The notes under the pieces: model-generated
What the model was told of the DNA's origin: nothing
Databases searched by the model: none
Seen by the model: the letters and a program-made list of their open reading frames with translations, nothing else
Assembly (NCBI GenBank): GCA_965219405.1
Contig: OZ244736.1
Coordinates: 143,730 to 207,729 of the forward strand
Origin: Dehalococcoidia bacterium
GTDB lineage: Bacteria; Chloroflexota; Dehalococcoidia; UBA6926
Reading direction: 5' to 3'
DNA length: 64,000 nt
Translations under genes and position numbers: made by a program
Shown here: positions 1 through 64,000 of the stretch, piece after piece
Layout: each line of letters opens with the position of its first letter
Position numbering within the stretch: the stretch's first letter is position 1

Positions 1-762
1 GACGACGCCGACAACGTCCGTATTCAGGTTGAAGATGGGCGCGCCACTTAGGCCCTCGACGAATTGCCTATCAATTTGGAAGAACAACGTTACCCCGATC
101 TCGTGCCGGGCCTGAATACTTCCACTCGCACCGGTTGGCACTTGTCCACCGGCTCCACCGGGGTACCCAACAGCGACAATACTCTCACCGGCGGGAACAA
201 ACGCGTCCCCCACAAGGTTGAGCGGTGGAATCTCTCCGTCAACGGGCAGTCGGATAAGGGCCACATCCCGAAGTTCGTCCCGGCCGACAAGAGTGGCGAG
301 CACCGAACCGGTCGTTCTATGTGTCACCTGGATTTCTGTGGCATCCAATGGAATGAGTTCAGAGCTCGTGACGATATGTCCATCTTCGTCGAAAACGAAC
401 CCCGTCCCTTGGCGGTTTCCAACATTGATACGAACAATGGAATCCGTCACCTCCGCGACCACTTCTTCCGGAGTCCGGATTGGTTTTGGCGTCGCGGTGG
501 GAGTTGGCAAGGCTGTTGCCGTTGGCAGAGGCGGTCGTGGCGTCGCGGTTGGAGTCGGTGTCACGGTTGGGGTGGGCGTGACCGTCGGAGTGTGGGTGGG
601 GAGCGGAGTATACGTTGGGATGGGTGTTGCCGTGGCTGTGGGCGCCGCAGGTCCTCCATCGCAGGCGCCACTCAGCCCAATGGCAAGCACGATGCCCGCT
701 GTAATCATGCCGAGCAGCACAAGCCTCAGCAATCCACTAGCGCCCCTACTCCCCGACATCAT
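1..762 (-). CDS. Trypsin-like (S1C/HtrA-type) protease-domain lipoprotein with Pro/Thr linker, 3' end outside window
   Basis: Not in ORF track; translated by hand from ATG 762: MMSGSRGASGLLRLVLLGMITAGIVLAIGLSGAC (lipobox-like), PT repeats, then GTGFVFDEDGHIVT, RDVALIRL, VAVGYP, EGLSGAPIFNLNTDVVGVV. Confidence 0.85.
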   Translation of the reverse strand, partial: MMSGSRGASGLLRLVLLGMITAGIVLAIGLSGACDGGPAAPTATATPIPTYTPLPTHTPTVTPTPTVTPTPTATPRPPLPTATALPTPTATPKPIRTPEEVVAEVTDSIVRINVGNRQGTGFVFDEDGHIVTSSELIPLDATEIQVTHRTTGSVLATLVGRDELRDVALIRLPVDGEIPPLNLVGDAFVPAGESIVAVGYPGGAGGQVPTGASGSIQARHEIGVTLFFQIDRQFVEGLSGAPIFNLNTDVVGVV

Positions 763-838
763 AAATTGGTGCCCACTCTTCTCCTGTTGACTAGCGCGAG
801 AGCCATATTTCCTGCTGCATGACAGCTATACTTTGACA

Positions 839-1777
839 ATGGCCGCTTCAGGCAGCCGCGTCGATCGGCCTCCCCGCGCCGACTTCCATTCTACCGTACT
901 TGTGACGGGTGGAACGGGGGTTATGGGGACTGTTGTGGCAGATTGCCTGCTCGCAGAGGGTCACTCTGTGCGCGTCTATTCGCGGCGAGCCTCGCAAGCA
1001 CATGTTTCGCCGGGCATAGAGCCTTTTGATGGCGATATTCGCGATGTCGACGCCCTGGCGGCAACACTCAGTGGCGTGGATGCCGTCGTGCATCTCGTCG
1101 GAATCCTGCGTGAGACCGAACGCACGCAGACTTTTGGCGGGGTGTTCCTGGAGGGCACGAGAGCTGTCATCCAGGCGGCTCGTCAGGCAGGTGTCCGACA
1201 GTTCATCCACGTGACGGGCATTGGGGCGGACCCGGATTCTCCTGACGCGTTTGAGCGGACGCGCGGGCAGGCGGAGCGCGAAACGCGCGAGTCAGGTCTG
1301 GATTGGGTTATCTTGCGGCCATCAGTGATTTTCGGCGTGCGCGGCAGCATGTTCGATCACATGGCACGGAGCCTAAAGAGCACGTGGCCATTCGCAGTCG
1401 TGCCGCGGCAGGACGGGTTGTATCAACCGATCTGGCATGATGATGCTGCGCTGTGTGTCGCCGCCGCGCTGCGAGACGGGACTTTGCTGGGCGGCACGTA
1501 CGAACTTGGTGGGCCGGACACATGGACGTACCGGGAACTCGTCGGACTGGCACTGCGCCAACTCAGGCTCAGGCGAATTGTGTTGCCGCTCCCATCCCCC
1601 CTGCTGTTAGCCGGGGCGGGTCTCCCACGGCTGGTGGGAAAGAGAGCAATGATCACGGCATCTGAATTGCGTCAGCTCACTCGCGATAACCGTACAGACC
1701 CCTCCGTGGTGTCCACGGTATTTGGAATCGAGCCGGTGAGCTTGTTGGCCAAGGTTGATGAGGCGTTCGCCCTCTGA
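839..1777 (+). CDS. NAD-dependent epimerase / atypical SDR (NDUFA9-like)
   Basis: VLVTGGTGVMG Rossmann motif, VDAVVHLVG, ILRPSVIFG, YQPI..DD, YELGGP. Confidence 0.85.
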   Translation: MAASGSRVDRPPRADFHSTVLVTGGTGVMGTVVADCLLAEGHSVRVYSRRASQAHVSPGIEPFDGDIRDVDALAATLSGVDAVVHLVGILRETERTQTFGGVFLEGTRAVIQAARQAGVRQFIHVTGIGADPDSPDAFERTRGQAERETRESGLDWVILRPSVIFGVRGSMFDHMARSLKSTWPFAVVPRQDGLYQPIWHDDAALCVAAALRDGTLLGGTYELGGPDTWTYRELVGLALRQLRLRRIVLPLPSPLLLAGAGLPRLVGKRAMITASELRQLTRDNRTDPSVVSTVFGIEPVSLLAKVDEAFAL

Positions 1778-1939
1778 CAGTCGCTAGCGGAGATGTCATA
1801 AGATAGAACGAGGTGAGAGTGGAGGCCACCGCCTGTGGGCGATTCTGCCTCCCCAATCAGCGCAAAGGGAAAGTTCATAGTGACCACCCGTTGGACAGGT
1901 CTGTCGCCCGTGACACGGCGCGCTCCGGACGCGCCACAA

Positions 1940-2623
1940 ATGGACCCCAATCGCGTTGCGCCTGCGCGCACCGCAGGTCGCCGACGTGGACGCGCCGGTG
2001 TGCGCCGTCCCGATGAGCTTGAGCATTTGCGCGATCGCTTTAGCAGATTCCGGCCCACCCGGTTCCGTCCGACGATGCAGACAAAGATCGCCCTGAGCGG
2101 GCTCTTTTTCGGCACATTCCTTGTCGCAGGCGGCTTATTCGTCGCATATCTAAACGCGGACGAAGCGCGCGTTGAACAATTGGGCCTGATCGGCGCTTTC
2201 GTTATCAGCCTGACGTCAAGCGCGACGGTCGTGCTGCCCGCGCCCGGCATTCTGATCATCCTCAGCATGGCGGAGATCATCGATCCGTGGCGGTTGGGCG
2301 TTGTAACGGGCATCGGCACCGGACTCGGCGGCAGCACGGCATACCTTGCCGGGGCGGTCGGTCGCGGCGCGATGGGGGAGTCGAGCAGGATCAAACAGCG
2401 GATGACGAACCTCTTCAATAGTAAATGGGGCGCGGTCATTCTATTCCTCGGCAACCTGATTCCCTTTGCGCCCGGCGACGCTATCAGCGCCATCGCAGGC
2501 ATCTCACGCTTCCCGTTGATTGCCTTCTTCATCTACGTCATCATCGCCTCAATCATCAAGATGATTGCTCTTTCATGGCTTGGGCGGATTGCGCCGGACA
2601 TCGCAGGAACTTTCCTGGGCTAA
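1940..2623 (+). CDS. VTT/DedA-family membrane protein (start uncertain, 1835-2075)
   Basis: Hydrophobic segments, VLPAPG, GTGLGGSTAYLAG, IPFAPGDAISAIAG motifs. Confidence 0.75.
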   Translation: MDPNRVAPARTAGRRRGRAGVRRPDELEHLRDRFSRFRPTRFRPTMQTKIALSGLFFGTFLVAGGLFVAYLNADEARVEQLGLIGAFVISLTSSATVVLPAPGILIILSMAEIIDPWRLGVVTGIGTGLGGSTAYLAGAVGRGAMGESSRIKQRMTNLFNSKWGAVILFLGNLIPFAPGDAISAIAGISRFPLIAFFIYVIIASIIKMIALSWLGRIAPDIAGTFLG

Positions 2624-2639
2624 AAAGGAGCGCCGTTCC

Positions 2640-3101
2640 GTGAAGATCGCCGTCGGGGCTGACCATGCAGGTCTCCCGCTCAAGGAAGCGGTTATCACGC
2701 GCATCGACGCGTTGGCGCACGCGTCTGTCGATCTCGGCGCGCACAACTTTGACACGGATGACGACTACCCGGACTTTGCTCTAGCCGTGGCCAAAGAGGT
2801 GGCGGAGGGCCGCGCAGATCGCGGCGTCGTGCTGTGCGGAAGTGGCGTTGGGGCAAGCATCGCCGCCAACAAAGTACGGGGCGTGCGCGCTGCCGTCTGC
2901 CATGACACGTATTCCGCGAGACAAGGCGTGGAACATGATGATATGAACGTCCTGTGCATCGGTTCACGCATCATCGGCTCGGCGCTTGCCGACAGCGTCG
3001 TTGCTGCATTTGTCACCGCCACGTTCACGGGAGAGGAACGTCATGCGCGACGCCTTGAAAAGGTCAAGGCAATCGAGGCATCTGGCGACGTGTCACAATA
3101 G
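2640..3101 (+). CDS. rpiB: Ribose-5-phosphate isomerase B
   Basis: KIAVGADHAG, DYPD, CGSGVGASIAANKVRGVRAA, HDDMNVLC, RHARR; AGGAG RBS before GTG 2640. Confidence 0.95.
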   Translation: MKIAVGADHAGLPLKEAVITRIDALAHASVDLGAHNFDTDDDYPDFALAVAKEVAEGRADRGVVLCGSGVGASIAANKVRGVRAAVCHDTYSARQGVEHDDMNVLCIGSRIIGSALADSVVAAFVTATFTGEERHARRLEKVKAIEASGDVSQ

Positions 3102-3135
3102 ATAGGGACACGTAACGGAATCCAGGGGGCATCCT

Positions 3136-4365
3136 GTGGCGACGTCGGATTTAAGACCAAATGAGCTTGTGTCAGCCGTATCGGCGGCGGTGGACGAGTT
3201 GAGCGATGAACTCATCCGCATCAGCAAGGATGTTCACGCGCATCCTGAACTCAACTACGCGGAGTTTTATTCGTCCGCGCTGTTGGCAGATGCCATGGAA
3301 CGGCACGGATTCACGGTTGAGCGTGGGACCGGAGGCGTTGAGACTGCTTTCCGGGCGACGCTCGAGGGCGGCGCCGGATCGGGGCCGACTGTTGCGTTCC
3401 TGGCTGAGTACGATGCCCTCCCGGAGATCGGCCATGGCTGCGGCCACAATCTGATCGCAATCTCCAATATTGGCGCGGCGCTTGCGCTCAAGGCCCTGAT
3501 GCCGCGACTGCCGGGCACAATACAGGTGCTCGGGACGCCGGCGGAGGAAGGCGGTGGGGGAAAGATCCGGATGATCGATGCGGGCTCATTCGGCGATGTG
3601 GATGTTGCGCTTTCATCGCACCCGGCGGCCAACCGCACGGTCATCCCCAACTCAATCCCGGTTGAAGAGAGCTGGAGCCTGGCGATGGTCGGCTATCGCT
3701 TTGCCTACCATGGCAGAGCCGCCCACGCGGCGGTCTCCCCCCACCACGGCATCAACGCGCTCAACTCCGTCATCCACCTTTTCACCGGAATCGATGCCCT
3801 CAGGCAGCACCTTCGGGAGGATGTCCGTATTCACGGCATCATCACGGACGGGGGGCGGGCGCCGAACATCGTCCCGGACTTCGCCGCCGCGAATTTCATG
3901 CTGCGTTCGCGTGACCGTGACTACCTTAGTGAAGTAGTAGAGAGCGTGAAACAGGTGGCGGAAGGAGCGGCGACGCTTACAGGCGCAACGCTTGAAATCC
4001 TGGACGCGCATCCGATGTATGAGAACGTGCGGCCAAACGAGCCTCTCGCTCGCGCAGCGCGACAGTACGCGGAGGCTGTGGGTATGAACGTTCATAACCC
4101 ACGACCCGGCGCGCGCGGCGGCGCATCGACGGATTTCGGAAACGTGAGCCAACGGATGCCGTCGTTTGCAGTGAGCTTTGCCGTGAGTGAAACACCAATA
4201 CCGGGACATTCGATCCAGATGACGGAGGCAGCGCTCTCGGATTTGGCGCATGAGAGCGCGCTGGGCGTGGCAAAGTCACTAGCGCTGACCGGCATTGACG
4301 CATTGACTGACGCGGATTTCCTCCAGGCGGTGCGCGCAGACTTTGAGGCGAGGGACGGTAACTGA
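3136..4365 (+). CDS. M20 family amidohydrolase (ACY1L2/AbgB-like)
   Basis: HAHPEL, AEYDALP, HGCGHN, GTPAEEGGGGK, GGRAPNIVP, ASTDFGNVS. Confidence 0.9.
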   Translation: MATSDLRPNELVSAVSAAVDELSDELIRISKDVHAHPELNYAEFYSSALLADAMERHGFTVERGTGGVETAFRATLEGGAGSGPTVAFLAEYDALPEIGHGCGHNLIAISNIGAALALKALMPRLPGTIQVLGTPAEEGGGGKIRMIDAGSFGDVDVALSSHPAANRTVIPNSIPVEESWSLAMVGYRFAYHGRAAHAAVSPHHGINALNSVIHLFTGIDALRQHLREDVRIHGIITDGGRAPNIVPDFAAANFMLRSRDRDYLSEVVESVKQVAEGAATLTGATLEILDAHPMYENVRPNEPLARAARQYAEAVGMNVHNPRPGARGGASTDFGNVSQRMPSFAVSFAVSETPIPGHSIQMTEAALSDLAHESALGVAKSLALTGIDALTDADFLQAVRADFEARDGN

Positions 4366-4384
4366 GACCGTAGGGGCTACTTCA

Positions 4385-5761
4385 ATGGCACGCGTTAAAA
4401 TCGCCAACGCCAAGTTCATCATGACGATGAACGCGTCACGCCGCATCATTAGCGACGGGACGATCATTTTCGATGACGATCGCATCACGCACGTGGGCAA
4501 GGCGGTGGACCTGGCAAACGCGCCTGCGGAGCAGATTATCGACGGGCGGGAGATGGTGATTACGCCCGGGTTCGTCAACGGGCACATGCACATTTCCTAC
4601 GCGCACGCGACACGCGGCATCTTTCCCGACGATCTCAGCCCCCGCGACTATTTGAGCAACGTATTTGCCCTGCAGCAATCCATGACTGAGCAGGAGGAGT
4701 ACGACACATCGTTGTTGGGCATTACGGAATTGCTGCGCGGAGGGACGACGACGTTCGTGGATCCCGGAAGCACGCGATTCCTTGATGCCTGCATGGATGC
4801 CTATGAGCGGGCCGGCTGCCGCATCGTCGTCGGGAGGCAGGTCACGGATCGGACGAACCCTCTCAATCTGCCCATCTATGAAACCGGAGAAGCCATCGCG
4901 CTGACGGGGCGAACAATTGACGCGTACGATGGCGGTCTTGACGGACGTGTTCACGCGTGGGCGATGCCGTTCTCCGTCGACTACTGCTCACCGGCACTGC
5001 TTCGGGAGCTTAAGGCGCTGGCCGATTCCATGAACACGCGGCTCACTCTCCATCATGGGAACGGCCCGGCTACGGTGCGCTCGTTCCTTGAGAGCTACAG
5101 TGTCCGCCCAACCATGTGGCTGGAGGATCAGGGCATCCTCGGGGATAACGTGGTGTTGTCGCACATCATAGGACTGGATGGCAAAGAGGTTGCCTCCATG
5201 GCACGTACAAACACGTACGGCATTTTATGCCCAACGGCAGCGATGAAGATGGGCTCCGGCCTTTCACAACAGGGAATGGCGCCGGAGATGCTTCGGAGCG
5301 GCGTGACGCTGGGACTCGGCACGGATGCCGGCAATAACTCGAACCTCATTGAAACGCTCCGATCCATGTATCTCATCGCCATCCTGTTCAAGGACGCCCG
5401 GACGGACACACGGATGGTTCCCGCAGAGGCTGCGCTGGAAATGGCGACGATCGGTGGAGCGACCGCTCTCGGCCTGGATGATGAGATCGGCTCGATCGAG
5501 GCGGATAAGAAGGCTGACCTTGTGATGTTCGACACACGCCGGGCACAGTGGCGAACGCTGTTCAATCCGGTGAACAGCCTGGTGTACAACGCGGACGGGC
5601 GCAGCGTCCACACAGTGATTGTGAACGGGCGCACGGTCGTGGAGGGCGGAGAGGCGACATTTGTCGATGAGTGGGAGCTGGCGCAGCGGGTGCAGCGTCA
5701 CGGAGAGTCCATGCTGGAACGCACCGGTACGTCGTTCCCACCCCGCTGGCCGGTGATCTAG
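4385..5761 (+). CDS. Metal-dependent amidohydrolase (TRZ/ATZ/SAH-deaminase-like)
   Basis: PGFVNGHMH, LGTDAG, ALEMATIGGA, GSIEADKKADL, TVIVNG. Confidence 0.9.
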   Translation: MARVKIANAKFIMTMNASRRIISDGTIIFDDDRITHVGKAVDLANAPAEQIIDGREMVITPGFVNGHMHISYAHATRGIFPDDLSPRDYLSNVFALQQSMTEQEEYDTSLLGITELLRGGTTTFVDPGSTRFLDACMDAYERAGCRIVVGRQVTDRTNPLNLPIYETGEAIALTGRTIDAYDGGLDGRVHAWAMPFSVDYCSPALLRELKALADSMNTRLTLHHGNGPATVRSFLESYSVRPTMWLEDQGILGDNVVLSHIIGLDGKEVASMARTNTYGILCPTAAMKMGSGLSQQGMAPEMLRSGVTLGLGTDAGNNSNLIETLRSMYLIAILFKDARTDTRMVPAEAALEMATIGGATALGLDDEIGSIEADKKADLVMFDTRRAQWRTLFNPVNSLVYNADGRSVHTVIVNGRTVVEGGEATFVDEWELAQRVQRHGESMLERTGTSFPPRWPVI

Positions 5762-5808
5762 CGTCCGGAGACGCCCCGTTCGCGCTTTCGCCGGAAAGAC
5801 CGTGGGTG

Positions 5809-7008
5809 CTAGTCCGGCAGAGACCCCTCTTCACGCATCACGTTGGCAAGCAGGCCAATGCCATCCTGGATTTCCTGTGGCGTGGGGAAGCTGTAGTTGA
5901 GCCGCGCCCGCTGAGAGCCCTCCCCGGTGGGCGAGAACTGGTGCCCGCCGAGGTAGCGCACGCCCCGCTCTTGTGTGACCGGCTCAAGCGCCTGCATGTC
6001 CGTGTCCTGCGGGAATTCCGCCCACACAAACATGCCTGCCTTTGGAACCGTCATGCTCACAAGTGGTCCGAAGTTTTCTCCGAGCGCGGCGACCATCGTG
6101 TCGCGCTTGTGCCTCATCCGGTCGTTCAGGTGGCTGATGCGGGCATCCATGTGATCTTCCATGAACTTGGCAACAATGAGGCCGGAAAGGTAGTCATTGC
6201 CGACATCCTGCTTGTACGCCGCCATCCGTTCAATGAGACGCTCGTCCCCCGTCACCCAGGCCACTCGGACGCCGGGCGAGAGAATCTTGGAGAACGTGGC
6301 GATATAGATGACGCGTTCCTGTGCTCCGTCAAGTGACGCGATGGCCGGGGGCATCTCATCGACGTCCAGCATCTGGTCCACGTAGCAGTCATCTTCGAGG
6401 ATCAGCGTGTCGTATTCCTGCGCGAGGGCGAGCATTTTCGCCCGGCGGTCGGACGGCATGATGGAGCCGTCCGGATTCTGCGGACTGGGAATCGTATAGA
6501 TGAATTTGGGCGTGACGCCCTCGGACTTAAGTCCGTCGAGCTTCTGCTCAAGAAGGTCCATCCGCATCCCGTCCTCGTCTCTATCGATGGTGACGATGCG
6601 GAGTTCTCGAGCGACGAATGTCCGCACGGCGCCCTGGTAGAAAAATCGATCAGTAATGATCGTATCGCCCGGGCTGGTGAGGGTTTCAAGACAGAGCGTG
6701 ATCCCCTGTGCAGATCCGTTGGTGGTGAGCACCTCGCTGATGGTCGGCCACGTCATGCCGCGATGCGCGGCCATCTTGTAGAGGATAATTTCACGCGTGC
6801 GGACAGGGCCATACGTGGGCGGGTAGCGGGCGATGATTTCCTTCTCTTCGTGGATGACCGCTCGCGCGGCTTCCGCCAGCTCTTCGATCGGCATGACATC
6901 CGGGCCGGGATTAGCGCCACCGAAGTCGTATTGGAAGACCTCTTCCTGCCACGTGGGCACGGGCCTTTCAGGCACCGTCCAAAAACGGGAATAATCAATG
7001 CTGCCCAT
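5809..7008 (-). CDS. PLP-dependent class I aminotransferase (2-aminoadipate/aromatic type)
   Basis: YTIPSPQNPDG, ILEDDCY, TFSKILSPGVRVAW, GMFVW, RLNYS. Confidence 0.9.
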   Translation of the reverse strand: MGSIDYSRFWTVPERPVPTWQEEVFQYDFGGANPGPDVMPIEELAEAARAVIHEEKEIIARYPPTYGPVRTREIILYKMAAHRGMTWPTISEVLTTNGSAQGITLCLETLTSPGDTIITDRFFYQGAVRTFVARELRIVTIDRDEDGMRMDLLEQKLDGLKSEGVTPKFIYTIPSPQNPDGSIMPSDRRAKMLALAQEYDTLILEDDCYVDQMLDVDEMPPAIASLDGAQERVIYIATFSKILSPGVRVAWVTGDERLIERMAAYKQDVGNDYLSGLIVAKFMEDHMDARISHLNDRMRHKRDTMVAALGENFGPLVSMTVPKAGMFVWAEFPQDTDMQALEPVTQERGVRYLGGHQFSPTGEGSQRARLNYSFPTPQEIQDGIGLLANVMREEGSLPD

Positions 7009-7136
7009 AAACCCTCCGCCTCTCATTTCCCATCATGCGGTTCACCAACGCGCTGCGCGGAGAGTAGCACAAAGCGTCCCTTGCTGCCGATTGGTGTGCA
7101 ATCGGCAGCAAGGGAACACTACGAGACGAGTCGGAT

Positions 7137-8183
7137 TTACTCGGTTGGCCAGCCGGCCGGAATCACGTCCTCATCAAGGGATTCCTGGACGGCTTCAGCG
7201 ATGTCATCCGGAACCCACGCGCTCCAGACATCCTCGTTGTTATTGAGCCACCACAACGCGGAATCGGCGGTGTCAGCATTGGGATTGTCCTGCTGCCATG
7301 CCACGACCGTGCCGAATTGCGGAATGTCAAAGCTCCATTGCTCGAACATGTCGATGACTTCAGGAGCTCGCTCTGCGAGGTCTGTGCGCACGGCAATCTT
7401 AATCTCGGCGTCGCGGTAGCCGCAGCCCTCCGTTGGGGCGGGGCCGCCGTCAGTGAAGGCCTGCATAACTCCCCAGCAACTCTCATTGTAGGCGGGCTCT
7501 TCCAGACGAACGAGGTCAAGGAGGAGCGCCGGGTCGTTCGTGCCCCACTGGTAGCCAAGCCATGGCTCCTGGCGCTCAAAGGCACCATAGAGGTCTGCGT
7601 TGGCGGCTGCGCCGTCACCGGGGTTCACGACGTGGACGTGATCCACCAATCCATAGCCCTCGATCTGCGCGGCGTTAACGTTCTCGCACGCCCATCCGAT
7701 GACACAGGATACCAGTCGGGCCTTGCCGTCGGTCTCCGCAGTGGCAAACAGTGCCTTGTACTGCTCGTCCTTGAGATCCTCAACGTTGTCCAGGTCCGGG
7801 TACTGTTCCTGGAGATAGGTCGGGATCACGAATGCCGACTGCCAGTCTGCACCCAGGCTAAAGCCGACTTCCTGCACAGTTCCCTCGGCCAGCGCGTCAA
7901 CCCAGGCGGCATCCTGGTTGGGCAGCCAGATCTCCATGGTCACGTGCGTATCACCGGCACGCAGACCCTGCAGCAGCGGCAGCGTTGCGCCGAAGACAAC
8001 ATCCGTTGGGTATCCGTAACCTTCTTCAACGATGTATTGTGCGATACGATTCTGAATCTGCGCACTTGGCCAGTTCAGATCGCTGAACACAATCGGATCC
8101 TTCTCTTCCTCCTGCGTGCATCCCCCGATGGCTGCCACAGCCAGCGCAACTATCGCGAGTGCAAGTATAATGAACTTCCTCAT
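7137..8183 (-). CDS. proX: Glycine betaine/proline-type ABC transporter substrate-binding lipoprotein
   Basis: Signal peptide ending IGGC; NWPSAQ, MEIWLPN, CVIGWAC; downstream of ProV/ProW-like genes. Confidence 0.85.
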   Translation of the reverse strand: MRKFIILALAIVALAVAAIGGCTQEEEKDPIVFSDLNWPSAQIQNRIAQYIVEEGYGYPTDVVFGATLPLLQGLRAGDTHVTMEIWLPNQDAAWVDALAEGTVQEVGFSLGADWQSAFVIPTYLQEQYPDLDNVEDLKDEQYKALFATAETDGKARLVSCVIGWACENVNAAQIEGYGLVDHVHVVNPGDGAAANADLYGAFERQEPWLGYQWGTNDPALLLDLVRLEEPAYNESCWGVMQAFTDGGPAPTEGCGYRDAEIKIAVRTDLAERAPEVIDMFEQWSFDIPQFGTVVAWQQDNPNADTADSALWWLNNNEDVWSAWVPDDIAEAVQESLDEDVIPAGWPTE

Positions 8184-8261
8184 GGGTACCTCACCTCCGT
8201 TTCCAGTGTCTATCTTATAACGAATCGCGGCAAAGATTTCCGAGTGGCATGATTTTGGCTC

Positions 8262-9329
8262 CTAACCCGCGGTCATTGCTTCATCTCTGCGAGCCGCAAC
8301 GGCCTGGGTAAGGCGGTCAATGATGATCGCGAGGAAGACGATGGCGAGTCCGGCGATGAGGCCGTTGCCCGGCTCATTCTTTTGGAGAGCGCGATTAACG
8401 TTGTCGCCCAGGCCGCTCGCGCCGACGAGGCTGGCAATAACGACCATTGCCAACGCCATCATCGTAGTTTGGTTGACCCCGGCCATAATCGTTGGGAGCG
8501 CCATCGGAATCTGGACCTTGGTCAGGATTTGCCAATGGGATGAGCCGAATGCTCTCGCAGCATCGACAACATCCGGCGCAACTTGGCGAATGCCCAAGTT
8601 TGTCAGGCGGATAACCGGAGGCATGGCGTACAGCAACGTAGCGAAAATAGCGCCCGGCTTTCCCAACCCGAAGAAGAGGATGCCCGGCAGCAGGTAAACG
8701 AAGCTGGGCATTGTTTGCATGCCGTCCAGAATCGGTCTCATCAAGCGATCGATAAAGTCGCTTCGCGCCCCGGTGATACCAACGGGCAGGCCAATCGCTA
8801 TACACACCGCGACGGCCACAGCCATGAGCGCGAGGGTTTCCATTGTGCGGTCCCACAGGCCCATGAAGCCGATGAAGAAAAGAGCAGAGATCGTGAAGGC
8901 CAGCAGTGGTACTCGCCCGACCACATACGCCATCAATGCCAGGGCGACAAACATGGCAGGCCACGGCGTCCACTTCAGTCCCCTTTCGATGTAGACCAGG
9001 GAGTATGTGACGCCGGTGCCCATACCGTCAAAGGCCCATGCCGCTTCCCGTGTCAACCAGGAGACCGAGCTATCAATCCTGTCCGCCACCACTTCTCGTG
9101 CGCTTACCGAAAGCATCATCGACCCATCCGACGATTGCTCTTCTGCGACAGTGGTAGGGAATCCCATGTTCGAGCCCCAGATAACCAGGGACACGATCAG
9201 GACAGCCAGGACGAGGCCAAGTCCCAACCAACGCCGCCGAGGCAGTTCACGGCCGTTTGTTGGGGCCAACGTCTCCTTTTCAGCGGCCTGTGGGGCCTTG
9301 TCCATGACAGCATCTTTGGTGCTAGCCAT
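8262..9329 (-). CDS. proW: Glycine betaine/proline ABC transporter permease
   Basis: PILDGMQTMPSFVYL, RLTNLGIRQV, MAGVNQTTMMALAMVV, AIIIDRLTQA. Confidence 0.93.
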   Translation of the reverse strand: MASTKDAVMDKAPQAAEKETLAPTNGRELPRRRWLGLGLVLAVLIVSLVIWGSNMGFPTTVAEEQSSDGSMMLSVSAREVVADRIDSSVSWLTREAAWAFDGMGTGVTYSLVYIERGLKWTPWPAMFVALALMAYVVGRVPLLAFTISALFFIGFMGLWDRTMETLALMAVAVAVCIAIGLPVGITGARSDFIDRLMRPILDGMQTMPSFVYLLPGILFFGLGKPGAIFATLLYAMPPVIRLTNLGIRQVAPDVVDAARAFGSSHWQILTKVQIPMALPTIMAGVNQTTMMALAMVVIASLVGASGLGDNVNRALQKNEPGNGLIAGLAIVFLAIIIDRLTQAVAARRDEAMTAG

Positions 9330-10527
9330 GATTGTCTCCGATCCCTACTCCCCCGGACAGCAACTCATCGCGCCGAATTGCCCCGACGAGCACGCCATTT
9401 TCCTCAACGACTGCAACGGGGTATGGAGCTTCTTCGACTTTCGGAATGATCTCATCCAGCGAGGTGTCAGGGTCAACGACGACGGGCTCTTGCAATTCGG
9501 CGTCTTCCAAGGTTTGCTTTCGTCGATTGGCGAGTGACTCTGCTTCTTTCTTGGTGAGCATTCCCTGTAGCTTGGAGCCTCCGCCAACGACGAACAGGGC
9601 GTCACTACTCATGTTCTCCATGATAATGAGGGCTGCGCCGGGACCCTGGCGCCTATTAACAACATCTCCCGCCTCACTCATCACGGTGCGCGCCTGGATG
9701 AGTCGTGTTGACGAGACATCGCGGACGAATTCGGACACATACTCGTCGCTCGGCAACGCGACGATCCCATCCGGTGTTCCCTCCTGGATGATTTCCCCAT
9801 CTCGCATAATGGCGATCCGATTGCCGAGCTTAATCGCCTCATTGAGATCATGTGTGATGAAGACGATGGTCTTGTGCAGATCCTCCTGCAGCGTGATTAA
9901 TTCGTCCTGCATCTGCCTCCGAATGAGCGGGTCCAAGCCACTGAAGGGCTCATCCATGACGAGGACGGACGGATTGACAGCGAGGGCGCGGGCAAGGCCG
10001 ACGCGCTGCTGCATTCCGCCACTCATCTCACGGGGGAGATAGCGCTCCCATCCACTGAGGCCAACCTTTTCAATCGTGTCACGCGCGATGTCAAGCCGTT
10101 CTTCTTTGTCGACACCCCTGATTTCAAGGCCGTATGCCACGTTTTCCAGGACACGACGATGCGGCAGGAGAGCGTAGTTCTGGAAGACCATTGCAACGGT
10201 TGACCGACGGAAATCAATCAACTGGTCCGTCGACAATTGGAGGATGTCCTCACCGTCAAAGAAAAGTTCTCCGGCGGTGGGATCGCTCAACCTAAGGAGG
10301 GCCCTGGCGAGGGTGGATTTGCCGCTGCCGGACAGGCCCATCAGGACATAGACCTCGCCGCGGTCTACGCTAAAGGAGACGTCACGCAACGCAGTCACCA
10401 GACCGAGTTGTTCCTGGATCTCCGTACGGGTCTTTTCAGCGTGCTCGGACTCAAGAGCCCGCTCGGGACGGCTTCCGAAGACCTTCCAGACGTTCTTTAC
10501 TTCAATCTGATGGTCGGCCTGCGTCAT
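9322..10527 (-). CDS. proV: Glycine betaine/proline ABC transporter ATP-binding subunit with CBS domains
   Basis: GLSGSGKST, MSGGMQQRVGLARALA, MDEPFSGLDPLIRRQMQDEL, C-terminal CBS pair. Confidence 0.93.
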   Translation of the reverse strand: MTQADHQIEVKNVWKVFGSRPERALESEHAEKTRTEIQEQLGLVTALRDVSFSVDRGEVYVLMGLSGSGKSTLARALLRLSDPTAGELFFDGEDILQLSTDQLIDFRRSTVAMVFQNYALLPHRRVLENVAYGLEIRGVDKEERLDIARDTIEKVGLSGWERYLPREMSGGMQQRVGLARALAVNPSVLVMDEPFSGLDPLIRRQMQDELITLQEDLHKTIVFITHDLNEAIKLGNRIAIMRDGEIIQEGTPDGIVALPSDEYVSEFVRDVSSTRLIQARTVMSEAGDVVNRRQGPGAALIIMENMSSDALFVVGGGSKLQGMLTKKEAESLANRRKQTLEDAELQEPVVVDPDTSLDEIIPKVEEAPYPVAVVEENGVLVGAIRRDELLSGGVGIGDNHG

Positions 10528-10790
10528 AGCACCCATTTCTTTGGCAGATCGACGCGGGTAATAGTAAAGAATACGGGTCAACCACGTCGTTCAGCCCCCC
10601 CTGCTCGCGACAACACACTGTAGCCGATTAGACCGCAGCCGTCCAATCGCCCATCGAACCCACGAAAACGGCTGCTCGACGTGGCACGAGAATGTCCGGG
10701 TTGAGGGTGATTCGTTGGCGTCGCTACCCAATTCATGGCACAATATGCGATGATTCTATCGAGCCTATTAGGAACAATCGGGAGGAGCAC

Positions 10791-11861
10791 ATGACGGGCA
10801 GAATACTTCTACTTGCACTTGCCATCGTCGCGGGCCTCATGATTTTCACAGCCTGCACGACGGAAGATGCGGGGGACCCACGAGAGGATACTCTGGGCAC
10901 TGTTCTGGAACGAGAAACCCTGATCTGTGGCGTCAAGGCTGATACGCCCGGTTTCGGTGTCCTGAATCCGGATGGCTCTGCGGAGGGTAACGACGTGGAC
11001 TACTGCCGCGCCGTCGCAGCAGCGGTCCTTGGTGACGCGAACGCAGTTGAGTTCAAGGAAGCAACGTCCGCCAACAGGTTCGAGTTGCTGGCGGCCAAGG
11101 AAATCGACGTGCTGATCCGCACGACGACATGGACAGCCAGCCGTGACGCCGACCTGAACGTGGCCTTTGCCCCGACGACCTTCTACGACGGCGCAGGCAT
11201 CATGGTCAATGCGGATTCAGGTGTTTCCAGCATCAGTGAGCTTGAGGGGTCCACCATCTGCATCCTTGACGGCACCAGCACGCAGGGCGCCGTATCAGAC
11301 TACTTCACAGAGAACGGCCTGATGTACTCCGAGCTGACCCTGCAGGACAACGCAGCTATTCGCGGCGCCTTCATCGGCGGACAGTGCGACGCCTGGTCCT
11401 CTGACAAGTCGCAGCTTGGCGGCCATCAGTTCTCGCTGAAAACCGACGAGAATCTTGACGCCATCGTGCTGCCGGAGACTCTGTCCAAGGAGCCTCTGGG
11501 ACCGAGCGTCCGGGACTACGACTCCGAGTGGGAAGACATCGTGCGATGGGTCGTGAACGGAATGATTATCGCCGAGGAGCAGGGCGTCACATCCGCAAAC
11601 GTGGGCCAGATGGCTGCCAACCCGCCGAACAACACGGTCGCCCGTTTGCTGGGTGTCGGCTTTGACGGCGGCGCGCCGAGCGACCTCGGCATCGGCCATG
11701 GTCGCATTGACGGCACGTTCATGCAGGACGTGATCAGTCAGGTAGGCAACTACGGCGAGACGTATGCGCGTACGCTGGAAACCGTTGGCCTGACACGAGC
11801 CGGGAGTCCCAATGACTCCTACTTGAACGGTGGTCTGATTTACGCCCCACCGATGAGGTAA
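10791..11861 (+). CDS. aapJ: General L-amino acid ABC transporter substrate-binding lipoprotein
   Basis: GGAGG RBS; lipobox FTAC; DVDYCRAVAAA, RTTTWTASRD, SKEPLGP, QVGNYGE, GGLIYAPPMR. Confidence 0.92.
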   Translation: MTGRILLLALAIVAGLMIFTACTTEDAGDPREDTLGTVLERETLICGVKADTPGFGVLNPDGSAEGNDVDYCRAVAAAVLGDANAVEFKEATSANRFELLAAKEIDVLIRTTTWTASRDADLNVAFAPTTFYDGAGIMVNADSGVSSISELEGSTICILDGTSTQGAVSDYFTENGLMYSELTLQDNAAIRGAFIGGQCDAWSSDKSQLGGHQFSLKTDENLDAIVLPETLSKEPLGPSVRDYDSEWEDIVRWVVNGMIIAEEQGVTSANVGQMAANPPNNTVARLLGVGFDGGAPSDLGIGHGRIDGTFMQDVISQVGNYGETYARTLETVGLTRAGSPNDSYLNGGLIYAPPMR

Positions 11862-11881
11862 CCTCAAACCTGAGCAACGGA

Positions 11882-11916
11882 AGGCGCATGGCCTGTAGTG
11901 AACAGGCCATGCGCCT
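11882..11916. repeat. 15-bp perfect intergenic hairpin (REP-like or mRNA-stabilising) after the substrate-binding gene
   Basis: AGGCGCATGGCCTGT-agtga-ACAGGCCATGCGCCT followed by AC (GTAG foot on minus strand); no U-tract. Confidence 0.75.
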
Positions 11917-11937
11917 ACCATTATTCGGCGCTAAGCC

Positions 11938-13104
11938 ATGAAGCAATACGCCACGCACCTCTGGTATCACGGCTCTTCCCGAGCCAATATCGTCAACGTC
12001 GTCGTTGGAACAGTTGCCGTCGTCGTGGCCACCTATCTGGTCTACTCGATCTTTGTCCACCTTTTCGATTTCAGGTTCCTCACCGGCCCGTACGGCAGCC
12101 CTGACCGCAGCGGCATTTTCGTATTCCTGCATGTCGAAGCCAGCGATCCGCGATGGCTGGGAATGCTCAAGGGCGCGGGAAACACGATCTCCGTCGTCAT
12201 CTTCGCCATAGCGCTGGCCTCGCTGCTGGGTCTCCTTGTAGGTGTGGCCAGGTTGTCCACCAACCCCATCTTGAATCGCCTGGGCATGGTCTACGTTGAG
12301 ACATTCAGGAATCTTCCTCTCCTGCTCCTTATGTATTTCTTCGCGTTCGGCGTGTTCAGGGCCCTGCCCCAGATCGAGGCTCGTACAGGCATAGACGGGT
12401 TCTTCATGGTCAGCAATCGGGGAGTTGCGATTCCCTGGCTTGAGGGCACGCACGATATCTGGTGGCTATGGATGATCGCACTTTTTGTAGGCGGCGCAGT
12501 GGCGCTCTGGGTGCGTCGAAGGCGGGAGCGTCAAGAGGACCTCACGGGCCAGACGATGCACGGCAATACGTGGGCGATTGCAATCTTCCTTGGAGTGGCA
12601 ATCGTCTCGTACCTTTTGTTGGCGTTCCCACTCAGACCCGCGCTTCCCGAGGTAGTGGAGTCAGACGCCGGATTTTTTGCCTACAAGAATGGGGCCCAAC
12701 TTGGGTTGGGATACATCAGCGCGCTGGTGTCCGTAACGCTGTATTTCGGCGCTTTTATCGCGGAAATCGTGCGCGGGTCGATTCAAGCCGTGCCACACGG
12801 TCAAGTAGAGGCAGCCTCATCACTGGGATTCACCGCGTATCAACGATTCACGCTGGTCGTCCTGCCACAGGCGCTGAGAATCATGATTCCCGCTCTAAAC
12901 AACGAATTTCAGAACACCAACAAGGACTCCACCCTCGCGCACGTCATCGCGTTTGGCGAGATCGTGTTGATCTCAAACCGCATCGTCAATAACGCCGGGA
13001 ACCTGCTGCAGGTCTACCTCTTCATCTTCATCGTCTTCATCGTGACCAACCTGATCATCTCCACGATCATGAACACAATCAACAAGAACGTGCAGCTGAA
13101 ATGA
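11938..13104 (+). CDS. aapQ: General L-amino acid ABC transporter permease
   Basis: GVARLSTN, YVETFRNLPLLL, AFIAEIVRGSIQAVPHGQVEAA, LPQALR. Confidence 0.9.
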   Translation: MKQYATHLWYHGSSRANIVNVVVGTVAVVVATYLVYSIFVHLFDFRFLTGPYGSPDRSGIFVFLHVEASDPRWLGMLKGAGNTISVVIFAIALASLLGLLVGVARLSTNPILNRLGMVYVETFRNLPLLLLMYFFAFGVFRALPQIEARTGIDGFFMVSNRGVAIPWLEGTHDIWWLWMIALFVGGAVALWVRRRRERQEDLTGQTMHGNTWAIAIFLGVAIVSYLLLAFPLRPALPEVVESDAGFFAYKNGAQLGLGYISALVSVTLYFGAFIAEIVRGSIQAVPHGQVEAASSLGFTAYQRFTLVVLPQALRIMIPALNNEFQNTNKDSTLAHVIAFGEIVLISNRIVNNAGNLLQVYLFIFIVFIVTNLIISTIMNTINKNVQLK

Positions 13105-14444
13105 GTATGATCGCCGTACGAAGGGACGCCATCGCCGAGCGTATTGACTGGGCGAAGGCCAACCTGTTCGACACGCGAGTCAATACGGCAATTACGCTCG
13201 TCTCGTTCGCGGCGGCGGTGGTGTTCCTGTTCCTGACCGTACGGTATTTGCTCTTCCAGGCTAACTGGGGACTGGTGGCGCTGAACCGAAAACTCTTCTT
13301 TGTCGGCAGTTATCCCTCCGAGGAAGCTTTCCGAATCTGGATCGCCATGTTCCTGGCGGTGACTCTGATTGCCATCACCTACGGCATTTGGGGAGGACGC
13401 TTACGACCGTACCTGATTGTCGTCGGCGCCGTGGCAGCCCTGGTGTTGACGCTCGGGCTCGGAGTAGAGCCGCGCATTGAGGAGCGAGCATTTACAGAAA
13501 TCATTGAGTCAGGCGGCCAGCAAACCACGATCAGCGGCATCAACAGGGTGCTCGTGATGGAGGGAGGGTGGGCGCCTTCATGGCTGTATTCGTTGTCATT
13601 GGGGCTGGCAGTGCCGTTTGGATCGACGTGGGTGCTAATGGCGGGCGTGTTTGGGACGCTCGCCGGCGGGGCGTTCATTGGGAGACGACTGGCGACGTTC
13701 CGGAGCAACCCAATCATGCTTCAAGGGATGGGCGCGCTGTGGGTGCTACTCATCCCGGCCATTGTTCTCCTCCAGCTCGGCGTCTCAACCAACAGTTGGG
13801 AAAGCGCTTTCCTTGACATCATCGTCTTCTCAGTAGGCGTCTTCTTCTCGTTCTTCATTGGCCTGATATTGGCGATGGGACGGGTATCGCCCTATCGCGC
13901 CATTCGGATATCGTCGGTCGGCTATATCGAAGTTGTACGCGCGGCCCCCCTCCTTGTCTGGCTGCTATTCGCGACATTCCTCAAGGACGAGTTGGGCCCG
14001 GTGGGCGCGGCCTTTAGCAGCATCGACCTGGTCTATCGCGTGATGTTCGTGTTTGCGTTCTTCGGCGGGGCGTATATCGCGGAGGTGATTCGAGGCGGCC
14101 TGCAGTCCGTGCCACGGGGACAGGCGGAGGCGGCGCAGTCCATCGGGCTCTCGACTCTCCAGATGTACACTCTCATCATCCTGCCGCAGGCGATTCGAGC
14201 AGTAATTCCCGCAATCATCGGCCGCTTCATCGCGCTGTGGAAAGACACTGCCCTGCTCGCGGCAATCTCGCTGGTCAACACCCTGGAGAAGTCCAGGAAG
14301 GTCCTGGGCGGGCAAACGGACATTGCAGAGGGCGCATTCTTCGAAATCTATCTGATCGTCGCGCTCATATACTGGGTCATCTCCTATATGCTGTCCCGCC
14401 TCGGAGACACGGCGGAATCACGGCTGGGCGTCGGACAACGATAG
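13101..14444 (+). CDS. aapM: General L-amino acid ABC transporter permease
   Basis: W..ANLF, YIEVVRAAPL, AYIAEVIRGGLQSVPRGQAEAA, KDTAL; ATGA overlap with aapQ. Confidence 0.9.
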   Translation: MSMIAVRRDAIAERIDWAKANLFDTRVNTAITLVSFAAAVVFLFLTVRYLLFQANWGLVALNRKLFFVGSYPSEEAFRIWIAMFLAVTLIAITYGIWGGRLRPYLIVVGAVAALVLTLGLGVEPRIEERAFTEIIESGGQQTTISGINRVLVMEGGWAPSWLYSLSLGLAVPFGSTWVLMAGVFGTLAGGAFIGRRLATFRSNPIMLQGMGALWVLLIPAIVLLQLGVSTNSWESAFLDIIVFSVGVFFSFFIGLILAMGRVSPYRAIRISSVGYIEVVRAAPLLVWLLFATFLKDELGPVGAAFSSIDLVYRVMFVFAFFGGAYIAEVIRGGLQSVPRGQAEAAQSIGLSTLQMYTLIILPQAIRAVIPAIIGRFIALWKDTALLAAISLVNTLEKSRKVLGGQTDIAEGAFFEIYLIVALIYWVISYMLSRLGDTAESRLGVGQR

Positions 14445-14473
14445 CTGCACGTTGAGGAGGGGGAATCTCGACC

Positions 14474-15223
14474 ATGCCGAAGAATAGTGATTACGAAATG
14501 GTTCATATGGAGAACGTGGTCAAGCGATTTGGCAGCTTCACCGCTCTAAATGACATCAACCTGTCAATCGCTGAGGGAGAAGTTGTCGTGATGATCGGCC
14601 CCTCAGGGTCCGGAAAGTCGACTGTCCTCCGCACGATAAACCAGCTTGAGAAACACGACTCCGGCCGTATCGTGGTGGACGGGATGGAAATCACGGACGA
14701 TCTGCGCACGCTTGCCCAGATTCGAACGGAGACCGGCATGGTCTTCCAACAGTTCAACCTGTTCCCACACATAAGCGTTCTGCGGAATATCACTCTTGCC
14801 CCGCAGAAGGTACGCCATATGCCTCAGAAGGATGCGGAAGACCTTGCCATGCAGCTGCTGGAGCGAGTGGGCATACCGGAACAGGCAGACAAGTTCCCCG
14901 GTCAGCTATCGGGCGGGCAGCAGCAGCGCGTTGCCATAGCTCGCGCCCTGGCAATGAATCCGAGGCTGATGTTGTTCGATGAGCCCACGTCGGCACTTGA
15001 TCCCGAGATGATCAACGAGGTGCTCAAGGTGATGGGCGAGCTTGCGGCGGACGGCATGACGATGATCTGCGTCACCCATGAGATGGGCTTCGCGCGCGGG
15101 GTGGCGGATCGTGTAATCATGCTCGATGAGGGGATGATTGCAGAGGAAGGCGTACCCAACGAGTTCTTCAACAACCCGCAGAGCGATCGCGCCAAGCTCT
15201 TCCTGTCACAGATCCTGCACTGA
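14474..15223 (+). CDS. aapP: Polar amino acid ABC transporter ATP-binding protein
   Basis: [53 protein letters not shown]. Confidence 0.95.
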
Positions 15224-15233
15224 CCACGTGTAG

Positions 15234-15309
15234 TGGTGGAGCCGAGGGGATTCGAACCCCTGACCCCCTGCTTGCAAAGCAGGTGCTCTCCCGACTGAGC
15301 TACGACCCC
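15234..15309 (-). tRNA. tRNA-Ala (UGC)
   Basis: Reverse complement GGGGTCGTAGCTCAGTCGGGAGAGCACCTGCTTTGCAAGCAGGGGGTCAGGGGTTCGAATCCCCTCGGCTCCACCA; 76 nt, G3:U70, encoded CCA. Confidence 0.98.
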
Positions 15310-15333
15310 ACGATTGAGCGGCGGATGTTTATT

Positions 15334-15468
15334 CTAACTTGCCGTTACTCCGACGATGGCAAGGGTGATAATCGCTCCGGAGACACAGATGGCCGCCATC
15401 AGGATGCTTAGTTCAAGCAGCCCGAACCTGCGCCGACGCCTTCTTGCGCCCCCGGAATCTTTTGCCAT
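15334..15468 (-). CDS. 44-aa single-pass membrane microprotein
   Basis: MAKDSGGARRRRRRFGLLELSILMAAICVSGAIITLAIVGVTAS*; GAGGA 7 nt upstream of ATG; shorter than any ORF in the track. Confidence 0.65.
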   Translation of the reverse strand: MAKDSGGARRRRRRFGLLELSILMAAICVSGAIITLAIVGVTAS

Positions 15469-15617
15469 GGTCTTGTCCTCATTTCTGTCCCTGCGCTGTC
15501 TTTCCATTATGCCTTGTGGTAGGGCGTCTGTGACAGAAGCCTATACTTTCGAATGAGAGTCCTTACGATTCAACCATGAGCCATGGCGGCTTTCACAGGC
15601 AGGGAGAATCCCGGACG

Positions 15618-16106
15618 ATGGCATCAGAGAAGCAGGTCATTATCTATACGGACGGAGCTTGCGAGGGGAATCCCGGCCCCGGCGGCTACGGAGTTGTGCT
15701 CATCCATAGCGACCGCCGCAGAGAGCTGAGTGAAGGATACCGTCTCACAACCAACAACCGCATGGAGCTTCTCGCCGTAATCCGTGGGCTTGAGGCCCTG
15801 AAGGAACGCTGCCGTGTGACACTGCACAGCGATTCCCGCTACGTGATTGACGGCATCGAGAAGGGGTGGGCGGCGCGGTGGCGGGCCAATGACTGGATGC
15901 GGAACAAGAAAGAGGCGGCCATCAACCCGGACCTATGGGGGCGGCTGCTGGACCTCTGTGATACCCACGATGTTGAGTTCGGATGGGTTCGCGGCCATTC
16001 CGGCGTTCCCGAGAACGAGCGTTGCGACCGGCTCGCGGTCGAAGCGGCACGAGGCAAGAATCTGCAGACAGATGAGATCTATGAAGCAGGGAGGCTAGCC
16101 ACCTGA
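15618..16106 (+). CDS. rnhA: Ribonuclease HI
   Basis: [46 protein letters not shown]. Confidence 0.97.
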
Positions 16107-16589
16107 ATCCGGGTCGGACGAGCCCACATCCTCGCGGCCTGATGCGCCGCCGAGGGCTTTCTGAAGAGTATCCCACGCGAGGACCGCGCACTTGATACGC
16201 GTGGGGAAACGGGAGGCGCCTTGCAGTGCCATCAGGTCCCCCATTACGTTCTCATCGACTTCATCACCCTGCATCATGGCGCGAAAGTTCTGCGCCAGCG
16301 ATCGAGCATGCTCGATCGAGTGTCCTCGTATCGCCTCCGTCATCATCGACGCAGACGACTGGGAGATAGAGCAGCCCTGCCCGACAAAGGCGATATCCGC
16401 TACCTCGCCATCGTGCATACGGGCCGTCAGGCGAATCTCGTCGCCGCAGACCGGGTTGAATTGGGTCAGGTCGGCGTCTGCGCCGTCCAAGACCCGGTTG
16501 TTGCGGGGGATCCGATAGTGGTCAAGGATCAGGTCCCGGTACAGTTCATCAAATTGTGGTTCTGGCTCACGTCCTGCCAAAGAGTTCAC
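16095..16589 (-). CDS. sufU: SUF system NifU-like protein
   Basis: [35 protein letters not shown]. Confidence 0.95.
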
Positions 16590-17817
16590 CAGCCTTTTTC
16601 AGCGCATCGATGAGTCGGTCGACATCCTCGTTCGTATTGTAAACGTAGAAGCTCGCGCGGGCCGTGGCGGGCACATTGAGACGGCGCATGAGCGGCTGTG
16701 CGCAGTGATGGCCGGCTCGGATCTGCACACCCTCCCAGTCCAATGTCTGGGCGATGTCATGCGGGTGGATCGATTCCACGGCGAATGAAACGACTCCGCC
16801 GCGATCCTCCGCGTTCGGCGGGCCGTGCAGTGTGACGCCCTCGCCAAGCGACCTCATCTGCCGCAGCGCGTACTCCGTGATCTCGATCTCATGCTGCCGC
16901 ACGCTGTCCATGCCGAGCTCGGTCAGGTAGTCGATAGCTGCGCCGAATGCGACGATGTCGGCGAAGTTCGGCGTGCCGGCCTCGAATTTCCAGGGCGGAT
17001 CCTTCCACGTGAAGCCGTCCTCACGCACCTCCATGATCATTTCGCCGCCGCCGAGGAACGGCGGCATCTCATCAAGCAACGCCCGCTTGCCGTAGAGGAC
17101 GCCGACGCCCGTCGGCCCCAGCATCTTGTGTGAGGAAAAGACATAGAAATCGGCGTCCATCTCGCGGACATCCACGGCGACGTGTGGCGCGCCCTGCGCG
17201 CCGTCCACGATGGCGATCGCGCCGACGGCGTGCGCCTTGTCCACGAGCTCACGCACGGGGTTTACGGTGCCAAGCACGTTGGAGACGTGGGTAAATGAGA
17301 CGACCTTTGTTCGTTCGGTGATTAGCGTATCGATGTCGGAAAGATCGAGCCGGCCGTCATCCGTGACCGGGATAAAGCGGACAATCGCCCCTCGCTCCGC
17401 GCAGATCATGTGCCACGGCACGATGTTGGAATGGTGCTCCATGAGGGTGACCAGCACCTCGTCACCCTCGTTCAGATTCGCTCGTCCCCAGGAATAGGCC
17501 AGCAAGTTCAGGGATTCAGTCGTGTTGCGGGTGAAAATAATCTCGCTTGAGGAGGCGGCATTGATGAACGCGGCCGTTTTCTCGCGGGCGCCCTCATAGG
17601 CGGCGGTTGATTCCTCGGACAGGGTGTAGATGCCGCGGTGGACGTTGGCGTTGGACGTTCGGTAGAAGTCGGCCAGCGCATCAATGACCTGCTTCGGCTT
17701 CTGTGATGTCGCCGTGCTGTCCAGGTAGACGAGGGGGTTGCCGTTGATGACGCGGGACAGGATAGGGAAGTCGCCGCGAATGGCCTCGACGTCAAGCTGC
17801 GGGGGCTGATCAGGCAC
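16567..17817 (-). CDS. sufS: Cysteine desulfurase, group II
   Basis: YLDSTATSQKP, EHHSN, SSHKMLGPTG, FEAGTP, RAGHHCAQP. Confidence 0.96.
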   Translation of the reverse strand: MPDQPPQLDVEAIRGDFPILSRVINGNPLVYLDSTATSQKPKQVIDALADFYRTSNANVHRGIYTLSEESTAAYEGAREKTAAFINAASSSEIIFTRNTTESLNLLAYSWGRANLNEGDEVLVTLMEHHSNIVPWHMICAERGAIVRFIPVTDDGRLDLSDIDTLITERTKVVSFTHVSNVLGTVNPVRELVDKAHAVGAIAIVDGAQGAPHVAVDVREMDADFYVFSSHKMLGPTGVGVLYGKRALLDEMPPFLGGGEMIMEVREDGFTWKDPPWKFEAGTPNFADIVAFGAAIDYLTELGMDSVRQHEIEITEYALRQMRSLGEGVTLHGPPNAEDRGGVVSFAVESIHPHDIAQTLDWEGVQIRAGHHCAQPLMRRLNVPATARASFYVYNTNEDVDRLIDALKKAGELFGRT

Positions 17818-17846
17818 GGGGGCCGGCCTTGCGCGGTGTTGCCGCG

Positions 17847-18632
17847 CTACTGCGACGCCGGCGCGACGGCACTGCCTGCGCCGGACCGAATGAGGTCATA
17901 ACCGTGTTCCTCAAGGTCATGGGCCAACTCCGGGCCGCCCGACCTGACAATTGCGCCGTCTATCATGACATGGACGGTGTCCGGCTCAACATAGTTCAGG
18001 ATGCGCGTGTAGTGCGTGATGAGCAGAATGCCCAACTCCGGATTGCGGAGCTGATTCACGCCTTCAGAAACGGTACGCAGAGCATCGATATCGAGGCCGG
18101 AGTCCGTCTCGTCCAAGATGGCGACTGTGGGGTTCAGAACGGCGAGCTGAAGGATCTCGCTGCGCTTCTTCTCTCCGCCGGAGAAACCGGAGTTGACGTA
18201 GCGGGTTGCAAATGCGCGATCCATGCCCAGCGCGTCCATCTTTTCGTTGACCATCTGCCGAAACTCGACAAGCGGCATCTCCTCGTCCCGATGGGCGTTC
18301 ACCATCTGCCGCAGAAAGTTGATCAACGTGACGCCGGCAATCTCGACGGGATACTGCGAGGCGAGGAAGATTCCGGCAAGAGATCGCAGGTCCGGCAGCA
18401 TGAGTGTGATGTCCTCGCCCTTGTAGAGGATGCGTCCGCCGGTCACAACGTAGCGGGGGTTGCCCATCAGCGTATTGGCGAGCGTGCTCTTGCCGGAGCC
18501 GTTGGGCCCCATGACAGTGTTGACCTTACCTGTGGGAATCTCGAGATTGACGCCCTTCAGGATCTCCTTGCCGTCTACCGCCACATGGAGATCCTCCACG
18601 ACCATGACGGCATTTCCGTTCTTGCTTGACAC
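17847..18632 (-). CDS. sufC: Fe-S cluster assembly ATPase
   Basis: MGPNGSGKST, QYPVEIAGV, GFSGGEKKRSEILQ, LDETDSGLDIDAL, ITHY. Confidence 0.96.
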   Translation of the reverse strand: MSSKNGNAVMVVEDLHVAVDGKEILKGVNLEIPTGKVNTVMGPNGSGKSTLANTLMGNPRYVVTGGRILYKGEDITLMLPDLRSLAGIFLASQYPVEIAGVTLINFLRQMVNAHRDEEMPLVEFRQMVNEKMDALGMDRAFATRYVNSGFSGGEKKRSEILQLAVLNPTVAILDETDSGLDIDALRTVSEGVNQLRNPELGILLITHYTRILNYVEPDTVHVMIDGAIVRSGGPELAHDLEEHGYDLIRSGAGSAVAPASQ

Positions 18633-18739
18633 TGACTAACGCCCCCTGCGCGTGTGGTTGGAATTGGCGATTGTATCGAAAGTTCGGCGCGGCACACCGC
18701 GCCATCATTGACCCAAGTGAATGGCTCATACGTGATGCC

Positions 18740-18769
18740 ATTCTACGGAACGGCGGCAACGCATGGCAA
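18740..18769 (-). promoter_or_regulatory. Putative sigma70 promoter for sufCSU
   Basis: Minus strand TTGCCA-18 nt-TAGAAT about 110 nt upstream of sufC. Confidence 0.5.
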
Positions 18770-18875
18770 GGGAAAAGGCGGATATGAGACTACCCCCTCC
18801 GCCTCAATGCCATTCTCGCCGGATCGCGGTGAGTCACCTTCTTCCGAAAGGAGAGCCGGATCGCGAACTCTAAAA

Positions 18876-20276
18876 CTATCCCCCACCTCCGCCGGAGAAG
18901 CCGGGCTCCGTCATCTTGGCGGCGTCAAGGATTTCCTCCAGCGCCGCCTCGCCTAGCTCCGTCGTCCGTAGGGCCACTTGTCGCACGGTTTCGCCCGTTT
19001 CCGATGCCTCATGCGCGATTGCGGCGGCGGCATCGTAGCCGATGACCGGGGCGAGCGCCGTGCAGATCGCCAGCCCTTGCTCCACGGTCTCTGGCCCGCG
19101 CTGCGTGGAAACAAGCCCCTCGATGCACTGCTCACGGAAGTTGTCCGCCTCCGCGGCAAGCAGAGCGATGGACTGCAGCAGATTGTACGCCGCGACGGGC
19201 ATCATGACGTTCAACTCGAAGTTGCTGCCCTGCGCGTCGGCGATTGTCACGGTCACGTGGTTGCCCATGACCTGCGCCGCCGCCTGCGCAACGGACTCCG
19301 CGATGACGGGGTTGATCTTGCCGGGCATGATCGATGAGCCCGGCTGGACCTCCGGCAGGGCGATCTCGCCGAATCCGGCGCGCGGCCCGGAGCCGAGCCA
19401 ACGCACGTCGTTGGCGATCTTCAACATGCTGACCGCGACGGTGTTGAGGACGCCGCTCGCCTCCGTGACGGCATTCAGCGTGCTCTGCGCCTGGAAGTGG
19501 TTCTCCGTCTCACGGATGGGGAGGCCGGTGGAGGACGCGAGACGCGCGCAGACCATCTCCGAGAACGCAATGTCACGCCCAATGCCGGTGCCGACGGCCG
19601 TCCCGCCGAGCGGGACCTCGCAGAGTTCATCGACGGCGTGACGCAGCCGCCGAACCGCCCGCTCCATTTGCCCCGCATGGCCCAGAAACTCCTGGCCGAG
19701 CCGGATGGGCGTGGCGTCCTGCAGGTGCGTGCGGCCCGTCTTGATGATGTCCCAAAAGGCCGCCGATTTGTCGGCAAGCGTCTGTTGCAGGCGCTCCAAT
19801 GCGGGCACGAGTTCTATAACAATGCCGTGCGCGGCGGCGACCTGTATGGCCGTGGGTATGACATCGTTGGAAGACTGACCGCGGTTGACGTGGTCGTTGG
19901 GATGAACCATGCGCGAGCCGACCTCGCCGCCGAGAATCTGCGTCGCGCGGTTTGCGATGACCTCGTTCGCGTTCATGTTGGTGGACGTGCCGGAGCCGGT
20001 CTGGAAGATATCGAGCACGAAATGGTCGTCATGCTCGCCGTCCATCACTTCCTGTGCCGCAGATCGGACGGCCGCGGCCATCTCCGGCGCGACACCACCG
20101 AGTTCTTCGTTGACTTCGGCGGCGGAGCGCTTGATCAGCGCGAGGGCTCGGATGAAGCTTCGGGAGAAGCGAAGGCCGCTGATGGGAAAATTGCGGACCG
20201 CGCGCTGTGTCTGCGCGCCCCAGAGGGCCTCGTCCGGCACCTCCATCTCGCCCATTGAGTCACGTTCGATGCGCAT
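18876..20276 (-). CDS. fumC: Class II fumarate hydratase
   Basis: RIERDSMG, QTGSGTSTNMN, HPNDHVN.GQSSND, KTGRTHLQDATP, GSSIMPGKINP. Confidence 0.96.
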   Translation of the reverse strand: MRIERDSMGEMEVPDEALWGAQTQRAVRNFPISGLRFSRSFIRALALIKRSAAEVNEELGGVAPEMAAAVRSAAQEVMDGEHDDHFVLDIFQTGSGTSTNMNANEVIANRATQILGGEVGSRMVHPNDHVNRGQSSNDVIPTAIQVAAAHGIVIELVPALERLQQTLADKSAAFWDIIKTGRTHLQDATPIRLGQEFLGHAGQMERAVRRLRHAVDELCEVPLGGTAVGTGIGRDIAFSEMVCARLASSTGLPIRETENHFQAQSTLNAVTEASGVLNTVAVSMLKIANDVRWLGSGPRAGFGEIALPEVQPGSSIMPGKINPVIAESVAQAAAQVMGNHVTVTIADAQGSNFELNVMMPVAAYNLLQSIALLAAEADNFREQCIEGLVSTQRGPETVEQGLAICTALAPVIGYDAAAAIAHEASETGETVRQVALRTTELGEAALEEILDAAKMTEPGFSGGGGG

Positions 20277-20388
20277 AGAGAAATCGTCCTCCTGTTGCCG
20301 CGTGATTGATCGGCGCGGCGCTTCGAAGGCCGCCCCGCCCAGTCATGATACTAGCGAGACCGAGACGCTGCCGCCCAAGGTCGGGCAA

Positions 20389-21921
20389 CTATCCCGAGGT
20401 AAGCATCAGCGATTCTCTCGATCCGTTTATTGAATTCGCCGACAGGCTCAAAAATCCCTGGTAGCGGCGCGCTGACAGCCGTACCGGGTGACTCTTATCG
20501 CCTTCCTGAAGGAGATGGCGCGCGCGACGGCTTGCCTCCGATTCACCGGGATTCGGCAGGGCAGCATATACTTCCCGCGTCCGCCGCTCGAGCTCGGCAT
20601 CAGATTCCAGGTCAGCCACCGCAAGCAGGAAGGGGAGGACGGCGGTTGCGATGATGTCCAGGGCACGACCCCAGCCGAGAAGGGCGGACGTTCTGCCCCG
20701 TCGAGCGACATCGAAATCCCGGTGGGATGCCCAGTAGCCTCCCGCCGGAATGATGAGCGTGTCGGTCAGCCGCGCGGCGGTATCGCGAGGACTCTCATCC
20801 TCAGTAATTGCAGCTCTCAGGTCGTTCGGCAGTCCCTGCCCAGCCAACCAACGCCGCATCATCTCGACTGCCGCGCCCATTCGCCGTATCGGATGGTTGT
20901 CAGGGCGCACGCGGAATGTCTGCCATGACTCGCGCGGCAACGATTCCAGGCCCGGATAGCGCGCCCACTCCGCCTCCGCCGCCGTCGTCAAATGGTCACG
21001 AGTGTCCGTTTTCTGTCCGGCGAACGAAAGTCGACCCTGCTCCTCTTTGCTACGCTGCGACGGCAGCAACCCCGCCGTCCCAAACAGGAGGCCCGTCAGC
21101 CGCGCCAGGCGTGCCTCCTCGTCTGGTGCGCCGTCCGTCAAGCCGCCCAGAGTGTCGATCGGCATGAGCCGCGCGACCTCCTGGAATGCGGTCATATTGC
21201 GGGTATACCCAAGACCCCTCAAGAGAGCTTCATACAGCGCCTGCTCCGACCCGACAACGGCGATGTCACCCTCCATGGCCGCCGCCCGCTCCTCGAGCCG
21301 CGCATCACCAAGCGAGTCAAGTATCTCGACCACGCCGCGCGCCTTTCGTGTGCCGAGACCTGGAATAGCGCGTGGCTGTCGATTTGCGCCTGCGACCATG
21401 CGCTTTCCTTGGCGCATTTCGAGCACAGACGCTCCCGCAATCTCCGTCATCCCCTGTACGTCCTCAACGACGTGTAGCACGACGCTCGCAAAGGCCGGGT
21501 TCGTTTCATGCCCGTGCGCGAACCAGTCCGTGGCGCGCAGGTGCATCTCAACGTCGCCACGGATGACGCGGCGCGGTTGGCCGGGGGACGCAATCGCGAT
21601 GACTGCGCCCAGGAAATCCGGGCCGTCGCCGGAGTTACGGACACCTGGCTGAAGAACTTCAACCGCGGCTCCGGTGACGGTTCTCAGTCGCTGTCCCCGC
21701 CTGTTCGCCACGCCGGACTCCCACGCGTCGCAGAGGTCTTTTTCGCTTGGCCACGCGCCCAGTGCCCCGGACACGCCGACGGCATAATGCGCCGCTCCGT
21801 CACGAATACTGGATCTTATGGACGGCCTGGCATCGCCATCCGAGTAGGAGGCGCGGCGCAGACGCCGCAGTTCGATACCGTTCACTGAATCAATCCCGCG
21901 CATGTCAGGATTGTAGCGCAA
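20389..21921 (-). CDS. DUF2851-like protein (true start probably downstream of 21921)
   Basis: PG..N...GPDF, GDVEMH, DWFAHGH, VVLHVV, LGY..N, W..FRVRPDNHP.RR, QG.L motifs. Confidence 0.8.
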   Translation of the reverse strand: MRYNPDMRGIDSVNGIELRRLRRASYSDGDARPSIRSSIRDGAAHYAVGVSGALGAWPSEKDLCDAWESGVANRRGQRLRTVTGAAVEVLQPGVRNSGDGPDFLGAVIAIASPGQPRRVIRGDVEMHLRATDWFAHGHETNPAFASVVLHVVEDVQGMTEIAGASVLEMRQGKRMVAGANRQPRAIPGLGTRKARGVVEILDSLGDARLEERAAAMEGDIAVVGSEQALYEALLRGLGYTRNMTAFQEVARLMPIDTLGGLTDGAPDEEARLARLTGLLFGTAGLLPSQRSKEEQGRLSFAGQKTDTRDHLTTAAEAEWARYPGLESLPRESWQTFRVRPDNHPIRRMGAAVEMMRRWLAGQGLPNDLRAAITEDESPRDTAARLTDTLIIPAGGYWASHRDFDVARRGRTSALLGWGRALDIIATAVLPFLLAVADLESDAELERRTREVYAALPNPGESEASRRARHLLQEGDKSHPVRLSARRYQGFLSLSANSINGSRESLMLTSG

Positions 21922-21925
21922 GTGT

Positions 21926-23230
21926 TCAGGTCCGGGTTTGGCCGTCTCCGACGATGGTCCACTTGTAGGACGTCAGTTCTCGCAGTCCCATTGGCCCACG
22001 CGCGTGCAGCTTGTTGGTGCTGATCGCTACCTCCGCGCCCAGCCCCAGCTGCGCGCCATCCGTAAACCGGCTTGAAGCGTTCACGATGACTGCCGCCGCG
22101 TCCACCTCATCAAGGAACCGCGCCGCGTTCTCGTCACTCGTCGTCAGGATCGCCTCCGTGTGGCCGGAGCCGTATTCCGCGATGTGCTCCAGCGCCTCAT
22201 CGATGGAATCGACCACCTTCACAGCGGCCGTCAGGGACAGGAATTCGCGGCCCCAATCGTCCTCGACGGCTGTGATGACCCGCGTGGGAGGCTCAGGGCC
22301 AATCAGCGCGAGCGAGCGCCTGTCCGCGTGGATCTCCACGTTGTCCCGCGCCCACGCCGCCACCACGGCGGGAAGCAGCGTAGGAGCGGCCTGCGCATGG
22401 ACAAGCAGCGTGTCCAGCGCATTGCACACCGTCGGCCGCTGCACCTTGGCGTTGTAGGCGATGGCGACAGCTTGCTCGATGTCCGCGTCCGCATCCACAT
22501 AGGTGTGGCAGACGCCGATACCCCCCGTCACAACGGGAATCCGAGCGTTGTCCCGCACAAAGCGAATGAGCGTATCGCTGCCGCGCGGAATCAACAGGTC
22601 GATCCCGCCCTCGTATACCAGCATCTGCCCGACGATGGCCCTGTCGGTGGATTCGATGATCTGGGCCGCGTCCCGAGGCAGCCCGGCATCCTCCAACGCC
22701 TCTTGCACGATGCCTGCGAGCGTCGTCGTGGAGTTGATGGCCTCTTTCCCGCCCCGCAGGATGACGGCGTTGCCGGACTTGATGCAGAGGGCGGCGATGT
22801 CGATGGTGACGTTTGGACGGCTCTCATAGACGGCGGCGATGACGCCGAGCGGCACGCGCCTGCGGCAGATGCGGAGGCCGTTGGGAAGGGTTGATATATC
22901 GAACTCCTCGCCGATGGGATCCGGCAAGGCGATGGTTGCCCGAACATCGGCGGCCATCCCCCGCACGCGCTCCTCGTTCAGCAAAAGCCGATCCAGCAAG
23001 ACATCCGACATGCCGTCTGCCTGCGCCGACGCATAATCCTGCGCGTTGGCGGCGACGATTTCGTCGGCGCGCTCCTCCAGCGAAGCCGCGATGCGCTCAA
23101 GCGCCCGGTTCTTCTCCTCTGTAGACGCCCGCGAAAGCGGCCGGCTCGCCTTGCGCGCCGCCTGCGCCTTGCTGACGAGCTCCTCTGAAAGTTCACCCAT
23201 TTCGGTTGATCGTGTCGCGGTCGCCGTCAT
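21926..23230 (-). CDS. proA: Gamma-glutamyl phosphate reductase
   Basis: VPLGVI..YESRPNVT, KSGNAVILRGG, CNALDTLLVH, NASSRFTDG, KLHARGPMGL. Confidence 0.97.
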   Translation of the reverse strand: MTATATRSTEMGELSEELVSKAQAARKASRPLSRASTEEKNRALERIAASLEERADEIVAANAQDYASAQADGMSDVLLDRLLLNEERVRGMAADVRATIALPDPIGEEFDISTLPNGLRICRRRVPLGVIAAVYESRPNVTIDIAALCIKSGNAVILRGGKEAINSTTTLAGIVQEALEDAGLPRDAAQIIESTDRAIVGQMLVYEGGIDLLIPRGSDTLIRFVRDNARIPVVTGGIGVCHTYVDADADIEQAVAIAYNAKVQRPTVCNALDTLLVHAQAAPTLLPAVVAAWARDNVEIHADRRSLALIGPEPPTRVITAVEDDWGREFLSLTAAVKVVDSIDEALEHIAEYGSGHTEAILTTSDENAARFLDEVDAAAVIVNASSRFTDGAQLGLGAEVAISTNKLHARGPMGLRELTSYKWTIVGDGQTRT

Positions 23231-23347
23231 CACGGTCACTCTTTCCCTGGACGGCAATGAAGAGTCTATGCCGCCGACTATTAGCGTTTATCGATTCTCC
23301 AATTGTAATTGCGTGGATGGGGGCCTTCAAATGAGTCAGGCCGCCCC

Positions 23348-24523
23348 TCACAGCAACGTCAGGTGGTCGCGGTGGACCATCTCTTCGCCGTGATAGATGG
23401 CACCAGAATCGCTTTGCGCGTCAAAGAAAGCGCGCACCTCAGGGGAGTGAAGACCTGCCAGACGCCGCATGAGGCCTGCGGGATAAGAGACCGCCCCCCG
23501 CGCCACGCCCGTCTCGTCCGGCCCGACGATCTCCACGACGTCGCCGGTGGTGAACTCGCCGCGTACCTCGCGAACCCCGACCGCGAGGAGGCTTGATGTA
23601 CCCTTTCGCAGCGCCCTCGCAGCGCCCTCGTCCACAACAACCTGTCCACGCACGAAGAGGGGACCGAGGGAACGCCTCCGGGCGGACGGACGCCGTCGTC
23701 CCCATGCCTCAAACCGCGTCCCGATATCCTCGCCCCGCGCGATACGCAGCAACACGTCCGGGGTCTTGCCGTTGGCAATCACGACCGCAGTGCCCCAGGA
23801 TGTGGCCTCCGCGGCTGCCCGAACCTTTGATGCCATACCCCCGCGTCCCAGTTCGCTCGGCATCTCGGCGGCCATCGCGAGCGTGGCGTCCGTCACACGG
23901 TCTACGCGGTGAATAAGCGCCGCATCCGGGTTGGCACGTGGATCACTGTCGTAGAGCCCGTCGCGATCCGTCAGGAGTATCAGCATATCCGCCGCCATGA
24001 GATTCGTGAGAGCGGCTGAGAGCGTGTCGTTGTCGCCGAGTGTTTCGCTCAGTTCCTCCGAGGCGACGACATCGTTCTCGTTGATGACGGGAATCACGCC
24101 GAAGCCCAGCAGTTCACGCAGCGTGCGGCGAATGCTGACAGCGGAACGGCCTGCAGTGAAGTCGGATCGGGTGATAAGCGCCTGGCCGACGATGAGCCCG
24201 TGATCCGTGAATGCCGCCTCCCACGAGCGCATGAGTCGGTGCTGCCCTATCGCCGCGAGGGCCTGCAGCGTCGCGACTCCCCGTCCTCTGCCCCGTAGAC
24301 CGATGATGCTGCGTCCAAGAGCAACTGCCGCGGACGTGACGACAATCACCTGCGATTGGGCAGCAACAATCTCCGCGACCTGCTTCGCAATCGACGTGAT
24401 GAGACCGTCATCAAGTTGATCACCACCACCTGTCAGCACACCGGTGCCGAGCTTGGCGATGATCAGCTGATTACGAGGCAACGCAGCGCCCTGATGCGTG
24501 TCTAATCCGGTGTTATTGACCAC
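23348..24523 (-). CDS. proB: Glutamate 5-kinase with PUA domain (start approximate)
   Basis: AKLGTG, AAIGQ, PVINENDVV, GDNDTLSA, GGMASKV.AA, VDEGA, HRDHL. Confidence 0.95.
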   Translation of the reverse strand: MVNNTGLDTHQGAALPRNQLIIAKLGTGVLTGGGDQLDDGLITSIAKQVAEIVAAQSQVIVVTSAAVALGRSIIGLRGRGRGVATLQALAAIGQHRLMRSWEAAFTDHGLIVGQALITRSDFTAGRSAVSIRRTLRELLGFGVIPVINENDVVASEELSETLGDNDTLSAALTNLMAADMLILLTDRDGLYDSDPRANPDAALIHRVDRVTDATLAMAAEMPSELGRGGMASKVRAAAEATSWGTAVVIANGKTPDVLLRIARGEDIGTRFEAWGRRRPSARRRSLGPLFVRGQVVVDEGAARALRKGTSSLLAVGVREVRGEFTTGDVVEIVGPDETGVARGAVSYPAGLMRRLAGLHSPEVRAFFDAQSDSGAIYHGEEMVHRDHLTLL

Positions 24524-24684
24524 AATCGCTCTCTCGCCAGCCCTCGGCGGCATTCCAGAAATACAGTCCAACGATAATCCGTTGCCAAACGACAACGGTG
24601 TTAAAAGTATATCCCCGTCATTCCTCTGCCACTGCTACAATCGGCTTGCCGCCGGATAGCGGCGACGATTCGAGTACCTGGCAG

Positions 24685-25911
24685 GTGAGCGCCATTCGCG
24701 TCACGACTCTTTCCTTGACCCATTTCAGGAACTACGCCACGCAGGACTTTGAGCCGGCGGACGGCGTCACTGTACTCGCGGGCGATAACGGGCAGGGCAA
24801 GACAAACCTCCTCGAATCCCTATTCATTCTCGCAACCGGCCACTCCCATCGCGCAGACACGGATCGAGAGGTCATCGGCTGGAGCGCGGCGCGAGAACCG
24901 ATACCGTACTCACGCATCGCAGCGGATGTGACCGCGGGCGATGGCGCGGAACGCAAGCTGGAACTCGTCATGCAGCTTGCGCCGCGAGGACAAGGAGGGG
25001 AACCTCCTGCGGTCGCTAAGAGAACGATCGGGCCTTCAGGTCTCAGGGGCGGCACGCTTCAGAAGGGCTACAAGGTCAACGGCGTCCGGCAGCGTTCGGC
25101 GAACAGCGTCGGCGACCTTGCGGTTGTTCTTGCGGGGCCGGAGGAGGTCGACCTGTTCGCAGGCCCTCCGGCGGACCGACGCCGCGCAATCGATTCAACT
25201 GCGCTCCAAACGGATGCGGAGTATGCCCAGACACTTCGACGCTATGAGCGGCTGGTCACCCAGCGCAATGCGGCGCTTAGGGAGGCCCGCGAACGTGGCA
25301 CTACGCAGAGGACTGAGGACATGCGCCTGTGGGAGCAGGAGATGATCCGCGCGGGCGCATTTCTTCTCGGCTTTCGGATGACCATGATCAACGTCTTGCA
25401 GAAAGAGATGTTGGCTGCCCACGCCGAATTCACGGGCCGCACCGGCCACCTTGCGCTTGAGTACCGTTCAACGGTCACTATTGGCGAGGATGAGGGCGCA
25501 TCCCCCGACCTGCAGCAGAGTTTCGCCGATGCCCTGGAAAGCGCGTGGGCGCGTGACTCGGCCACCGCAACGACGTCCGTTGGGCCGCACCGCGATGACC
25601 TGCGTGTGGTGTCCGGCGATGTCGATCTTGGCGTCTACGGCTCTCGCGGCCAGCAACGAACGGCGGCGCTTGCTCTGGTCATCGCGCAGTCGGCGTACAT
25701 CGGGCAAAGGCTCGGCGATGAACCGGTCATCCTGCTCGACGATCCGCTATCCGAGCTTGATGCGGATCGTCGCGAGCGCGTACTGCACCACTGCCTGACG
25801 CCCGGCCGGCAGGTTCTCATTACCACCGCCGACGTTGAACTCATCCCCGCAGAGGTTCGCGCTCATGCCGCTATGTTCACCGTGCGCGGCGGTTCTGTGA
25901 CAAAGGCGTGA
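24685..25911 (+). CDS. recF: DNA replication/repair protein RecF
   Basis: FRNY, GDNGQGKTNLLE, GPP..RRR, GPHRDD, GSRGQQRT, LLDDPLSELD. Confidence 0.96.
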   Translation: MSAIRVTTLSLTHFRNYATQDFEPADGVTVLAGDNGQGKTNLLESLFILATGHSHRADTDREVIGWSAAREPIPYSRIAADVTAGDGAERKLELVMQLAPRGQGGEPPAVAKRTIGPSGLRGGTLQKGYKVNGVRQRSANSVGDLAVVLAGPEEVDLFAGPPADRRRAIDSTALQTDAEYAQTLRRYERLVTQRNAALREARERGTTQRTEDMRLWEQEMIRAGAFLLGFRMTMINVLQKEMLAAHAEFTGRTGHLALEYRSTVTIGEDEGASPDLQQSFADALESAWARDSATATTSVGPHRDDLRVVSGDVDLGVYGSRGQQRTAALALVIAQSAYIGQRLGDEPVILLDDPLSELDADRRERVLHHCLTPGRQVLITTADVELIPAEVRAHAAMFTVRGGSVTKA

Positions 25912-25926
25912 ACTGTGGTTTCGCGC

Positions 25927-25955
25927 TTGACGTATATTCCTATTCGGCGTAGGTT
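25927..25955 (+). promoter_or_regulatory. Putative sigma70 promoter for the CoA-transferase pair
   Basis: TTGACG-17 nt-TAGGTT; followed by hairpin TCGGGCG/CGCCCGA (25968-25991) and GGAGG RBS. Confidence 0.6.
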
Positions 25956-26008
25956 CAAAGTGTGTGGTCGGGCGCATTTGAATTCGCCCGAATTATGGAG
26001 GATGTGTC

Positions 26009-26857
26009 ATGACGAGAATCGTCAGCATCGAAGAAGCGGGCAATCGATTCAAGGACGGGATGCTCATCGCCACCACTGGCGGCAATGACCGCGCATCCAT
26101 GGCGCTGACGCGGGAGATTGTGCGTCGCGGCATCGAGGACCTCACCCTCGTGTTCACGCCTGCGGGCGGCGTGCAGGGCGACATGCTCATTGGCGCGGGC
26201 GCGGTCAAGGCCATAGACACCGGCTCTCTCACGTTCGGTGAGCGGGGGTTCGCGCCGAACTACCGGCGTGTAGCCAAAGAGGGAGGAATCGCCGCGCTGG
26301 ACAGTACCTGACCCGTCACGCTCACAGGGCTCCAGGCTGGAGCCAACGGCGTGCCGTTCATTCCGTCCCGTGGCGTGATTGGCACCGACCTCGTCAATCT
26401 CCACCCCAACTGGAAGATCATCGAAGACCCCTACAACGAGGGACATGACATCCTGCTCGTTCCGGCCATTCGTCCGGACATCGCCATGATCCACGCCTTC
26501 AAGGCTGATCAGAACGGCAACGTCCTTGCGCCGAGCTACGAGGACCGCATGGTTGCCCAGGCAAGCGACAAGGTTCTTGTGACGGTTGAGGAAATCGTCG
26601 ATTACGACCTCTCCGAGGATTCGCGCGGCGGCCATCTGATACCGTGGCCGTTTGTCAGCCTCGTTATCCACACCCCGAAGGGCTCGCACCCCGGCGGCAT
26701 GAAGCCGTACTACGAGGCGGACAATGATCACTTCTCGCAGTACATGGAGGCCTCCAAGACGTCCGACGGATTCAAGGCATACCTCGACGAGTTCGTGTGT
26801 GGGCATACCGAGGACGAGTACCGCGAGATGGTGACACGCGTCGCCGTTCCCGCATAG
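26009..26857 (+). CDS. Family I CoA-transferase subunit A (GctA-like), 282 aa with in-frame TGA at codon 101; probable selenoprotein
   Basis: Track ORFs 26009-26311 and 26351-26857 are in the same frame and separated only by TGA 26309-26311; joined read DST-U-PVTLTGLQAGANGVPFIPSRGVIGTDL; motifs LVPAIRPD, ADQNGN, VTVEEIV, GSHP. Confidence 0.85.
26312..26353 (+). promoter_or_regulatory. Candidate bacterial SECIS element
   Basis: Lower stem CACGCT(26317-22)/GGCGTG(26348-53); upper stem GGCTCCA(26328-34)/TGGAGCC(26338-44); apical loop GGC starts with G, with 23 nt between it and the UGA. Confidence 0.7.
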
Positions 26858-26879
26858 ACCGTCGTACATCCCGAGCGCG

Positions 26880-27626
26880 ATGCCGTTTCAGTCAGACGAC
26901 TACACGATCGGCGAATTGATGGCCACCCGCATTTCGCGGGAGGTTCACGACGACACATATGTCGGTTCGGGCGCCGCATCACCGGTGCCGATGGCCGGTG
27001 TCCTTTTGGCACAGGAGACGCATGCGCCGGACATGATCTACATCGCAATCGGCGCGTCCAACCCTGCGCTAAGCCCGATCAGCGGCAAGGAGACCTTTGA
27101 CCTCGCCCAACGTGGCAAGCTCGACATCTTCTTCCTGGGCGGGGCGCAGATCGACGGCCACGGCAACATCAACCTGACCACAATTGGCGACCATGACAGG
27201 CCGGACGTGCGCCTCCCCGGCGCCGCCGGCTCCGGGATGCTCTACTTCATGACGAATCGCGTCATCCTCTTCCGCCTGGAGCACACCAGGCGCGTCTTCG
27301 TGGAAGATGTGGATTTCATCACGTCCGCCGGCTCTAGCGGGGAGCGTGTGGAGCGCCCCGGCGGCCCTTCCATGCTCATCACCAACATCTGCGTGATGAT
27401 GTACCAGAAGGATCAGAAGAAGTTCCTGCTTGAGTCCGTCCACCCCGGCGTCTCCGTCGATGAGGTGGTGGAAAACACCGGATTCGAGATCCTCATTCCC
27501 GACGAGGTGCCGGTGACAACGGCCCCGACGCCGGAGCAATTGGAACTACTTCGTGGCTCCATCAAAGACCGCGTCGGCGGCGAATATCCGGGGTTCGTCG
27601 CATCGGGAGGATTCGGGGACTCGTAA
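26880..27626 (+). CDS. Family I CoA-transferase subunit B (GctB-like)
   Basis: THAPD, FLGGAQIDGHGNINL, RLPGAAG, FVEDVDFITS, LESVHPGVS..EV.ENTGF. Confidence 0.92.
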   Translation: MPFQSDDYTIGELMATRISREVHDDTYVGSGAASPVPMAGVLLAQETHAPDMIYIAIGASNPALSPISGKETFDLAQRGKLDIFFLGGAQIDGHGNINLTTIGDHDRPDVRLPGAAGSGMLYFMTNRVILFRLEHTRRVFVEDVDFITSAGSSGERVERPGGPSMLITNICVMMYQKDQKKFLLESVHPGVSVDEVVENTGFEILIPDEVPVTTAPTPEQLELLRGSIKDRVGGEYPGFVASGGFGDS

Positions 27627-27765
27627 ACCAAGCCCTCACCGCCACGCTCGCCTCTGCGGGAGCGCCTCCTGGTTGCCGACGGTTCCGATATCCCCTTCGA
27701 TGATCAACGTGAACGAACCTGTCACCGTGTTCTTGACCGTCCCCACTGTGGATACGGTCCCTCGG

Positions 27766-29841
27766 TCAACATCCCCCGGTGGTTGCGCTGACCTGAGCGT
27801 AGTCGTGCCAGCGGTTCGAGTACTGCGCCTGCACCTGGAACTCATAATTTGTCGCGCACGTGAGGCCGGACACCGTCGCTTCCTGCCTGCGGGTGCCCCA
27901 CGTGCTGATGTCGACATACGCACCGAACGTCCAGTCCGTTGCCCCTGCGAGACGATAGTTGACGCGAACGTCCTGCAGGTGCGTGCCGGACGGCCTCACC
28001 TTGTCCCAGCTCACACGGACGCTGGTTGCGGTCACATCGCTGACTGAGGGATTTCCTCTGTTCGGGTCGGGTGTCGGCGTGGCTGTCGGAGGAACCGGTG
28101 TTGGAGTGGCCGTTGGGGGGACGGGAGTGGGGGTAGCGGTTGGCGGAACGGGGGTGGGCGTGGGTGTCGGCGTTGCAGTGGGTGCGACAGTAGGCCCTGT
28201 GCTCGTGTCGCGGATGCGCAGCATCAACTGGTCGCCGTCTTCCCATGGGGCGCTGGTGACACTCCATGTCCAAGTCGCCGCCGTTTGATTAACCGTAGCG
28301 TCGGAGACATCCAGAGTCGTATCGATAGACCCGTCAAGCTCGATAAAGTCCAGAGAGTTACCGCTCAGAGAAACGTGGTCATCCAGCGTCAGGACGACGG
28401 AGTTGCTCCGCCAGATAAGACTCTCAATCTCATAGTCATCGCCATTGAGGGTGAATTCATCCGGTTCAATGACCCCGGAAGATGCCGTCGTGCCCACACC
28501 GCCGCCGGTTAAGTCAACAGGATCAAAGATCGCCTCATGAAGAGTCCCACTGGGAGCGGTGACGGTCACGAAGTGCTCTTCGCTCGTCCGCTCCTCCTCC
28601 GGCAGTCCGTCGCAGACGACGAGCCCCTTCTCCATGCTGATGAAGTAGAACCTGTACTCCCCCGCCGGAAGTGGACGTGCCAGGGACACCTCGCCAGGGT
28701 ACTCCACGACGAATAGACTCTCGTCCTGCCCGTCCAGCTGGAACATGCTCGCATACTTGCTGGGGATGGTCTCGCCATAGTCATCCACCCAGATGTGCCA
28801 GAGCTCGTAGGTGTGGAACAAGCTTCCCGCCGCCTGCCCGGACGCCAGTGCATGGTCGTACCGATCGTAGTAGTAGCCGCCTTCGCCCTGGGCGGCGCGT
28901 TCTTCCTTGGTTTGGCTTACCCAGTTCTCATACTCGTACTTGAACCGGACGCACTCCCGGTACTCCTCCGAGCCGTCCCCCTCCCCGACCTCCGCGTCCA
29001 GCTCTGCGATCTTTGTCTTCATGTCCGCCAGGTTGATGGTGGCGGCCTGCGACGCGCCCTGATTACCCGGCAGGGCCCGCGCCATCCATGAAAGCACTGC
29101 CCCGCCCCCCGAAGGCGGCTCCTCAAGAAGGAAGCGCTGCGCCCCTGCGCTGGGCGCAGCCCCGCTGGATGCCCTCGCCTCGTCAACTGGTACTGGTAGA
29201 CTGTCAGACGCCGCCGGCAGCCACACCTTGGAGTACCGGCCGGCTATAGTGTAGTTTTCCTGCCCATAGGAGTTGCGCAGAGACCAGAGGAGGTACCTGT
29301 CCGCTTGCCCGGTGCTTGGCAGATATGGTTCGTCATCATGCAGGAACACTATCGCCTCCCGGGCGTCCCACCTTGTGTCCCTCTCTCCCAGGAAGTCTTC
29401 TGCGCCTGCGCCCGCCTCCGCCCTAGTTGCAAGAAGCCCATACCAGTCAACTGCTATCGCCACAAGCTCGCTTCCACCGCTCCCCTTCAGGTACTCGTGT
29501 ACCTTGAACCTGAACTCCAGGGCGTTTGCGTACGAAGTGTCTCCTTGGTTGGGCCGTCCGGAGATTTCCTCCACCACCTGGGCCGCGGTTACCAGAGTCA
29601 CCCTTGCTATGGCGTCACTCCGCACTATCCTCTCCTCCAGCGAAGTCTCGGGGAAGTCGGGGGGAGGGATCCACCAAGCAGACTCTCGCTGCAAGCCTCC
29701 AGACGCGCCCGGCAGTGGCGAATTCCCGTTCAGACTCATTGATCCGGCATAGAGGACGGCGGCTGCCAACGCCACGGCCAGGACTATGAGGACTCCAGCA
29801 ACGGAGTAGAGGCGTCGTCTTCTGCGTACCATTGCCAACAT
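27766..29841 (-). CDS. Secreted or membrane-anchored protein with PT linker and C-terminal fibronectin type III domain
   Basis: AGGAGG RBS; RRRRR plus hydrophobic N-terminus; PTATPTPVP repeats; SDVTATSVRVSW...VSGLTCATNYEFQVQA. Confidence 0.85.
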   Translation of the reverse strand: MLAMVRRRRRLYSVAGVLIVLAVALAAAVLYAGSMSLNGNSPLPGASGGLQRESAWWIPPPDFPETSLEERIVRSDAIARVTLVTAAQVVEEISGRPNQGDTSYANALEFRFKVHEYLKGSGGSELVAIAVDWYGLLATRAEAGAGAEDFLGERDTRWDAREAIVFLHDDEPYLPSTGQADRYLLWSLRNSYGQENYTIAGRYSKVWLPAASDSLPVPVDEARASSGAAPSAGAQRFLLEEPPSGGGAVLSWMARALPGNQGASQAATINLADMKTKIAELDAEVGEGDGSEEYRECVRFKYEYENWVSQTKEERAAQGEGGYYYDRYDHALASGQAAGSLFHTYELWHIWVDDYGETIPSKYASMFQLDGQDESLFVVEYPGEVSLARPLPAGEYRFYFISMEKGLVVCDGLPEEERTSEEHFVTVTAPSGTLHEAIFDPVDLTGGGVGTTASSGVIEPDEFTLNGDDYEIESLIWRSNSVVLTLDDHVSLSGNSLDFIELDGSIDTTLDVSDATVNQTAATWTWSVTSAPWEDGDQLMLRIRDTSTGPTVAPTATPTPTPTPVPPTATPTPVPPTATPTPVPPTATPTPDPNRGNPSVSDVTATSVRVSWDKVRPSGTHLQDVRVNYRLAGATDWTFGAYVDISTWGTRRQEATVSGLTCATNYEFQVQAQYSNRWHDYAQVSATTGGC

Positions 29842-29855
29842 CGCTGCACCTCCTG

Positions 29856-31976
29856 TCACTGCCCTGACGAAGCCGGATGCGGCGTATGGTTGTAATATAC
29901 GTCCCGGAGGTAGTCCCGATCCTCGTTCGGAATTGCTGTCGGCTTCTCGACTCTACCCATGATGTAGTCGGCGTAGCTGCAAATGCCGAAATACTCGCAC
30001 GGTTTGCCCTCAAGCCGATACAGGTCTTCCAGGCCCGCAGCATGGCCGAATTCGTGCATGACCGTCCTCGGCACGTAGTAGTAGCGGCGGTAGAGGCTTC
30101 CCCTTACTTGCTCGTCATGCAAATCGGGATCGTTGACCCAGGTAATCGCCAGGAAACGCCCTTCAATGTCTGGGTGAGGTCGACGCGCCGGTTGCTCGAT
30201 GACCATTGTCGAGGCGTTTATGTGCTCGAGGGCATCGACACTAACTATCGCGTATGCGAGGGTGAGGCCATCAGTTCCAGTCGCTGTGTTAATGACGATC
30301 GACTTGCCGTCGGTATTCCTGTCCACGCCGTTTATCGTGCAGCCACTCCCCTCGCAGAAGAGCACGTGGGGCCAGGGCGTGGCGACCGCCTCGTTCCATG
30401 CGACGACGGCGTGGGCAATGGCCGTTGGAATGACGATTCCTGGATCGGTTGACGGCGTAGCGCCGGGCCTGGGCGTCGGAATCTCGCCAAGCCGGTACTT
30501 TACCGTGTGATCCCCTGCATGCCCCAGGTTGGGAAGCGGCACCTTCGTCTCAATCTCCACCCACCCGGAGTATTGACTGCCTCGCTTTGCCCTGATTCTG
30601 TGCTTGTAGGTATGGTCGTAGTCCAGCCCGCTGATCACGGCCCCCGTGATGATGCCGGGGCCACGGTTGAACACAATCTCTATGTCCCTGTTAGGAAGCG
30701 GATACCAGTCGTAAACTGGAAGCAGCGGAACCCACTTGGCCCAATGCTCCACCTCATAGGTGATTCCAATACCCGCTGCATCGCTCCAATCGAGGTATAT
30801 CTTCCCTATCTTTTCCCCAGTCCTAAGGACATCAGTGTCTATGGCCGAGGCTCGGTCATGCAGGCCCGTTAGCACTGGTGGTCTGGGCGTAAGGGTTGCA
30901 GTGGGCGTCGGTGTGTTGGTGGGTATAGGCGTAGGATCATCGCAGTTGTCCTCTATATCAACGGTCGCGGTGGACGGTGAACCCAACCCAACGCCAGATG
31001 GTAAGGCGCCAAAGCCGAGAGTCAGCCTCTCGTCGGCGCAATCCGAATCCGCAATGGCGTTGATTGTGAACGACGCCGATGTGACTCTATTAAATGGAAG
31101 GCTACTGCCGCTTAGCCCACTTATGCTGTAATCTGCGGATTCCGCAGACCCGAGTGTCACCGTGATTGGTATCATCAATGTTTGATCGCTCGCTCGACTG
31201 AGCCGGACAGTGATGGTCTTGTTACGTTCCTCATCGACTGCGTACGATGACGGGCTGAAACGTACCGTTGGTGTCGGTGGTGGCGGGCACCCAAGCGCTG
31301 TGGTGCTGATGGATTCGATCGCAGAAGGAGGCCCATAGGCATGTCTGTACCTGATCCCATTCCCATACGCGGACACGCGGAAATAGTTCGTCCCTTCGCA
31401 ACCGGCCGGGTAGACGTCGCTTGATCTCCTTGCTTGCCTTGCCCAATCATCCCCGCTGTCTCTGAGTGGTAGAACGCTTCCCCACGCGCCTCCGCTTCCA
31501 ACTCGACGCTCCACCCGGTAGGTGGGTGCGTATGGCATGAACGTCCACCGGACATTAGCTCTTCTGGTTGTGCCCAACGGCGTCGCGGCCGTCACCGAGA
31601 CGTCTTCTACTGCAGGTGGCGTGGGCAAGGGTGTTGGCGTTGGTGTAGGTGGCACGGGCGTAGGCGTATTCGTCGGCGGGACGGGTGTATTCGTCGGCGG
31701 GACGGGCGTATTCGTCGGTGGGACAGGCGTATCCGTCGGCGGGACGGGTGTATTCGTCGGTGGGACGGGTGTTGGGGTTGCTGGATATGGATCCTCGATT
31801 GGATCGAATGGAATGAATGCGGTTGGAACCGGCGTGGGTGTCGCTGTCGGGGGTATATAAGGATCATCCCCGCCCTTGCCGAATGCGGCAGGGTTGCTGA
31901 CCACAATATAGGCAATAGCGATCAGCAGGGCGATGCTGGCTACAACCTGCAGCGCCGTCTTGCCAATACTCAACAA
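29856..31976 (-). CDS. Secreted modular protein: PT repeats, FN3-like, Calx-beta-like, C-terminal metzincin zinc peptidase
   Basis: N-terminal hydrophobic anchor; [12 protein letters not shown]...ATVDIEDN; [16 protein letters not shown]; [11 protein letters not shown] plus YIMG Met-turn. Confidence 0.85.
31663..31767. repeat. Five tandem 21-nt repeats encoding Pro/Thr-rich PVPPT(N/D)T units
   Basis: GG(C/T)GTAT(T/C)CGTCGG(C/T)GGGAC(G/A) x5, contiguous, inside the CDS. Confidence 0.9.
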
Positions 31977-32238
31977 GGCTGCAGAGCGGCCCCGGAGACC
32001 TTCATCGTGCCATCATTCGTTTGTCGGCGTATGTCCTGTCGGCGGAAGCCATCGCTATGCTCCGGCTCGTCCCCCACGGCTGCCTGTCACCGGTCAGTAT
32101 ACGTCGAGTCAGAGGGATGTCACTGAGGGAGAGGGTTTGGCAGGATTCGGCGGTTAAAGTCCCTCAAAATGCTTGACGCTGAGCGCAGGCGGGACAACAA
32201 TAGTTCATGGACGCTGTGCGATCCACAGGGGTTTATGT

Positions 32239-32270
32239 AAGGGGCACGATTGCGCGTGCCCCTTTTGTTT
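32239..32270 (+). terminator. Terminator-like hairpin 1 in guaB leader
   Basis: AAGGGGCACG-attgcg-CGTGCCCCTT then TTGTTT. Confidence 0.55.
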
Positions 32271-32294
32271 ATGCGACGGGGAACAATTCGGCTA

Positions 32295-32324
32295 AAGGCG
32301 CCGCGATGCGGCGCCTTGTTTGTT
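32295..32324 (+). terminator. Terminator-like hairpin 2 just before the guaB RBS
   Basis: AAGGCGCCGC-gat-GCGGCGCCTT then GTTTGTT. Confidence 0.5.
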
Positions 32325-32340
32325 AAGGGGGCTGGCAGAC

Positions 32341-33531
32341 ATGGTTGCAACTGAAATCGCCGAGCGGGGAGTGGATCTGGGCATCGAAGACAGAGCGCCG
32401 GAGTTCAAACAGCTGCAGCGCGCTTACGGATTTGAAGAGGTGGCCATCGTTCCGGGGCGCGTGACCCTGAACCCGGAACAGACGGATATCAGGTTCGCAA
32501 TGGGGGATCGTATATTCGACCTGCCGATACTCGCGGCGGCAATGGATGGCGTCGTGGATCCCGCCTTTGCCGCCACCTACACACGCCATGGCGGGCTTGC
32601 CGTGCTGAACCTTGAGGGCGTCCACGGGCGCTACCCCAACCCGGACGAGGTCTTGCACGAAGTCGTTGAAGCGCCAGCAGACTCCGTAACGGCCACCCTG
32701 CAGCGCATCTACTCCGCCCCTATCAGGGATGAGTACCTTGGCGCGACCATCGAAAAGATGAAGGCACTCGGTGCAACCGTCGCCGTCTCGGCGACGCCTG
32801 CCAACACCAAGCGGTTCATCGACACCGTTGTTGAGGCCGGAGCGGACTACTACGTGTGCCAATCGACGGTCACGACGGCGCGACACATTTCAGCGAGCCC
32901 CGTCGGTCTCCACTTTGATGATTTGGTGAGCCGAATTCCGATCCCCGTGATCGTTGGCAACGTCGTTGGTTATCACCAGACGATGGAACTACTGCAGACG
33001 GGCGTCGCCGGCATCCTCGTCGGCGTCGGCCCCGGCGCCGCATGCACGAGCCGTGAGGTGCTGGGCATCGGTGTGCCGCAGGTCACCGCGACCATTGAGA
33101 CGGCTGCCGCGCGCGATGAGTACCAACGGCGAACCGGCCGCTACGTTCCCATCATCACGGATGGCGGCATCCGCTCCGGCGGTGATCTGTGCAAGGCCCT
33201 CGTTGCGGGCGCGGACGCCGTCATGCTCGGCTCGATTTTCGCAAGCGCGGAAGAGGCGCCCGGCAAGGGCTACCACTGGGGCATGGCGACGCCGCATCCC
33301 GCCCTGCCGCGCGGCACCCGCGTGCGTGTTGGCGTCCGTGCGGCGCTTGAGCGTTTGCTGTTCGGGCCCACAGATCGCACGGACGGCACGGAGAACCTTG
33401 TTGGGGCTATCCACACGGCGATGGGCATGTGCGGCGCGGAAACCATCCGCGACCTGCAGCAGGCGGAGATGATCGTCGCCCCCGCCATCAAGACCGAGGG
33501 CAAACAACTCCAGCTATCCGGCCAGGTCTAG
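32341..33531 (+). CDS. guaB: IMP dehydrogenase-related protein, GuaB3 type (no CBS domains)
   Basis: RAYGFEEVAIVPG, AAMDGVV, VGVGPGAACTSREVLGIGVPQ, ITDGG, HWGMATP..ALPRG. Confidence 0.92.
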   Translation: MVATEIAERGVDLGIEDRAPEFKQLQRAYGFEEVAIVPGRVTLNPEQTDIRFAMGDRIFDLPILAAAMDGVVDPAFAATYTRHGGLAVLNLEGVHGRYPNPDEVLHEVVEAPADSVTATLQRIYSAPIRDEYLGATIEKMKALGATVAVSATPANTKRFIDTVVEAGADYYVCQSTVTTARHISASPVGLHFDDLVSRIPIPVIVGNVVGYHQTMELLQTGVAGILVGVGPGAACTSREVLGIGVPQVTATIETAAARDEYQRRTGRYVPIITDGGIRSGGDLCKALVAGADAVMLGSIFASAEEAPGKGYHWGMATPHPALPRGTRVRVGVRAALERLLFGPTDRTDGTENLVGAIHTAMGMCGAETIRDLQQAEMIVAPAIKTEGKQLQLSGQV

Positions 33532-33555
33532 GTTCGGAACTGTACACGACTGTTA

Positions 33556-33626
33556 GATTCCCGCTTTCGCGGGAACGACAAGCACGAACTGTCCCCTCCC
33601 CCCGCAGGAGAGGGCCAGGGTGAGGG
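33556..33626. repeat. Cluster of two REP-like palindromes between convergent guaB and greA
   Basis: GATTCCCGC-TTTC-GCGGGAACGAC and CCCTCCCCCGCAGGAGAGGGCCAGGGTGAGGG; related copies at 63507-63531 and 61733-61760. Confidence 0.7.
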
Positions 33627-33642
33627 AGCGTCCGAAGAGCGC

Positions 33643-34134
33643 TTACTCTACCCCGGAGACCGTGAAGGTGAGCTTGCCGGCAGGAATGTCGATCTCAAAC
33701 GTGTCGCCCTTTTTCTTGCCGATCAACGCGCCGCCAACCGGTGATTCATTTGAGATGCGGCCGCGTGCCGCATCCGCCTCCGCCCGGCCAACAATCGTCC
33801 ACTTTTCCTCTTGCCCGTCACCATCAACAACCACCACGGTTGAGCCAACGCGAACCTGCCCATCGGCCTGATCGCCCTGATCCTCGATGATGACGGCGCG
33901 ACGCACGTTGTCCTCAAGTTGGCGGATTCGGCCCTCAAGAAAGGCCTGCTCATTCTTTGCGGCGTCATATTGGGCGCTGTCCGTAATGTCGCCAAGTTCC
34001 TTGGCGCGCTGAATCATCTCCGCAACCTCAGGCCTGCGGATGTTGCGGAGATCCTCAAGCTCCTCCTTCATTCGCTCCAGTCCCTCGGCGCTGATATATA
34101 CGCTGTTGTCTGTAGATGCGCTGTCCGTTGTCAT
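33643..34134 (-). CDS. greA: Transcription elongation factor GreA
   Basis: AKELGDITDSAQYDAAKNEQA.LEGRI, ISNESPVG.ALIG, PAG. Confidence 0.95.
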   Translation of the reverse strand: MTTDSASTDNSVYISAEGLERMKEELEDLRNIRRPEVAEMIQRAKELGDITDSAQYDAAKNEQAFLEGRIRQLEDNVRRAVIIEDQGDQADGQVRVGSTVVVVDGDGQEEKWTIVGRAEADAARGRISNESPVGGALIGKKKGDTFEIDIPAGKLTFTVSGVE

Positions 34135-34210
34135 ATGAAACTCCAATCTGAGAATGGGCTATGTGGGGCTCGGTTGGCCGAACAGGATGCCCCAAAGTCC
34201 AGACAGTGTA

Positions 34211-35533
34211 CTAGTCTTCGAGTCGTCCTGCCAGAGAGTTAAGTGCAATTCCCGTAGCAACTTTCGGGAAGAAGTAGGTCGACTTGGGGGGCAGGCGCTC
34301 GCCGGCCTCCGCCGCTTCCGTCATGTCAGGCATGCTCACTGCCTGCAGGAGAAAGCCTGCATCAGAGCCGCCTGCGCGAACGGCCTGTATGGTCTCTGCG
34401 GCATCACGCGGGTAAGACAGCCAGCCACGGGTCTCCGCCTCGTGTTGGTTCGCGCCCACTCCGTGTGTGAGCAACACGTCAAGAAAGACGCACGGAGCAA
34501 GCCGGCCCCATGCCTCCGATTCTCCCGTTAGCAACCCTTCGAAGATGCCGGGTTCCAGGGGACGGAGCAGCTTAAGGACATCGCCGGGCGGCTCAATGAG
34601 AGCCATCATCGGCGCATCCTGTGCCTTGATTGCAGAGGCGAATCTTTCGGCCGCTTCGGCGTCGGAAAGGCCGCCAATAGTGATCTCTTCCGCTCTGAAA
34701 TACGTCTCCACCTGACGCATCAGCCGCGCGCGAGCATCGTCCGGCAGCCCCCGAATCAGACGATGATAGGGCAGGCTGACCAGGCCCGGGTCCTCGATGG
34801 ATGTCAGCGCGGCCATGATATATCCGATGGCGTGCTCGCCGTCGTCTGTCTCGTTTCCGCCTTGGCCAAAATAGGTGAGCGCCGTCTCATAGCGGTGATG
34901 GCCGTCCGCGACGAAAAGGGGGCCGGAAACTCCCAACCTGATCGCTCCTACCTCTCCCGGAGCGGTCACGTGCCAGACGTCATAATCGTCCCCCGCAAGG
35001 TCTGTGAACGATGAGTCCGGCGGGCGCGACGATATAGCCCGGAGCAGCATTCGAACCGCACCGTCATCGTCCTCATATAGCGCCATGATTGGGCTGATGT
35101 TTGCATGGAGCGCATTCATTAGCATGAGGCGATCACGCTTGGCGGCCTCATGCGTGTGTTCATGCGGCAGCACGGCCCCCTGCTCCCACTGGGCCAAGCG
35201 GACTGCGCCCAGGATTTCGAAGCGGCCGGTTCTTACAACGCCAAGCGTGAACGTATGGCGAACGAGGTAGAAGTGCGCAGTCTCATCGCGTTGCAGGAAA
35301 CCGTTCGAGGTCCACTCGTTCCACGTCCTGCTCGCTGCAGCATACGGATCGGTCGCGTCGACGGCGGATGGCAGTTCAAGTCGGATGACATTGTGCGGGC
35401 TGGCCTCGAGCAGACGTTTCACATCAGACGGTGCAATGACATCATATGGCGGCGCGGCAAGGACGTCCAGGCTTCCTGCACGTGTTGTGTCGTAACGCCA
35501 GCCGTGAAAGGGACGAAAGAGAGCCTCCGCCAC
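34211..35533 (-). CDS. DUF1015 family protein
   Basis: RPF.G.RY, APPYDVI, VLPHEHT, ADGHHRYETA, LPPKSTYFFPK; GTG 35533 adjacent to the sirtuin stop. Confidence 0.9.
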   Translation of the reverse strand: MAEALFRPFHGWRYDTTRAGSLDVLAAPPYDVIAPSDVKRLLEASPHNVIRLELPSAVDATDPYAAASRTWNEWTSNGFLQRDETAHFYLVRHTFTLGVVRTGRFEILGAVRLAQWEQGAVLPHEHTHEAAKRDRLMLMNALHANISPIMALYEDDDGAVRMLLRAISSRPPDSSFTDLAGDDYDVWHVTAPGEVGAIRLGVSGPLFVADGHHRYETALTYFGQGGNETDDGEHAIGYIMAALTSIEDPGLVSLPYHRLIRGLPDDARARLMRQVETYFRAEEITIGGLSDAEAAERFASAIKAQDAPMMALIEPPGDVLKLLRPLEPGIFEGLLTGESEAWGRLAPCVFLDVLLTHGVGANQHEAETRGWLSYPRDAAETIQAVRAGGSDAGFLLQAVSMPDMTEAAEAGERLPPKSTYFFPKVATGIALNSLAGRLED

Positions 35534-35534
35534 T

Positions 35535-36356
35535 CTATGTCGCCTCCAGAATGCCGCCGGAGACCTGACCCTGTCCCTGCGCTCGCTGCACCGCTGCCAC
35601 CAGTTCCGGCAGGGCCTCTCCGGTTGGAGCGCGAACGACGATATCGCACGCCTCCGTGAGAGCCGTCTCATTCGGGTTGATTTCAATCAGCGTCGCGCCG
35701 TTCAGCCGACGCGCCACTTCCGGCAGGGCGGCAGCCGGATAGACGATTGCCGATGTCCCCAGAATCAGGACGCAGTCGCTGAGAGCGGCCTCTTCCTGGC
35801 AGCGCCGAAGAACATCCGGCGGAATCGGTTCTCCGAACATGACTGTGTCCGTCTTGAGAAAACCTTCACAATTCGGACACCGGGGGGGCAGCGCGTCGAG
35901 CGGAATCTCATCCCGCGTATAGCGATTCACGCACTCGATGCATCGGATGAGCGTGTGGTTGCCATGAATCTCGGAGATGTTCTCACTACCGGCAGCCCGG
36001 TGGAGGTTGTCAACGTTTTGCGTGACCAGGTGGCGAAGCGCGCCCATGCGCTCGAGGTTAACCAACGCTTGATGGCCGGGATTCGGCTGCGCCGACTCCA
36101 GCGCGTCCCGCATTTCCGGCATCTGATTGTCGTTCAGCCGCTCCTCCCACCACTGCTGCGGGTCCCGAAGAAACCTTTGATAACCGAGATTGTCCGGCTC
36201 ACCGTACTTGGTCCAAAGACCGCCGGGGCCACGGAACGTTGGTATACCGCTCTCGGCGGACATGCCTGCGCCCGCAAGCGCAGTAACGTACGTCGCTTCC
36301 ACAATGGTCTGAGCGGCGTCCTCCAAGGCGGCTCGCACTGAGTCGGAAATGGTCAT
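35535..36356 (-). CDS. cobB: Sir2-family NAD-dependent deacylase
   Basis: GAGMSAESGIPTFRG, TQNVDNLH, HG, CIEC/CPNC zinc site, GTSAIVYPAA. Confidence 0.93.
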   Translation of the reverse strand: MTISDSVRAALEDAAQTIVEATYVTALAGAGMSAESGIPTFRGPGGLWTKYGEPDNLGYQRFLRDPQQWWEERLNDNQMPEMRDALESAQPNPGHQALVNLERMGALRHLVTQNVDNLHRAAGSENISEIHGNHTLIRCIECVNRYTRDEIPLDALPPRCPNCEGFLKTDTVMFGEPIPPDVLRRCQEEAALSDCVLILGTSAIVYPAAALPEVARRLNGATLIEINPNETALTEACDIVVRAPTGEALPELVAAVQRAQGQGQVSGGILEAT

Positions 36357-36402
36357 GTGATTGCACCGTTCTCTTGAGGCCTGTCCAGTGATTATAGGCA
36401 TG

Positions 36403-39400
36403 CTAGGCCGGCGCTGCAGATTGACTGACCCGTTGCTCCAGCTTGTCAGTGTCCTCATTCGACAGGTTAAAATACTTGGCCTGCGGATGATGAAAAACGA
36501 GGGCGCTTACTGAGCCCTCAGGCTCCATCATCATTTCCTCGGTCAGATTGACGCCGATTGTCTCCGCCGGATTGAGGAGCCGCCACAGGATTTCCTGATC
36601 CTCCAGCCTCGGACACGCCGGATACCCGAACGAGTACCGCTTGCCCTGGTAGGCGGCACGGAACAGGTCCGGCTTTGTGATGTCATCAGGATCGGCGAAT
36701 CCCCACATCGCGCGCATCCGCTGGTGGAGCAGTTCCGCAAAGCCTTCTGCTCCCTCCAGCGCCAGCACCTGCAGGATGTGGGAATCGAGGTACTCGCCCT
36801 TGTCTTTCCACTCGTCAGCCAGCGCGCGCACGCCCGGCCCGACCGTCGTGACAAATGCGCCAAGATAATCCGGCGCGCCATCCGAGCGCACGTAGTCGGC
36901 GAGGCTCAAGCCCTCTCCGGCAGCCTGCCTGCCGAATTGCAACCTTTCCAGCGCGTGTTCCCCATCCGAAGAGAGGATCAAGACATCCTCGCCGTCACGT
37001 GCGGCACGGAAGAAGCGAAAGACCGCCGAGGCGCGGATATCAGGCCGGGATGCCATCTCACGCTGAACCCGGAGGACGCGCTCATGCAGCTCAACCGCCC
37101 GCTCGTTGCCGCTTTCCAGGTCTTCAAGGAAACGGCCGCGGTATCCCAGGTGCCGCACATAGAGCATTGTCGGGTTGATGTACGAGAAGACCTCGTCAAG
37201 ATCGTGATCCAGCAGAGTGTGCTCACGCAGATCCGGCGGGCGCGGGGGGGCATCCACGGGCGTGATGACTGCGGGCGCGCGACCGTCCGGAGACTGTGCA
37301 GCGGAACGAGCCGCGTCCTGATTACGCAGGTTATCCACCTCCACCTGCAACTCGTCCTCAAGTCGTTGCCTACTCTCTTGCGTGCGAATCCGGTTGGCCA
37401 GATCCAGGCCATTCATGGCGTCCTGCGCGTAGGCGACAAGCCCCTTGTATTCCGGCGCAATGCGCAGACGTGTAAACCGATTGCTCAGTGCCGCGCCGCC
37501 GACAAGAATGGGCACGTCAACGCCCGCCTCCGTGAAATCACGCACCGTCTCAACCATCATCTGCGCGGACTTCACCAAGAGACCGGACAGGCCGATCATA
37601 TCCGGCCTGTGCTCGTGAAACGCCTCAATCAACTCGCCCGGCGGCACCTTGATGCCGCGGTTGATCACGCGGTAGCCGTTGTTGGACATGATGATATCGA
37701 CGAGGTTCTTGCCGATGTCGTGCACGTCACCCTTGACGGTGGCGAGCAAGACCTTGCCGCGTGAGCTTGTTTCAGTCGTTTCCATGTGCGGCTCGAGATG
37801 CGCGACAGCGGCTTTCATCACCTCCGCGGATTCAAGCACCTCCGCCACGATGAGCTCATTCGCCGCAAAGAGCCGCCCAACCTCGTCCATGCCGTCCATC
37901 AACGGGCCGTTGATGATTTCAAGAGGAGGGCGCTCTTCAAGAGCCGTATCAAGGTCAGGCGTCATGCCCTCACGCGTGCCCTCAACAACGCGCCTCGCGA
38001 TGCGTTCGTCCAGTGACAGCCCCTCCATGCGGTCAACACCCTGCTCAGCAGCGGATGCACGCTGCTCCCGGAAATGGGCGGCAAAGGCGGCGATGGAATC
38101 ATCGCCCCGCCAGAAGATCAGGTCATCGCATAGCGTGCGTTCCTCTTCCGAAAGCGCGGCATAACGCACGAGGCCGCCCGTGTTCACGATGGCGCTATCG
38201 AGACCGGCCTGCACGCAGTGGTAGAGCATGACCGCGTTCAGCGCTTCACGTCCCGCCTGCGGCAGCCCGAACGACACGTTGGAAATCCCGAGCGTCGTCT
38301 TTGCAAGCGGTAGCTCTTGCTTGATGAGCCGAATGCCCTCGATGGTCTCAACCGCGGAGCCGATATAATTCTGGTCGCCGGTGCCGACGGGGAACGTCAG
38401 GGGATCGAAGATTATGTCCTCGCCGCGCAGTCCGTATTTCTCGGTCAATAGGGCATACGACCGCCGGGCAATCTCCAGCTTGCGTTCCCGTGTGATGGCC
38501 TGCGCCTGCTCCCGGTCATCGTCGATGCAGCCAACGATGACGGCCGCGCCATAGCGTCGGGCAAGCGGCGCGACGGCAGCAAAGCGCTCCTCGCCATCTT
38601 CCAAATTGATGGAGTTGATGATCGATTTGCCCTGCGTGCGTTTCAGCGCCTCCTCAATAACGGCGACATCAGTGGAATCGATCACAAGCGGCGCGCGCGT
38701 CTTGCGGACAAGGCGTTCGAGGAATGTCGTGATGTCGGTTACTTCATCGCGATCCGGATCCTGCAGGCAGACGTCCAGCGCGTGCGCGCCGTTGCGAATC
38801 TGGTCGCGCCCGATTTCGGACGCCTCTTCGATGTTTCCCTCGTCAATAAGGCGCTTGAACCGGCGGCTGCCCAGCACGTTCGTCCGCTCGCCAATCAGAA
38901 CGGGTTTCGTGTCCTCGTCAATCGTCAGCGTCTCAAGACCGGACACGACGGTCACAGTGGGATCGACGAGCGTTCGAGCAGGATGATTCAGCGCCACCGC
39001 GCGCATCCGCTCCGTGTGTTCGTTGACCGTCCCGCAGCATCCGCCAATGATGTTGACCCAACCTGCATCCATGAAGGAGCCAAGCGTGGAGGCCACATTC
39101 TCGGGTGTTTCGTGGTAGTTGCCGTCCTCGTCCGGCAGACCCGCGTTCGGGATCACCGCAACCGGGAAGCGTGATATCTGCGAAAGTGTGCGGACGTAGT
39201 CACGCATGAACTCCGGGCCCGTCGCACAGTTCATGCCGATCCACAGCAAATCCCGGTGGGCGAAAGACGTGTAGAATGCCTCGATGTCCTGCCCGGCGAG
39301 CAGCGTGCCCATCGTCTCGATAGTGCATTGCACGGCAGAGGGAACGTTGAGGGCGAGATCCGCGTTGGCACGGTCGATGCCTTCCAGCGCAGCCTTGATA

Positions 39401-39930
39401 TTCAGGGCATCCTGTGAGGTTTCGACCAGCAAAAAGTCGACGCCGCCAGCAATCAGCCCCCGCGCCTGCACACGATAGTGTTCAACAAGTTCATCGAAAG
39501 TGACGTTGGCCGTGACGGAAATAGAGCGCGTTGTCGGGCCCATGGAACCCGCAACGAAGCGGGGATGGTCGTCGGTGGAGATGTCGTCAGCCGCGCGGCG
39601 CGCAATCTCCGCGCCCACTCTGCTGATCTCTTCCGCCTGATCGGCCAGGTCATACTCGCCCAGCACGAGCGGCGTGGATCCAAACGTGTTCGTCTCGATG
39701 ATGTCCGCGCCTGCGTCCAGGTAGCCGCGGTGAATGGCCTCTATGGCATCGGGGCGGGTGACGTTGAGGTGCTCAAGACAGCCCTCAAGCTCAGCGCCGC
39801 CGAAATCCTCCGCGGTGAGACCAAGCTGCTGTATGCGCGTCCCCATCGCGCCGTCCACGACGAGGACACGTTCGGTCAGTAATTCCCTTAAGCGCGCAAT
39901 CCGCGCCTCTCTGTTATCCGTCGTATTGAT
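36403..39930 (-). CDS. metH: Cobalamin-dependent methionine synthase (start unresolved; track start 39858 lies inside the first conserved strand)
   Basis: DGAMGT, GGCCGT, IGERTNV.GS, GDVHDIGKNLV B12 motif, LSGLL, RYSFGYPACP, HHPQAKYF. Confidence 0.96.
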   Translation of the reverse strand: MNTTDNREARIARLRELLTERVLVVDGAMGTRIQQLGLTAEDFGGAELEGCLEHLNVTRPDAIEAIHRGYLDAGADIIETNTFGSTPLVLGEYDLADQAEEISRVGAEIARRAADDISTDDHPRFVAGSMGPTTRSISVTANVTFDELVEHYRVQARGLIAGGVDFLLVETSQDALNIKAALEGIDRANADLALNVPSAVQCTIETMGTLLAGQDIEAFYTSFAHRDLLWIGMNCATGPEFMRDYVRTLSQISRFPVAVIPNAGLPDEDGNYHETPENVASTLGSFMDAGWVNIIGGCCGTVNEHTERMRAVALNHPARTLVDPTVTVVSGLETLTIDEDTKPVLIGERTNVLGSRRFKRLIDEGNIEEASEIGRDQIRNGAHALDVCLQDPDRDEVTDITTFLERLVRKTRAPLVIDSTDVAVIEEALKRTQGKSIINSINLEDGEERFAAVAPLARRYGAAVIVGCIDDDREQAQAITRERKLEIARRSYALLTEKYGLRGEDIIFDPLTFPVGTGDQNYIGSAVETIEGIRLIKQELPLAKTTLGISNVSFGLPQAGREALNAVMLYHCVQAGLDSAIVNTGGLVRYAALSEEERTLCDDLIFWRGDDSIAAFAAHFREQRASAAEQGVDRMEGLSLDERIARRVVEGTREGMTPDLDTALEERPPLEIINGPLMDGMDEVGRLFAANELIVAEVLESAEVMKAAVAHLEPHMETTETSSRGKVLLATVKGDVHDIGKNLVDIIMSNNGYRVINRGIKVPPGELIEAFHEHRPDMIGLSGLLVKSAQMMVETVRDFTEAGVDVPILVGGAALSNRFTRLRIAPEYKGLVAYAQDAMNGLDLANRIRTQESRQRLEDELQVEVDNLRNQDAARSAAQSPDGRAPAVITPVDAPPRPPDLREHTLLDHDLDEVFSYINPTMLYVRHLGYRGRFLEDLESGNERAVELHERVLRVQREMASRPDIRASAVFRFFRAARDGEDVLILSSDGEHALERLQFGRQAAGEGLSLADYVRSDGAPDYLGAFVTTVGPGVRALADEWKDKGEYLDSHILQVLALEGAEGFAELLHQRMRAMWGFADPDDITKPDLFRAAYQGKRYSFGYPACPRLEDQEILWRLLNPAETIGVNLTEEMMMEPEGSVSALVFHHPQAKYFNLSNEDTDKLEQRVSQSAAPA

Positions 39931-40145
39931 CTCCGTCTCCGTTCGTGCCTCACGGGGGCGTCATCAAGTTTGTCGATTGCAGTTGACTACCGTCTATTCA
40001 TTGTAGTGTTTCGCGCTACGTATTGGCGCGCGGCACAGCCGCCGAACCGGCGCGCTACTGTACAATTGGAGGGCGCAATCGCATCGGCACGCCGCGCAAG
40101 CCGCTTCGTTGCGGCAAAAGTGTCCGATTCCCGGATTGCCGCGGT

Positions 40146-40221
40146 GGGGCTGTAGCTCAGTTGGGAGAGCGCTTCAATGGCATTGAAGAGGTCAGGGGTT
40201 CGACTCCCCTCAGCTCCACCA
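40146..40221 (+). tRNA. tRNA-Ala (GGC)
   Basis: GGGGCTGTAGCTCAGTTGGGAGAGCGCTTCAATGGCATTGAAGAGGTCAGGGGTTCGACTCCCCTCAGCTCCACCA; 76 nt, G3:U70. Confidence 0.98.
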
Positions 40222-40237
40222 AGCGCCTTGCTCCGGC

Positions 40238-43200
40238 CTACGGGTCAGGTTCCCCACCCCGCCCCAACAGGAATCCACGCAGTTCCGTGCTGTAGCGTTG
40301 GTAGGCAAGGCCGGTGCCGAGTAGTAGGACGCCCAGCGTGACGAATGCGGCAACGCGGTAGATCTGTTCCAACAGGAAGACGTCAAAGACGAACAGTTTG
40401 ATGATGGTCACGGCAAGAAGCGCCATGCCGGCCAGCCGAATCCGTGACTCGTCCCTCAGGAATCCAATGACAATCACGCCGATCCCGTAGAGCGCCCACA
40501 ACACGGTCAGTGTCAGGTGAACGCCGCTCTCCTGATCGACGTTCAGTAGCTCCTCGCGAACCGCGAAAAAGTGTATCGCTTCCAGACTCATTGACCATAG
40601 CGCCAGCGCCCCTGCCGCGGCTGGCAGCCATCGCAGCACTTGCCTCTCTCGCTCGGGAAGGGATGCGCCCAGTCGCCGGAACGCCATCGCAGCCAACACG
40701 ATTGCGGCGACCGTGACAACGTTTGTCCCAAAGTGCGTGTTAAGAATAAGAAGATAGGTCTCCTCGTCAGGGAACAGCGAGAACGTGTCCAAAAGTACGA
40801 TCTTGGCGACCGCCAATCCCAACAGCGCCAATCCGCCCCATCGAGCGAGCATCAGGTTCTTCCACAGCCCCACCGATAGCAGCGCCACTCCATACAGCGC
40901 CCAGATCACGGTCAGCGATAGCAGGATCGCCTCGGCCTGGTCGATGTCCAGTTTTTCGCCTCGTACGACGAAGAAGTGAATGGTTTCCACCATGAGCGCC
41001 CACACGACCAGCCCATTCATCGCCGCAAGCAACACCCTGAACGCGGTGACCTCCCTCTCCGCGAGACTGCGAATCACTCCCCGATACACATACCCGATGG
41101 CAGCCACCGGGACCGCCGCGATGACAAATGCCAGGAACCTGGGATTCAGTACGGGCACATAGGTATCGACATTCGGCAGGATGGCGAAACTGTCAAACAG
41201 CACGAGCTTGGCGAAAGCCAGACCCACCAATGCCAGCCCGCCCCACCGCGCAAGCTGCATGCCCCGCGCAAGGCCAACGCTCAGCAGCGCCGCGGCGTAC
41301 AGGACCCAGATGACCGTCAGCGAGACATACAGGGAATCAAGCGTGTTCTGATCGTTCACCAGCAGACTGCCGCCAGTCAGGGCCTGAGTATCGAAGTAGT
41401 GGATTGCCTCAAGGCTGAGGCCCCACACGGCAACGACGTGTAGAGCGGCAAGAAGCGCTCGGAGCACCTCTCTGTAGTCAGATTCAAGCGACGCTATCCT
41501 GCGACGGAGCGCGTATATGACGAACGCCGCCGGCGCGATGACCATCGCGAACGTTATGAAGTGCGGATTGAACCCGAGCACATACCTGTCCGTGTCCGGC
41601 AGCGCGACGAACGTGTCGATCAGCAACAGCTTGACGATGGCGATGGTCAACAATCCCAATCCGCCCCATAGCGCCAGTGGCTTTGCCCGGACAAGTCCGA
41701 CAATCAGCAGACCCAACGCGTACAGCGCCCAGACCCATGTCAGCGTGAGCAGCAATAGGGTCATGGCGCTCTGCCGCAGACCCCAATCAGCCACGTTTGA
41801 CGACCCGAACCCGTAGTAGAAGATCGCCTCAAGGCTCAGTCCGACGATTGTCAGGATGCTCCCAACGACCATCAACCCGGGCGTCACTTCAGACTCTAAC
41901 TTGTGGGTAGAATCCCGGTTGCGCCGATAGAGGTACGCGGCCACATACACCGCTGCGGTGACAAAGACGAACACGCCGAATCGTTCATTCCAGAAGATCG
42001 AGAAATTGGCGGCGTCAATCTCCGGTGAATTGGACAGCAGATGGGCCGCCGACAGCGCTAGTACTCCCAGGCCGAAGACCCGCATCGGCACGCGGCCCAG
42101 AACGAATCCACTCCATACGAGAATGGCCCCCTGCGCCGCCCACGCCGTGGTCAGCCACACGCCCGTCAGCTTCAACGGAATCGCGACCGTAAGGAAGATG
42201 AGCGCGATGGGCAGCGTGATCATCGCCAGCTGTGGCGGCGCGCCGGGCCGCGTATAGGCGATGAGAGCGATCAGCCCGTACATAACCGCCATCCCCGCAG
42301 CGATAGCCCACAGCCAGTCAAAGTACGCGTCCCCGAGCACGATGGTCGTCAGCGCAAAGTAGGCAGTGGCATTCACGGCGACGAGGGCCATGTCCAGCGA
42401 GCCCGGGATGCGCTTCCAGATGATGTGGAACAGCGTCGTCGCTCCCACAAATATCAGGAAGATGGCCGTCAAGCCGGCTTGGAACAGCAGCGGGTCAGTA
42501 TCCGGATACTGCGCGTAACCCATCGCGAACAGCCCGTATGAGCCGATCCATCCTGAAATTGTGAACCAACGCCAATTGCGGACCGCTGCTACCCCAAGGA
42601 TGCCCAGATCGACGACTGCGATATACGGCAGCACGAGCGTGACATCCGGCAGCTCCGGCCCCAGCAACACGGGCGCAATGAACGCCCCGACGATACCGAG
42701 GAAACCGATCACACGGGAGTCGTAGCGGACGGCCAGGATGCCGGCCAGCCACACAACGCCGCCCAACGCGTAGAATGCCGCATCCGGTCGAATCAACTCA
42801 TACAGCACATAGGCGGCGTAGATCGACATATAGATCGTCGCAGCGCCACCCGCCGTCACGGCCTGCGACCACAACGGCGCGCGTCTCTTCGTGTATTCGC
42901 CCAGACCCAGCAATGTCGCGCCCGTGCCCAGCCCGAGCAGAATGCGGCCCGTATCTCCGATCCAGTTGTTGTCGAATGACAGTTTGAGGAAGAATCCGAT
43001 GCCGAGCGCCAGCGTCACCGCGCCTATAATCGCCAGCCAATTGCGGCCTAGAACTCGCTCCCAGTCGATGGACGAGAGATCAGGCCTTGGCAGGCGCAGT
43101 TCCCCCGTCGCATCCAGCGGCTGCCGTTCAGCCGGAACCGCAAAGGAACGACCCTCAATATAAACGGTTGGCGTCGCCGGTTCGTCGCGGGCCTCCGCCG

Positions 43201-43588
43201 CAACAACCGGTTCCGGCTCAGGTTCGCTGACAGGTTCTAGCGGCTGCGTATCTTCTTCCGGCTCGGACGGCGCTGCAGGTTGTTCCTGTCGCTCAGGAAC
43301 CGCCGTTTCTTCTTCGATTGCAGGCTCGGGCGTTGTGGCAACCAACTCCTCCGACTCTGCTGTCGATGGCGCTTGTCCCTCTCTATCCGTCACTTCGGCC
43401 TGCAGGCGATCGAGTCGTCCCGTAAGACGCTCTATCTCGCGCCGAAGCTGAGCTATCTGGGCGGCGTATCGGCGGTTTCCACCGTCCCGGTCCGATTCAA
43501 AGCCTATCTGCGTGCCGCACGACCCGCAGTAGACACTACCGGCTGGATTCGATGCATTACAGCCTGCGCAACGAATCTCGTTCACCAA
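40238..43588 (-). CDS. DUF2339-like polytopic membrane protein with N-terminal zinc ribbon
   Basis: CAGC..CGSC; WE..LG.NWL..IG, GIGFFLK, KLFVFD..L....RV.AF..LG; many TM segments. Confidence 0.88.
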   Translation of the reverse strand: MVNEIRCAGCNASNPAGSVYCGSCGTQIGFESDRDGGNRRYAAQIAQLRREIERLTGRLDRLQAEVTDREGQAPSTAESEELVATTPEPAIEEETAVPERQEQPAAPSEPEEDTQPLEPVSEPEPEPVVAAEARDEPATPTVYIEGRSFAVPAERQPLDATGELRLPRPDLSSIDWERVLGRNWLAIIGAVTLALGIGFFLKLSFDNNWIGDTGRILLGLGTGATLLGLGEYTKRRAPLWSQAVTAGGAATIYMSIYAAYVLYELIRPDAAFYALGGVVWLAGILAVRYDSRVIGFLGIVGAFIAPVLLGPELPDVTLVLPYIAVVDLGILGVAAVRNWRWFTISGWIGSYGLFAMGYAQYPDTDPLLFQAGLTAIFLIFVGATTLFHIIWKRIPGSLDMALVAVNATAYFALTTIVLGDAYFDWLWAIAAGMAVMYGLIALIAYTRPGAPPQLAMITLPIALIFLTVAIPLKLTGVWLTTAWAAQGAILVWSGFVLGRVPMRVFGLGVLALSAAHLLSNSPEIDAANFSIFWNERFGVFVFVTAAVYVAAYLYRRNRDSTHKLESEVTPGLMVVGSILTIVGLSLEAIFYYGFGSSNVADWGLRQSAMTLLLLTLTWVWALYALGLLIVGLVRAKPLALWGGLGLLTIAIVKLLLIDTFVALPDTDRYVLGFNPHFITFAMVIAPAAFVIYALRRRIASLESDYREVLRALLAALHVVAVWGLSLEAIHYFDTQALTGGSLLVNDQNTLDSLYVSLTVIWVLYAAALLSVGLARGMQLARWGGLALVGLAFAKLVLFDSFAILPNVDTYVPVLNPRFLAFVIAAVPVAAIGYVYRGVIRSLAEREVTAFRVLLAAMNGLVVWALMVETIHFFVVRGEKLDIDQAEAILLSLTVIWALYGVALLSVGLWKNLMLARWGGLALLGLAVAKIVLLDTFSLFPDEETYLLILNTHFGTNVVTVAAIVLAAMAFRRLGASLPERERQVLRWLPAAAGALALWSMSLEAIHFFAVREELLNVDQESGVHLTLTVLWALYGIGVIVIGFLRDESRIRLAGMALLAVTIIKLFVFDVFLLEQIYRVAAFVTLGVLLLGTGLAYQRYSTELRGFLLGRGGEPDP

Positions 43589-43688
43589 TACTCCCCGGGC
43601 CTAAGAACACACGTGACCTGCCCGCGCAACTATAACCTCTCCCCCCAGCTTATTAACCCAAGCATTCCCCATCCCCACCCCGCGCGGA

Positions 43689-43697
43689 TGGTATAAT
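43689..43697 (+). promoter_or_regulatory. Extended -10 promoter for ppsA
   Basis: TGGTATAAT about 90 nt upstream of ATG 43786. Confidence 0.6.
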
Positions 43698-43785
43698 TCC
43701 CCACGACATGACGCGGCCCACGCGGGGCCGTTCGGCATCTCCAGGTGGGGAGATCGCTCGGAGAGTCCTGTCGGGGGGTAAAGGC

Positions 43786-46140
43786 ATGTCAGAAAGTGTT
43801 ATTGACGTTCGGCCGATGCCGACGCGCGAACTTACTGAAACGGAAAAGCGGCAGGCTTCCCTGCTATGGTTCACTGAAATCGACTCGGGCGATCTGGCGC
43901 TTGCCGGCGGCAAGGGAGCCAATCTCGGCGAGATGACGCAAAGGGGCGCGCCGGTGCCGCCCGGGTTCGTCGTCAGCGTCGTCTCTTATCAGAAATTCCT
44001 CACCGACAATGGACTTGATGCCAGGTTGAGCGACATCCTCGGCGGTGTTGATGTCTACCACTCCTCCAATCTGGTTGACGTTGCCAGAACCGCGCAGGAA
44101 GCTATCCTCTCCGCCCCCATGCCCCCGGACCTCTCCGTCGAGATCACCGACGCCTATCGCGCTCTGGGTGAGGGCCCCGTCGCCGTTCGCTCATCCGCAA
44201 CTGCGGAAGACCTGCCGGACGCTTCCTTTGCCGGTCAGCAGCGCACCTATCTGAACGTTGAGGGCATCGACCAGGTATTGGAGACCGTCAAGGGCTGCTG
44301 GGCCAGCCTGTTTGAGGCGCGCGCCATCTTCTACCGCGCGGAACAGAACTTCGACCAGCTTGGCGTCGGCATCGCAGTCCCCGTCCAGCGCATGGTGCAA
44401 TCGGAAATATCCGGTGTCATGTTCACTGCGGAGCCCAATCGCAGCGACCGCACCAAGGTCTTCATCGAGGCCGTCTACGGTCTCGGCGAGTCCGTCGTTT
44501 CAGGCGCGGTCACGCCCGATTCCTATCTGATTCAGAAGGACGGCATGGAGATCCTGGAAAAGAGGCTCGTCCCGCAGAGCAGAATGCTCACCCGGAACCC
44601 GAACGCCATCGGCGCCGACGACCTCAACCATGAGGTTGACGTTCCGGCCGAGCAGTCCCGGACCTACAAGCTCACGGACAGCCAAATCACCGAGGTTGCG
44701 CAATTTGGGCTGACCCTTGAGGAGGCATACAACCACCCGCAGGACATCGAATGGGCTATCGAGGGCAACACGTTCTACATCACGCAGACGCGCCCCATCA
44801 CCACGCTCAGCAGTGTTGGCGAGTCCGAGGGTCTTGAGGTCGACGAATCCGCTTACCCCATGCTTCTACAGGGCACGCCGGCAAGCCCCGGAAGCGCCAC
44901 CGGAACAGTCGTCGTCCTTCCCAAGATTGACGAGTCCTCTCTTGATCAGCTCGGGCGCGTCAAAGAAGGTGATGTCCTCGTCACCGAGATGACCACACCC
45001 GATTACGTCCCGGCCATGAAGCGCGCCGCAGCAATCATCACCGATCACGGCGGACGCACCGCGCACGCGGCCATCATCTCCCGTGAGTTGAGCATCCCCT
45101 GCACTGTCGGCACCGGCGCGGCGACCAACACGCTGACAGACGGACAGATTGTCACGGTCGACGGTTCCACCGGCCGTGTCTATGAAGGCGCAGTGCCCGG
45201 TGCCGGCGCGGAAATCAATGAAGACAACGCCGCGGAGAATCTCAGGACAAAGACAAACGTCTACGTCAATCTCGCGGAGCCTGACCTCGCGGATGTCATT
45301 GCAGCGCGCAACGTGGACGGTGTCGGTTTACTCCGGGCGGAGTTCATCGTGGCGCGTATCGGCGAACACCCCCGCCTGATGATTGAAGAGGGGCGTGGCG
45401 AGGAATACACCCAAAAGGTTGTGGATGGCCTCATGAAGTTCGCAGCCGCCTTTGATCCCCGTCCCGTCATCTATCGCACAACCGACTTCAAGACGAATGA
45501 GTACCGGAACCTGCGGGGCGGCGACCGCTACGAGCCTGAGGAAGAGAACCCGATGATCGGGTATCGCGGGGCGGGCCGCTACGTCAAGGAGCCGGATATC
45601 TTTGCCCTTGAGATCGAGGCCGTGCGCCGGGTGCGCGCCAAGCATCCCAACCTGCACGTCATGATTCCGTTCGTCCGCACCGTAGACGAGCTTGTCCATA
45701 CCAAGTCACTGTTGGAGCAGTACGGCCTGCGGCGTGGCGACAACGGTTTCAAGCTATGGATGATGGCAGAGGTTCCCTCGAACGTGATCCTGCTGGAGGA
45801 GTTCATCAAGGTTGGGATCGACGGCGTGTCCATCGGTTCCAACGACCTGACGCAGCTCGTCCTCGGGGTCGATCGCGACAGCGCCATCCTGGCGGACGAT
45901 TTTGATGAGCGGAACGAGGCCGTGATGCGGGCGCTGGAGACCATCGTTACAACGGCTGCGCGGCTGGGCGTCACGTGCGGCATCTGCGGGCAGGCGCCGA
46001 GCTTCTTCCCGGATCTGACGGCCAAACTGGTTGAGTGGGGCATCACGTCCGTGAGCGTCTCCCCGGACGTCATCAACCACACGCGCCGCATCGTCCATGA
46101 GGTGGAGACGGCGCAGGCTGCAGACGTGGCCAAGGGCTAG
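43786..46140 (+). CDS. ppsA: Phosphoenolpyruvate synthase
   Basis: GGKGANLGEM, VAVRSSATAED, SFAGQQ.TYLN, GGRTAHAAIISRE, EENPMIGYRG, SIGSNDLTQ, GICGQAPS. Confidence 0.96.
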   Translation: MSESVIDVRPMPTRELTETEKRQASLLWFTEIDSGDLALAGGKGANLGEMTQRGAPVPPGFVVSVVSYQKFLTDNGLDARLSDILGGVDVYHSSNLVDVARTAQEAILSAPMPPDLSVEITDAYRALGEGPVAVRSSATAEDLPDASFAGQQRTYLNVEGIDQVLETVKGCWASLFEARAIFYRAEQNFDQLGVGIAVPVQRMVQSEISGVMFTAEPNRSDRTKVFIEAVYGLGESVVSGAVTPDSYLIQKDGMEILEKRLVPQSRMLTRNPNAIGADDLNHEVDVPAEQSRTYKLTDSQITEVAQFGLTLEEAYNHPQDIEWAIEGNTFYITQTRPITTLSSVGESEGLEVDESAYPMLLQGTPASPGSATGTVVVLPKIDESSLDQLGRVKEGDVLVTEMTTPDYVPAMKRAAAIITDHGGRTAHAAIISRELSIPCTVGTGAATNTLTDGQIVTVDGSTGRVYEGAVPGAGAEINEDNAAENLRTKTNVYVNLAEPDLADVIAARNVDGVGLLRAEFIVARIGEHPRLMIEEGRGEEYTQKVVDGLMKFAAAFDPRPVIYRTTDFKTNEYRNLRGGDRYEPEEENPMIGYRGAGRYVKEPDIFALEIEAVRRVRAKHPNLHVMIPFVRTVDELVHTKSLLEQYGLRRGDNGFKLWMMAEVPSNVILLEEFIKVGIDGVSIGSNDLTQLVLGVDRDSAILADDFDERNEAVMRALETIVTTAARLGVTCGICGQAPSFFPDLTAKLVEWGITSVSVSPDVINHTRRIVHEVETAQAADVAKG

Positions 46141-46224
46141 CCCTCAATTTGTCCCCTAACCTCCACTCGCCAACGTGCGTTACACTAGATATTCATAATT
46201 CTCCGACCTACGGGGGCGCGGGCG

Positions 46225-47169
46225 ATGATTGAGGCACGTGGCCTAACAAAGTTCTACGGCGACTTTCCGGCAATTGAGGACGTTTCCTTTGCCGCCGAGC
46301 CGGGCGAGGTGATTGGATTCCTCGGCCCGAACGGCGCAGGGAAGACGACCACTATGCGCATCATCACGGGATTCACGCCGCCCACGGCCGGCACGGCCGT
46401 CGTGGCGGGCCATGATGTGCAGGAGGAGCCGCTCGCGGCGCGCGCATCCATCGGCTACCTGCCTGAAACCGTGCCGCTCTATACGGACATGACCGTGCGG
46501 GAGTACCTGCACTACATGGGGGAACTGCGCGGCATGAGCAAGTCCCGCATCCGTGCCCGCGTGGAAGATGTCTTCGGACTCTGCCGCCTTGAGGAATACA
46601 CGGACTCCCTGGTCAGCAAGCTCTCCAAGGGGTATCGCCAGCGCGTCGGCATCGCGCAGGCCATCCTGCATGAGCCCCCCGTGCTCGTGCTAGACGAACC
46701 GACCATTGGCATCGATCCGCGACAAGTCGTTGAGACCCGGCAGATCATCCGGGGACTTGGCGGCGATCACACCGTCATCCTCTCCACCCACATCCTGCCG
46801 GAGGTCAGCATGGTCTGCGACCGTGTGCTGATCATCCACGAAGGACGAATCGTGGTTATGGACACGGCAGAGCGGTTGTCCACCCGATTAGGGGGTGTTT
46901 CCCGCGTCGTGATGGATGTGCGCGGCCCGCGTGACCAGATCCAGCAAGCTCTTTCCGGAGTGGATGGAGTCACAGAAGTACAGCTTTCCGACGCCGGCGG
47001 TCGCCAACAGTTCGTCGTGGAGTGCGCGCCGAGCCGCGACATACGTGTCGAGCTTGCTCGCGCCGTAGCGGAACGCGGGTGGGGCCTCGTGGAGCTCCGC
47101 GCGATGGGACTTTCACTCGAGGAGATTTTCCTGCGGCTTACCACCGAGGACGAGGAGACAGCCGCGTGA
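46225..47169 (+). CDS. ABC-2 type ATP-binding protein (GldA-like)
   Basis: GPNGAGKTT, GYLPE.PLY, LSKGYRQRVGIAQA, LDEPT, STHILPEV. Confidence 0.92.
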   Translation: MIEARGLTKFYGDFPAIEDVSFAAEPGEVIGFLGPNGAGKTTTMRIITGFTPPTAGTAVVAGHDVQEEPLAARASIGYLPETVPLYTDMTVREYLHYMGELRGMSKSRIRARVEDVFGLCRLEEYTDSLVSKLSKGYRQRVGIAQAILHEPPVLVLDEPTIGIDPRQVVETRQIIRGLGGDHTVILSTHILPEVSMVCDRVLIIHEGRIVVMDTAERLSTRLGGVSRVVMDVRGPRDQIQQALSGVDGVTEVQLSDAGGRQQFVVECAPSRDIRVELARAVAERGWGLVELRAMGLSLEEIFLRLTTEDEETAA

Positions 47170-47909
47170 ACGTGCGAACGATCCGCACTATCTGGCTGCG
47201 TGAGCTGCGCTCCTACGCGAACTCGCCCAATGCCTGGGTGATTGCCGCCATCTTTCTTGGCCTGACCGGCCTCGCATTCGCTCTGAGCGTGACGGGGCGG
47301 TACCCGGAGGCGACGATCCGCGGATTCCTCTTTGGTCCCATTGGCCCGATGGGCGCGTTCTTCCTGACGATTCTCATCGCCCCCGCGCTCACGATGCGGC
47401 TCCTAGCAGAGGAACAGAAGTTGGGCACGATAGAGCTGTTGTTGACTGCGCCGGTCAGGGACATCGAGATTGTTTTGGGGAAGTATCTCGCAGCTCTGAC
47501 AATCCTGACGGGCATGTACAGCCTCACTATCTACTTCCCGTTGCAGCTTTTCTTCTTCGGGAGTCCGGATGTCATCCCCCTTCTCACGGGATACGTAGTC
47601 CTCTTCCTCGTGGGCGCCGTGGCTGTTGCCGTGGGGATGTTGGGCTCCGCGCTCACAGCCAATCAAATCGTCTCCGCAATCTTCTCGCTCGCAATCCTGC
47701 TGGTGCTCTGGCTATTCAGTGCAACGGCCGCGTTGGGCGATCCCGATCACGCATGGACGGATATCGTGACGTTTCTTGCGATGAGTGAGCACATCCGTGA
47801 CATGGCATTCGGCGTGCTCGACACGAGGGATATCATCTATTTCCTCTCTCTGATTGTGTTTTTCCTCTTCTTGACCGTGCGGGCCGTAGAGACCCGCCGC
47901 TGGCGGTAG
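47166..47909 (+). CDS. ABC-2 permease (GldF-like)
   Basis: RELRSY, PALTMRLLAEEQKLGTIELLLTAP, IVLGKY, NQIVS, RRWR; GTGA overlap. Confidence 0.9.
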   Translation: MNVRTIRTIWLRELRSYANSPNAWVIAAIFLGLTGLAFALSVTGRYPEATIRGFLFGPIGPMGAFFLTILIAPALTMRLLAEEQKLGTIELLLTAPVRDIEIVLGKYLAALTILTGMYSLTIYFPLQLFFFGSPDVIPLLTGYVVLFLVGAVAVAVGMLGSALTANQIVSAIFSLAILLVLWLFSATAALGDPDHAWTDIVTFLAMSEHIRDMAFGVLDTRDIIYFLSLIVFFLFLTVRAVETRRWR

Positions 47910-47916
47910 CCCCTCA

Positions 47917-49512
47917 ATGCGTGAGCGTTTATCCCTGCGTGGGGATCGTGTATCCGAGGACATCGGCATAGCGCTGCTCGTCGTCGGCGCGGTTGCCGTC
48001 ATCACCGGCGCGCTCCTGTACGCCATCGTCGCTGAACTCAGAGCGTGGGCGCTTGTCCTTGTGGGTATCGGCGTGGTTGCGCTTCTGATCGGAGCGTTCC
48101 TCAGTCGCGAGCAGGTCGTCCGCATCATGTCGACGCGGCAGGGGCGGTATGGCGTCAACACGCTCGTGATGATTATCGCTTTCACCGTGATCCTGGCGCT
48201 TGTGAACATCGTCAGCGCCGCCGCGAGCGCCCGTGTCGATTTGACGGCTAACCGCGGATTCACGCTCGCAACCCAGACGCAGGAGGTGCTGAGAACTCTT
48301 GACCAGCCGGTGGAGGCTTTCGGTTTCTTCACCCCGGGAGACGAGGCTGCTGCGACAACGGAACAACTGCTCCGCGAATACGATCTGCTAAGCAGCAATT
48401 TCACGTATGAGATCGTCGATCCTGAGACAGATCCGGCCAAGGCCAGCAGGTTCAACATCGATCAGAACGGTGTGGTCGTCTTTGCCTCGCGTGACCGTGT
48501 GGCACAGACGCGCCAGATTTCCGAGCAGGATTTCACATCGAATCTCCTGCTTGCGACGGGCACACAGCTCCGAACCGTCTGCTTCCTGACGGGACACGGC
48601 GAGCACAGCATCCTGAGCACGACCAACATTGGCATGAGTCGCGCCAAGGAGGCAATGGAACGCGAACTATACGTCGTGCGGGATTTTGGTTTTGCGTCCG
48701 CCGGGCAGGTGCCGGAGGAGTGCTCCGCCGTCGTCGTCGCGGGCCCGGATCGTGATCTTGTTGTTGAAGAGGGGCGTATCGATCGAGACCTGCTGGGGAA
48801 CTACCTGGGACGCGGCGGTAACGTCCTCTTTCTCATCTCTGAAAATACGCCGGATTCCTGGCTGGAGTTGCTTTTCTTCGCAGGCATTGCGGCCGGCGGC
48901 GGCGTAATAGTCGACCCCGCCAGTTATGCGCAGCCCGACATCACCACGCCGACGATCCGCCCCGATGCCTACCTGCCCAATCATCCAATAACCGCCCCGA
49001 TGATCGATCGCTCTCTTGTGACGTTCTTCCCTCTGGTCACTCGTGTGGCGCCGCTGCCTGAAGAAGCCATGCAAGGCTCCCCCTTGACCATCTATCCCCT
49101 GGCATTTACGACGGACCGCAGTTGGCTTGAGCGTGACGAGAGCAGCCTGGTGGAACCGCGATTCGACGCGGATCAGGACACCCGCGGCCCCCTCTCGATT
49201 GCGTCGGCCGTCGAATTCCCGTCCGACCCCCGCTTCCCGGAGGATACGGCCGGACGCATCGTCGCCATCGGAAACTCCGCATTCGCGACAAATCAATTCA
49301 TCAACTCCGTCGGTAACCTGGACTTGATGATGAATTCCGTCAACTGGCTCACGGAACAGGAAGGACTTATCGGGGTGCGGGCACGGCTGAACGTGCCGCG
49401 GATCCTGACGCTCACACAACGGCAGGCGAACTGGATTCTCTACTCATCCGTCGGCGTCTTTCCGGCCTTCATGATCCTGATCGCGGGGTGGACGTGGTGG
49501 CGGCGGCGCTGA
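47917..49512 (+). CDS. GldG-like ABC auxiliary component
   Basis: DLT.N..FTL, DPETDP, FLTGHGE, VVAGP..D, GRIVAIG.S, N.DL.MNSVNWL, C-terminal TM plus WWRRR. Confidence 0.9.
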   Translation: MRERLSLRGDRVSEDIGIALLVVGAVAVITGALLYAIVAELRAWALVLVGIGVVALLIGAFLSREQVVRIMSTRQGRYGVNTLVMIIAFTVILALVNIVSAAASARVDLTANRGFTLATQTQEVLRTLDQPVEAFGFFTPGDEAAATTEQLLREYDLLSSNFTYEIVDPETDPAKASRFNIDQNGVVVFASRDRVAQTRQISEQDFTSNLLLATGTQLRTVCFLTGHGEHSILSTTNIGMSRAKEAMERELYVVRDFGFASAGQVPEECSAVVVAGPDRDLVVEEGRIDRDLLGNYLGRGGNVLFLISENTPDSWLELLFFAGIAAGGGVIVDPASYAQPDITTPTIRPDAYLPNHPITAPMIDRSLVTFFPLVTRVAPLPEEAMQGSPLTIYPLAFTTDRSWLERDESSLVEPRFDADQDTRGPLSIASAVEFPSDPRFPEDTAGRIVAIGNSAFATNQFINSVGNLDLMMNSVNWLTEQEGLIGVRARLNVPRILTLTQRQANWILYSSVGVFPAFMILIAGWTWWRRR

Positions 49513-49555
49513 GTCACGCCTTCAAAGATTGTGCCGCCTGGGAACGGCGCGTTCC

Positions 49556-50137
49556 ATGAACTTTCGCATCACACTCGTCCTCGTGGTGGTTGCAGTCCTT
49601 ATGGGCGGCTACCTGTGGTTGGGACCGCCCCTCACTGAACCGGAGGTCGACAATAGTCCGACCTCGCAGGATTGGTTCTATCTTGTCGATGACTTCCTAA
49701 TCAATCGCCTCGACGCAACATATTTCGGCACGGAGGCCATATTCGTTCGAGACACCGAGCGAGTCTGGCACTATGGGAGCCTGGACGGCCCGCCGGTCAG
49801 TGAAGAATTTGCGGGCACGGCGTTCCTCGCCGGTGGCGCGCGCTCCCCTCGCCTCATCATGGAGAACCCCGATGAAGCGGCCCTCCAGCTCTATGGGCTC
49901 GATTCGCCGCAGATTACCTTGCGCCTCTACCTGGAGAGCGGGGAGGCGTACACAGTTTCCATCGGTGATCTCACGCCGGACCGTATCACGAACTACGCGC
50001 GCATTGACGGCATTGATCGCGTGTATCTCCTGGATCGCACATGGGGTGAGCACATGGCGCGCCTCATCACGGAGACGTCTGTCTTTGTCAGCACTCCTAC
50101 ACCGACACCTGACCCGAACGCTACGCCAGCTCCATGA
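49556..50137 (+). CDS. DUF4340-like exported protein
   Basis: N-terminal anchor; L..YGLD.P, IGD.TP, YAR...VYL; usual position after GldG-like gene. Confidence 0.75.
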   Translation: MNFRITLVLVVVAVLMGGYLWLGPPLTEPEVDNSPTSQDWFYLVDDFLINRLDATYFGTEAIFVRDTERVWHYGSLDGPPVSEEFAGTAFLAGGARSPRLIMENPDEAALQLYGLDSPQITLRLYLESGEAYTVSIGDLTPDRITNYARIDGIDRVYLLDRTWGEHMARLITETSVFVSTPTPTPDPNATPAP

Positions 50138-51129
50138 AATGGGTAGAATTCAGCGTCGTCGTCACCGGTGAAACTGCGGAAGCCGTCACCGATCTCTTTA
50201 GCCAATACAGCCATTCGGGCGGCGTCGCGATACAGGAAGTTTCGGAACCGGACGAGATTCGCATCGGCCCGCAGTCCCTTACGCAGAGCCGCCGCGTTCG
50301 CATAGCAGCCTACGCGCCGCTTCCACAGGATGGCGAGGATGGCGGGATTGTGGCAGCCCGCCAGGGGTTGCGAGACGGCCTGTCTTACCTGGACATGATC
50401 ACGTCCGTCGGTGAGCTGCATGAACGGACAATTGCCGACGAGGACTGGGAATCCGCATGGCGTGAACACTTTCACCCACATCGTGTCGGCCATCGATCCG
50501 TTGTCGTTCCGACGTGGCGCGACTATGACCCTGAGCCGGATGACATCGTGATTCGCCTCGACCCGGGCATGGCATTTGGCACCGGACTGCATCCCACCAC
50601 GCAGCTTTGCGCCCGGGAACTTGAAAAGCATGTGCAGCCGGGAGAAACGGTGTTGGACGTCGGCTGCGGCTCCGGCATCCTCTCAATTATTGCCGCGCGG
50701 CTTGGCGCAGGCCATGTGCGGGGCATCGATATTGACCCTGTTGCCGTCACAGCGGCGATGGAGAACGTCGCGCACAATACCCTATCAGACGTTATCGATA
50801 TCCGGGAAGGAACCCTGCCCCGCGCGGGACAGGATCCGTTCGAAGCCACCCAACAGGATTGGCCGGAGACAGTCAGGGAGCATGGCGGCTGGGACATTGT
50901 CGCTGCCAACCTGACTGCCGAGGTTTTGCAGGAACTGGCTGTTCCCCTTGCCGTCGCGACACGCCCGGGCGGGATACTCATCGGCTCCGGCATTATCACT
51001 GAGAAGTTTGATATGGCGGCGTACGCACTGATGGAGGCCGGCTTGAGGCTCATCGACGCTGTGTCCGACGAAAGCGGAGACTGGCGCGCAATTATACTCA
51101 TGCGACCCGCCGCGGCGGAGACCAGGTAG
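50134..51129 (+). CDS. prmA: Ribosomal protein L11 methyltransferase
   Basis: EDW..AWR, LDPGMAFGTGLHPTT, VLDVGCGSGILS, VAANL, SGII. Confidence 0.95.
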   Translation: MKWVEFSVVVTGETAEAVTDLFSQYSHSGGVAIQEVSEPDEIRIGPQSLTQSRRVRIAAYAPLPQDGEDGGIVAARQGLRDGLSYLDMITSVGELHERTIADEDWESAWREHFHPHRVGHRSVVVPTWRDYDPEPDDIVIRLDPGMAFGTGLHPTTQLCARELEKHVQPGETVLDVGCGSGILSIIAARLGAGHVRGIDIDPVAVTAAMENVAHNTLSDVIDIREGTLPRAGQDPFEATQQDWPETVREHGGWDIVAANLTAEVLQELAVPLAVATRPGGILIGSGIITEKFDMAAYALMEAGLRLIDAVSDESGDWRAIILMRPAAAETR

Positions 51130-51831
51130 ATGGCATCGATCCGGGCGGTCCTTCTAGACCTGGACGATACTCTCTGTGATTCAGAGGGACTGACTCCCAT
51201 CCGCCTGCAAGCAGTGCATAAGGCGTTGGCGGATTCCGTTGACCAAACACTGCTCTCGGAGGTCATGCATGAGGCGTTGAACTGGGACTCGGTGGGCGTG
51301 CCAGGGCGATTCCTGAATCGGATGTCGCGCATGGCGGAACGGCTTGGCCTGGACGACGAGGCGACGCAATTCATGCGGAGTGTCTACAACAAGGTTCTGA
51401 TGGACCATCTGAGCCTGTATGACGGCGTGGAGGAAACACTGTCATGGCTCGGAGCGCGGTTCAAGCTCGGGCTGATCACAAACGGGCCGACGGATCTGCA
51501 GCGTGGCAAGATCGACGTACTTGGGCTAGAGGAGCGTTTTGGCTGCATCGCCATTGGCGGAGAGGTGGGCGCGCACAAACCGGACCCAAAGATCTTTCAG
51601 CACTGCCTGGACGGGCTGGATGTTGAGGCGCCGGAGTGCATCTATGTGGGCGATCGCACGGAGGCGGATGTTGTCGGCGCGCGTAACATGGGGATAGTCG
51701 CCATCCGCATCAGAAAGTCGTACTCTTTCCCGATGGACGATGAACCGGCGCCGGACTACTTCCTGGACAGCGTGAATGAGCTGCCGGCCCTGATGATAAT
51801 GGAGGGGTGGGCCGCGCCGGACAACGGCTAA
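51130..51831 (+). CDS. HAD-superfamily hydrolase
   Basis: DLDDTL, ITNG, KPDPKIF, VGDR.EADVVGA. Confidence 0.92.
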   Translation: MASIRAVLLDLDDTLCDSEGLTPIRLQAVHKALADSVDQTLLSEVMHEALNWDSVGVPGRFLNRMSRMAERLGLDDEATQFMRSVYNKVLMDHLSLYDGVEETLSWLGARFKLGLITNGPTDLQRGKIDVLGLEERFGCIAIGGEVGAHKPDPKIFQHCLDGLDVEAPECIYVGDRTEADVVGARNMGIVAIRIRKSYSFPMDDEPAPDYFLDSVNELPALMIMEGWAAPDNG

Positions 51832-51946
51832 AGCCCCCATTCCCTTGTAGAAGGGAGTACAGTGAGGGCGTGGCCGCATCTCCCGTTCCAAGTGGGAGCG
51901 GGTAAGAGCTTGCTCCGTACGTGATACGGGGGTAAGGGGAAGCATC

Positions 51947-52342
51947 ATGAGCACACCCCGGGATAACCAGGATAGTGAAGCGGAACATCAGGGTGATGGC
52001 CTCCGCGATGAGATCGAGGAGATCCTGCGTGAGCAGGGCGAAAAGCCTGTTCTGCCACGCCCGCCGAGAGCGCGTGACGGCGGCCCAATCAACAGCATGG
52101 CCGGAATGTTCCGCAACCTGGGGGGCGAAAGTGGCGAGAGATTTCGACCTGCGACCGGCTCCTTCATGAGGGCCGCCATGTTGCTATTCCTGATGCGCCT
52201 GGCCGTCGGGTTGGCCTTCGCCTTCATCGCCGTGCGCATTCTCGGGCCTCGAGCCATCCTGCTTTTCATCGTTATCGCGATGGCCGTTCTCGCCCTCATC
52301 ATCGTCCGCTACATGATCGCTCGCAGACGTTACAGTCGATAA
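51947..52342 (+). CDS. Hypothetical membrane protein
   Basis: RBS-like GGGGA; EIEEIL N-terminal segment; two C-terminal hydrophobic helices. Confidence 0.65.
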   Translation: MSTPRDNQDSEAEHQGDGLRDEIEEILREQGEKPVLPRPPRARDGGPINSMAGMFRNLGGESGERFRPATGSFMRAAMLLFLMRLAVGLAFAFIAVRILGPRAILLFIVIAMAVLALIIVRYMIARRRYSR

Positions 52343-52408
52343 CGCACCCGTTTGATGGCACAATGAAGGCAACCTAACACGGCGGCGGAGCACGCTGCGG
52401 AGTGGAGG

Positions 52409-53416
52409 ATGCCAATGCCACGAGGACATGAGCCGGGCACACTTCTTTGGGCGGTCGGTTGGGATGTCCTGCTGGGCGATATTCCTGAAGAGGCTGATCC
52501 CGTCGGTATCGCCACCCGGGCCGCGGACGCGTTGGAGGCGCGCGCGCCTCAGAACTCATACGTTGCCCGCACCGTCTACGCCATGGGAGCGGCACTCGCC
52601 CTGCCCTACGCCGCCTGGCTCGGTTCCAAGTGGGTTCTCGGCGCGGCCGGCCTTGTCCACCGCGCCGTCTACCGCGAGGCCGCCACGGCGCTGCTCAAGG
52701 GCGCAATCTCTATACGAGGAGGCCTGAATGCTCTGCGCGACCTTGAACAGCAGGACGAGAAGGAAACTCAGAAAGAGGCCATTTCAGACGACATCGAGCG
52801 ACTGATGCGCGACGCAGGCATGAGCGAGTCCGTGACAGGAACCGTGCAAGAGGTCTCGCCGGAGGCGCTGCAACAGCAACGCTCTCACGCTTTGCGAAAA
52901 CTGGGCGACGATTTCCGTGATGGTGTCGTGGGGCCTCTTATGTACTTTGCGATTTTCGGCATCCCGGGCGCGGTGGCCTATCGGGTGGTCAAGACTCTCG
53001 CAGCGCGATGGCGCAGGCACGGCAACGACCCGCTTGCCGTTGCGGCCAAGCGTGTCGACAGCGCGGCATCCATCGCGCCATCCGTGGCGTCCGGGCTGAT
53101 TCTCTCCGCCGGCGCGCAGCTGACGTCACAGCGCGGACAGGCGGCATGGGAAACGAGCCGCTCAGAGGCCCGTGCCCGAGGCAATGTGCTTGAGGGCGGC
53201 TGGACTGAGGCGGCGATGGCGGGCGCGTTAGGCGTCAAGCTGGACGCGGAGCCGGAGGTCACGGACTGGGAGATTGCGACGAACCCCGAGGGGCGCACCA
53301 TCGAGAACGAGGACATAGAACACGCCCGCCAACTCTTCTGGATCGCCACCGCATGGGCCGTCGCCGCAACGCTGGCGGCAGTTGTGTTGAGAAGTTCAGT
53401 CAGTAGAAGGCTTTAG
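52409..53416 (+). CDS. CobD/CbiB-like membrane protein, divergent
   Basis: D.LLGD, PV, DGVVGPL.Y, GAVAYR, GW.EAAMAGALGVKL, DI..A. Confidence 0.75.
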   Translation: MPMPRGHEPGTLLWAVGWDVLLGDIPEEADPVGIATRAADALEARAPQNSYVARTVYAMGAALALPYAAWLGSKWVLGAAGLVHRAVYREAATALLKGAISIRGGLNALRDLEQQDEKETQKEAISDDIERLMRDAGMSESVTGTVQEVSPEALQQQRSHALRKLGDDFRDGVVGPLMYFAIFGIPGAVAYRVVKTLAARWRRHGNDPLAVAAKRVDSAASIAPSVASGLILSAGAQLTSQRGQAAWETSRSEARARGNVLEGGWTEAAMAGALGVKLDAEPEVTDWEIATNPEGRTIENEDIEHARQLFWIATAWAVAATLAAVVLRSSVSRRL

Positions 53417-53435
53417 CGAGGCCGATGGCACGAGG

Positions 53436-53837
53436 CTAGGGTGCCTCGGTGGTCACAACTTCGCACTGGAGGCCGGGAGCATGGGTGAGCCGCTGGTCCA
53501 ACGTGGCGAGCGGGCAGCCCAACGCCTCGGCAACGGCGATATACCATGCATCATACGCTGTCAGGTTGTGCCGTAGTTCCCATATACGGTCTGCGTATGG
53601 AGTGAAGGAGTGGAGCGAGACCCGAACACTAAACAGATCACGGTATGCAATAGTGGCTGCGTCGGCCGCTATTCGCCTGCTCAATTCCAGCCCGCGAAGA
53701 GCATTACCCGACTCAGCCAAGAGCAAAACCGGTCCAGCGAGTTCTTCCGTGTCGATGATCGATTGTGCCCATTCGCCGTCCGGTCCACTATCCGTTAGTA
53801 CCGCAACAAGGACCGACGCATCGACAACCAGCGTCAC
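53436..53837 (-). CDS. vapC: PIN-domain toxin (VapC)
   Basis: VVDASV, AES.NAL, NLTAYDAWYIAVAE, TLDQRL. Confidence 0.92.
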   Translation of the reverse strand: MTLVVDASVLVAVLTDSGPDGEWAQSIIDTEELAGPVLLLAESGNALRGLELSRRIAADAATIAYRDLFSVRVSLHSFTPYADRIWELRHNLTAYDAWYIAVAEALGCPLATLDQRLTHAPGLQCEVVTTEAP

Positions 53838-54094
53838 AGCAGGCCTTCTTTGCGTCCCTCATGTATGACGTGCAGGATGTCTTTCCGCGTGACCTTTGTG
53901 GGAGACTCGGCTAGCCGGGCACGAGCTTCCCTGATTATCTCTGCGTTGGATGAATCTGCGTCGTCAGCCATGGACGCAATCCGCTCCAACTCCGCGCGGA
54001 GAAATGCCTGCATGGATTGATGGTTTTCCGCCGCGCGCGCCGCGAGTTCATCGCGAACCTTGTCCGGCACGCCACGAATCGTTATCTGTGCCAT
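53834..54094 (-). CDS. FitA-like ribbon-helix-helix antitoxin
   Basis: MAQITIRGVPDKVRDELAARAA...SMQAFL; GTGA overlap with the PIN toxin. Confidence 0.88.
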   Translation of the reverse strand: MAQITIRGVPDKVRDELAARAAENHQSMQAFLRAELERIASMADDADSSNAEIIREARARLAESPTKVTRKDILHVIHEGRKEGLL

Positions 54095-54140
54095 GGCCTT
54101 AGTATGCGTCCCACAAAGTCCACAGGCAACGCGCCACAGC

Positions 54141-56546
54141 TTACCGCAGCACGCCTCTTTCCTCCAACTCCCCACGCCTCTCGGCACTCAGCGCTAGGAC
54201 CTCGTTCAAGACGTAGTCGTTTTGTTGGCCCTTTGTCGGGCAGGGTTGGCCCGCGTTGCCGGGTGTGTCCGACAGGTTGGTGTCGATGCCCTGATGCTCC
54301 ATCAAGCCCGCGTCGGCATGATCCGCTGGAACGATGGCCGCAGGGCGGCTCCGCAAGTGCGGATCAACGTACAGGGTCTCGCCGTTGGCCACGTAAGTGG
54401 CCGGAACGCCCGCCTGTTGTAGGATGCGCATCACGACACGCGGCGTGTACTGCCTTGTCCATTCGCTGATATTCGCGTCGAGTTCTTCCTTGTTGGCGAT
54501 GCGTGCCTGCATGGTGGCGAATCGCTCATCGCCTGCCCACCCCGGGCTGCCCATGGCCCCGACAAACACCTGCCACTGCTCCTCCGTGCGAACCTCGATG
54601 GCGCACCATTCATCGAACCCGATGCATGGGTAAACGCCATGCGGCGCATTGAACTCGCTGCGGTTGCCTGCGGGCGGCGGGTTGTGGCCGTTGATCATGT
54701 AGTCCATGTAGGCGACTGTGAGCAGGTGCGCCCCGCCCTCCACCTGTGCAAGCTCAATGTACTGACCCTCTCCGGTGCGGTCGCGGTACTCCAGCGCAGC
54801 GGCAACGGACAGCGCCCCAAAGATGCCCGCGATATAGTCCGGGAACGGCATCTTGATTCGCGTATCCATCGGCGCGTCCGGATGCCCCCATAGATTCGTG
54901 ATTCCTGAGACGCCCATAATCTGCTGGCCGTAGCAGAAATAGGTGCTCAGCGGGCCTGAGTTCCCCATTCCGGGCATTGCGAGCATGATGATGTCCGGCT
55001 TGACCTTGATCAATTCTTCATAGCCCACGTTCTGGCGATCCATGACGGTGGGACGGAAATTCTCGATGACCGCATCACTCTTCGCGGCCAACTCCCTGAT
55101 CAACTGCTGGCCCTCCGGAGTCCGCATGTCGATGGTCGCGCTGATCTTGGCGCGATTCAGATCCTGGAATGTCGTCTGACCCGGCGTGCGGTTATCGTCC
55201 AGGTCCTCGGACTCAATCTTGATGACCTCCGCTCCGAAGAAGCCGAGGAACATGGTTGCCAGCGGCCCCGCGAACGCCCGCGTGAAGTCCACGACGCGTA
55301 TGCCATCCAGCGGCTTGACTCCGCGCGGCGCAACTGCGCCGTTTGACGTGGCGCCGGCGGGCACAGGGGCAGTTTCGAGTTCCTGCAACACCTCGTCGGT
55401 GTGTTCCCCCAGCAGCGGCGCAGTCCGACTCGGCTGCCACGGCGTCTTGCTGAACTTGAGCGGTGGCCCCGCGGTCTTGTAGGAACCGATAACGGGATGC
55501 TCCATCTCGACAAAGAACTCACGCTCGCGGGCATGGGCGCTGTCGGCGAACTCGGCAGGAGTCAGGACGGGCACAATCGGCATTCCGATGGCCTGCCCGC
55601 GCTCCGAAACATCATCGCGGTCGACGGTCTCCATGTATTCCTGGACGAACTGGTCGATGACCTCGCGGTTTTCCTGCCGCACCTCCCGCTCCCACCACAT
55701 CTCGTCCGAGAGCACGGGGTGATTGCCCATGAGCTCCGTCGCCATGCGCCCAAAGTGGCGCCGCATGTAAATGGACAGATTCACATAGCCGTCGTCGCGC
55801 GTGTGATAGGTGTTGACCGCGCCAAACGCGGAATGATGCCCCTCGCGGCGGGTGATCTGGTTGATGTAGGAATAGCGTGAGATATAGCTGTGCTGTGCCC
55901 AGAGGCTCGCCTCCTGCTGTGAGACGTCCACGTGCTGGCCGTATCCGATGACGCGGCGGGCGCGGATTGCCAACACAGCCCCGTACGCCGCGTGCATGCA
56001 CGCCAGTTGCGTGACCATCTCAAACGGGGCCATGACAGGAGGACGAGTGTCATCACCATTCGCGAACATCATTCCGGCGCTGGCCTGCGCGATAAGATCG
56101 CCGCCCTCGAATGTTGCGTGCGGGCCTGTCTGCCCAAAGGGCGTGATGGACACATAGACCAGGTTCGGATTGACGCCCTTGAGGTCCTCATACCCAAGGC
56201 CGACGGACGCCATGTAGCCCGGTTTAAAATCCTCGACGAGGATGTCGGCACGGGCGGCGAGTTTCGAGATGGCCTCGCGGTCCGACTCATCGTTGATATT
56301 GAGCGTGACACCGCGCTTGGAGCGGTTAGCGTGGATGAATCTAAGGCTGCGTTCCGGGTGCTCGATATTGCCCGCGAATGGCGGCAGCATCCGTGCCGGA
56401 TCGCCGTCCGGCGGCTCCACCTTGATCACATCCGCGCCCATATCCCCCAGCGCCCGCGCGCAGTGCTGAGCCAGATATGATGTCAAATCCAAAACCCGCA
56501 GCCCCGCAAGCGGCCCGGGGTGGGTCTTTGCGATATCAGAACTCAT
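54141..56546 (-). CDS. Family III CoA-transferase (CaiB/BaiF), tandem two-domain fusion
   Basis: Two copies of PL.G.RV.D, GA.VIK.E, NR.K, E(D/N)F.P, GQ.(V/I). Confidence 0.93.
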   Translation of the reverse strand: MSSDIAKTHPGPLAGLRVLDLTSYLAQHCARALGDMGADVIKVEPPDGDPARMLPPFAGNIEHPERSLRFIHANRSKRGVTLNINDESDREAISKLAARADILVEDFKPGYMASVGLGYEDLKGVNPNLVYVSITPFGQTGPHATFEGGDLIAQASAGMMFANGDDTRPPVMAPFEMVTQLACMHAAYGAVLAIRARRVIGYGQHVDVSQQEASLWAQHSYISRYSYINQITRREGHHSAFGAVNTYHTRDDGYVNLSIYMRRHFGRMATELMGNHPVLSDEMWWEREVRQENREVIDQFVQEYMETVDRDDVSERGQAIGMPIVPVLTPAEFADSAHAREREFFVEMEHPVIGSYKTAGPPLKFSKTPWQPSRTAPLLGEHTDEVLQELETAPVPAGATSNGAVAPRGVKPLDGIRVVDFTRAFAGPLATMFLGFFGAEVIKIESEDLDDNRTPGQTTFQDLNRAKISATIDMRTPEGQQLIRELAAKSDAVIENFRPTVMDRQNVGYEELIKVKPDIIMLAMPGMGNSGPLSTYFCYGQQIMGVSGITNLWGHPDAPMDTRIKMPFPDYIAGIFGALSVAAALEYRDRTGEGQYIELAQVEGGAHLLTVAYMDYMINGHNPPPAGNRSEFNAPHGVYPCIGFDEWCAIEVRTEEQWQVFVGAMGSPGWAGDERFATMQARIANKEELDANISEWTRQYTPRVVMRILQQAGVPATYVANGETLYVDPHLRSRPAAIVPADHADAGLMEHQGIDTNLSDTPGNAGQPCPTKGQQNDYVLNEVLALSAERRGELEERGVLR

Positions 56547-56554
56547 GATTGGCC

Positions 56555-57487
56555 TCAATCACTTGAAGTGGGCGAGACTCCGTAGTTGGATTCCCACCAG
56601 CTCTCGTCAACTGTAGTCTGTTCAACCATCTCGACTTTGACGCCGAGTCGAAGCTGCTTTAGCCGATCAATCAGTGATTCGCCGTCAACCAAGTCAATGG
56701 GTGGAGCACCGTCGCGGCTTGCCTCTCTTCTTGCATCACTTGAAAACGTGCCTGTAGTGATTATGAGGCCTCTATCTGCGCGCCCTTGCATAGCGCCGCG
56801 AAAATCCCGTACGACACTTGCTCCAACGCTTCCCTCCCAGCGTTTGCACTGAAAGAGTATTGGGAAGCTTATGAGTTCCCCGATACGAATGATGCCGTTG
56901 CCATCGATTCCCCCGTCGCCACTGCGACCGGTAACATTGACATCCGTGAAACCTGACGCACGTAGCATGCGCTGGCACAGACGCTCAAAATTCCCTGGCT
57001 CCATCGTTAGCAGGATTTTGAGTAAATGGTCATGCCACGCGGAGTCATCGCCAGGAGGAGCATCGATCTGAGCGTTGTTTGAGTACTCAGTTGCAGACTC
57101 CCCAGGCTTCACCGATTCTTGCCGCGCACGCCGCTCTTGCCTATAGGTCTCCTGATAGCGTCGCTTTACTTCTTCAGGGTCGACTACTTCAGTTGCCAAG
57201 CCCTCTGCGGTCAACGCCCACACGCCATAAGAATTTGTTTGGGAGACATTTTCCAAATAGCCAGCCCTTGTCAGTTCCAATCGTGCCCAACCAACGCCCT
57301 TCAAGAACTGCGGTTTCCCATCCGAGTACGTGGGTTCCAAGATGCTATCGTCAAAGCCCATTTCTCCAATAATGTCGCTTTCGATTTCAGACGTCGTCGC
57401 ACTCCCACCAAGTTTCTTCACGACCTGCAGAATGGGGTTGTACATCGCGTCTTTATTCGGCATGACAGTATTCGGATTAGTAGTCAT
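56555..57487 (-). CDS. mrr: Mrr-family type IV restriction endonuclease
   Basis: Mrr N-domain (GWAR..L..AGY, GVWALT); FERL, DGGIDG, FQCKRW, VRDFRGAM, ITTGTF, IDLVDG. Confidence 0.93.
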   Translation of the reverse strand: MTTNPNTVMPNKDAMYNPILQVVKKLGGSATTSEIESDIIGEMGFDDSILEPTYSDGKPQFLKGVGWARLELTRAGYLENVSQTNSYGVWALTAEGLATEVVDPEEVKRRYQETYRQERRARQESVKPGESATEYSNNAQIDAPPGDDSAWHDHLLKILLTMEPGNFERLCQRMLRASGFTDVNVTGRSGDGGIDGNGIIRIGELISFPILFQCKRWEGSVGASVVRDFRGAMQGRADRGLIITTGTFSSDARREASRDGAPPIDLVDGESLIDRLKQLRLGVKVEMVEQTTVDESWWESNYGVSPTSSD

Positions 57488-57604
57488 AGTTCATACAGGC
57501 TCCACGTCTCGGAGATATGTGATGGGCGAGAAATGTACTCGCGCATCATCACTAAGCCCTCATCGCCTCCACGGCAAGCCAGGTTTATGGACTGAACTTG
57601 CGCC

Positions 57605-58495
57605 CTACGGCGCCCGGTTCGGACGTGCCATCTGCTCCTGCGCGACCTTGTCCTCCTCGATGAACCGATCGTTCATGTACTGGAATCCGGCGCGCATCCC
57701 CTGCTCCGCCGTCACGCGGTTCACATCCTGCAGGCCGTGCGGCAGATCCTCCGGCGAGGAGGCGTAGGTCACGGAGGTCAGGTGGGACGCGTACTCCATC
57801 GCCTCGAACAGACCCTGGCGATCATAGTAGAAGTTGATCGCCTTCTTGTTCAGTTTCGTCGACGCCGGCGGCAGCTTGGCGATGGTATTAGCCAACTGCC
57901 ACACGTGCTCATCTAGGTCGTCCGCCGGCACAACATCGCTGACCAGACCGTGGCGCAGCGCGTCGTCTGCCGTGATCATGGAGCCCGTGAACGCCATCAG
58001 CTTGGCCTTCTTCATCCCGACTAACTCCGGCCACACCATCGGCATCATCATGCTGGCGTAGCGCACCGGCGGATAGCCGAACAGCGCATTGTCCGCCGCA
58101 ATCGTGATGTCGCAGTGGCACGCCAACTGTCCGCCGCCCGCCAGCGTGAACGAATGCACCTGCGCGATGACCGGCTTGGGATTGCCCCAGATGGAGCGGC
58201 GATACATATTCGCAGGGCCGTCCTCCAGCACAGCGTCCAACGCCGGGCGACCGCCGCCGCGACCCGTTGTCTGCACGTTCATGTCGTAGCCCGCGGAGAA
58301 CCCGCGGCCCGCGCCCTTGATAACGATGCAGCGAACGTCGTCGTCCGTAGCGCCCTCGTTCAGCGCCTGCTCGAGCTCGGCGAGCAGGGGTCGGCTCAGC
58401 GCGTTCAGGCGTTCCGGCCTGTTCAGCGTGATATACGCGACCTTGCCCTCGGCGGCGTCCCTTGTCTCATAGATGATGTTCTCGTAATCGACCAT
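57605..58495 (-). CDS. Enoyl-CoA hydratase/isomerase (crotonase) family protein
   Basis: ITLNRPERLNAL, FSAGYD, PKPVIAQVH, CDITIAA, A...GLV. Confidence 0.92.
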   Translation of the reverse strand: MVDYENIIYETRDAAEGKVAYITLNRPERLNALSRPLLAELEQALNEGATDDDVRCIVIKGAGRGFSAGYDMNVQTTGRGGGRPALDAVLEDGPANMYRRSIWGNPKPVIAQVHSFTLAGGGQLACHCDITIAADNALFGYPPVRYASMMMPMVWPELVGMKKAKLMAFTGSMITADDALRHGLVSDVVPADDLDEHVWQLANTIAKLPPASTKLNKKAINFYYDRQGLFEAMEYASHLTSVTYASSPEDLPHGLQDVNRVTAEQGMRAGFQYMNDRFIEEDKVAQEQMARPNRAP

Positions 58496-58647
58496 CGTTC
58501 TTCCCTCCCCGGATTCCCTTTGGACAACCGCGAACGCCGTCCATTCGCTCCAGCAGCCAAAAGTGCCTGTGCTGAACAACGCGAGTGTGGACGCCACGCC
58601 GCTAACGTGTCAAGCGCCACGCCCCATATACTCATACATAGGCCGCT

Positions 58648-59361
58648 ATGCTCTTCTTTCTCATTGACCTCATTCGACAGGACCCCGGCGCTGCCCTTCG
58701 CGTCGCGCCGTTCATCATCACCGCGCTCGGCGCGGGGCTGCTCATTGCCCTCAGCGTCCACGAATTCGGTCATGCGTGGGTTGCCAGCCGACTCGGCGAT
58801 CAGACGGCGCGTGAGATGGGACGTGTCACGCTCAACCCCTTGAAACACCTTGATCCGGCGGGAACGTTCATGTTCCTCGTCGTCGGTTTCGGATGGGGCA
58901 GGCCGGTGCCAGTCAACTCCTCCATGCTGCGCGGGGGGCGGCGCTCGGTTTCGTATGTGAGTTTCGCGGGGCCCGGATCAAACTTCATCACCGCCGCCGC
59001 CTTTGGCATCCTGATGCGGCTCTATAGTGTGGACCCCACCACCGGCATCATCCTGTCCAATCCCGATCTTTCTATTGGCGCGTGGCTCGGCACGGCGCTA
59101 ACCTACATCGTCGTCTATAACCTCTTGCTGGGCATTTTCAACCTGATTCCCCTTTCCCCGTTAGACGGCTCTCAGGTCGCGTTCGGCATCGCGCCGCGGG
59201 AAATCGCGCGGCAGATGCTCCGATTCCAGCCGTATGCCCCTACCGTCCTCTTTGGAATAATTGGCATTGACCTTATCCTGAATGTAGGAATCCTCCGCAG
59301 CATCCTCATCCCGCCCGTCCAAATCATTGGGCGGCTGCTGATAGGACAGGACCTGTTGTAG
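58648..59361 (+). CDS. Site-2 protease (M50 family)
   Basis: HEFGH, GD.TA..GR.TLNP..HLD, FGW.RPV, AGP, FNLIPLSPLDG. Confidence 0.93.
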   Translation: MLFFLIDLIRQDPGAALRVAPFIITALGAGLLIALSVHEFGHAWVASRLGDQTAREMGRVTLNPLKHLDPAGTFMFLVVGFGWGRPVPVNSSMLRGGRRSVSYVSFAGPGSNFITAAAFGILMRLYSVDPTTGIILSNPDLSIGAWLGTALTYIVVYNLLLGIFNLIPLSPLDGSQVAFGIAPREIARQMLRFQPYAPTVLFGIIGIDLILNVGILRSILIPPVQIIGRLLIGQDLL

Positions 59362-59387
59362 GAGCGCGATACGCGGGAGGACACGTT

Positions 59388-60377
59388 ATGGCGTCGCAGC
59401 CACATCGCATAGCAATCATTGGATTGGGTCAGATCGGCGCGTCCATTGGCATGGACATGCGTGGATCATTCAAGGGCGTGGACATCATCGGCCACGACAA
59501 GGATCCGGAGACCGCCGGCCTGGCGCGTAGGCGGGGCGCGGTGGACGAGGTCGCCTACACACTCCCCGGCGCCGTTGAAGACGCCGCCATCGTCATCGTC
59601 GCTGTGCCTGTCACCGCCGTCCGCGAGGTATTCACCGTCATCAGCCCCAACCTCTCCGACGGCGCAATCGTCACAGACACGGCGTCCACCAAGATGACCG
59701 TCCTGCAGTGGGCGGAGGAAATCCTGCCCAAGAGCGTCGACTTCGTCGGCGGCCACCCCATGGCCGGCGTCGAGACTCCCGGAGTTGAGGGGGCGCAGTC
59801 CGGCATATTCCAGGGCGCGACGTGGGCGGTCATCCCACTCCCGCGCACCCAATCCAAGTCCATAGACACCATCGTCAATCTCGTCAAGACGCTTGGAGGC
59901 GAGCCATATTTCGCCGACTCTGTTGAGCATGACAGCCTCGTTGCAGCAATCAGCCACCTGCCCATCGCGCTGTCCATCAACCTCATGCGAACTGCCACTT
60001 CCTCCCCAAGTTGGCGGGAGATGGCACGCATGGCTGCGGGCAGCTTCCGCGATGTCTCACGGCTCGCTTCCGGCTCCGTAGAGATGCACCACTCCATCTT
60101 CGCCACCAACAAGGATTTCATCCTCCACTGGATCGACACCTACGTCGAACAACTACAGGAGATGCGAAAGCTTGTGGACGAGGGCGGTGACGCCTTGCAA
60201 GAGGCTCTGCAGGAGGCGTACAACGCCCGCGACGCGTGGCTCCGTGGCCGCGTCAACGAGACGGAGCAGGACCGACTCTACGACGAAGTACCGACGGCGA
60301 GTGAGAGCGCCCTTGGCGTGTTTGGCGGTGAGCGCCTCGCACGCATTGCCAGCCGATTCCGACGCGGCCGCCGCTAG
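59388..60377 (+). CDS. tyrA: Prephenate/arogenate dehydrogenase
   Basis: IIGLGQIGAS, TDTASTK, GGHPMAG, EHD..VAAISHLP, FRDVSRLA. Confidence 0.92.
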   Translation: MASQPHRIAIIGLGQIGASIGMDMRGSFKGVDIIGHDKDPETAGLARRRGAVDEVAYTLPGAVEDAAIVIVAVPVTAVREVFTVISPNLSDGAIVTDTASTKMTVLQWAEEILPKSVDFVGGHPMAGVETPGVEGAQSGIFQGATWAVIPLPRTQSKSIDTIVNLVKTLGGEPYFADSVEHDSLVAAISHLPIALSINLMRTATSSPSWREMARMAAGSFRDVSRLASGSVEMHHSIFATNKDFILHWIDTYVEQLQEMRKLVDEGGDALQEALQEAYNARDAWLRGRVNETEQDRLYDEVPTASESALGVFGGERLARIASRFRRGRR

Positions 60378-60386
60378 AAAGGGCAC

Positions 60387-61697
60387 ATGACCATGAGCAT
60401 CGTCCGCCTGACGGCCCCGCCCACGCTGCGCCTCGACATTGAGTCGCCGGGTGACAAGTCCATCGGCCACCGTTCTCTCATCCTGAACGCCGCCGCCAAA
60501 GGTGAGGCCATCGTCACGCGATTTCCACGCGGCGCGGACACTCTCGCAACTTTGGCAATCGTCCGCGCGTTGGGAGTTCGCGTCACGGAGATTGAGCGCT
60601 CAGCGGATGGCCACTCATCCACACTCCGCGTCCGATCAAACGGCATTCATGGCCTCAACGAGCCTGATCGCATCCTCAATGCCCGCAACAGCGGCACGAC
60701 AATGCGCCTCATGTTGGGTCTCCTCGCCGCCGCTCCCCTGACCGCCGTCATGACCGGAGATGGTTCTTTGCGCAAGAGGCCGATGGGCCGTGTCGTTGAA
60801 CCACTCCGCGCAATGGGTGCGCAGATCTGGGGCCGGAAGGATGGCGCGCTTGCCCCTCTAACGATCCGCGGCGCCGATCTGGCAGGCTTCACCTACGAGA
60901 TGCCCGTCGCTAGTGCACAACTCAAGTCCGCGCTACTCATCGCGGGAGTATCCGCCTCCGGTAAAACGACCGTCATCGAACCCGCTCCGTCCCGCGACCA
61001 CACGGAGCGCATGGTGTCCGCCATGGGCGCGCGCATCAGGAGCGAGGCGGGAGTTATCGAAATCGAACAATCTGAAATGATCACCTCGGATGTCGTCGTG
61101 CCCGGAGACATCAGTTCCGCCGCGCCGTGGCTCGTCGCGGGCCTCGTTCATCCGAATGCCCGAATCACCATCCGCGCCGTCGGCATCAATCCGACCCGCA
61201 CCGGAATCCTCGACGTGCTGCGTGAGATGGGCGCGAATATGACCATTTCCAACGAACAGGAAGTTGGCGGCGAACCCATCGCTGACATCACGGTCGAATC
61301 AAGTGATCTGCGCCCTGTTGAGGTGGGCGGGGCGATCATTCCACGCTTGATCGACGAACTCCCGGTACTAAGCGTCGCCGCCATGCACGCCAACGGCGTC
61401 AGCCGATTTCGAGACGCAGCAGAACTCCGCGTCAAGGAGACAGACCGCATCGCCACCACGTCCGGAGAGCTCGGAAAGATGGGAGCACGGGTTGAGGAAA
61501 TGCCGGACGGAATGGTAATCTACGGCGGTCAACGACTCGGGGGGGCGGTCGTTCACAGCCATGGGGATCACCGGCTCGCTATGACGACAGCAGTCGCGGC
61601 GATGGCGGCCCATGGTGAAACGGTCATCGAGGGGGCAGATGCGGTGGACGTGTCATACCCCGCATTCTTTGAGGAGTTGGGTACTGCCGTTTCGTAG
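60387..61697 (+). CDS. aroA: 3-phosphoshikimate 1-carboxyvinyltransferase (class II)
   Basis: PGDKSI.HR, NSGTTMRL, ASAQLKSA, RDHTERM, PGDISSA, ELRVKETDRI, DHRLAM. Confidence 0.97.
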   Translation: MTMSIVRLTAPPTLRLDIESPGDKSIGHRSLILNAAAKGEAIVTRFPRGADTLATLAIVRALGVRVTEIERSADGHSSTLRVRSNGIHGLNEPDRILNARNSGTTMRLMLGLLAAAPLTAVMTGDGSLRKRPMGRVVEPLRAMGAQIWGRKDGALAPLTIRGADLAGFTYEMPVASAQLKSALLIAGVSASGKTTVIEPAPSRDHTERMVSAMGARIRSEAGVIEIEQSEMITSDVVVPGDISSAAPWLVAGLVHPNARITIRAVGINPTRTGILDVLREMGANMTISNEQEVGGEPIADITVESSDLRPVEVGGAIIPRLIDELPVLSVAAMHANGVSRFRDAAELRVKETDRIATTSGELGKMGARVEEMPDGMVIYGGQRLGGAVVHSHGDHRLAMTTAVAAMAAHGETVIEGADAVDVSYPAFFEELGTAVS

Positions 61698-61766
61698 TCC
61701 CGCGTCCCACGAGTTACCGTTAGATTGCAGATCCTCTCTTTTGAGGAGAGGGTGAGGGGGAACCAA

Positions 61767-62048
61767 GTGCTAGGTCCGGAGGTACTCCATATTGGCTTTG
61801 GCAATCACGTCATCATGAACCGTGTCATCGCAATAGTCTCTCCGGGCTCCGCGCCCACTCGCCGACTCATCCAGGAATCACGCAGCCGCAACGCCGTCAT
61901 TGACATGACCAACGGGCGGCGTACCAAGGCTGTGCTCATCACGGACAGCGGCCACGTCGTGCTCGCCCCCATCAACCCGGAGACCGTTGCCGGCCGCGTC
62001 TCTAACACCAAGGGCGGCAATCAGAACGGCGCATACGAGGATCAGTAG
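61767..62048 (+). CDS. remA: RemA/DUF370 family protein
   Basis: [37 protein letters not shown]; upstream of gmk. Confidence 0.92.
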
Positions 62049-62069
62049 AGGCCACAGGCTTCCCTTCCC

Positions 62070-62654
62070 ATGATCGTCGTCCGGTCGGGACCGTCCGCAT
62101 CCGGCAAGGACGCCGTTGCTGATCGCATCCTGAGCGAACACGCCGACCGCATTTCACCTGCAATCACCGCAACCACCCGTCCGCCACGACCAGGAGAGCT
62201 CAACGGTGTTCACTATCACTTCCTGACGGCGGATGCATTCGCGGAACTGGAAGAGTCAGGCCGGTTGCTGGAGTCGGCGACCGTGTACGGCTTTCGATAC
62301 GGTGTTCCTCGTGAATCCGTTCGCGCCGCGTTGGACAGAACGCCGATAGCCCTGGTCAAGACGGACGTGCAGGGCGCAGCCTCCATCAAGGCCCTGCTAC
62401 CACAGGCGCTGCTTCTCTTCATCACTGTTCCCGATTTCGCCACGCTTGAGCGCCGGATGTGGGCTCGTGGAGGCATGGATCAGGAGACGATGGAACGTCG
62501 CCTGCAAGAGGCACGCAATGAAATAGAACGGCGAAATGAGTTCGACTACGTCGTCGTGAACGAGGATGGCCGCCTGGACGAGGCCGTCAAGGAGACGTGG
62601 GAGATCATCGAGCGGGAGGCCGCACGCCCTGAAAGGCGGCCTGTGGGGCTCTAG
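62070..62654 (+). CDS. gmk: Guanylate kinase
   Basis: SGPSASGK, TTRPPRPGE.NGVHYHF, YG.RYG, DVQGA, FDYVVVN. Confidence 0.95.
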   Translation: MIVVRSGPSASGKDAVADRILSEHADRISPAITATTRPPRPGELNGVHYHFLTADAFAELEESGRLLESATVYGFRYGVPRESVRAALDRTPIALVKTDVQGAASIKALLPQALLLFITVPDFATLERRMWARGGMDQETMERRLQEARNEIERRNEFDYVVVNEDGRLDEAVKETWEIIEREAARPERRPVGL

Positions 62655-62672
62655 CGGCGCAGCAACACCGGC

Positions 62673-63440
62673 CTATTCGTCAAAATCGTCGTCATCACCC
62701 TCATCAGGTAGCGCGGTAGCTGTTTCATCCGTTACTGTCGGCACGGTTGCAGACGCACGGCCTCGTCGACGTCTCGATTGCGAGGGCACGGCAAGAATGG
62801 CCTCACGCAGTCCCGCAATTCGGGCAGCGGCGCGAGCATCCGCAATCTCGACAACGACAGCGACAAAGCCTAAATCGCGAAGTTGCTCCATCTCTCCGGC
62901 GCCCCAGTCGACAGACGCTCTTGTCAGCAGAGGGCCGGCCAAACGGCTGGCAGCCGCAGCAACCTCGATGGCTTGCCCGACCGTGAGATCCTTACCTGCG
63001 TCTGCCTCGATGACGTTTCCCTCAAAGGGCAGGCGTTCAAGGGCGCGCAGATGGCGCTCGTCCGTATCAGCAGGCACAATACCGTAATAGCCGATTGAAT
63101 CGTCATTAAGCAGGCGCAGCGGAGTATCGCCTGCCAATACGAACAGGAAATCACAGCCTGCCTCACGCAATACCATATGGGCCTTTTCGGTTAGCGCCTC
63201 GGTTCGTGCACCCCACGGCGTTGAGCCAATGCCGGGTGGGGCCTTGGGTGTTGCGATGGCCGGTATCAGGACAAACTCTGCGCCCGCCTTAATGGCCGCC
63301 TCCACAGACTTCTGTGTCGGCTTTGCGATGGATGCGATGATCGCGAGGGCGGGAATCTGTTCTCGGGAGCCCGCGCTGAATCCCAATGGCCGCGTGGGGC
63401 CCGACGCCGCGCGCTCGAGTCGATCTCGTAATTTACTCAC
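62673..63440 (-). CDS. Conserved-looking hypothetical protein (alpha/beta, acidic tail)
   Basis: GGAGG upstream; 255-aa ORF with S..PLGF N-terminus, AGCDF, L..LRDLG, DDDDFDE tail. Confidence 0.7.
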   Translation of the reverse strand: MSKLRDRLERAASGPTRPLGFSAGSREQIPALAIIASIAKPTQKSVEAAIKAGAEFVLIPAIATPKAPPGIGSTPWGARTEALTEKAHMVLREAGCDFLFVLAGDTPLRLLNDDSIGYYGIVPADTDERHLRALERLPFEGNVIEADAGKDLTVGQAIEVAAAASRLAGPLLTRASVDWGAGEMEQLRDLGFVAVVVEIADARAAARIAGLREAILAVPSQSRRRRGRASATVPTVTDETATALPDEGDDDDFDE

Positions 63441-63506
63441 CTTTGGATTATAGCCTCCATATGCTCATTTCCTTTTCTCGGCACTCTAGTCCCTGTGGTT
63501 CTCCCC

Positions 63507-63578
63507 TCATTCCGGCGAAAGCCGGAATCCATCCGGTCCCGTCACCCCCGCACTCTCCCGTCACCCCCGCGTAGGCGG
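63507..63578. repeat. REP-like GAAA-tetraloop palindrome plus two partial copies
   Basis: TCATTCCGGC-GAAA-GCCGGAATCCA, then GTCACCCCCGC x2; matches the reverse complement of 33556-33579. Confidence 0.7.
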
Positions 63579-63581
63579 CGA

Positions 63582-64000
63582 CTACCACGTCAATTGGTCT
63601 CGGGCCTTTAGCTCGGACGGCAGCAGAGCGGCATAGATGGCATCGTGAGCGGGGGTAGGGACATTGTGACGCCGCCCCAGTCGCGGAACGACGCCAACCT
63701 GCGCTTCTAACTCTGACGGCCTGCCGGACGCAATGTCCCGCTGCATGGATGCGGTTCCATCAACCGGGGCAAGGTCCGCCAATCTCATAGCGCCCTCAAC
63801 GGCATTTGCCTCCAGGACAACGCCCTCCGCGACGGCGACGGCGGCTATCTCCTCCATGCATGCCCCAAGCATCTCCCGTGAACGGGGTACGGACCGGAAT
63901 ACGCCGATGGGGGCACGTGTTACCGCCCCAACGCCTGCTAGCGGCCCCACAAAGAGCAGTTTCTCCCACAACGCCGCGCGAATGTCGACCCGCATAGTGG
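63582..64000 (-). CDS. panE: 2-dehydropantoate 2-reductase, C-terminal part
   Basis: DI...WEKL, E..AVA.AEG, ASMQRDI..GRPSELE, VPTP. Confidence 0.88.
   Translation of the reverse strand, partial: TMRVDIRAALWEKLLFVGPLAGVGAVTRAPIGVFRSVPRSREMLGACMEEIAAVAVAEGVVLEANAVEGAMRLADLAPVDGTASMQRDIASGRPSELEAQVGVVPRLGRRHNVPTPAHDAIYAALLPSELKARDQLTW

Follow-up and report, generated by a model that had tools for sequence, protein, structure and literature searches.

A conserved in-frame UGA, probably read as selenocysteine, in a CoA-transferase-fold gene of a Dehalococcoidia bacterium

The question raised by this locus is whether a single TGA, found within an otherwise open reading frame of a Dehalococcoidia bacterium, terminates a gene or encodes an amino acid. 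In the window (the whole 64,000-nucleotide stretch of DNA that was analysed), the frame runs from ATG 26009 to TAG 26855-26857, and its sole in-frame TGA is codon 101, located at 26309-26311 in the peptide context AALDST-U-PVTLTGLQAGANGVPF. Direct reading of 26009-26857 thus bears out the earlier note on this DNA, which had described a 282-aa frame bridged by one TGA. The gene is best explained as encoding the alpha subunit (282 residues) of a two-subunit enzyme with the class I CoA-transferase fold, in which UGA 101 would be read as selenocysteine (Sec) by way of a hairpin (probability roughly 0.88). The features of the locus are listed in Table 1.

Table 1. Positions in the window of the features of the subunit-A-like locus
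Feature	Position	Strand	Remarks
Ribosome-binding site GGAGG	25999..26003	+	5 nt before the ATG; direct sequence reading
Subunit-A-like gene	26009..26857	+	282 codons plus TAG, one UGA; CoA_trans (PF01144) fold
UGA codon 101, putative selenocysteine	26309..26311	+	Codon shared by 26/26 stop-bearing matches in relatives
Silent-site-suppressed codons 102-116	26312..26356	+	dS 0-0.26, no amino-acid change; RNA-structure footprint
Possible SECIS lower tier	26317..26353	+	Arms 26317-26322/26348-26353; encloses the upper hairpin and holds GTG 26351; weakly supported
Candidate SECIS upper hairpin	26328..26344	+	Arms 26328-26334/26338-26344, loop GGC 26335-26337
Subunit-B-like partner gene	26880..27626	+	248 aa, PF01144; Gly58 at the canonical catalytic-Glu site of class I transferases

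Both proteins of the pair score above the Pfam cut-off of 23 for PF01144 (subunit A: 54.1 bits, subunit B: 79.5 bits). NCBIfam gives weak matches far under its cut-offs for A and B, with no dedicated model for either. The partner ORF (26880-27626) is intact and starts 22 bases past the TAG of the subunit-A-like gene. An earlier claim that promoter, ribosome-binding site and partner are all intact holds for the GGAGG and the partner ORF; the promoter part is not confirmed, as a consensus scan of 25700-27800 returns no sigma-70-type promoters. In a large protein collection, the eight nearest relatives (61-93% identity) are all C-terminal fragments of 168-180 aa, and full-length homologues are found there only at 46% identity or less. 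Because each of the eight closest entries is such a fragment, gene callers appear to split this gene everywhere, which is what had been predicted for it.

The TGA is widely shared among relatives. Exactly one TGA is present in 26 of 31 matches from 41 related genomes, and it is the identical codon in all 26. These TGA-bearing matches span another family of the order and another of the class, with identities of 36-44%. A class-wide sample of 151 genomes, each at least 80% complete, contains 30 genomes with a match at E <= 1e-40, and one TGA is found in 25 of the 31 matches. At column 101, 80 named loci from GTDB species genomes have TGA (22 loci), TGC (36) or TGT (22) and no other codon. TGA forms occur in Chloroflexota, Myxococcota, Methylomirabilota and Bacillota. 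The D-x-T-C-P motif that the earlier note had suggested for related subunit-A proteins is right: column 101 is Cys in 16/16 aligned full-length homologues, within D-[SA]-T-C-P or near it, and in 58/58 named loci that lack the TGA. The proposed alignment of this column therefore gives Cys wherever TGA is absent, and TGA at the same codon down to 36-37% identity and across several phyla. The distribution of the TGA form also follows that of the selenocysteine synthase gene, in that selA is above cut-off in 26/26 genomes bearing it, and the form is missing from all five genomes that gave no selA match.

The codon is likewise stable between data sets. TGA 26309-26311 is identical in contigs of four public runs (two DNA, two RNA-library), and the two DNA-run contigs come from two further studies, distinct from the one behind the best-matching run. 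An unchanged TGA in contigs of independent runs rules out an assembly error, and with 26/26 stop-bearing relatives sharing it the TGA is not peculiar to one assembly, a possibility that the earlier note had raised against its own interpretation. The RNA-library contigs, which span just 26221-26423 and 26232-26641 and may reflect DNA carry-over, provide a weak hint of transcription of the subunit-A-like gene. Both RNA-library runs are labelled sponge metagenome.

A hairpin with the layout of a bacterial selenocysteine insertion element (SECIS) lies 3' of the UGA. It had been described as a two-tier stem-loop whose apical loop begins with G 23 nt after the stop. The upper tier is confirmed, with 7 bp and the first loop G at 23 nt; the lower tier is weak, with 77.8% of cells paired, one column pair (12/42) unpaired in 17/30 Sec forms, and no place in the RNAalifold consensus. 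A passage of PMC1088965 describes a guanosine in a small apical loop as a feature of bacterial SECIS elements. The single-sequence fold is ordinary (z = -0.68; 53/200 shuffles fold equally well), so the case for a hairpin beyond chance rests on comparative tests and not on energy. Across 30 distinct Sec forms, 95.7% of the upper-helix cells are paired, a value reached by 0/500 shuffles, a count that overstates independence since the Sec-form sequences are related. Slid controls for the upper helix give 18-47% paired in the Sec forms. Two-sided changes are seen in 4/7 upper-helix pairs (12 cells in the 30 Sec forms), the exchanges being G-C to U-A or A-U, C-G to G-U or A-U, and A-U to G-C. The GGC loop and its flanking CC/GG pairs are invariant in 30/30 Sec forms. 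RNAalifold retains 5/7 upper pairs with a small covariation term (-0.31) and drops the lower tier. An Rfam scan gives no matching family, only two chance-level matches (E-values: 0.78 and 6).

Because the hairpin also encodes a conserved peptide, GLQAGA, some of its conservation reflects constraint on the protein. The Cys forms serve as a control for this objection. In 58 of them, pairing across these columns is 46.1%, which 168/500 shuffles attain and which is no better than in slid positions; as the Cys forms are more distant, this control answers the objection only in part. The covariation check suggested for the hairpin thus yields compensatory change in the Sec forms and none in the Cys forms.

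Silent sites point to the same region. Comparison with six congeners puts dN/dS at 0.025-0.071 in codons 1-100 and at 0.051-0.119 in codons 117-282, with a flank dS of 0.54-1.43. Low dN/dS on both sides of the TGA indicates that strong purifying selection acts on the gene both before and after this codon. In 22 congeneric sequences, 6 of 15 codons vary in windows 101-115 and 106-120, and 12-15 of 15 vary in windows lying wholly outside codons 96-125. There is extra silent-site constraint directly 3' of the TGA.

The genome (1.897 Mb, single contig) encodes the machinery for Sec insertion. Its selB (305 bits) and selA (534 bits) are both above curated cut-offs with open frames, a tRNA-Sec is found in the same genome, and selD carries its own in-frame TGA (HCAG-U-AAKLG). 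The search for selA, selB, selD and tRNA-Sec that had been recommended is thus positive for every component. Other TGA-bridged genes were sought by scanning the genome. A first version of the scan gave 340 candidates and was swamped by antisense frames; a stricter version gave 17, and as it missed selD these are not a complete selenoproteome. Among the 16 candidates other than the gene described here, seven have a Pfam domain spanning or abutting the TGA: GrdB, a DUF3179 protein, Prx (TGGU), a DsbA-like protein (UPWC), a Trx-like protein (WUPSC), a DUF427 protein and a MetE-like protein. Three candidates (L126, L130 and L133) have no Pfam match and one (L131) has a domain wholly downstream of the TGA. 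Five (L125, L127, L129, L135 and L137) look like two genes or an ordinary stop. A PF00384 search of the genome finds no in-frame stop in its two molybdopterin enzymes. The machinery and the further TGA-bridged genes together suggest that Sec decoding is in regular use in this organism.

GrdB and SelD of the same genome resemble the subunit-A-like gene in having an in-frame UGA at a Cys column, followed by a small G-bearing apical loop, and in depending on selA, selB, selC and selD. In GrdB, the stem is 7 bp and a GGU loop starts at the 19th nt after the UGA. The proposed model for the subunit-A-like gene is the standard bacterial mechanism, in which the UGA at codon 101 would specify Sec. The 7-bp GGC-loop hairpin, located inside the coding sequence 16-35 nt past the UGA, would recruit SelB with its Sec-tRNA(Sec), and Sec would be inserted at codon 101. 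The earlier proposal that this UGA encodes Sec is supported by the machinery, the conserved TGA, the Cys column and the covarying hairpin.

Other explanations of the TGA must be weighed against this model. Standard annotation would call the locus a pseudogene or an error, the TGA being a newly arisen nonsense mutation or a sequencing error, and a lone in-frame stop is indeed the commonest lesion. This explanation is refuted by the comparative data and can be set aside almost completely: the TGA is present in 26/26 stop-bearing relatives and in 22 named loci that were assembled independently, it is unchanged in DNA contigs from two other studies and in two RNA-library contigs, and dN/dS is 0.03-0.12 on both sides with dS near saturation. 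A split gene, in which the TGA is a true stop and a 100-residue piece assembles with a 168-residue piece begun at GTG 26351, deserves more attention. This GTG is a possible internal start preceded at 8 nt by GGAG, exactly as had been pointed out, and a 168-aa ORF is called in relatives. Several observations nevertheless make a split gene very unlikely. The 13 codons from TGA to GTG are invariant at the protein level in the genus and homologous to PAIHAGLQAAEKG of the Cys forms, and Cys occupies the column in 58/58 TGA-less homologues. The called starts vary among relatives and lie further upstream in two of them (P0007 and P0009), and GGAG and GTG both sit within the conserved hairpin tiers. 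A split gene also leaves the restriction of TGA forms to selA genomes (26/26) unexplained.

It is similarly improbable that the UGA is read as a standard amino acid, either through near-cognate Trp or Cys decoding or through insertion of Cys by the Sec pathway when selenium is scarce, so that the mature enzyme would be mostly a non-selenoprotein. Cys does serve at this position in 58 homologues. Against such readthrough are the complete Sec machinery of the genome, the covarying and conserved hairpin at SECIS distance, and the confinement of TGA forms to selA genomes. Furthermore, TGA is an ordinary stop elsewhere in this genome, where several TGA-bridged pairs are two separate genes. Decoding of UGA 101 as Sec accounts for the locus far better than any of these explanations.

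A homologue of the partner subunit B is present in 109/110 loci. Residue 58 of B is Gly in 48/48 Sec-type and 44/53 Cys-type loci, in an alignment uncertain by one position, and the segment at the catalytic-Glu site reads [IVL]x[LI]G[SA], with no conserved acid or Cys. With Gly where the catalytic Glu belongs, the enzyme is probably not a classical CoA-transferase, and the A/B pair probably has the class I CoA-transferase fold without the classical function. Three outgroup pairs keep the Glu in B (FEAG, TEDG or TESG), and their A subunits carry A, N or T at column 101. The B subunits of two Cys-type loci (L088 and L096) read LLES and may retain a Glu, which counts against a clean story of a relocated catalytic residue. 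Neither subunit has a second conserved Cys.

In profile searches of the PDB, the closest solved relatives of A are GctA (1POI), AibA (5MZW) and IpdA (6CO6, 6COJ and 6CON). Opposite column 101, GctA has Gln and AibA has Gly. The IpdA residue aligned there is the sole one that differs between 6CO6_A (Glu) and 6COJ_A (Ala), and it is Glu in 6CON. It is presumably Glu105, which has been proposed as the catalytic base of the ring-cleaving hydrolase IpdAB. A catalytic role of IpdA Glu105 was reportedly described by Crowe et al. in 2018. The absence of the catalytic Glu from B, together with the alignment of column 101 to the residue that varies between 6CO6 and 6COJ, suggests that the lone Sec (Cys in aerobes) is catalytic. 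It would act on acyl-CoA by a route other than Glu-anhydride CoA transfer. As judged from these alignments, Sec101 may be a nucleophile or an acid/base, for example in a hydrolase- or lyase-type reaction.

GctAB of Acidaminococcus fermentans (1POI) is the best solved relative, with E-values of 6.9e-45 (A) and 9.1e-34 (B), and is similar in its two adjacent genes, PF01144 fold and protein lengths. It differs in that GctB has the catalytic Glu54-beta (stated in a passage of PMC5380842), whereas B has Gly here, and in the Gln that GctA carries at the Sec/Cys column. The literature covered here describes no Sec form of GctA. AibA/AibB, the 3-methylglutaconyl-CoA decarboxylase of Myxococcus xanthus (5MZW-5N03), is the second-best solved relative. 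A passage of PMC7756340 describes AibAB as a non-transferase with the CoA-transferase fold in which Cys56B replaces the catalytic Glu. That Cys is on the beta subunit (AibB LACVGS) and AibA has Gly at the Sec/Cys column, whereas the B protein here has no Cys at the corresponding site.

According to a passage of PMC5380842, IpdAB is not a transferase and has Gly57-beta where GCT has Glu54-beta; like the pair described here, IpdAB thus has a beta subunit with Gly instead of the catalytic Glu. Its alpha subunit also has a functionally important residue in the Sec101 column (6CO6: Glu; 6COJ: Ala). The two systems differ in that the alpha residue of IpdAB is Glu and that of the present group is Sec or Cys in 80/80 named loci, and the profile match (E-value about 1e-37) is at low identity. 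They also differ in context, as IpdAB belongs to steroid-catabolic clusters and the present pair has no conserved neighbours. Pfam places the 108 ORFs that flank 28 diverse loci in 103 families with three members at most, the flanks offer no lead to a function or substrate, and steroid-catabolic neighbours are neither common to these flanks nor found near the window gene. The neighbours in the window are recF, proB-like and proA-like genes and genes for two fn3-bearing proteins.

A quick maximum-likelihood tree was made of 80 rows, after 19 of 99 were dropped for having fewer than 200 residues or for matching a retained row in length at more than 93% identity. All 54 Cys forms from Proteobacteria group in one clade (SH-aLRT 100). 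Twenty-one Sec forms and one Paenibacillus Cys form make up a basal grade, and the minimum number of Sec/Cys changes is two. As the root is on four long branches, the basal position of the Sec forms is a hint only, and it is a possibility that the Sec form is ancestral to the Cys form.

According to the main text of the review PMC13188914, more than 110 prokaryotic selenoprotein families have been reported, mostly thiol-type oxidoreductases. The families listed there mostly have UxxC- or CxxU-like motifs, in contrast to the lone Sec in D-S-T-U-P found here. A CoA-transferase or PF01144 selenoprotein family is not named in the main text of that review (2026), including its family table, nor in the main texts of the 2022 review PMC9312934 and the deep-Sep paper PMC12013277. 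It is likewise absent from the main texts of the GOS, Olavius, Sargasso and 2016 comparative selenoprotein papers, and from those of the 2021 deltaproteobacterial paper and the BSepDB paper PMC13326102, supplements and database entries aside. Literature searches gave no paper whose title or abstract is about a selenoprotein CoA-transferase or glutaconate CoA-transferase family; in the passages concerned of PMC5736913, selenoproteins and CoA-transferases occur as separate subjects. A PF01144 Sec family may still be listed somewhere, for example in supplements. What is new here is likely the protein family and its probably non-redox active-site Sec, the recoding mechanism being ordinary.

A more far-reaching proposal can be made only tentatively, with the odds against it as a whole. 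The gene may represent an undescribed selenoenzyme family in which a lone D-S-T-U-P Sec occupies the catalytic alpha position of an IpdAB-like CoA-transferase-fold enzyme whose beta subunit has lost its Glu. The role of selenium would then be that of a nucleophile or acid/base towards acyl-CoA (in selenoester- or retro-Claisen-type chemistry) and not one in thiol redox. The Sec form would have a wide distribution among anaerobic or microoxic lineages, covering at least four phyla, and may predate the Cys form of aerobic Proteobacteria. If this is true, the presence of Sec in a CoA-transferase fold, at a site that a relative uses for catalysis and with no Cys as redox partner, would extend the range of chemistry known for selenium in enzymes. 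It would also provide a handle on the large uncharacterised group annotated as 'glutaconate CoA-transferase subunit A/B', which is probably misnamed because the catalytic Glu is missing. As the gene is split or truncated in 8/8 close entries, metabolic reconstructions of Dehalococcoidia, SAR202 and sponge-associated MAGs carry a broken annotation. Named relatives are uncultured Dehalococcoidia MAGs.

The source genome, a single contig, contains other genes with in-frame TGA codons. Five of them (L128, L132, L136, L139 and L140) are, judged by their sequences, selenoprotein genes of known type. In each the TGA is spanned or abutted by a Pfam domain, and in most a hairpin lies 3' of the TGA.

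Two further genes have a TGA within a Pfam domain. In the DUF427 gene L134 the codon lies in the context TST-U-PFKG, and one TGA is present in 20 of 22 congeneric orthologues and none in the other two. In the MetE-like gene L138 it lies inside the Meth_synt_2 domain (FHL-U-RGNQG), at the site of an H-x-C motif that is a zinc ligand in MetE. Among its close orthologues, 13/15 have one TGA and 2/15 have none. A term search of the main text of a 2026 selenoprotein review (PMC13188914) found no mention of either family. Because DUF427 is unnamed in that text, L134 may be another unlisted selenoprotein.

Features of the window and of the source genome (contig C1), with RNA-library contig extents
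Feature	Coordinates	Strand	Location
DUF3179 (L128)	C1 343212-344483		
GrdB-like (L132)	C1 1597230-1598576		
Prx, TGGU (L136)	C1 1149367-1149831		
DsbA-like, UPWC (L139)	C1 1576647-1577285		
Trx-like, WUPSC (L140)	C1 347319-348008		
DUF427 protein, PF04248 (L134)	C1 4773-5228	-	outside window
MetE-like Meth_synt_2 protein, PF01717 (L138)	C1 1714521-1715666	+	outside window
proA-like (Aldedh) and proB-like (AA_kinase+PUA)	within window 21926-25911	-	directly upstream of main gene
recF	within window 21926-25911	+	directly upstream of main gene
tRNA-Ala	window 15234-15309		
tRNA-Ala	window 40146-40221		
Two large ORFs, 697 and 706 aa	window 27766-31976	-	
RNA-library contig, X9	window 26221-26423		
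RNA-library contig, X10	window 26232-26641		

The TGA of the main gene is bridged by contigs of two RNA-library runs at 95-99+% likeness (window 26221-26641); both runs are labelled sponge metagenome, and these libraries may contain carried-over DNA. Elsewhere in the window, the Pfam scan gave no match for the 706-aa ORF, and the sole Pfam domain of the 697-aa ORF is a C-terminal fn3.

Two Cys-type pairs (L088 and L096) come from Rhodospirillales and Kiloniellales MAGs. Their subunit B has VELLES where the remaining family has xVLGS, and these proteins may keep a canonical catalytic Glu in B alongside the alpha-subunit Cys.

Follow-up and report, generated by a model that had tools for sequence, protein, structure and literature searches.

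A pair of adjacent genes in the genome of a Dehalococcoidia bacterium encodes two proteins, A and B, that resemble the subunits of glutaconate CoA-transferase (GctA and GctB) and differ from them at the catalytic site. The B subunit has lost the glutamate that carries the reaction in GctB. The A subunit has an in-frame TGA codon at a column occupied by cysteine in its full-length homologs, and this column aligns with the catalytic glutamate of the A subunit of another enzyme of the same fold, IpdAB. Moreover, the residues at the two sites follow a complementary pattern across the relatives of the pair. We propose that the pair is probably an uncharacterised cysteine/selenocysteine-dependent enzyme that processes acyl-CoA. 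In its specific form this reading, to which we give a probability of roughly 0.55 from comparison of sequences, holds that the pair is not a transferase, that Cys/Sec101 of A is catalytic and that the catalytic residue has moved from B to A. The features of the pair are given below by position and strand in the window, which is the whole 64,000-nucleotide stretch of DNA analysed here.

26009..26860, plus strand: gene of the A subunit (GctA-like), 282 codons and a TAG stop, read through a single in-frame TGA.
26309..26311, plus strand: TGA codon 101 of A, taken as selenocysteine (DST-U-PVT).
26314..26356, plus strand: SECIS-like hairpin, with an apical 7-bp stem (26328-26334/26338-26344) and a lower stem CACGCU/GGCGUG.
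26880..27626, plus strand: gene of the B subunit (GctB-like), 248 codons and a TAA stop, 19 nt downstream of the A gene.
27021..27059, plus strand: B residues 48-60, HAPDMIYIAIGAS, with no acidic residue at the place of the catalytic Glu.
27048-27050 and 27051-27053, plus strand: B residues I57 and G58, which occupy the place of GctB Glu54.
27090..27092, plus strand: B residue Glu71 (GKE-TFD), a near-invariant acid and a candidate active-site or structural residue.
27135..27173, plus strand: B residues 86-98, LGGAQIDGHGNIN, a motif common to GctB (IGGAQIDPYGNVN).

Both subunits belong to the Pfam family CoA_trans (PF01144), which A matches with 54.1 bits (1.8e-14) and B with 79.5 bits (3.1e-22), above the cut-off of 23 bits. 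When compared with the sequences in the Protein Data Bank, A aligned to GctA (1.6e-24), to AibA (1.1e-20) and to the IpdA chains 6coj_A (3.6e-21), 6con_A (1.1e-20) and 6co6_A (1.2e-20), and B aligned to GctB (6.7e-26), AibB (4.6e-24) and IpdB (2.3e-18). GctAB (1POI), AibAB (5MZW-5N03) and IpdAB (6CO6, 6CO9, 6COJ, 6CON) are the only solved relatives that are significant for both subunits. None of the curated NCBIfam cut-offs was reached by A or B, and NCBIfam has no model specific to such a pair; with the equivalog models of AtoD/AtoA and PcaIJ/ScoAB, the scores of A were 29.3 (cut-off 315) and 23.8 (cut-off 128.5), and that of B was 26.9 (cut-off 243.55). We infer that A and B form a heterodimer on the glutaconate-CoA-transferase (class I) fold. 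A search of 1.84 billion representative proteins with B returned 2319 sequences at E<=0.001, 970 at E<=1e-10 and 111 at E<=1e-30. The gene at 26880..27626 is the single B-like gene of the 1.9-Mb, single-contig genome, whose closest public relatives are Dehalococcoidia MAGs. An open reading frame of 304 aa lies antisense to the entire A gene (25955-26869, minus strand) and is most likely an artefact of the GC-rich sequence.

The initial annotation of this DNA had stated that B lacks the catalytic glutamate, the segment THAPD being followed by no acidic residue until the Glu of SGKETFD. The translation agrees with this description. Around the site it reads ...AQETHAPDMIYIAIGASNPALSPISGKETFDLAQRGKLD..., within the longer stretch ...QETHAPDMIYIAIGASNPALSPISGKETFDLAQRG..., and D51 and E71 have no acidic residue between them. 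The equivalent stretch of GctB, ...YAPDCHIIVESGL..., has its catalytic Glu within ESG, and the part of GctB that aligns with residues 48-60 of B is APDCHIIVESG, in which the Glu is opposite Ile57/Gly58. The exact partner depends on the alignment: in the phmmer alignment to GctB (1POI_B), G58 is opposite the 'E' of IIVESG, in an ungapped reading I57 is opposite the catalytic Glu, and in a profile of 21 family members the ESG of GctB is an insertion. In none of the three does an acidic residue of B take this place. The catalytic Glu has index 52 in the chain 1POI_B, and it was equated with the Glu54 of the literature through an assumed offset of two residues and the text of the mBio 2017 paper. 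In the available text of that paper, Glu54 is the essential glutamate of GctB, and IpdB of strain RHA1 has Gly57 at this place (mBio 2017). AibB has Cys56 there, according to the available text on AibAB (PMC7756340).

The loss of Glu at position 58 of B is a family-wide trait and not chance. Among 120 B homologs this position is Gly in 108 and Glu in two (P0201 and P0217, in which it reads 'LES'), which leaves 118 with no Glu. Asp and Glu are likewise absent from B 57-58 in 71 of the 72 loci that could be aligned, out of 80 related loci; the exception is locus L090. Among the best 150 of the 2319 B-type representatives, 12 have a Glu in the catalytic column, to which P0382 can be added by its motif and P0251 by eye, and the others have none.

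Two further regions of B are strongly conserved. Glu71, which lies in KETFD, is present in 118 of 120 homologs, and all of the 77 loci that could be aligned have it. It was considered as a counterpart of GctB Glu54 and set aside on the alignments, in which it is matched with the Asp of 'vgDlrf' in GctB and of 'ipDLFD' in AibB. Since both proteins carry this second, non-catalytic Asp besides their residue at position 54/56, E71 is probably not the equivalent of Glu54. In the segment 86-98, residues G88, D92, N96 and N98 are invariant across 21 B sequences; this GGAQID..GN.N motif is one that we take to belong to the CoA site.

In the A subunit, all 112 full-length homologs have Cys at the column of codon 101, in the motif D-[SA]-T-C-P. 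The remaining 8 of the 120 homologs are entries of 168-180 aa that were annotated from after the TGA, and they are the 8 closest database entries. Residues P102, E78, R121, H162 and D167 are invariant in the same 112 sequences, and C101 is the sole invariant Cys across A and B. Codon 101 is TGA in 8 of the 80 related loci and Cys in 72. The TGA is shared by seven other Dehalococcoidia genomes (82-96% identity), in which both halves of A are in frame and conserved, while locus L026, which is among the 8 TGA loci, is only 42% identical, and locus L094 represents a third Chloroflexota lineage with TGA at this codon.

Residue 101 can be placed on the fold by its alignment to IpdA. Both U101 and the Cys of a natural homolog, P0016, aligned without gaps to 'remdEgm' of chains 6co6_A and 6con_A and to 'remdAgm' of chain 6coj_A, in a stretch that can be described by the pattern ..D-S-T-C/U-P-x4-G-L-Q-A-x4-(V/I/L)-P-F-(I/M/L)-P-x-R... 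The residue aligned to U101 is the sole difference in this region between the RHA1 chains 6co6_A (E) and 6coj_A (A), and the latter is presumably the E105A variant of IpdA. Glu105 of IpdA is reportedly an essential catalytic base beside the bound substrate. The earlier proposal that the Sec/Cys of A could provide the chemistry gains from this alignment, by which residue 101 would occupy a position that is catalytic on this fold and would lie near the CoA site. The same column has Gln in GctA and Gly in AibA. The invariant E78 of A is specific to the Cys family, and neither GctA nor IpdA has an acid there.

We take the in-frame TGA of A to be a selenocysteine codon, because the genome has the machinery for selenocysteine, because the TGA is found in three Chloroflexota lineages and because each of these has a hairpin of its own. 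SelA (448 bits), SelB (305 bits) and SelD (389 bits) were all found above their cut-offs, together with a tRNA-SeC(tca). The selD gene (G000:C1:1125436-1126356) itself has one in-frame TGA, and SelD is probably a selenoprotein too. The hairpin that follows codon 101 has a minimum free energy of -22.4 kcal/mol when folded on 50 nt (z -2.09; 5 of 200 shuffled sequences were as stable), and on 70 nt its z is only -0.49, which is not above shuffles. Across eight genomes, codons 101-110 are identical in DNA at 8 of 10 positions; the other blocks reach 0-4 of 10, except codons 111-120 with 5 of 10. At the same distance from the codon, hairpins that differ in sequence occur in the Sec forms L026 and L094, and the one Cys form that was folded, L032, has no hairpin. 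Contigs from RNA libraries give a weak hint that the pair is transcribed. Four sponge-metatranscriptome runs of one study contain five short contigs of 95-100% identity, two of which cross the TGA (26232-26641 and 26221-26423) with no difference at 26309-26311, and one of which crosses the A/B junction (26767-26920); these libraries may contain DNA, the depth is 2.5-4, and uncovered parts carry no meaning. Small shares of the segment 25900-27700 were also found in runs labelled sponge metagenome or metatranscriptome.

The residues at the two sites vary together. In the Cys/Sec family of 80 loci, A has Cys or TGA in all, and the acid of B is absent in 71 of the 72 that could be aligned. For comparison, 80 loci were retrieved with a profile built from 8 B representatives that bear the Glu, and B has the Glu in all 80. 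Here the A column is Asn in 48 loci and His in 22, with no Cys or Glu, and in the other 10 the A gene was not found or was cut; Asn or His on A thus accompanies the B glutamate in 70 of 70 cases that could be determined. Seven of the best 150 representatives are fused A-B proteins, and these follow the same rule within one chain: four have no glutamate on B and carry one at the A column, as in IpdAB (P0305, P0315, P0369 and P0370, 542-606 aa), and three retain it and have His or Asn on A (P0353, P0373 and P0385). The co-occurrence of Glu loss with Cys/Sec gain that the initial annotation had offered as a check is therefore borne out, with the addition that in the four fusions the Glu-less site goes with Glu and not with Cys or Sec.

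The complementary pattern reflects a few clades and not many independent events. A FastTree phylogeny was made from 131 B sequences, drawn from 150 rows (the query and P0242-P0390) after 19 shorter than 215 aa were dropped, with P0170 left out. On this tree the Glu label needs three changes. The clade that contains the B subunit of the window has 52 rows and a support of 99, and P0251 is its only member with the Glu. Furthermore, the loss of the B acid is not absolute in the Cys/Sec family, as can be seen in L090, L094 and P0251. Locus L090 (B gene from about 1579) has Cys on A together with 'LES' on B; in L090, P0201 and P0217 this 'LES' replaces 'LGS', which puts the Glu one residue past the canonical position. 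In locus L094 (2123-3723), which comes from a groundwater Chloroflexi MAG, the A gene of the pair again has TGA at this codon (DTA-TGA-GT), together with a hairpin of its own. On the B side, L094 carries Asp57 and its 88%-identical relative P0251 carries Glu57. A Sec-bearing A subunit can thus occur together with an acidic residue on B.

The genes around the pair in the window are housekeeping genes and give no hint of a substrate. On one side are proB and recF; on the other are two genes for secreted proteins with fn3 domains or PT-rich segments, and then guaB3 (32341-33528). The two large genes (697 and 706 aa; 27766-31976, minus strand) have PT-rich linkers, one of them with fn3. In seven related genomes guaB3 directly follows B, so the two large genes look like an insertion specific to this genome. 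No steroid-catabolic gene (ipdC, echA20, fadA6) was found among the neighbours of the pair in the window. Around the Cys forms, within 8 kb of the pair, the 80 loci include a family III CoA-transferase in 19, an ABC ATPase in 19, an SDR in 18, an acyl-CoA dehydrogenase in 13 and an acyl-CoA ligase in 8, and further neighbours form a 4HBT thioesterase cluster of five genes. These counts were made with our own GC3-weighted ORF caller, which is imperfect (cluster 6 is antisense to B), and with one Pfam-annotated representative per cluster. Such neighbours are consistent with import of an organic acid, its activation by a different enzyme and its transfer to the A/B pair.

From these observations the following mechanism can be proposed, by which the pair would be a third type of non-transferase with the GctAB fold, next to IpdAB and AibAB. 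Subunit B, which keeps the fold and the GGAQID..GN.N motif, would supply the CoA site, and subunit A would supply the chemistry through Cys/Sec101, at the position of IpdA Glu105; the exchange of Cys and Sec suggests that residue 101 is a working residue. The substrate would most likely be a CoA thioester supplied by a second enzyme, either an acyl-CoA ligase or a CoA-transferase of family III. The family III CoA-transferase, SDR, acyl-CoA dehydrogenase, ligase and 4HBT thioesterase genes near the Cys forms fit a substrate that arrives already activated. The thiolate or selenolate would then serve as nucleophile or base towards the acyl part, at an activated carbon of a beta-keto or alpha,beta-unsaturated thioester. 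Addition to the activated double bond or keto group could lead, through covalent catalysis, to C-C cleavage or to cis-trans isomerisation. Alternatively, by shuttling a proton, the residue could bring about an isomerisation or, in the manner of AibAB, a decarboxylation. Overall, the reaction would be one of three kinds: hydrolytic C-C cleavage, isomerisation or decarboxylation. Two other invariant acids, E71 of B and E78 of A, could be the real catalytic residues. The initial annotation had left the choice between acyl transfer through Sec and a different reaction, and the different reaction now appears the better option. Its further claim, that a Glu-less pair would in itself be a new mechanism on this fold, does not hold, as IpdAB and AibAB are characterised non-transferases without this Glu.

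A covalent role of Sec101 is a tentative possibility, well short of an even chance: a selenoether, a selenoester or an Se-S bond to CoA would replace the glutamyl thioester on this fold. If this is true, the CoA-transferase superfamily would gain its first selenoenzyme, Sec would have a non-redox function in it, and the large Cys-type branch in alpha- and betaproteobacteria, Paenibacillus and Chloroflexota would be an unrecognised enzyme class.

The initial proposal was that U101 is an acyl acceptor. The residue would attack the thioester carbonyl and free CoASH, with formation of an acyl-selenoester, or an acyl-thioester in the Cys forms; we regard this as unlikely, and the same holds for the subsequent step, in which the acyl group would be passed to water or to another acceptor and the pair would be a thioesterase or acyltransferase. 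Selenocysteine surpasses cysteine both as a nucleophile and as a leaving group, and the lost B glutamate is matched by an invariant nucleophile that is gained at the same interface. In addition, four loci with one conserved gene order (L037, L038, L039 and L056) have a gene of the thioesterase superfamily after the pair; locus L049 has the same order, with a B gene that the ORF caller missed. However, U101 aligns with IpdA Glu105, which reportedly acts as a base on the acyl ring, and not with the B glutamate that meets the thioester. Moreover, a thiol or selenol cannot carry CoA, so CoA transfer would not be restored in this way.

A role in redox chemistry or thiol exchange seems improbable. 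Cys/Sec101 would form a mixed (seleno)sulfide with the thiol of CoA or with a sulfur substrate, and the pair, again improbably, would handle CoA disulfides, persulfides or a reductive cleavage, in the manner of single-Cys CoA-disulfide reductases. Most of the bacterial selenoproteins catalogued in the main text of the 2026 review are redox enzymes, and its table includes a Sec form of CoA-disulfide reductase (UGxP). Genes for GST, DinB, an aldo-keto reductase or an SDR stand beside some Cys forms, but they vary by locus, the aldo-keto reductase, GST and DinB genes, like one for an alpha/beta hydrolase, being found at single loci. Against such a role, neither A nor B has a second conserved Cys, and a flavin or Fe-S domain is absent from both proteins.

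It is quite improbable that the pair is still a CoA-transferase, working through Glu71 of B or Glu78 of A with Cys/Sec101 as an accessory. These acids are as conserved as the Cys (E71 in 118 of 120, E78 in 112 of 112) and the GGAQID motif is kept. On the other hand, E71 aligns with an Asp that is extra to the position-54/56 residue of GctB and AibB, E78 lacks an acidic counterpart in GctA and IpdA, and many Cys forms have separate CoA-transferase or ligase genes beside them. IpdAB, which has suffered the same loss with Gly57 in place of Glu54, shows no CoA transfer in the available text of the report on it (mBio 2017). Finally, the notion that the pair is decayed and non-catalytic, with the TGA as a nonsense mutation and B as a relic, is hardly credible: gene callers do cut A at the TGA in the 8 closest entries and the hairpin is not above shuffles on 70 nt, but the halves of A are in frame and conserved in seven other genomes, the TGA falls exactly on the invariant Cys and is present in two further lineages, and the Sec machinery is complete.

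The preferred reading, a non-transferase with Cys/Sec101 as its catalytic residue, has consequences for annotation. A Glu-less B subunit is known on this fold from IpdAB and AibAB; what is new is the partner A with Cys or Sec. Proteins of the CoA-transferase fold are usually annotated by fold alone, and about 9 in 10 of the best 150 B-type cluster representatives lack the catalytic Glu, so that labels such as 'glutaconate CoA-transferase subunit A/B' are probably wrong for them. A simple rule can sort the pairs: a B subunit with Glu is paired with Asn or His at one fixed position of A, and a Glu-less B subunit with Glu, Cys or Sec at that position. The exchange of Cys and Sec marks position 101 as a working residue of a widespread, uncharacterised enzyme. 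The function can be tested, as hosts of Cys forms such as Paenibacillus and Bradyrhizobium are cultured; natural Cys-type pairs occur in Paenibacillus allorhizoplanae (L023) and Bradyrhizobium stylosanthis (L074).

The Cys/Sec branch is not described in the literature searched, and the searches returned no relevant Sec- or Cys-dependent enzyme of the CoA-transferase fold. The pair resembles catalogued bacterial selenoproteins in that the UGA falls on a Cys column, a hairpin lies 5-47 nt downstream, and SelA, SelB, SelD and tRNA-Sec are present. The CoA-transferase/PF01144 family is absent from the main text and table of the 2026 selenoprotein review and from the main text of the BSepDB paper; the pair thus adds a selenoprotein family that is absent from the main texts of these catalogues.

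GctAB of Acidaminococcus fermentans (1POI) is the best-scoring solved relative of both subunits, has the same order of two genes, A and then B, and shares the GGAQID..GN.N motif of B. The two pairs differ at the catalytic positions, GctB having the Glu of ESG and GctA a Gln, in contrast to Ile/Gly and Sec in the pair of the window. AibAB, the 3-methylglutaconyl-CoA decarboxylase of Myxococcus xanthus, has the same fold with the B Glu replaced, and it is among the best matches in the Protein Data Bank. It is a non-transferase, a decarboxylase whose chemistry takes place on the acyl moiety of a CoA thioester, and its AibB Cys56 is dispensable by mutagenesis, as described in the available text (PMC7756340). 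The AibB variants in the Protein Data Bank differ exactly at the Cys56 column, where the B subunit of the window has I57/G58. Thus AibAB has its Cys in the B subunit, where the Glu used to be, and a Gly in the A column, whereas the invariant Cys/Sec of the pair described here is on A.

IpdAB is the COCHEA-CoA hydrolase of steroid ring catabolism, reportedly with an essential Glu105 on A. It is also a GctAB-like A/B pair, with Gly on IpdB at the place of GctB Glu54, and its substrate is a ready-made CoA thioester, as would be that of the pair in the window. The differences are that the similarity is only about 70-80 bits, which indicates a separate clade, that E78 of A is a feature of the Cys family, and that the pair in the window has no steroid-pathway neighbours there. 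By alignment, the catalytic residue of IpdA would fall in the same A column as U101; it is Glu105 in IpdA, whereas this column has TGA, read as Sec, in the pair described here and Cys in 112 of 112 homologs.
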